This document shows positions 1 through 33,594 of a DNA stretch of 33,594 bases, in pieces. Position 1 is the first letter of the stretch. Each line of letters begins with the position of its first letter. The DNA is from Parasitella parasitica NRRL 2501 (Eukaryota > Fungi > Mucoromycota): the NCBI GenBank assembly GCA_025201805.1, contig MU619422.1:1-33594 (forward strand), given 5' to 3'. The notes beneath the pieces were generated by a model. It made no database searches. It was not told the DNA's origin and was given only the letters and a program-made list of their open reading frames with translations. The position numbers were made by a program, and so were the translations under genes.

Positions 1-924
1 ATATTTTATCTCAATTGCACCCGCCTCTTCGATAGGAACTCATATCCTATAGTACGCGGCTCAATCAATAAACACAATTTAAAAAAAAAAAAAAAACAAA
101 ATTACTTCTTTAAGGTATAATATCATCCTCTGATACTATGCATACCACGGCTGTCAGTCTATGGTAATAGCTGTATTTTTGGACGCTCTACACGATGGTA
201 TTATTTTCATAATCCCCGTATGCCTATGGAAGGAATTCTGTCGAAAAAGATCAAAAACAGATTAAGAGGAAAAAATCAATATTTTGCTTAATCAAAGCGC
301 ATTGCCAGTCTTTCAGATCATGGAATGGTCTTTCACGATCATTTTCTCCCAATATATGCCATAGTAAAAAGTTGCATTTTTGAGGTCAAAATGGAGGATA
401 ATGCATAATCAATGATTTTGGATGTGTGGATACAAGGAAAAAATCGAAAAAATCCGTCATTTTGCATCGAAAAAAAAATTATGCTCAAATTGCACCAAAA
501 TTATATATAATATAGTTTTTTCCCAAAGTATACTATTTCTGGTGTTTTCAGGGCACTTTGATTATGAAAATCAATCAAAAAATGGTACAAAAAGCTAAAG
601 TTTTTGGATTTAAGCTGTAAAACAGCTTTATTTTTCATAATTTATCATAAAATATCACATAGTTGCTCATAAATTCTGCTAAAATGAATGCAGAACCGAG
701 ATCTAACTTGAGGAACATAGTGTTTACTCACCACTATCTGACAACAACATTTGTATTGATATTTTTTATTGATATCTATAACATTACCAGCTAAAATCAT
801 AAATGTTCATATCAAATTTACATATAATTGTTGATGATACACTATTTTCAGGAATTATTCATTCACAAAAAAATTAAAAATTTAAGATTTCGTTTATTCT
901 TATGTAAAGGAATTGAGCAGTGTA

Positions 925-1260
925 CTAAACTGGATAGCGATTCAAACAATCTTCGATTCTTTAACTGGCTTCTTAATTCTAAATGTCAATATCTCTTCTT
1001 ATAAAAGCTGTTCTCTTTTGAGTTTACTCTTTGAGACGGATTAAAACTGTCCAATGAACTCATGCGAACATGGAGGAAGATAAATGCAGCTATACCCACG
1101 ACCTTTAATATATTTTTGTTTATATCTGTCTTTATGGATGGGCGCATTGTCCATCACAAAATAGTGCCCTTTGAACTTAGGATGGCGATCCATAACATCT
1201 AGTGCTTAGGCAACAAAGTTAAAATAGTGGCCTGTGGCGGTACAGCATTTGCTAGTTTCG
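925..1260 (-). mobile_element. Degenerate Tc1/mariner-IS630 (DDE_3) transposase C-terminal fragment
   Basis: Minus-strand translation through stops gives TATGHYFNFVA*ALDVMDRHPKFKGHYFVMDNAPIHK...GRGYSCIYLPPCSHEFIGQF*SVSKSKLKREQLL*EEILTFRI...RIEDCLNRYPV*. MDNAPIH (1134-1154) and YLPP (1071-1082, a decayed YLPPYSPELNPIE) are the hallmark catalytic motifs of this family. There are several in-frame stops and a deletion. Confidence 0.88.
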
Positions 1261-2040
1261 CCAACCACTACAGATTAGTCACAGACTTAAATTGCTCACC
1301 ATCTTCCCACCAGTTCATCGACCCCACAGCAGTAGAATACTTGAGCAATATATCGATATTAACTTTTTTGAAATACTTGAGACTACCAACCAAAACTTAG
1401 GGGTTAGCTTTGTTGTGGGGAAAATATTCGTGGTACCAAATGTCTTGCTGTCTAATGTGTTGATTTAACCATCCGGCCATTAAACGATCGTCCATCCATG
1501 AAGCACTTTGGGTAATATGTGAAATGATTCAACTAATACTCATTTTCAATTTTTCTTTATTCCCCTCTTCACTATGATTCTCTCAATCTAAAAGTGTTTA
1601 TGTCAAAGAAAGCACTAATATATATATATTTTTTATCATTCTCAACTCCTCTGCACTTGTATCGCTGCTCCTCTTTTGTACCAAATTAACCAATCATTCC
1701 TTATTTGCCTTTCTTTATTTCTATTGTATGCATAGAATGTCATGGTTACCACTATTACAACTCAGTTGTCATGGCAACCGTTCCTAATCTGATCTAGGGT
1801 TAAATGTCACCATTATTTTGTTAGTAAAAATATTTCACATGAAATTTTGGATCGATGTATCACGATAACAATTGAAAATCTCATCGCACGTCCCCTCCCG
1901 TACACATGTGAATATTTTTCTTTTATTTATTCGTGAAGATTTATTATTAAATAAAAATAAGGGATTCAGACAGAAATGCAATAATAGCATATATAAATGC
2001 TAAATGTGATGATAGATGAGAATAAGAAGGAAAACAGAAT

Positions 2041-2841
2041 TTACATGATGGCACAGCCGGAAGATTTCTTCATTGTACTTCGAATAGCCGAAGTGAATAC
2101 CTCGTTTACTCCTTTCTCCATTTTTGCAGAGCACTCGACATACATGTAAGCTCCCACTTTTGCAGCCGCTTCCCTACCCTAGATATTTATCAGTTCGTAA
2201 GTATGAGCATGTAAATATTAAATTTATATGTATGTGTGTACACACTAGACAGACCTGGTGCGTTGTAATGGGTTTCAATGATTGTTTTTCCAACTCTTGG
2301 ATCGTTTTTTGATCATGTCTCAAATCGGTTTTGCAGCCAACCAAAAGAAAAGGTAAATCAGGACAATATCTCTTTACTTCTGGCATCCACTGTTGCTAAG
2401 TGTGTGAGTGTCTCTGATTTTAGCATCGCCTCTGGTAGTGCTATTCTTTACCTTTTCTGTTATATTCTCTAATGATTCAGGGACATCCACTGAAAAAGCA
2501 ATCAAAACAACATCAGAATCGGGGTAAGATAGTGTTCGCAGTCTATCAAAATCTTCTTGGCCTGCTGTATCCCATAGCTCTGCCACTACTGTTTCTGCAT
2601 CAACAACAACATCTTTGACTGAATTGTCGAAAATAGTAGGAATGTAGTCTCCCTATGTAGGCCATCAATGCGTATAGATGATAATGAATATAAAAATGCA
2701 TAAAAAATATATTGTACTTACAGGAAAGAACCCTTTGCAAAATACGCTCAACAGGCATGTTTTTCCACAGGCACCATCACCTACGATAACAATCTTCCGT
2801 TTAAGAGGTTCATCATCTGAAGAAATGCCACAGCAACTCAT
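2041..2841 (-). CDS. Rho-family small GTPase, Rho3-like (4 exons)
   Basis: Spliced product [31 protein letters not shown]...[10 protein letters not shown]...[23 protein letters not shown]...LVGCKTDLR...YVECSAK...KKSSGCAIM*. It has G1/G3/G4/G5 boxes, CAAX box CAIM, N-terminal Cys pair and a QE(D)FDRLR motif typical of fungal Rho3. GT-AG introns lie near 2179-2255, 2390-2451 and 2654-2721. Confidence 0.92.
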
Positions 2842-3070
2842 TTTATACAGCTAATCGATAAAAATTAAAAAGAAAAGTAAAGGAAGGAAGAAGAAAGGAA
2901 GGGAGAGAGTGGGAAAGGAGGAGAACAAGTACTGTATTTTTTATTGTCAAAATTAACATATGTTGTGTGTAGTGCAAAGAGGCTGAATTTAGCGTAGACT
3001 TCTACTGCTTAGCAATTAAAATGATACTGTTATATGCTAAACGGCGTATCTGCTAAAGCTGGTGACTCAA

Positions 3071-4447
3071 TCATTTGCTCTTGGTCTTCATGTTGCGATT
3101 TCGACCTGCCACTTTTTTCTTTTTCGGTTTATAATCCTCGCCTTCTTTACTGACATAATCGAGATCATCATTTTCTTGTATTTGCAATGCCACTGCCATT
3201 GTAGAATCATTGTTTGTGTTTGTAGGTATATCTGCCAATGCTGCTTTTGCTGCGGATTTCGGTGCCTTCTTGCATTTCGTAATTGCCTTTTCAGATAGCG
3301 CACAAAACTTGGTAGATACGTTTGGATTGCTTGGCGAGTGATCCTAAATATATTATTCGAGATCTGCTATTACAAGTTGAATGTGATTTACCTTTGGCGA
3401 CGCTTCACTCTCAGTTAGCTTGACAATTTTTTCTTGCACCCTTTTTAATTCTGCTCGCAATTGACTTAATTCTTCCTTTTTTCGAACAAGTGTTGGATAT
3501 GGCTATTATAAACGAATTGAGAATCGTATACATTATGGCCTTTTTCTCTCTCCTTTTCCTCGAGTTGGAGCCCAGAATTTATAAATACATTGCTTCCAAA
3601 AGATATTATCCCACTTTCAAATACTTTTTTTCAGACGAAAAATTATGCCGTATCAATTCATAGTATTGAAACTGCAGGCTAATATTTCTTTCCCTGAAAA
3701 ATCGCTTGAATAAGCCTTGGATAGTGCCAATTTGAAATTGTATATCATAGCGAACCTTCCGAGAAACAGCAAATCTCATCGATTCTAATCAAAGATCCTG
3801 TTCAAAGGTAGTTTCCCCTAACTGATGATACTAGATGTACTTATGAAATACGGTTATCCAAACGTAGAAAAAAAAAGAGAGATAAGAAATGCCACAAAAA
3901 ATCCTCAAGAAATATCAATAACAGTTGATACATTGCTGCATGCAATTCCACTCACGTTTTCAATCTTTGGTAACACTATAGCCGACCATTCAGATTCAGT
4001 AATCTCGTAGTGCTCTTTATTATTTTGGGCCTTGATTCGTAGCTCTTCTCTTGTTAATGTATTTCCTGTATGGACAATACAATTGTTTTTTCGTTTGATA
4101 TCAGGCCCTTGAGCGTTAGCATTCTTTTCTCCAATGATTTTGGGATCGATGTGAAGCCCTGCAAATTCAGCTGTGCTTTGCTGTCCTAGTAGTCTCTGCA
4201 ATTGTATATTTAGCTGTGCATTTGTTTTATATGGCAATACTTGGCTTTCTCTGATCTTTGACCAATTGCCAATTCCAAATTTCATGGCAGCAAGTCGCAA
4301 TGCCTCTGATTCCTCGTTAGTCCAGCCAGGCGAAAGCGTCATATTCCAAAGACTGGGCGAGTCGTTGGATTGAATGATATTTTGAGTACCTTGCGGTATG
4401 CCTTTAGGCACATTTCCAGTTTTGCTGTGCTTGATGGTTTTTGGCAT
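3071..4447 (-). CDS. p1-like (AMTP1-like) Myb/homeobox-like subunit of the MTA1c DNA N6-adenine methyltransferase complex, about 291 aa, 3 exons
   Basis: Exon 1 (3956-4447) contains SLWNMTLSPGWTNEESEALRLAAMKFGIGNWSKI...LPYKTNAQLNIQLQRLLGQQSTAEFAGLHID...RKNNCIVHTG, matching from memory the ciliate p1 motifs LSPGW, FGIGxW, QRLLGQQS and RKNNCI. Predicted exon 2 is 3392-3502 (coiled coil) and exon 3 is 3071-3343 (low complexity, basic end). All junctions are phase 0 GT-AG. Confidence 0.85.
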
Positions 4448-4552
4448 TTTGTGAAAGGATGGCCAAATCGTCACAAGCGACAATCTGATTGCACTTTTAA
4501 CTGCGCGTCTTTCGCTTTTGCATTTCGTACTCCCTCTCTTTTGCAATTTATC
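4448..4552. promoter_or_regulatory. Putative bidirectional promoter between the p1-like gene and FANCL
   Basis: Only 105 bp separate the two divergent ATGs (4447 minus, 4553 plus). Confidence 0.55.
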
Positions 4553-6030
4553 ATGAATAATATGCCATTTCCACTAATTTTACCCGTTGATGATGAGCAT
4601 CAGATATACAAGGGGTTCATAGCCATCAAAGTAAGGCATGTATGATTTCTAGACATCCCTTTTTACGTAATACATTGTCACCGCAGAATATCGAATATCA
4701 AATTCAGGTTCAATTGGGCCCAGAAGGCTATTTGAAAGGCCAGGAAAATCTGACAAACCTGCTAAAAGAATATCCACAGACAAAAGATGCGATTGAAACG
4801 AAGCTTCGTCAGGCAACGGACATCATGTCATTTCTAAACGAATTTAAAGAGCTAATTGTAGGCGGGGAACCCTCTTTTATTTTGCACATGTCAAATATTG
4901 AAACGTCTTGAAACAGGAAACCACAGCATTTGCACAGGATAACAAGTTCAGTTACTCGCATGACAGATACTCGTTGATTTACAATGAAGTGAAAAAAATT
5001 GGATTCGAGAATGTGCATGCTATTTCAGACGATATGCTCGATGTTACTTTCAAATCAGTGTAAGTTTAACTTGGATACAACATATATTTAACACTCGCTA
5101 ACTGAACTTTGACAGTGATGGACGGGACAGAATACATCTGGTTCAAATCCACTTGCCACGCAACTATCCATTTGCATCTCCTAGAGCCGAATGGGATTTG
5201 CCTATCGCTATTTCTAATTATACCACACTAGCAAACATTCTAGCACAGCACCGAGCGCTTGTTGATAAATATCAGCTATTCTTTGACTGCATGGACGATT
5301 TAGACAGACATATGAGAATATTAGAGCCAGATAGGCCTAAAAAAGGTGACGTTTGGAGAAGAATAGCTCTGGGGCACCACTGTTCAATCGAAATTCAAAT
5401 CAACGCCGAATCACCATTAGACATGAAGCCAAAAATACGGCTCTTTGGAAGTGCTGATAGGGTAAAAGACCTTCAAACCAAGTGGAAAGCATCTATATGG
5501 TAGTGTGCAATGTGTGTGTGGTTGAAGAGCAGCACTAACCAACATCTGCCCAAATATAGGAATAGTGATTTGCCGCTGTATCAGAATTTGCTATACTCGC
5601 TTCAATTGACTCATAGTAGTAACAGCACAAAAGAGGATCATCTCACAGCAAGCGATATTGATTGCGGTATTTGCTACTCTTATAAACTCAATCACAAAGA
5701 AACGCCTGAAATCATCTGCAGTAATGTATCTTGTAGCCGAGGATTTCATCATCAGTGCTTGTATGAAGTGAGTTGGATATGATGTCATTTGACGTCTAGA
5801 AATTTGGGACTAATTTAACCCCTGAATCCAATTATAGTGGCTACGAGGTAATCCAAGCACAATTCAAAGCTTTAGCATTTTATTCGGCCAATGCCCTTAC
5901 TGTAATGAGGTAAAAGAAATATCATACTTTTTTTTTTTTTTTCTTTTTTTTGGGGAGGAGGGTATAAAAAGATAAATATTAACATTTTTGCATGTAGAAA
6001 ATAAATATAAAAACAAAGTTAATAGCTTAG
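4553..6030 (+). CDS. FANCL: E3 ubiquitin ligase FANCL (ELF/DRWD domains plus C-terminal RING), multi-exon
   Basis: MNNMPFPLILP...YKGFI start, LPRNYPFASP, MRILEPDRP...WRRIALGHHCSIEI, and RING CGICYSY...CSNVSCSRGFHHQCLYEWLR...QSFSILFGQCPYCNEKINIK. This motif order is diagnostic of FANCL. The last exon 5998-6030 is predicted from GT-AG sites. Confidence 0.9.
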
Positions 6031-7221
6031 ACTGCCAATAAAGATTCTTCGTACGCTGGAGGGCCTTCCATCCCGAGACCATGTATTTTTAAGGCTTCCA
6101 TTTCTTCGAGAGAAACAGGACAATCGTAGCTAGGCAACTTGGTAAATTCGCAGTCCCCTAATTGAGCAACATGGCTATCCAGCAAATCAATCTGCGTCTG
6201 AAAGGAAATGGTTCTAGTTGTATGACGACCGTTGGTATGGGAGGCATCGGGAACGGATATCAAGAGTGAGACTAGCAGGAGATGGCTGACGTGAAAATTA
6301 CTATATTTTTGAGTCGAGTGCGAAATAGTGTTATCATCGGGGATCTGGTACAGGCAGCTACCTTGCCAGTTTTCAGTGATGGGTCTATTCGGCAAGAACA
6401 GTGCGCTGCCTTTTGCAGGATATAAAAAGTGGACTGACTGACTGGTACGGTCAGGGCTGCTGTCCTGGATAAGAGTAACGTTGCGCCGTTCAACCAACTG
6501 TAAGAAAACCTGTTTCAATCTCAATTCCTTGGCTGTTGGTGCAATCTCGATCCGCAGAGGTAGTTTTGATCCAAGCACAGCTGATTTAGTGTCGATAGTA
6601 ATGCGATACTGGCACCAATTTGAAAAGTGTTTATGTGATTCAATAGTAGCTGGATAGTTTTCGCCGGCTATAATGCCCATGTCAGGCAGTCGAGCTAAAA
6701 TAATCTGCTTTTTGATCTCCTCATGCATTTGAGATGCGCTATCTTTTTTGTATTTCAATGATGCGCTCATGGTGTATTCTACATTTACTTGCGGGCAGCT
6801 GACAGTCTCAGGAATTCCTGCAGGCAAAGGCATTTCGAATGAGAATCGAGTTGAACCAGAGTTTAGTAAGAGGGGTGGCGATGAGGCTGCTTGTTCTGAT
6901 GTTGGATATAACTGCAAATGACTAAAGGCGATATTTTCTTGATTCTGTTTGGTTTCTTCCGCTGTTGTATGACAAGTTAGTGCTCAACACACATACTTGC
7001 ATTTGCAGGTGTAAATATTTATTACCTTGCGTCCAACAAGTCTTTAGAATTCCATTGAAATCGAGCTGCAACTTATCAATGATACAGCTCTTTTGAAAAT
7101 TCACATTGACAGTTCCCCGGATAACAGGAGACGTTTCCAAGTTTGAATCGATGAATACAATCGGTTCTAGCAACTGGATGGAAAGCAATTTTGATGCAGA
7201 TGATTTGCGATTCCACATCAT
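6027..7221 (-). CDS. Alpha-arrestin (ART-family ubiquitin-ligase adaptor), 2 exons
   Basis: Arrestin-N motifs (LSIQLLEPIVF, IRGTVNV, FSFEMPLPAGIPET, VEYTMSA), an arrestin-C region, and C-terminal PY motifs LPSY and PPAY. Intron 6962-7025 joins the two ORFs in frame. Confidence 0.82.
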
Positions 7222-7382
7222 CTTTACTGGTATTTTTTTATAGAAAAGAACGATAAAAAATAAGAGACAGTGAGAAAAAAAAAGAGAAAAGGGTGGGGAA
7301 GCATTAATGACCCCCTATTTATACCATTTGTCAAATTTTAAAAAAGGTACACTATTAATTTACGGCAATTCAATAATCTTAT

Positions 7383-8209
7383 TCACACCAATAGCAATTG
7401 GCTCTTCCTTAATAGACTTGCTAATTGCCCACTTTCATGTAACTCTTCAAGATCATCAGCTCCTCCAATTGTTTGTCCATTTAAAAAGATGTTTGGAAAT
7501 GTAGCTCTACCAGATATTTCATTCAAAGCCATTTTTACTTGATAATCATCATCTAGACGTATATTTATGTTTTTAATGATGTAAATGACATGTCTACTAA
7601 AGTATGATGTTACCGCGCAAGTCAACTTCAACTACCTCAAGAGGTTCCTTGAGATTGTAGGAACTTAATATGCGTTTTGCTTTTTTGGAATATCTATAAA
7701 AATTTAAGTTAAAAAATAAATTAAAACTTGATTATACGAAAGAACTCCTTCATGATGAATCACTGATACCCTTACAACCCCCCCCCCCCTTTTTTAAGCC
7801 AAAAGCGAAAATTCGGTACATCATGTAAAGCTTTCTATAATTTGTAGTGCATTTTTACTTACGGACAGTATGTTTTACTGAACACAATCAGTTGCTTATC
7901 TCGAATATGACCCAAAATTTCGTCTTTGAGGCTGAGTGTTTTGATGTTTATAAATTCATCCTGTTTGTCGGCATACACCGGTAAAATATGGACGCTATTC
8001 GTATCTTCATTGCCTGTAATTGAGGTTGTTCCGTAATAATTAACCAGACATAGTGTTGCTAGAGAAATACACGCAATAAACAACCATAATCGGATGCGGC
8101 GAGAGTTGCAAGTACGTGTATTGCTGCGCTGTTGCGCTGCGTATTCCTCCTTTGCTTTGATGTCGTCCTGAACGGTAAATGGTAAACTCGATGTATTGGC
8201 AGTGCTCAT
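7383..8209 (-). CDS. Monothiol glutaredoxin with N-terminal signal anchor (Grx6/Grx7-like), 3 exons
   Basis: Hydrophobic segment LWLFIACISLATLCLV; VFSKTYCP|YSKKAK gives a CPYS active site across the intron; TFPNIF and IGGADD glutathione-binding motifs. Confidence 0.88.
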
Positions 8210-8332
8210 TTTCTCAAAGACAATTACAACGCCAATATTTTAATTCCCAAGATTTTTGTATACTTTGTAATGGAGATAGAAGGTTAAAAACTATTATGTG
8301 ATTTTGGGGAAAATTTATAGCTTCTTATTGGT

Positions 8333-9711
8333 TTAAAGGTTGATTTGAACTTTTTTTATGACATCCATGTAACGTTCTGGCTCTTCAATTTCCGTCTTGC
8401 CTTGTATCAGTCTTAGTTCACAGTTGCGGGTCATATTGGCAGCATTTGACTTGTCTGATTTGGTGCTGTTATTCTTCTTTTGTTGGTAGAGGTATGTCTT
8501 TTTAGTGATGGCATTGACACTACAAATAACTTTGAATACAGCTTCAATCAATGAACTCTGCTTATGCGTAAAATGTGCAACAGTCAGCGAGGAAAACAAA
8601 TCTCCTGTTCCGGTGAAATAACCTTCATATGTGGGGAAAGCAATCAAATGCTGTTCGGTTGTCGTACCATTGTTGACTTGTTGGCTCGATAGACAATACA
8701 GTGACTCCTTGCAGCTTGCTTCTGTTTGTATGTGTGCAGGTACATCTTCTAAAGGTAGTGATAAGCTCGTAATAACAACATTGGGTGAACCCAGCAAATG
8801 TAATTTTCTTGCGACCTGACATGCCTCTTTTAATGATGTAATTTTCATCTCTGACAAGGTCCTAAATAGTCCGTCAACATTTAGTCGTTTGGGGGAAGGG
8901 GGGGGGGGTTTAACGTTTGATCGCATATAAAACTTACTCTGCTTCAAATTGATTAGGTGTTACTACATCAGCATATTGCATAATATTTCTATATAATGGT
9001 ACAATTTCAGGTGCTACATACAAAGCACCACAATCTCCCATAACCGTATCGCAAACTATTTTCAAGCTGTGAGATTCTTGTTGTCATGTAAATTAATCAA
9101 ACTCGTCCGTATACTTGCGATAGATCAAATTAGGGTTGGCTGCCTTGAGCTTCTTGACCATGTTCTGAATGGTTTCCAAAATTGCAAAATTGCCAATGTA
9201 CCCTACAATATCAGTTAAGTTTTTGATTTGGTTGGTTCGAACCAGCATATCTATACCTGTCAAGACATGGCTATACTCGTCAATGAGCTCATTCTTCTCC
9301 AACCCATCAAATAAGTCTTGCACATCTTTTGCATTCATCCTACTTCCCGTCCAGGAAGGGTAACCTGTACAATGCAATCAATATTTCCCGATTTGCAATG
9401 ATGCATGGTCAACATTTTACCAGTGTGGTTTGAAAATTGCACTGTGTTCAAATTATCTACATCGAATCCAAGCGTTTGGAGTGGAAAAACCGCTGCCTTG
9501 TTACCTTATTTATATTATAGTTTGACGTTTAGAATAGTTTCTTCAGATTAACGATCGAAAATATACCACAATATCCGGAAACCTAAAAAGTAATTGGTCA
9601 AGCCCTTAATTGTTTGGCCTTAAATACAGAGTGTAGACATACCGTATGCGATTGGATACTTAAAACTCTATAATTTGGTCCTTCGTCTGTTTCAAATATG
9701 GTGGTTGTCAT
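8333..9711 (-). CDS. Pyridoxal kinase (PDXK/BUD16-like), multi-exon
   Basis: Spliced motifs [64 protein letters not shown] and the anion-hole motif FTGTGDLF. It includes a micro-exon of about 16 nt near 9567-9582. Confidence 0.93.
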
Positions 9712-11770
9712 GGTAACCACTGTGTATAGTTTTTGTCTAGGAAATTTGGTATGAAGAGAAGGAAAAAGAAAAGAAAAAAAAAGATAAACATTATGAAAAG
9801 CCCCAAACTTAAATTGCTTTCAGGTGTCCCAAAGCAACGGAACCTCAATATGGCAAATAGAATATAAATATAAAAAATTATCTTCGCAATAATTGATTTT
9901 TAGCAATCCTTCCAGTGCATTCTCTTTTTCCTTTGTGAGATTATGCAGAACCCTTAATTTTATAAAATAATCAATAGTGTATATTATGTAATACCAATGG
10001 TCAATATGATGAGCGCATTTAGCAAGATGTTTTTCTCGGAATCGGGCTTGCTTGATTATAGCATCAATATATTTATCGCTCAATTACACACCTGTACATG
10101 AGCTTACAGTAGTACAGACAAAAATGGAAGCAGGTGCTGAGATGTTTCCAGATCAAACCACACATGTGGTAATCTGCATAGTATTTCTATAACAACAGTG
10201 GCAACCGACAAATTTTGCATTTTATTGTCAAAATATGTGCAAGTATGCATTTTTCGCCCTTACATTGAATAAGCATGACTTACAGGTAAATGTGATGAAA
10301 AGGTACCATCATTTGCATTTAACAATATATGAAAAGTCTATTGTGAGGACCATATGCAAAAAGGGTGCTTCTGTCACACTAAAATCCATAAACCATACAG
10401 TAATGGTGTTTCATGTAATACCACCTGTACATGGTCAACACTTGGAGAAATCAAAACCCTTGATGAGTTTTTTTTTTAATACTTGGCAGTTGAATATCTT
10501 GGTTGAGTATATGATCGATTTTCCACGTTAAATTTGCTGGCTTAGGAATGAGCGTAATCCCCCAAGTTCAGCACTCATACTGTTGCACATGCTTCTTTTG
10601 ATCCTCGAAGCTTATCCCTGCCAATGCAGGTTAACCAATTTGTCATATTCCGAATCCTCATTTGAGCTGTTTAGAGACCTACTACATTGCCGATCTCGCC
10701 AAAGAGTAGTAGTCCTTTTTTTTTGCAACGCTATTGAAATTGCTCGTATCATATATATATTTCTAATTTTGGTTTTTTTTTTAGCGATCAAATTTGTGAA
10801 TCGCTAGAGTACCGCTGAACTCTACCTAAAATCTGCATAATGTCTCAGTAAGGTGCGTAGAAGACACTTTTCATATCAAAAGAATAATCCCTGACGTCCA
10901 TTTTTGACTTTTTAGTTGGCGCACATCAAATAAACATTACTACACTGTATTCTTATTTCATATGACCAATGTTAGGGAGTGCAGTATGATGCAACACGCA
11001 CTCAAAAAGGGACCTCCAATGTATAATTCCTAGGAACACCGAATGTAGCGCGAAATATGCACAGCACTAATTAAACGACTGTGAGCACTTGGACAAGTCT
11101 GCAAGTAGAAGTAAAAAATGTTCATCTTTGCAACCTGACTGATTTCGCTTCGATTGATCCTGTGTCTTGCGTGCTTATCTAGTGGCAATAAAATGAGGTT
11201 TCTCAATATATATATATATATATATATTACAAGATCTGGATCATTGTCAATCAAGCATTTAATGAGGTTCTATGCACGCATACCTGATCTTGTCTCACAA
11301 AAACATTTTGTATATCTTTGATTACAAAACGAAGTGCCACAGATAGAATAATGAAGAGTCTGAATAACTGATGAATAAAGTGATTATCAAATTTACTTGT
11401 CTTGATGAAATCTACTAGTCTCATTAATTAGCCGCGGGGACTCGCACCCGCTCGGTATAAACTCAAAAATCTAGGTACAGAGGATACCATAGAATCTAAT
11501 GATGTCAAAGAAATGCAAATGTAACTTTTAAATTCAACGCACGATACCTTTCAGCATTATGATGGCAGCAAAGAACTAACCACCTTGGTTGTATACATAT
11601 ACATTTTTTAGGATGAAAGTTCTGCAGTAAAAAACGATCATGCGCATAATATTGTTCGAACGAAGGTCTATGCACGAATCCTGGCTTGCATTACTCACAC
11701 AAAACTATATAAAGGGTATGTAGTGAATACACTCTAGTCTTTTTTTTTTTTTGACAATATATAAAACACC

Positions 11771-14700
11771 ATGTCTGTCTTAAATGCTCCCCCTCATGTA
11801 AATTTTGCCTCTACGGAAACAGTTTCCCAACATTTTAAGGCATTTACAAACTATTTGACCCAGCAAACAAAGCTGCATGCTGACAAGCCTTACATTCGTT
11901 ATTCGTCCGATGGTAGGTTCAAGACACTCACTTACGCTGATGTGGATCGTATCGCAACCAACTTGGCTTGTAGATTGGCCAAGCATATTCAAAATATAGA
12001 GGTTGTCTCTTTCATTAGCGATCATTCCGTCAGCTATCTGTTGGTCATGCTGGCAATTCTAAAGCTGCGCACTACGCTGTTTGCTATTTCCCCTCGTAAT
12101 TCAGAGGCTGCTGCTGTACACTTGCTGGAAAAAACGAGATCCAAGCTTCTCATTGCAGATGCCAAGTACGAGCTGCTAGCCAAGGGTGTAGTATCCAAGG
12201 TCCCTGGCGCTGCCGCTTTAACCGTTTCTCCCTTTGATTATGTTACCCTCGCTAAAGAGCCTCTTGATCCATCTCAATCCCAATTCTTGGATTATGATTT
12301 CTCTGATGAAGACATTTCAAAAACTGCTTTGATTATTCATAGGTAGGATTATCTACAACTCGCGTATATACAATAGCAAACTCATATATCATTATTGTCA
12401 TGCACAGCTCTGGTACAACTGGGTTTCCAAAGCCCATTCGCTATACCAACCTTTATCTGTTTTACGCCATAAATAGCCTTGAAATCCTGATCAATTCCAA
12501 CAGTAAGCTGGAAAGTTTGACGGATACAGATGTAATCCTTCCTATAGTGCCCCTGTATGTACAATATATATATATTTTTTTTTCAAATGCTAAAATCCAG
12601 AAAAACCTAATCTTCCCCTACTTTGTCAATAGATTTCATCTGTTCGGTATTTCGGTGTTCTTTGCAGCGATTGCATTTGGTGGTAAATGCGTCTTTTTGG
12701 AAAAGCTTCCTGCCTCTCAAGCTGAAATCTCGAATGCTATAGCAGCTAATAATGTCACTGTTTTCGCTGCTCCTCCTTTGATTTACGAGCAGATGGTTAC
12801 TTATCTCAACAAAACTAAAGATTTAGCAGCTGTACAACGCATCAAGTATGCTTTTACTGGAGGTGCCCCTATTAAGGAGAGTCTAGTTGAATGGTTTTAC
12901 CAAAATAATATCAATGTCCGTACATATTATGGCTCTACTGAAACTGGTAATACCATGTCTGGTGATTTAGAGCGCACAAGCAAGAACTACAACTCCCTTG
13001 AATTTTATCAAAAGGATACTCAGGGCATACCTTACGGTGTGTTTGAGGCCAATGATCCAAGGGAGCCCCATATCAAACATCTTTACATTCGTGCTGGTAG
13101 CCCAATACTAGGCGCCCATGTAGCTAATCGTGCTGACGGCGGATACGATACGCAAGATCTTTTTATTGAGAATCCCAGATTTCCTGGCTATTACACTTAT
13201 GTGGGTCGCCGTGATGATATGCTCATCATGAAAAATGGCGAAAAGACCAACCCAATTCCTATGGAAATCACTATTCGCCAAAGCCCGATGGTACACCAGG
13301 TCGCTATTATCGGTCACGGTCGACAGTGCACAGCTGCTTTGATTCAGCTGAAAAGAACCGTTGCTGAACAATGTTCTCAAGAAGAGATCCATGCTGCTAT
13401 TAGCGCTGTGATCAAGGACACAAACCGTGAATGTCCCAACCATAGCAAAATTTTCCCCGAAATGGTCAAGATTCTACCGCTGGATCAAGTTTTACCTTGC
13501 ACTGACAAAGGCACAGTCATGCGTAAAAAGGCTGAATCTATCCACCAAGACGAGGTCGACATGCTTTACAAAAATTTCTTGGAAGGCCCTCCTCTTGCAA
13601 ATTCACGTAACGCTGACACGTCTGCTTGGACAGCCGAGCAAATCGAAGACTTCCTAATCGACTGCGCAGTCAAAGTGCTGGATATACCTCGATCCATCAT
13701 TCAAGACCGTCCTCAATCTTTGTTCGACTATGGCCTTAATTCTGTAAATGCTATACAGCTTCGACATCTTATTGCGCAGCATTTTGAAGATGTCGCGCCC
13801 AACTTTTTGTTCCAGCATTACAGCATTAAATCGATGCGAAAGGCGCTTATGCGTCGAAAAGAAAAGGACCCAATCGACCAGATGGAAAAGCGATATCAGG
13901 AAACGCAAAAACTAACAGAGCATTACATCAAGCGTGCAAAAACAGATTTTCCTCGTGCAAGTAATCACTATGTTGGAAAGAAGGGTAAAGTTATCCTTTT
14001 GACTGGTGTCACTGGAAGTCTTGGATCCTTCCTCTTGAGCGAGTTACTGAGAGACCCCACAGTTGAAAAGATATATTGCTGTGTGCGTGGTGACGACCAG
14101 CATTTGAGAGATCGTCTTGTTGAGGCTATAACCTCTCGCTCTCTCGATGCATCTCTGCTAGATACTGAGCGTGTCGAGGTTCTGCCTATGCGCTTTAACG
14201 AATCTCTGCTAGGCTTCTCTCCTGAGCGCTACAATCAACTCAAAAACGAGGTTACCATTGTCCAACACTGTGCTTGGCTGCTCAACTTTAATATGCCTAT
14301 CGATTACTTTGACCGGGAGTGTATCCAACCGTTCTACAACCTTTTAAAGTTCGCATACAAACAAGTCAATCCTATGCATGTTCATTTTATCTCTAGTATC
14401 TCTGCCAGTGCTGCTGCAGGCAATGAAATTGCTGAAGAGCCTTTGCCTCTAGACTCACATGTCGCCATGCCTATGGGATACGCTCAATCCAAGTTTGTTG
14501 TTGAAATCCTTTTCAATTACCTGACAGTCGAAAAAAACTTTCCTTGCTACATTGAACGGCTTGGCCAAGTGTGCGGAGACTCTATCAACGGTGTCTGGAA
14601 CGTATCTGAGCAGTACCCTCTCATGTTTATCGGGGGAGGGTCTGTCATGCACAAAATGCCTGGGCTGGATACTGCTATTGACTGGATCACAGTCGACTAT

Positions 14701-15090
14701 GCTGCCGCCTCTATTGCTGATATCATGCTCCGTACCGCGTATCTTCCTGCCAACACCGAGCAGTCCATTTATCATATTGTAAACCCTCATCTCATCAGCT
14801 GGTCTGATATACTTGTTGCCATGAAAAAGTCTGGCATGAAGTTTGAGGTAGTGGAACCTACCAAATGGGTCGAATATCTTGCCCAAGATGATACAAACCC
14901 TGCATTTCGCTTGATGCCGTTCTATCAGGACAACTTTAGCAAGGAATCGTTTAGAATGTCCGTGTGGAGGACTGAGAAAACAAGCGCATTCACCCCTATC
15001 ATTTCAAAGTCTCCAGTTCTTGACGCTGACCTATTCAGTAAGTTTTTAAACCACTGGAAAACTGTAGGATTTTACAAACCCACTGTTTAA
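11771..15090 (+). CDS. NRPS-like A-T-R enzyme (carboxylic acid reductase-type: adenylation, thiolation, terminal NAD(P)H reductase), 3 exons
   Basis: A-domain IIHSSGTTGFPK (across intron 1), YGSTETG, GRRDD, NGEKTNP and TDKGTVMR; carrier LFDYGLNSV (phosphopantetheine Ser); R-domain LLTGVTGSLG and GYAQSK. Introns about 12343-12407 and 12555-12632. TATA-like CTATATAAAG near 11706. Confidence 0.92.
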
Positions 15091-15866
15091 TTGCATCCAC
15101 ACGAATGAAAATAAAATATCTAAACCTATGGCATTTAATCAACCCTAATAATGCCTTAAATAATTTCAATTTGGCTTGGTCTTTTGCATGTGTGTTCAAC
15201 GATTTCATGTTATGGCACCATTGGAACTCTGTTTGCTTGGGAGAAATACTTGAGGCAAAGCACACTGATTGAACTTGGAATATTCAGTGATTTTCCAATT
15301 TTAATTTCACTTATTTTTCTGACGAAATTAACAGTTTTTGCGCACTACCTTTTGCCAAATAGACCAACTTGCCCAGATTTATACGTTAGTATGATAGCTT
15401 GGAACTAGGGAAATTTGATAGATATCTTGTTTGGACTTGGCTGCCCAATTAAAATTGCAAATGGTTGAAATGAATAAATTTATTAGCCAACTGTTTAGAA
15501 TCTGCTCTAATGACACATGGAACACCTTATAATGTATACAATTAACATGGCTGTTTGCATAATAGCGATTTTTTGATGACAAAGTCAATTAGTATGGCAT
15601 TGCTATCGGAATACCTTTTAGTTGTCAAAAATCGTCTTTCCAGTGCATTATTTCTAAAAAAAAAAATTGACAGCCGACTTCTAACACTTGCAGTTTACTC
15701 TTATCTTCACAAGCTTCAAACATCTGGTGGTGCGGTAACTCATTCATTACTTGTTTGTCTTTGTTCGTCACACAAAATTTTCAATGATGTAATTTGAACA
15801 TAACCACATTTGCATGATTTCTACGCCCTCTCATTGCACTCTACACTTTTTTCTGTGCAAAACAAT

Positions 15867-16909
15867 ATGAACAAACTCGCTACAAAAATCAAATTGAGGT
15901 AAATAACATTGTGCGATGCACCACGTTTCACTAAAAAACATCAAATATAATAGCTGTCAAGAAATTACAAAGATCAAGGCAGATGCTATAGGTAAGCAAG
16001 TTATAGTAACAAATGCATTATTCAAACATTTCATGAAAAATTCCCTTAGTTAATGCTGCAAACAATTCTTTGCTGGGAGGAGGAGGAGGTACGGATAGAT
16101 GCTTATCATTGTCGTGTGTATAGAATTCTTGCTTGCTAACAATTTTGATTGCAGTGGACGGAGCCATTCACAAGTAAGCATTTATATTTGAATTAGCAAT
16201 GTCAGTGATGAGCAAAAATCTAACAATATCCAATGCAGTGCTGCTGGGAAGGATTTACTAAAAGAATGTCGTACATTAGGAGGCTGTCCCGATGGGGTAA
16301 GTAAGGAATTTGGTACTTTATATACAAAAAAAAAAGAAAAGGCTCACCGTTACATTTGTAAAAGTATGCCAAAATAACCAAAGGTTACAATTTACCTGCG
16401 AAATGTAAAGCCACGGTAGAAAGCGGGACCGTACACAGAGCTAACATCTCGTTATTATAGACGTAATCCACACGGTTGGGCCACAGTCTGAGAAACCGGA
16501 TATTCTTGCCAACTGTTACAAAAACTCGCTTCAGGTATTGACAGAGAACAACCTACGATCCATTGCTTTTCCTTGCATTGCTACTGGTGTTTATGGGTAC
16601 AATAACGAGAGAGCTGCCAAAATTGCCTTGGAAACAGTGCTCGGATATTTGCAAAATGACCTGTCAGAGGGCGAGGATAAGGTGAGATATGGCTTCGATG
16701 ACTGATTGGACTGAACGTTGACTCTGAACATTTTCCGATTTGTGTCCAGGTTGATCAGGTCATTTTTGTATTGTTTAACGAAAAGGACAAGGCTATTTAC
16801 ATAGGTAAGTTGTAACATTTACTGCGGTTAAATTGTGTTGTATATTTATATAGTGTCTTGGTTAGATTTGGTTCCCAAGTACTTTCCAGGAGCCTCTGTC
16901 CAATATTGA
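15867..16909 (+). CDS. MacroD/YmdB-type macrodomain ADP-ribose glycohydrolase, 9 short exons (absent from the ORF track)
   Basis: Manual splicing gives [83 protein letters not shown]...LANCYKNSL...SIAFPCIATGVYGY...VDQVIFVLF...[29 protein letters not shown] and AFPCIxTGVYG are canonical. Confidence 0.93.
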
Positions 16910-17105
16910 ATCAAACACTCATTTCTCAAGATTTCATTGCTACTGGAATCCCAGCCAATAGTGTGGCATCAAATAAAGATGATTCACAAATTCAACTTTC
17001 TTGCCATCTGTCTCATATTTAAAGGCTTATTCAATTTTATCTTACTATGGTTTATTTCCTGTTAATTGTTCTATTGAAAAGTAAAGTTTTTTCTTTCTAG
17101 TAATA

Positions 17106-18198
17106 ATGTTGCGTTCTGTTAGCCACAAAGCTATTGCAAGTATAGAACACAGTATTGGGAGTCGTTTGTATTTGACGCAGAAGGCTAACCCGGCTGCGTT
17201 TGTTACACCACCCGTTGCCGTTGCACAACGTGCCTATTCAGCAGCCACATCTGCAATGGCATTCAAGAAGCACCTGCGTCAAAAAAAATTTGGTCATGCA
17301 CCTCGCTACTTGCAGCCTACCGCTGAAGATGCTGTCTACAATATTTTGCACAATACTCCAGCCTCAAGTGCTGAGAAATCAAGGAGACACGTCTTGAATC
17401 TTTTGGTGCAGAATGAACCCGGAGTGCTGAGTAGATTGTCAGGTGTATTGGCTGGAAGAAACTTCAACATTGAGTCTTTGGTTGTGGCAAACACCGAAGT
17501 GCCAGATTTGAGCAGAATGACAGTGGTATTCAAGGGTAAGAATGTTCAAATCGAGCAAGCCAGAAGACAGCTGGAGGATCTAGTAAGTGGTTGCGTTGTA
17601 CATGAATTTTCTTGCTTATTGACTGCGAATCTTTTGAATGACAAGGTTCCTGTTTGGGCTGTCTTGGATTACACGCACACAAAGCTGATTGAACGAGAGT
17701 TGCTGCTGATCAAAGTTTCCATCTTGGGCTCAGAACATTTGCATGAGCAATTACCCACCGCAAAATTAGACAAGGATGTGGAGTATATCGACGAAAAGCT
17801 GAATGCTAGTGAACAGGTAGGTTACAAGAAAATGTGCTTTTTATAGGCATACAATAACCTTTTGGCGGTAGGCTTCTCAAGAGACACCGTCCGCAGCTCT
17901 TCGAAACACTTTTGATCATTTGCGATCTGTCACAGAATTAACACGCCTGTTTGAGGGAAAGATTGTTGATGTTTCTGGCGATTCAGTAGTAATAGAAGTT
18001 TGTGCCAAGCCTGAGCGCATTGCGTCTTTTATGAAACTCTGCAAGCCATTTGGAATCATTGAGGCCGCAAGAACCGGTGTTATGGCAATGCCCCGTTCTC
18101 CTGTTCACGAACAATATGCAGCGCAAACAGACCATTCGTCTCAAGAGGAAGAAGATGATAACGAAGAGGTTGATCTTAGCGCACTTCCTCCATCTTAG
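17106..18198 (+). CDS. ILV6: Acetolactate synthase regulatory (small) subunit, mitochondrial
   Basis: Basic presequence, ACT domain HVLNLLVQNEPGVLSRLSGVLAGRNFNIESLVV, QLEDL|VPVWAVLDY, ERELLLIKV, PFGIIEAARTG and C-terminal LPPS. Introns 17583-17645 and about 17817-17871. Confidence 0.95.
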
Positions 18199-18663
18199 GC
18201 CGACCATCACATTGTATACTTCAACTTCAGTTATGGCAATCAATAAAATATTTGTATTTTTTCCTGGTATTCCGAGTTCAATGTAAAGAGAGCCCTATCG
18301 TTAGCAATGACAGAAAATCGCCAGCAGCATCACTAGAAGTTGAAGTCTAGCATTGCTGAAATTTTAAGACTGGTTCGTGCTATGATAGTTTTTGCTGATG
18401 TCTTTTCCTTACAGGCAGACAGTGATAGCAACAAGGGTTAAAAGTAAGGGATGTCTACGGGTTTTGCACATTTTCGGTTCACAAGTTTACACAATCTTTA
18501 TTGCCACCAAAGTGGAAGGCACAGGTTCATGAGCGGATAGTATTTGATTGGCCCAATTCACGCTGTACCAGTATTCTTGCTGTCACCTTTGCCGTACTTC
18601 TTTTTTGGCTTTTTACATAAAAAGGCGCTTTCCAGCACACTGATCTATTCTGCAATCTTCAAC

Positions 18664-21020
18664 ATGACAGTGGCCTTGGAAGAATATGCATCGGCCAAGC
18701 TCAACTTGAGCTCAACGCCCAAATTTACTGATCTGGAAAACTGGCGGCTGAAGGTAGATACCGGCAGACAGACATGGCACTATTTGTCAACCGAGGAAGA
18801 GCGCCAAGTTTGGCCTCAAACAACATGCGACAGATACTCTTTGGGCCTTGCTCTTGTAAGTTTTAATCGAGATCTGCATCCAGCCATCCTCATAAATCTT
18901 TGTATTGTTAGGATGTTCCTAATCTCAATACGCCAGCAACACCACTTGAATCTGCTCGTAATGGCTTCGAGTTCTACAGACGCCTTCAGACCGAAGATGG
19001 TCATTGGAGTGGAGAATATGGAGGGCCAATGTTTGTGTCAGAGCCAAATAGAATCAAATGCAGTGAAACTAAGCTAAATATGTAGGTTTCTGATTCCTGG
19101 TTTGATCATCACCTACTACATTACTGGAACACCCATTCCTGATCCAATGCGTCTCGAATTGATTCGTTACCTCCTCAACCGAGCTGAAAAGAATGACGGA
19201 GGATGGGGCATCCACATCGAAGGCGTATCGACCGTCTTTGGTACATCTTTGAATTATGTCACTCTTCGTATTCTGGGTCTTGGACCTGATCATCCTGCCA
19301 TGGTCAAAGCTCGTGGAACACTCCATAAACTTGGTGGTGCAACTGCTATTCCTGCTTGGGGTAAATTCTGGCTGGCAGCATTAGGGGTTTATGATTGGAA
19401 GGGCGTGAATCCCATTCCTCCCGAATTATGGGCGCTTCCAAAGGCCCTCCCTCTTTGTCCTGGTAACTGGTGGGTCCACACTCGCCTGGTTTACTTGCCA
19501 ATGGGCTACATTTACGGCCGTAGGCTGAGTGCGCCTCTTACCTCGTTCACTCAATCGCTCCGCCAAGAACTTTACGTCGAACCGTATGATTCTATTCATT
19601 GGGATAGCCAAAGAAACAATGTCGCCAAGGTCGATTTGTATACCCCCCATTCTAAAATCATGGATGTGCTTAACTATGGCTTAACTTATTATGAGGCTCT
19701 TGCAACCAAGCTTCCTCAGTTGAGAAACTATGGCCTCAGACTGACATTGGATCAGATCAAGATGGAGGATGAGAACTCTTGCTTCCAAACCATCGGCCCC
19801 GTATCCAAAGCAATGAATTGGCTCGTTACTTTCTATGAATATGGCAGAGAGTCCTACCAGTTTAAGCAGCATGTGGAGAAGAATGCTGATTTCATGTGGA
19901 TGGGTCCTGAGGGCATGATGATGAATGGCACTAACGGAAGCCAGCTTTGGGATGCTGCTTTCATTGCTCAAGCCTGCGTCGAAGCAAAGCTTGCAGATAA
20001 TCTCGAATACCGTGAAGACATGACTAAATTACTTGAATTCATTGACATCACCCAAGTATGTATTGCTAATCTGCGGCTATTCTGTATATTACTAAAGCTA
20101 CCAGACAGATTCGCCGTAACCCGCCCAACTGGGAAAAATCGTATCGCCAAATCACACTGGGTGCATGGCCATTCAGTACAAGAGAACAAGGCTATACTGT
20201 GTCTGACTGCACTGCCGAAGGTCTTAAAGCGACTATTGCATTGCAAAGCACACCTGGTCTCCCCAAGCTGGTTGATATTCCCCGTCTTCGCCAAGCTGTC
20301 GATGTCATGCTGACTATGCAAAATGCAGATAATGGATTTGCCTCGTATGAAACAATCCGTGGCCCTCATCTTTTGGAGCTGCTTAACCCTGCTGAAGTCT
20401 TTGGCAACATTATGACTGAATATAGCTATCCTGAATGCACTACCGCTGTCTTGATGGGCCTGCGCAGTTTTATCAAGGTAGATCCTGAATACCGTCGTGC
20501 CGAAATTGACGAGACATGTCGTCGTAGCTTGCTGTACATCAAGGATGTGCAACACAAAGATGGCTCCTGGTACGGTGCTTGGGCTATCTGCTATACCTAT
20601 GCTGCCATGTTTGCTCTTCAGAGTTTAGCAAGCGTGGATGAGTACTATGAAACGTCCGATCATGCCAAACGTGGTTGTGATTTCCTTGTCCAACACCAAG
20701 AAGCTGATGGTGGATGGGGCGAGAGCTACAAATCTTGCGAATTGCATGTTTATTCTCGCAATGAAAAATCCCAAGTTGTAAATACTGCCTTTGCTGTAAG
20801 AGGCCTGCTGGAGGCTAAATACCCGCACAAAGAACCTATTCGCCGTGGTATTGAATTCATTATGAAGAGACAGCAGGCTAATGGTGAATGGCTACAGGAA
20901 AGCATTGAAGGTGTCTTTAACAAGAATTGCATGATTTCTTACCCTAATTACAAGTTTTCTTTCACTATCTGGGCACTCGGACAGTATGCGAGTGTTTACG
21001 GCGACAGTATTCAGGAATAA
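18664..21020 (+). CDS. ERG7: Lanosterol synthase (oxidosqualene cyclase), 4 exons
   Basis: GRQTW, DGGWGIH, WGKFWL, catalytic VSDCTAE and QW repeats. The product-determining residues are lanosterol-type: Thr in NGTNGSQLWD and Gln/Val in QGYTVSDCTAE, versus Tyr and His/Ile in cycloartenol synthases. Confidence 0.96.
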
Positions 21021-21151
21021 AACATAGTATTGTGAAAAAAGTGTAATTTTATTATACGCATTTAGCTATAAAGCCAATCTAGACCCTGTTGACAGAAGAA
21101 GATGATGGTTAGACCACTCGTCGTGGATAACTACAGCGGTAACGATAAAAC

Positions 21152-22690
21152 TTACTTTTTAACAATTTGAACAACATCTTCGTCCATAAGAACATGTTCT
21201 TTGCCAACCTTTTGGGGATTATGCTTTACTGAAGCACCCCAAACATATGCACACTTGAATTGATCCATAATAGACTTGTGGATGCTATTACAAAAATCTT
21301 CGACGGTTGCCTTTTCGTGCGTCATGACAACAGGCTGTTCGTAATCTGGTAACTGACCCTTTGGTTTGGTGTAGATTCTAACAAGGTTCAACTTCTGCCA
21401 CATCACTTCTAATAACTCGTCAAAATTCCATTCGTGGTTGGAGGAAATAGGCACAGCGTTAGGGATCTTGTAGATAAGATCCAGCTCCTCGATTGAGATT
21501 TGGTCGATTTTGTTTAGAACGTAGACGGCGGGAATATAGATTCTGAGCATAATGTGTTAGACTAGCAACTAATAATGGGGCTTAACACAACTAACCGATT
21601 GCCTTCGACAACATCAATAAGGTCATCAATGCTGGAATCTTCCTTGAAGGAAATGTCGGCATTGTGGATGCGATACTCGCTCAGAACTGCCTTGACTTCG
21701 TCGAATGTAATGTTGTTCAGAGGAACAGTGTTGGACATGTTGATACCACCCCTTTCCTTTTTTTTAAAAATAATAGCAGGAGGCTTTTTGTTTAATCTAA
21801 TGCCAAAGCCTTCCAATTCCTTTTCAATCAACTGCTTGTGAGTCATGGGCTTGAGTACATCCAATACGATGAAAATAAGTGAGCAAGTTCGAGCAACTAG
21901 TTAAGATTAGCATCTCTCTCTCTTTCTTTTTCTCTCTCCCCAAAAATAACTTACCAGCAATGACTTGACGACCTCTACCTTTACCATCCTTGGCACCCTC
22001 GATAATACCGGGAAGATCAAGAATCTATGCAAACAGGTCAACGTCAGATCGGTTCAAGTCGGTTCTGGTGGCTCACGTACTTGAAGTTTAGCACCCTTGT
22101 ATTGCACGATACCGGGTACAGTCGTAAGAGTTGTAAACTCGTAAGCACCTACTTCGGAAGCAGTGCCAGTAAGCTTGGACATCAGTGTTGATTTGCCAAC
22201 AGATGGAAAGCCTATCTCTCCATAGTCAATGGTCTATCCCTCCCATACAAGCATCAAGCATTACCTACGAACCCAATACGTGCGATACCTGTCTTTGCAA
22301 CATCAAAGCCAACTATTAACAGCTTGTCAATATCGAAATACATACGGCATTTGTCGTGATTTCTTACCACCACCACCTCCTCCACCACTGGTAGGTGTCA
22401 ACAAATCACGCTTAAGCTTTGCAAGCTTAGCCTTCAGCTGACCCAAGTGATAGGAGGTAGCCTTGTTCTTTTGGGTCTTGGACATTTCATTCTAAAAGAA
22501 AATGAAAATATCGTCAATTGATCTTTTTTCGACATGATACATTAGCGAAAAGGCTACTTGGTTCTATACATACTTCAATTTCCTATTTGATACTGTTAGC
22601 TTGATTCACTGTTTACAATGCGCGCGTTTGTGCATCTCTCTCTCTGTGCTTGTGTGCGTTTTTTACCTTGATTTTATCTACCAACGACAT
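21152..22690 (-). CDS. RBG1: Developmentally regulated GTP-binding protein 1 (DRG1/Rbg1), many short exons
   Basis: [91 protein letters not shown] and the TGS domain ending [10 protein letters not shown]. Confidence 0.94.
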
Positions 22691-23511
22691 GTTTGCTTAT
22701 GTATACTTTTTAGCTGATGGAAAAAAGAGCTTCGTTTTAGCCCTAAAATCTTTTTTTAGCCCAAAAATCTAAATTTTTAACGCACACACATTCGGAAAAA
22801 AAGCCACTAAACCTGCTTTGATTTGCAGGTTTCGATTCTCTGTGTAGGTGTTGTGGTTTCTCCGTCAAAGCATGATTCTCTCTATACATGAGCAATTGAA
22901 GAAATTGTGCTTGATTATCTCCAATATCTAGCATTCAGGAAGATATTACGATAGACGCAAAATTGGCATTATGAGCAATGTATATCTTGACATGGTGTGT
23001 AATATATTACTTATCCATTGGTTGCTACGACACTCTAATTACAAATAATAAAAATCTCATTTTCAAGTCTTCTGGTCGCCACTTGCCAGGCAAATCATCT
23101 AGATTTATAGTTGCCGTGAATTTACGTGGTTGGCAATAGCGCCCACGGATAGATTTCCAATCTTCAAGTATATCGTCTTTGTCGAATGTAGGACTAATTT
23201 CTTTATACAGAGCGCGCATACACCACATTAAGAAACGAATATCTCATGAGGTGGATCTATTCATCAGCGATGTCTCTGCTGCATTACTTTTTGTATACAG
23301 ATGTTAGTCCAAAAAATACAATGTTGCTTCGTCGTATATGTCTTTCAAAGTCGTTTACCCTCTAATAGGTAAATGCTAATGTGATGCTTGAGGGCAAACC
23401 AAATTCATCGTCCTACCACAACAAAGCGTCAGAAACTGGATTATACATAAAAAATATTTATTTAACAATGATTTTGAAAATGCTACATGCAGTTATTTTT
23501 AATGAGACGAT

Positions 23512-24961
23512 TTAGTTCTTGTTAGAGAGAGCAGTGACACCAGGGAGTTCCTTACCCTCGAGAAGTTCGAGAGAGGCACCGCCACCAGTAGAGATGTGAG
23601 AAACCTTGTCTCCAGCGTCCCACTTGAGAGCAGCAGTAGCGGTATCACCACCACCGATAATAGTGGTAGCACCCTGCTTGGTAACTTCTTCAACAGCGCT
23701 GAGGATTTGCTTGGTACCGTTAGCGAAAGCATCAAATTCAAAGACGCCGGCAGGACCGTTCCAGACGATGGTCTTGGATTTGAGGACTTCTTCACGGAAG
23801 AGCTTAGAGGACTCCTCGCCACAGTCAAGACCCATCCAGTCGTCAGGAATACCAGTGGCATCGGTAGCCTTGCCAGTCTTGGCATCAGGGGCGAACTTAT
23901 CGGCAGTAACGAAATCGACAGGAAGGACAATCTTGACGTTCTTTTCTTGAGCCTTTTTCATGAGGTTGTCCACCAGCTTGGCACCAGCTTCATCGTACAG
24001 AGAAGTACCAATCTATAAATGGAATTGTTTTAGCCAACAAAGTAAAAGTTTCGGGATTAGACATTCCAATATCGACCACGCGTTTTTTTTTTTTCAAATT
24101 AAAAAAAGAAAAACTGAAACCCATGAATGATTGAAACATGAGAAAAAAGGTTTACCTTAACGTTGTCAATAGTCTTCTTGAAAGTGAAAGCCATGCCACC
24201 ACAGATGATCAAAGAGTTGACCTTGTCGAGCATGTTTTCAATCAATTGGATCTTATCAGAAACCTTGGCACCACCGAGGATGGCAAGGAAAGGACGCTGG
24301 GGGTTCTCGAGAGCTTTGGCAAAGTATTCAAGTTCCTTTTGCATGAGGAAACCGGCAGCACGTTGGGGAAGCTCAACGCCGACCATGGAAGAGTGGCCAC
24401 GGTGAGCGGTACCGAAAGCATCATTCACATAGACATCGGCAAGAGAAGTCAACGACTTGCGGAACTCCTCGACCTTCTTGGGATCGGCCTTGACCTTCTT
24501 ACCTTCTTTGTCCTTAGAGGAACCCTCTTCCTCAATGTGGAAACGAAGATTCTCCAAAAGAATGATCTTGCCACCAGTAGCGGCTTGGCAGGTCTTCTCG
24601 ACGTCAGGACCAACACAATCAGTGAGGAATTCAACAGGCTTGCTCAAAAGCTTTTCAACTTCCTTAGCAACAGGCTTGAGAGAGTATTTGGCGACAGCTT
24701 CACCATTGGGACGGCCCAAATGAGACATGAGGATAACAGCAGCAGCGCCTTGATCAAGAGCGTACTTTACGGTGGGGAGTGCTTGGACAATACGGTTGTT
24801 GTTGGTGATTTCGCCATCTTTTAAAGGGACGTTAAAGTCAACACTATTGTAACACATGAGTCAAAGCGACAGTGGAGCATGTTTGCATATATTTACCGGA
24901 TGAGGACACGCTTGTTCTTGAGATCAAGATCACGAATGGAAAGTTTGTTGGACAAGGACAT
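23512..24961 (-). CDS. PGK1: Phosphoglycerate kinase, 3 exons
   Basis: MSLSNKLSI...RVLIR|[55 protein letters not shown] and [16 protein letters not shown]. Strong codon bias is consistent with high expression. Confidence 0.98.
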
Positions 24962-26050
24962 GATTAGTTGGCTGTAAGGTTTGGTAATGAAGAAGAAGAA
25001 GAGACGGAATGGTGCTTGTCTCAAGATTCATGCTTATATACCTTTTCGGCCATGACTCGTAAAATTTTCCATGCTTCCACAAGCGAAATCTGATCTCCTC
25101 TAGTAATCTACTTTCATCCATTGGACGATCGCTCAGATGGACTCGGATTCACACGTTCTTCTCAAACATGTTTGCCTCATAGCATTTGATTAAGGCCAAT
25201 AACTCAAGCATTCTGCTAATCTCCCAAGGGCAATTTTTTAAGGTCTGGAAAGAGGATAGAAATTTGTTATTCTTAGGGTATTGAAATTTTTGAGGTAACT
25301 GCCGTTTCAAGGTTGGACAAAGGCCTTTTCTCTTGGTCTTTGGGTGCATCTTGAGTAATCTTGTTGTAATCAGCTTTCTGAACTTGAATCCACAATCTTA
25401 CCATATATGCTTGACCCACCCTATACATGATAACTGAGATATCCTCAATATCGGATAGCAAATTTATCGAACGACCTTTTCGGATAGCTAGTATCGCAGT
25501 GTAGCTCGAACGCCTACATCTATATGTGGTTTATATGACATAACTTATCCGAAAAAAAAACATAAAGGTACACAACAATTGATTACAACACAAACAAACC
25601 GCTGTGCAAAAGCTACGGTATCAGAATTCGAGTCTAAAAACGGAGTTCTAGCACTATAAATACACATAAACAAGCATTGTTGGCTTTGTGCATGAATTCG
25701 TAAATGTTGGTTAGTTGGTATGGTCCCCTATATGTTTACATCTCACCAACAAACTCTATTGAATACACCACATGCAGACCATTTTAAATAAACAAAATGC
25801 TAGAATGAACTTTAGGGCAAAGATCTAGTTGAGATTTCTGCTGCATTTCAATGTAGATGTGTTATCAGTCGAATGATTCATGTAACCGGCGAAACTCCCC
25901 TCAAAGTCAATCAAAGTCATTCAGCAGCAATTACAGTCGAGCAATGCCTGCTCTTTCATTTGGCATGTACAATCGAGAGCACAAGTGATTTAAACGCGGA
26001 TATCAAGCAAAAAGGCGAATGCGTTTATTTGTAGTACCAAAAAAAAAGGA

Positions 26051-28345
26051 CTATTTTTCTCTTTCAACAGAGGCAATCGAATTAGCAGCAGATGAGAAAT
26101 GATCAGAGCCTTCATCAGAATCAGACAAAGCAGAGACAGTGTCTTGAGATAGTGTTTGGATTTGAGTCAAGCAGTTATGGCATTTAAAAAGAATCGCGTT
26201 TTCCAAACTGTACTTGTTCTTGGCATGTGGACCAGCGCCAATGTTGAATTGGCCCTTTTCGCTCGTTTTGATAATGGATTGAACGGCTTCTCTAGCCTTT
26301 TTATACTTTTGGTCGTAGATCATCATACGGGCTTCTTCGTAGCGAGTAAAATAGTAGATATAATGGTCAAGTTGTACCTTGTTGGCGTTGTCAATGACGC
26401 ATTGAATGGATTCAGTGTGAAGCTTCTTCCACTCAGCTTTTTTTGATACATCAGCATCCTTGACTTGATCCAGCAAAAGTCGTAGAACTATAGCACGTAG
26501 ATAATGGCTGAGGCAAAGGTCATCATAGTAGTTGAGCACCTCTTCGTGCGTGGCTTCGTGCGTGAGGCGATAGATCTCAGTGCTCGTACGCTCCAGATTA
26601 CTATACAGCAAATCGATCGACATGAATTCAAACGCACTAAAAGCATTGAGAGCTTCCAAATCAGGGAACAACAATCGGTTGCCCTGTGCAATAAATTTGC
26701 GTGCCTTTCGTGAAACAAACTTCTCGAGTGGGATCGATTTGCCTGCAATTTTTTGCTTGGCGCCTGTAACTTTTTGCATCATTTCCCCCGCTTCTTTGGC
26801 TAATTTCTCTTGTTCTTTGCGCGACTTTTCGGACGAAATAGAGAGCGTGTAAAGAGAGATTGCTTGCAGGTAGTAATAAACAGACTTGGACCAATTGCTT
26901 TCTTGCTGTAGGGTTGCGTAGCAATTTAGCGCCTCTTGCCAGTTTTGCTGCAAAAGACTGATCAGGCCCAATTCCCAAAAGCACATGTGCTGTAATTGTT
27001 TCCAGTTTTTCTGCGTATCAATTGCTTTTTGATATTGTGATTTAGCTTCATTCAATTGACCACGCGCACTCAATTGACGGCCTGAAAAGAACAAAAAAAA
27101 CACGCCATCAGGATACAGCCCCAAGCTATAAGCAAGGATTCTGCTTGCTAGCTCTTCGTTTACATCAGAGAGTGGGATCAATTTGGACAAGATAATGTGA
27201 TACATCATCAATGCCATGTCACAAAATTGTCTTCTTAAACCTTCAGTTGGCTCTTGAGGAGGAGGTAGTTCAGATGGAGGAAGGCCAGCATACTCCTCCC
27301 ATCCGCCAGCAGACTCTAGCATCTCCATGCCGTAAGCGCGATCGTTAGTGAAGCCAATGAACTCGACCACTTTCATCACAGAATTGGGTAGCAGCGAAAT
27401 CATAATGTTAAATAAGCCAACCCCGAGTGATACACCCGAAGTAAAATGATCATCGAGGTCACATGATGACACATCTTTCCCTAACAACGCCTGTTCTTGT
27501 ACGTGGATGAGGTATTTTTTGAGTGTTTTGTAGGTATTGTAACTAGCCCTCACATGGAGGCCTTCGCGCAAGAAAGAAACAAAGCTTTCGTCGTGGATTA
27601 TACATAATAGAGCCTTCAGCAAGTAAGATTCTGCGTACACCAGCTCCTATACATTTTCACACAAAAGGTGTTGAAAGCGCAAATAGTTCGAATATTAGCA
27701 TAGCGTAGCTTATGTCGCCTTTATAGCTATACTTACAGCATGTCGATGCAACCTAGACATGGACGAAATATCGTGAACGGATATGCCTTTTACCCAAGAA
27801 GTTATGTTGCCTAGCCATCCCGTCTCCTTTTTACGCAGTGCATCCGCTAATTGGATGGTCTTCTTGAGTGCTTCGATGGCTCCTTCAATGTCGGTGTGTT
27901 GGAATGTCATCATGCTTTTGAGAAAAAGAATGAATGAATGGCCCAGGGAATGATACAGCGTTGAATAGCGTTTTGGCTCTAAAATTTTCTCTGCTTCTGG
28001 GATCCGAGAATTCAGAAAGAGATCCATTGCTTGCCGTACTTCAGCGATATCCGACAGCAGGTTATCTTGAGCTGTATCCCAGACTTCATTCGATATATTC
28101 ATTGTAGGCAAAGGGGTGTGGTCGAGCTCTTCTCCTTTTTCCTCTGGTTCGTTGCTTGCTTTGTGCTTTTCAGCAGACGATGCTTTGCTGCTTTTGCTAG
28201 GCATCATGGCAGACATGGACTGTCCCATACGCCCAATGGTTCGAAAGGACATGCTTACATTGCTGCTTGATTTGGCTTGTGTTGCTCCTCCATCCGGTCT
28301 CTTTTTTTTGTTATTCGTCGAGATTGAGGCTTTCAAGAGTGGCAT
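26051..28345 (-). CDS. IML2/TTC39-family TPR protein, 2 exons
   Basis: AMDLFLNSRIPEAE, HAEL(V)YAESYLLKALL, FTSGVSLGVGLFNIMISLLP, YPDGVFFLFF, WSKSVYYY and KIAGKSIPLEKFVSRKARKF are characteristic of Iml2/TTC39. One intron at about 27647-27736. Confidence 0.88.
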
Positions 28346-28946
28346 AAGAAGGATAGTAAGAAAATAAAGGAAAAGAAAGAAGAAAAGTAAAACTCAAAAG
28401 GGGGACAAGTTAATACCTGAATTTAATAACATGTGTGCAACAACACATCCGTTTTTAATCCACTCGCCTTTAGTCATGAATTACAAAAGACGTGCCGTTT
28501 GACAACGCTCATCAGGGCCAACTCGGGGTGATGATGTGTGAACCGGTTTAGCAAATAATGGCTCTGTTAAAACAGGATGCCAAGCAGTTTATACTGTAAA
28601 CAGCAAAACTGTAAGGTAGCGCCACACTCGCAAAACAAAAAAGCCGGAAATATCTGCTGCTTGCAGACTTTTGTTTTGTTTAGTTTTTATTGTTCTGTTC
28701 TCTTTTCGGTAACTTGTTTTCTTTCTTTTTTTAAACCATCATTATACAACTGGAATAAAAAAGCCTTCGAGACATTGGATACTCCATTCTAATCTTCTTT
28801 AATCACTCGCAACAACTTTTTTTGTTTTTTCTTTTCCTGAAGCAAACAGGTCGTTATCAAACAACCGAAAAAAAGACTCTCAGGTATGTCTTGGCTTTCT
28901 CGGTAAAATAACAAGATGTTTATTTTCTTAATATTTCTTGACAGAT

Positions 28947-30319
28947 ATGAATTCATTCAACCGATCCTCTGTAAATATGCCCTCAGCACAAGCAACTTTG
29001 TTGGCTACTTCCAGCTATCCTTTGCAAACATCCCCGCCTTCATCTAATACAAGCCATATACCAAGGCCCAGACCAGCGTCCCATCTAGACGACAAACGAA
29101 TGAAATCAAAATCTTCTTCAGAGGATAATAATGGTTGGAAAACATCATCATCGTCGAATATTAAAAAAGATATGGAAATTTGGAAGATGTCTGGAAGGCC
29201 TCGTCATGCTCAGCTTCAACGTGTGGAGGATCCAATGTTTAGAAGACAATCTGCAACCCCGACTATGATGAGTAGTAATAATTCTCCTTGGCAACCAAGG
29301 CCGTTGCCAAGAGAGCCATCGCCTCCTATAGCCACTGAGCCATTCAATCCATTATATTCTGCAGATAATCCACCATTCCATTTCAACACGCCTCTACAGG
29401 CACCTGCTCTTATCAACCATAACACTACAATGGTACCAGAGTACCATTCTTATCCTCCATCGACAGCATCCTATCCTATCAATGATGCAATGTATCAAAC
29501 TAGCAACGTTGAGTATCCTCCTGCCATGATAAATGCTGTAGCAGCTCCATACCCGCCAGCTGCAATAGATAGTAGCTACCAGCTTCCATTGTCTAATTTA
29601 GATTACCACAATTACCATCATCATCACCAACAACAGCAACCACTTGGATATACACCATACAATAACATGCCTCCTCTTCCTCTACAACAACAGCAATACA
29701 GCGAGCAAACCATGTACCCTCCTTCCACATCATTGATTTCTCAAGCTCCATTACCAGCATCTCTTACCCCGATTGAATTAACAGATGTACCACCACCGCC
29801 ACCGGTCAGCAAAGAGAATGCGCAAACAGCAGATGATAAATCGAAAAAAAAGAAGGAAAAGTCTGAAAGTAGGTATCAACCATTATGATTTTGTAGCGCT
29901 CATTTTCACAGAGATATTGTGTTTAAAACAGAAAAAGTTCGACAAATTACAGTTCAATCGATCAACTCAGAACATCGTGTTTGGATTGATGTGCTTCCTG
30001 CCGAGACTGGATTATCTTTAGCAGAAAAGATCCATATTATTGCTACATTCAGAACTCGAAAAATTGTTTCAATCACAACTACTTCAGGTAGAAAGGTTCC
30101 TCTGGACAATCGGCCCGTGTTTGGTAGCTGGATGGACATGGAGAATTTCGAGGATGGTGAAAGATGGGCTGTAGAATGGCGAGAAAATGATAGAGGCGTT
30201 GTTGACAGATTCTTTGCCAAAGTGGTTCAGGTAGATTTGTTTTGTTCTGCTCAAACTACTTTAACTCAACTAAAATTTTTTAGGGTAAGAGAAAAGATGC
30301 AGCAAAAGAGAAAGATTAA
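28947..30319 (+). CDS. Uncharacterised protein: long Pro/Ser/Gln-rich disordered region plus compact C-terminal domain of about 95 aa
   Basis: The long ORF 28938-29888 splices (intron about 29869-29931) into KKVRQITVQSINSEHRVWIDV...ERWAVEW. A further intron 30231-30283 leads to GKRKDAAKEKD*. A probable 5'UTR intron lies at 28884-28944. Confidence 0.78.
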
Positions 30320-30845
30320 TTCCATGCAAGCGATAACAGTGGACGTACTCATATATTGCACACCAATGATGATAACCAACAACAATAAAACATACATATT
30401 AAATTATTTCCAGAATCAAAATAATATGATTTGCCATCTTAATAATTCAAGAAAAGAGAAATGAGTAAAAAATGAACTGCTTTTTTATAATAATAGATTA
30501 TCGCCATTTATTATACAATACGCCTATATATATGTTACCAGATTATTGAGTAGTACCTTTGGCAACGTTCCTCACTCTTAAAATGATTCAGTGTTAGCTT
30601 AAAGACACAGAGGGGAAAAAATGAAAAGTTCACTGTCTAATCATGTAGAGTGTCAGTATATTGTATGAACGATCCAGGTACCCTTTAACATACTAGCGAT
30701 ACAATATGAAACGTCCTTGGTACAGGTAATTTTTCGCCCACAAACCACATGTGAAGATACGAAACAAAATTTTAAATTATTGAGAAACAGGAATTAATGA
30801 TTGAAGACATTGAGCGTTAGTGATAGTGCTAAAAGCCCTCCTTTT

Positions 30846-32887
30846 TCAAATATACGTACATGGATTAATCGTCGCGAGTTTTTGATGCTCGAAATAATGG
30901 AATATTTTGGGATGTTCATTGAGAATCCCTATCATTGCCAAAACCTGAATGTTGCGTGCAATATTCACATTGCGTTGCCATACACGTCCACAGTTTTCTT
31001 TTATAAACTAGGACGAAACGCAAGGTAGATGCTTTGCTGCTCCCAAGTTTCAAGGTTCCAAGTTCTTTTGTCCGGCAACCGCTTTATGCTTGTATAACGT
31101 CCATTGATTTCAATTAGCAGATTTTTGGCTTCATGCACCATATCTTCTGGAGTCGGCAGAAATTCAAGCTTCCTTCGTCTAGTTCTCCAATAATGTTGAC
31201 AAAGAGATTGTACCGCAAACATGCAAGAAGTGAAACTTATCTTTTAGTTGCTGACTATTTAATTAATGTCTCTTTATACGGTGGTGTTCTTCTTCTTTGC
31301 TTCCTGTTGAGCAAACTATCCGGATTGGTACAAGCATCTGCAACATATCTACTGGATTGATGATTGACTTCAGGAGCGTATTTCTTTCCACCAGTTAAGA
31401 AATATTTACGAGCTCAACATGTAGCTTTTGATGGCCGATGTAGTCAAGGTTTTTTGACCGTTCAGTGTCAAGAACATAAAATGAGAGAATTCTGTTCAAT
31501 CAGCCAAGTTACATTCACAATATATTGATTGATCTTATCAATCCTGATTGTTTTTGTGGCGATAATGATTTATCAGAATGAGAAAACATTTAAATAAAAC
31601 GGTTGTGAATTAATCAGGTAAAGATCTTGTTTATTACATGGAAAAAATGATGGCTTACATACTAGTGAATCTAAATGGACTGATGGGGGATAAGATACAA
31701 GTGTGAGACATGGTGTGGTTTAGATAATGGAACGATAGATTATATCTATTGTCCATGAACATGTCATGTTGAATTATAAATAAGGAACATATCACATTTA
31801 TTTATAATTCGAGAACATCAATTTTCTGATTCTTTTTTGATAACATATCCATTCATTGGTATAATCCGAATTACATTATTTAGTAATTGAGCTGAATAAC
31901 AGTAGTTTGATGAGCACATCGCTGCTGATGAACTCTTCGTTCTAGTCCTATTAATGAATATACTTTATTATATTTCTCTAAAGTTCTATTGACTAAATCT
32001 TCAATAGATTGTTGAAAATTTTTCCTTAATGGAGTCGCTGGTTTTGGCCATTCCGTTATAGGTAGTTGACTGATAAATATGGTGAGCAAACAATCTTACC
32101 TAAGATAATGATAGCTCCTTTAAATATAAAGAAAAAATTAATCCCTTTGAATTGATTTTAATATATTTACACAAACTTATTGTAGCACATCGAAGAAGAC
32201 AGCATTGCATATAAAGTATATAAAAGGCGTCGAAATTTTTAACAACATGGTTTACCATGCTTGTAGCACAACTACCAGCAGTTGATGAAAGTATACCAGT
32301 GAGCCCATGTGGTTGCCAGTTGGTAATCTGATCTTTTCATATCTTGCGGTAGAATTTGTTTAGCATTTTCTTCTTCGTGTCTCCTTTCTTCTTCCTCTTG
32401 TAACCTTCTTTATTTTATAATTTTGTTTTTTGTTTTAATGAATCTTTTAATAGTTCGAAACACAGTGGCAATACTATGTAGAGTTATATATGAAATATAC
32501 TAAAGAAAATAATTTATATAAAGAAAAGAATAGAAAAAAGATACAATTCAAGAATATTTGCTTTTAAACATACGTTATTTGACGTTAACACTGTCTTTGA
32601 TTAATTGAATAATTGAATAAAATGTTAAATTTGTAGTGAAAGAGTATTTAAAATTGACATTAAACAAGTGGTTTGTTGTTTAAGCGACCTGTGCAATGCA
32701 ATTCAAGCTTGTATATGGATATTATATTTAATTTTAGTGAAAACAAATCGAAATTTTAACACATTTTGTTTGATCCGTTTATAGTTCATTCGTTTTTAAA
32801 TAGGGTTATTTGTTTGTGCATAGACTAAATCTGATTGACTTGATTTAGAGTGTGTTTCCTGTACACAAGTAATGGTTTGAATACCAT
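30846..32887 (-). pseudogene. Degenerate Fanzor1 (eukaryotic TnpB-like RuvC nuclease) gene, transposon-derived relic
   Basis: Frame-stitched minus-strand fragments occur in the expected order: ILSSTAGSCATSMVNHVVKNF (about 32232-32295), HHIYQ..EWPK, RILSFY...YIGHQKLHVELVNI/LTGGKKY (31378-31495), LLIEINGRYTS (31088-31120, RuvC-II-like), VLVY../NCGRVWQRNVNIARNI...HPKIF (30948-30995, Zn-ribbon plus RuvC-III-like). The 3' half is well supported; the 5' boundary is tentative. Confidence 0.8.
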
Positions 32888-33594
32888 AAAAATGTAGGTA
32901 ACTTCTTCATCGCAATGTGTTTTCACGCCAAATCCGAAATCAAGTTTTATATTATGCTTACTTTTCTCATGGTTATATTATGTTCTGTATACTCGTTAAC
33001 TTTCGGTAATCACATTATTTGCTTGATAGTATGTATTTTTGCATTCAAATGATTTTATCAAGTCTTTCCAGATGCCTGGTAAGTTTCATCTCATAATTCT
33101 CGTATTACGATGGGCACATTATATCACATGTATAAATGCAAATATTCACTTATTCTCCATAAATTGAATGTTTCTTTCATTTTCTGGAAAAAGACAGCAA
33201 AAACTAAAAAATAAAATAGGATTTTCAGGAATACGAGCCTAAAAGCCAACGCTATTATTAATAGGGTAGAGGTTGAAAAGTGGGAATCTAGAGAAAAAAT
33301 CTTTAGATAGTAGGATGATGTCTATATTGGCAACCTTCTCTCAAAAAGGTAAAAGCTCTGATAAAGCATTTAATCATTTGAGTTCAAAGAAAATACTGTT
33401 GTGCCATGTATTGAAAATGAGCACGGCAGCAATTGTTTATGATAAAAGGTATTTAAGAAAGTGATAAGAACATAATTTACCAGATACAAAACTATTGAAT
33501 TTATTGATTGATGAGACAAAAAATCTGCCTATTTATATTACAATACATGAGTCAATTTATGAATACAGTCAGATCATGCTTGACATTCAATTGT

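Follow-up and report, generated by a model that had tools for sequence, protein, structure and literature searches.

An old, probably non-autonomous transposon copy on the minus strand with the remains of a Fanzor1 gene

The window, by which we mean the whole stretch of 33,594 nucleotides that was analyzed, very probably carries on its minus strand, between 33197 and ~30745, an old copy of a non-autonomous DNA transposon with terminal inverted repeats (TIRs) that once bore a Fanzor1 gene. The relic is an element of ~2.45 kb with an intact 5' TIR and a decayed 3' one; of its coding sequence there remain ~45 recognizable N-terminal residues and the last ~230 residues, comprising the end of the RuvC domain, the TNB zinc ribbon, and the RuvC-III motif. 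This copy seems to encode no nuclease and most likely does nothing today. The original prediction had confined the dead gene to positions 30846 to 31580; the relic does lie there, but the upper limit was too low, as the element runs on to 33197. From the 5' end of the element, its parts are as follows.

33177-33197, minus strand: 5' terminal inverted repeat with a 21-nt core, CTGTCTTTTTCCAGAAAATGA, and similarity extending to ~34 nt; homology starts here in the window and in the copies on contigs C12, C68, C74, and C124
32812-33176, minus strand: 5' subterminal non-coding region, matched by blastn to C12, C44, C68, C220, C26, C124, and C149
32316-32811, minus strand: internal element sequence upstream of the coding remnant, with patchy identity of 79 to 82% to C9, C68, and C74
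32187-32315, minus strand: N-terminal Fanzor1 remnant, matched by tblastn to residues 77 to 119 of ORX48606.1 (P0046)
31791-32186, minus strand: decayed rest of the N-terminal part, up to the family-wide internal deletion, 71 to 73% identical to C9, C68, and C74
31566-31790, minus strand: secondary insertion, a 5'-truncated 225-bp piece of a 309-bp repeat, absent from all paralogs
31258-31569, minus strand: middle RuvC remnant in three frames, with (P)KT.., FY..F.NY.G.QK, GGKKY, and a basic stretch, at profile positions 215 to 305
31085-31243, minus strand: segment leading into the Fanzor-type catalytic Glu motif, with Glu changed to Gly (GGA, 31100-31102); paralogs read VPVVCLSDGNFG...KKLL and IDINERYTS
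31008-31083, minus strand: first half of the TNB zinc ribbon, entered via a frameshift and aligned to the 'CskCgsktl' region
30846-31007, minus strand: second CxxC, RuvC-III motif, and the C-terminal tail with its stop codon; the best window segment against the Fanzor1 profile (E value, 2e-7)
30745-30845, minus strand: 3' untranslated sequence and right end of the element, from which 30 nt are deleted and in which the 3' inverted repeat is degenerate, placed by multiple alignments

The ends of the element were recognized from the comparison of copies only; a scan for inverted repeats confined to the window did not bring them out. The 5' core CTGTCTTTTTCCAGAAAATGA occurs once in the window, where no occurrence is expected by chance, and is the reverse complement of the 3' terminus (...TCATTTTCCTGAAACAAACAG) of the copies on C12, C68, C74, C124, and C2, giving inverted repeats of ~21 to 34 nt; the window's own 3' terminus near 30745 is degenerate. 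The flanks of four old copies (C68, C74, C12, and C124) showed no consistent target-site duplication of 2, 3, 8, or 9 bp. Near 33140 to 33145, the window copy lacks ~315 nt of the 5' subterminal region, and it is this region (32812 to 33176) that is the portion retained in the short derivative copies. The internal sequence at 32316 to 32811 gave no protein match. The N-terminal remnant that follows is 53% identical to residues 77 to 119 of ORX48606.1 (E values of 1e-9 to 1e-12) and is collinear with the C-terminal matches. For the block at 31791 to 32186, the window copy itself gave no significant protein match, and the versions of this block on C68 and C74 match the N terminus of CEP19244.1 (E values of 1e-8 and 4e-6, respectively); the stretch at ~31940 to 32095 (EDLVNRTLEKYNKV) reaches that N terminus through these two copies only and is not significant in the window. 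A tblastn search with Fanzor fragments from the same genome did not reach the N-terminal half of the relic.

The six peptide pieces on which the original prediction was built can all be read back from the minus strand, in three alternating frames, and are listed here with the stop codon.

31471-31569, minus strand: first peptide piece
31398-31499, minus strand: second peptide piece
31258-31413, minus strand: third peptide piece
31004-31243, minus strand: fourth peptide piece
30919-31083, minus strand: fifth peptide piece
30849-31007, minus strand: sixth peptide piece, the C-terminal tail
30846-30848, minus strand: stop codon of the C-terminal tail

The three altered codons that had been singled out are equally present: GGA at 31100 to 31102 is the Gly of EINGRYTS, AAT at 30969 to 30971 is the Asn of WQRNVN, and TAT at 31003 to 31005 stands where the paralogs have the TGT of VCKNC. 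The list of open reading frames (ORFs) does hold a single piece of the relic, as had been said, at 31001 to 31222, and at 73 aa this is the longest ORF of the relic. Between 31569 and 30849, at least five frame changes and several stops leave no uninterrupted frame; frameshifts near 31510 and 31402 are evident relative to C167 and C9, and in the alignment of the window with its paralogs, the frame changes fall within 0 to 20 nt or in overlapping frames. A Pfam scan of the single window pieces gave no match, since they are too short and too damaged.

Sequence comparison shows that the coding remnant descends from Fanzor1, and the principal evidence comes from a profile hidden Markov model (A5) that was made from 19 outside Mucorales proteins and contained neither rows from the relic nor any sequence of the host genome. 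When the six frames of the 33.6-kb window were cut at stops and all 1705 resulting segments were searched with this profile, the top segment was 30849-31007 on the minus strand (E value, 2e-7), followed by 31398-31499 on the same strand (E value, 2.4e-3), with weaker matches at 31258-31413 and 31471-31569, also on the minus strand, in collinear order. Stitched together with an X at each break, the window peptide aligned to A5 as one collinear domain spanning profile positions 215 to 443 of 465 (65.7 bits; E value, 3e-19), so that the collinearity on which the first identification had been made to depend is borne out; in this alignment, the Gly of the window stands under the Glu of the profile's 'didEylTS' and its Asn stands under the Asp of 'WqRDiNA'. 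Paralogs stitched in the same way reached ~100 bits. The profile in turn matched the solved structures of SpuFz1 (8GKH; E value, 4e-26) and PpFz1 (9CF0; E value, 8e-14), with TnpB, Cas12f, and the mimivirus Fanzor2 L79 as the next matches (E values of 1e-7 to 1e-4). Window hits, stitched alignment, and structure matches together uphold the view that this is a dead Fanzor/OMEGA copy with the C-terminal RuvC and zinc ribbon parts of the protein. The GGKKY motif, which had been named as a feature of fungal Fanzor1, is genuine in this clade, as ORX48606.1 has GGRKY and the profile consensus reads 'Ggkky'. In contrast to the family profile, phmmer searches of the PDB sequences with single paralog pieces and ORX48606.1 as queries found nothing. 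A second profile (A3), made from pieces of the relic family with two Fanzor C termini from the same genome as a bridge, returned 1057 sequences at an E value of ≤1e-3 from 1.84 billion representative proteins. In tblastn searches, the relic family came out closest to a set of Mucorales proteins, two of which, CEP09711.1 and CEP19244.1 of Parasitella parasitica, have 67% identity over 66 to 67 aa to copy C9, a match that covers the segment from GDGxF to DE.TS; 42 to 53% identity links the Mucorales proteins to the window's own pieces. Hesseltinella vesiculosa (ORX48606.1 and ORX58335.1) and Chlamydoabsidia padenii (KAI8329827.1) supply the other near proteins, and these relationships make it most likely that the host belongs to the Mucorales. 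ILSFY.LD was considered as a candidate RuvC-I motif and rejected, as it aligns to the FY..F.NY.GRQK helix that lies downstream of RuvC-I in real Fanzor1 proteins.

Fanzor1, which eukaryotic transposons carry, is a RuvC endonuclease guided by omegaRNA, and its catalytic triad consists of an Asp in RuvC-I, a Glu in the loop before the TNB, and an Asp in RuvC-III (PMC11423790); the Glu of Fanzor proteins is "rearranged," lying ~45 residues past the canonical site, which is occupied by Gly or Pro (PMC10530073). The spacing from GDGNF to INERYTS in the paralogs fits this arrangement. That Glu, Asp, and Cys were the ancestral residues at the three altered positions is confirmed by their retention in paralogs on C9, C68, C74, C167, and C149, which have IDINERYTS where the window has Gly, WQRDVNA where it has Asn, and VCKNC where it has TAT, just after which 4 inserted nt shift the frame. 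Within the (D/N)E.(Y/F).TS motif, the rearranged Glu is kept in C9 (INERYTS) and C167 (INECYTS). The window copy also lacks ~100 nt at 31121 to 31137, the stretch that encodes GDGxF in paralogs. Its zinc ribbon is broken: the second CxxC reads Y...C across the 4-nt insertion, and the first CxxC can be reached by a frameshift only and has one Cys left. The RuvC-III motif reads WQRNVNIARNI (E value, 2e-7), with Asn for Asp. The claim that the catalytic acids had been hit thus holds insofar as both Glu and Asp are changed, but the change of Asp to Asn does not inactivate the enzyme by itself, as Asn is native at the third catalytic position of GtFz1 and the D606N variant of SpuFz1 is more active in vitro (PMC11423790); Asn at this position would therefore be tolerable in itself.

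A larger loss lies further upstream. Neither the window nor any of 11 paralogous copies yielded a six-frame segment that aligned below profile position 209, the side of the RuvC-I, WED, and REC regions, and the distance from the N-terminal remnant to the (P)KT.. motif (31560) is ~200 nt in all copies, versus ~360 residues in ORX48606.1, where the intervening residues hold the TDG strands and WGIDPG (RuvC-I). The part that encodes the WED/REC core and the RuvC-I Asp is thus absent from every copy of the subfamily found, and the whole subfamily, as represented by these copies, is an internal-deletion derivative devoid of the first catalytic Asp. The decisive damage is this missing middle of the protein with RuvC-I, together with the loss of the GDGxF segment, the frameshifts, and the stops. 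Because the RuvC-I Asp and the Glu are lost, the reading frame is shifted and stopped, and the zinc ribbon is broken, the window copy cannot make a nuclease. It is Fanzor1 by descent; of the defining features that were tested, it lacks four that bear on function, namely, a RuvC-I region, the catalytic Glu, an uninterrupted frame, and an intact zinc ribbon.

Two other readings of the coding remnant were weighed. The free choice of breaks when reading across frames inflates matches, and no single window piece is found in Pfam, so that the resemblance could in principle be a chance assembly of short motifs; however, one uninterrupted frame of 53 aa matches an independent profile at an E value of 2e-7, five blocks are collinear, including the N-terminal block at an E value of 1e-9, and at least 14 paralogous copies exist, the better-preserved frames of which score ~100 bits. 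A chance origin, to which we assign a practically negligible probability, is already refuted by the segment search with A5 and by the stitched alignment. It is also extremely unlikely that the relic is a functioning Fanzor1 gene whose introns conceal it from a plain ORF scan. Fanzor genes do acquire introns (PMC10530073), and the 3' end of the copies holds an intron-like GTAAGT ... ACTAAC pair, but frames that overlap or abut within 0 to 20 nt leave no room for introns, and the sequence has in-frame stops, no RuvC-I region, a deleted GDGxF segment, Gly in place of the catalytic Glu, and an inserted foreign repeat. A frame-restoring intron after YTS was considered and rejected, as the stretch to be skipped matches the first half of the zinc ribbon at the protein level. 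The reading as a decayed transposon copy with a dead Fanzor1 gene is therefore retained.

A DNA search of the host genome (32.8 Mb in 450 contigs) recovered related copies of 70 to 85% identity on C9, C68, C74, C167, and C149 and shorter fragments on C220, C44, C3, C124, C2, C119, C17, C10, C12, and C26. There are at least 14 copies or fragments in this genome, and all have stops or frameshifts. The frames of the better-preserved paralogs read VPVVCLSDGNFG...KKLLHEAE.Q.RLLLIDINERYTS, followed by SGC..KELG.LKFGSS.ASTL.SVLVCKNCGRVWQRDVNAARNIQ. The search that had been proposed for paralogs with the acids restored thus did find copies with Glu and Asp present, yet none had an open frame, and the expectation of intact copies of this family elsewhere in the genome was not borne out: every copy found in readable sequence is broken, and the readable part of the host genome holds no intact copy of the relic subfamily. 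Lesions are shared among copies. A 2-nt frameshift after YTSI is common to the window, C9, C74, and C167 and does not occur in C68; a deletion junction, 32812|31064 in window numbering, is common to C12, C44, C220, and C124, which consist of just the 5' 330 to 700 nt and the last ~300 nt. Common lesions at unlinked loci imply that amplification of the elements went on once the gene had been broken, and the subfamily thus appears to have kept transposing after the death of its gene. In the course of events that we propose, internal deletion would have occurred in two rounds, with an amplification after each; the elements were presumably mobilized in trans by a transposase, and the copies would then have decayed neutrally to ~70 to 85% identity.

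The retention of the 3' end in the short copies raises the question of the guide RNA, whose coding sequence in OMEGA and Fanzor systems lies at the 3' end of the gene and in the right end of the element (PMC10432273 and PMC10530073). We consider it improbable that the deletion derivatives, which keep both ends and the 3' end of Fanzor1, represent eukaryotic guide-RNA-only OMEGA passengers whose putative omegaRNA, still read in trans by intact Fanzor1 paralogs, would favor their retention. Very improbable, too, is the account in which the family as a whole is a non-autonomous carrier of omegaRNA and the retained 3' end gives a guide used in trans by intact Fanzor1 paralogs. Such a role would explain why four short copies with one junction keep exactly this part; the 3' block is also the best conserved among copies (80 to 85% identity, versus 71 to 80% elsewhere), and the 3' region of C68 folds marginally better than shuffled sequences (z, -1.98). 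However, both ends are obligatory for any cut-and-paste derivative, so that their retention calls for no RNA function; the 3' region of the window copy has no stable fold relative to shuffles (z, +0.98) and a degenerate right end, and the copies are 15 to 30% diverged, as for neutral decay.

The relic family belongs by sequence to the same subfamily as CEP09711.1, CEP19244.1, and ORX48606.1 and shares with the Mucorales Fanzor1 proteins the motif order FY..F.NY.GRQK, GG(K/R)KY, GDGxF, (D/N)E.(Y/F).TS, CxxC...CxxC, and WQRD.NA.RNI. ORX48606.1, annotated as a "Cas12f1-like TNB domain-containing protein," is a full model of 804 aa with WGIDPG (RuvC-I) and a PF07282 match of 38.7 bits, whereas the relic family lacks the equivalent of approximately residues 186 to 545 and is frameshifted; the models of CEP09711.1 (302 aa) and CEP19244.1 (313 aa) are themselves partial. 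SpuFz1 (8GKH) and PpFz1 (9CF0), which are solved Fanzor1-omegaRNA complexes, have the same catalytic layout, with a loop Glu before the TNB and an Asp in RD.NA (PMC11423790), but they belong to other Fanzor1 subfamilies, and the relic is devoid of RuvC-I, the Glu, and an open frame, and no omegaRNA could be demonstrated for it. The bacterial TnpB proteins (IS200/IS605 and IS607) and Cas12f have a homologous RuvC-TNB C terminus (profile E values of 1e-7 to 1e-4); in contrast to these, the relic is eukaryotic, its Glu site is of the rearranged Fanzor type (PMC10530073), and its match to Fanzor1 is far stronger.

Fanzor1 DNA transposons with inverted repeats, and non-autonomous derivatives of them, were described by Bao and Jurka in 2013 (PMC3627910), in a catalog that includes SPu-1, of ~2.1 kb with 33-bp repeats, and the MCi, ROr, and PBl families of Mucor, Rhizopus, and Phycomyces (PMC3627910). 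Like those elements, the family described here has a length of ~2.2 to 2.5 kb, TIRs of ~21 to 34 nt, Fanzor1 alone without a transposase, multiple copies, and non-autonomous derivatives; unlike them, it has no readable target-site duplication, and every copy seen is dead. The relic is thus an ordinary one, a further decayed member of the Mucorales Fanzor1 families cataloged in 2013, and it brings neither a new mechanism nor a new editing enzyme, so that its import beyond annotation is small. It does show how one old Fanzor1 transposon family of the Mucorales is built and gives an instance of the decayed Fanzor1 copies that ORF-based tracks miss, and among related fungi it singles out proteins of the ORX48606.1 type as the closest nucleases of the relic subfamily that may be intact.

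The genome contains other Fanzor1 subfamilies, the C termini of which look intact. When the genome was scanned in six frames with Pfam PF07282 (Cas12f1-like TNB domain), 79 hits were obtained, ~36 of them above the cutoff; the paralogs of the relic on C68 and C74 are among the hits below it, at 24.6 and 19.6 bits, respectively. Examined as proteins, the paralog pieces had PF07282 as their sole Pfam match, at 22.6 and 19.7 bits (cutoff, 26.3). "Open frames" of 550 to 1120 aa around other PF07282 hits were dismissed as artifacts, as they arise from stretches of N read as X, and were of no use as full-length references from the same genome. The repeat that interrupts the relic is a young, high-copy sequence: the inserted piece has more than 40 genomic matches at 92 to 95% identity, and full copies of the repeat, of ~309 bp, are 96 to 99.7% identical to one another.

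Elsewhere in the Parasitella parasitica genome are two loci that belong to a different Fanzor1 subfamily and hold long open pieces:

C33:4797-7994 (L037), Fanzor1 locus of another subfamily, unmasked, with long open pieces
C77:47383-50571 (L034), Fanzor1 locus of another subfamily, unmasked, with long open pieces

Both carry the motifs IDPGRK (RuvC-I), FGDG.F, IDEFRTSK, CxxC, and WQRDINAS and score 41 to 42 bits for PF07282, the Cas12f1-like TNB domain; they seem to be less decayed than the relic family, and introns may be present in them. Apparent open frames of 550 to 1120 aa at PF07282-positive loci on contigs C45, C21, C8, C188, C46, C4, C64, and C155 were rejected as N read as X, since the bodies of these loci read N.

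Within the relic family, the copies on C12, C44, C220, and C124 (L067, L068, L069, and L072) make up a subfamily of short derivatives of the element, all with one identical deletion junction that joins window position 32812 to 31064; they retain both terminal inverted repeats and, of the Fanzor gene, only the last ~250 nt. A set of intron-like signals spans the stop codon at window ~30790-30850 and lies at the same place in the paralogous copies on C9, C68, C74, C124, and C167, where GT(A/G)AGTAT is followed ~45 nt on by a conserved (T)ACTAAC; among these six copies, a 3' AG after (T)ACTAAC is present in one only. The 5' part of this region in the C68 copy is a GC-rich hairpin (CTCGCGACGG...CCGCGTGAG).

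At the window edge (33395-33594), immediately outside the relic element on its 5' side, lies a ~200-bp repeat that matches the genome at more than 30 places with 75 to 80% identity; the contig directly past the window (C186 33595-34785) reads N. This repeat is distinct from a second one of ~309 bp that interrupts the relic, and the relic itself occupies the intergenic space after two ORFs:

window 28938-30464, plus strand, two ORFs of 316 aa (Pro/Gln/Ser-rich) and 181 aa, beside the 3' side of the relic
window 31566-31790, 5'-truncated copy of the ~309-bp repeat, within the Fanzor relic

The two ORFs resemble host genes or exons. The ~309-bp repeat, which has a sharp end (...TTCTCATTCTGATAAATCA) and may be a MITE, a SINE, or a solo LTR, is young and high copy, being found at more than 40 genomic places besides the window (for example, L005 1501-1808); its copies are 96 to 99.7% identical.
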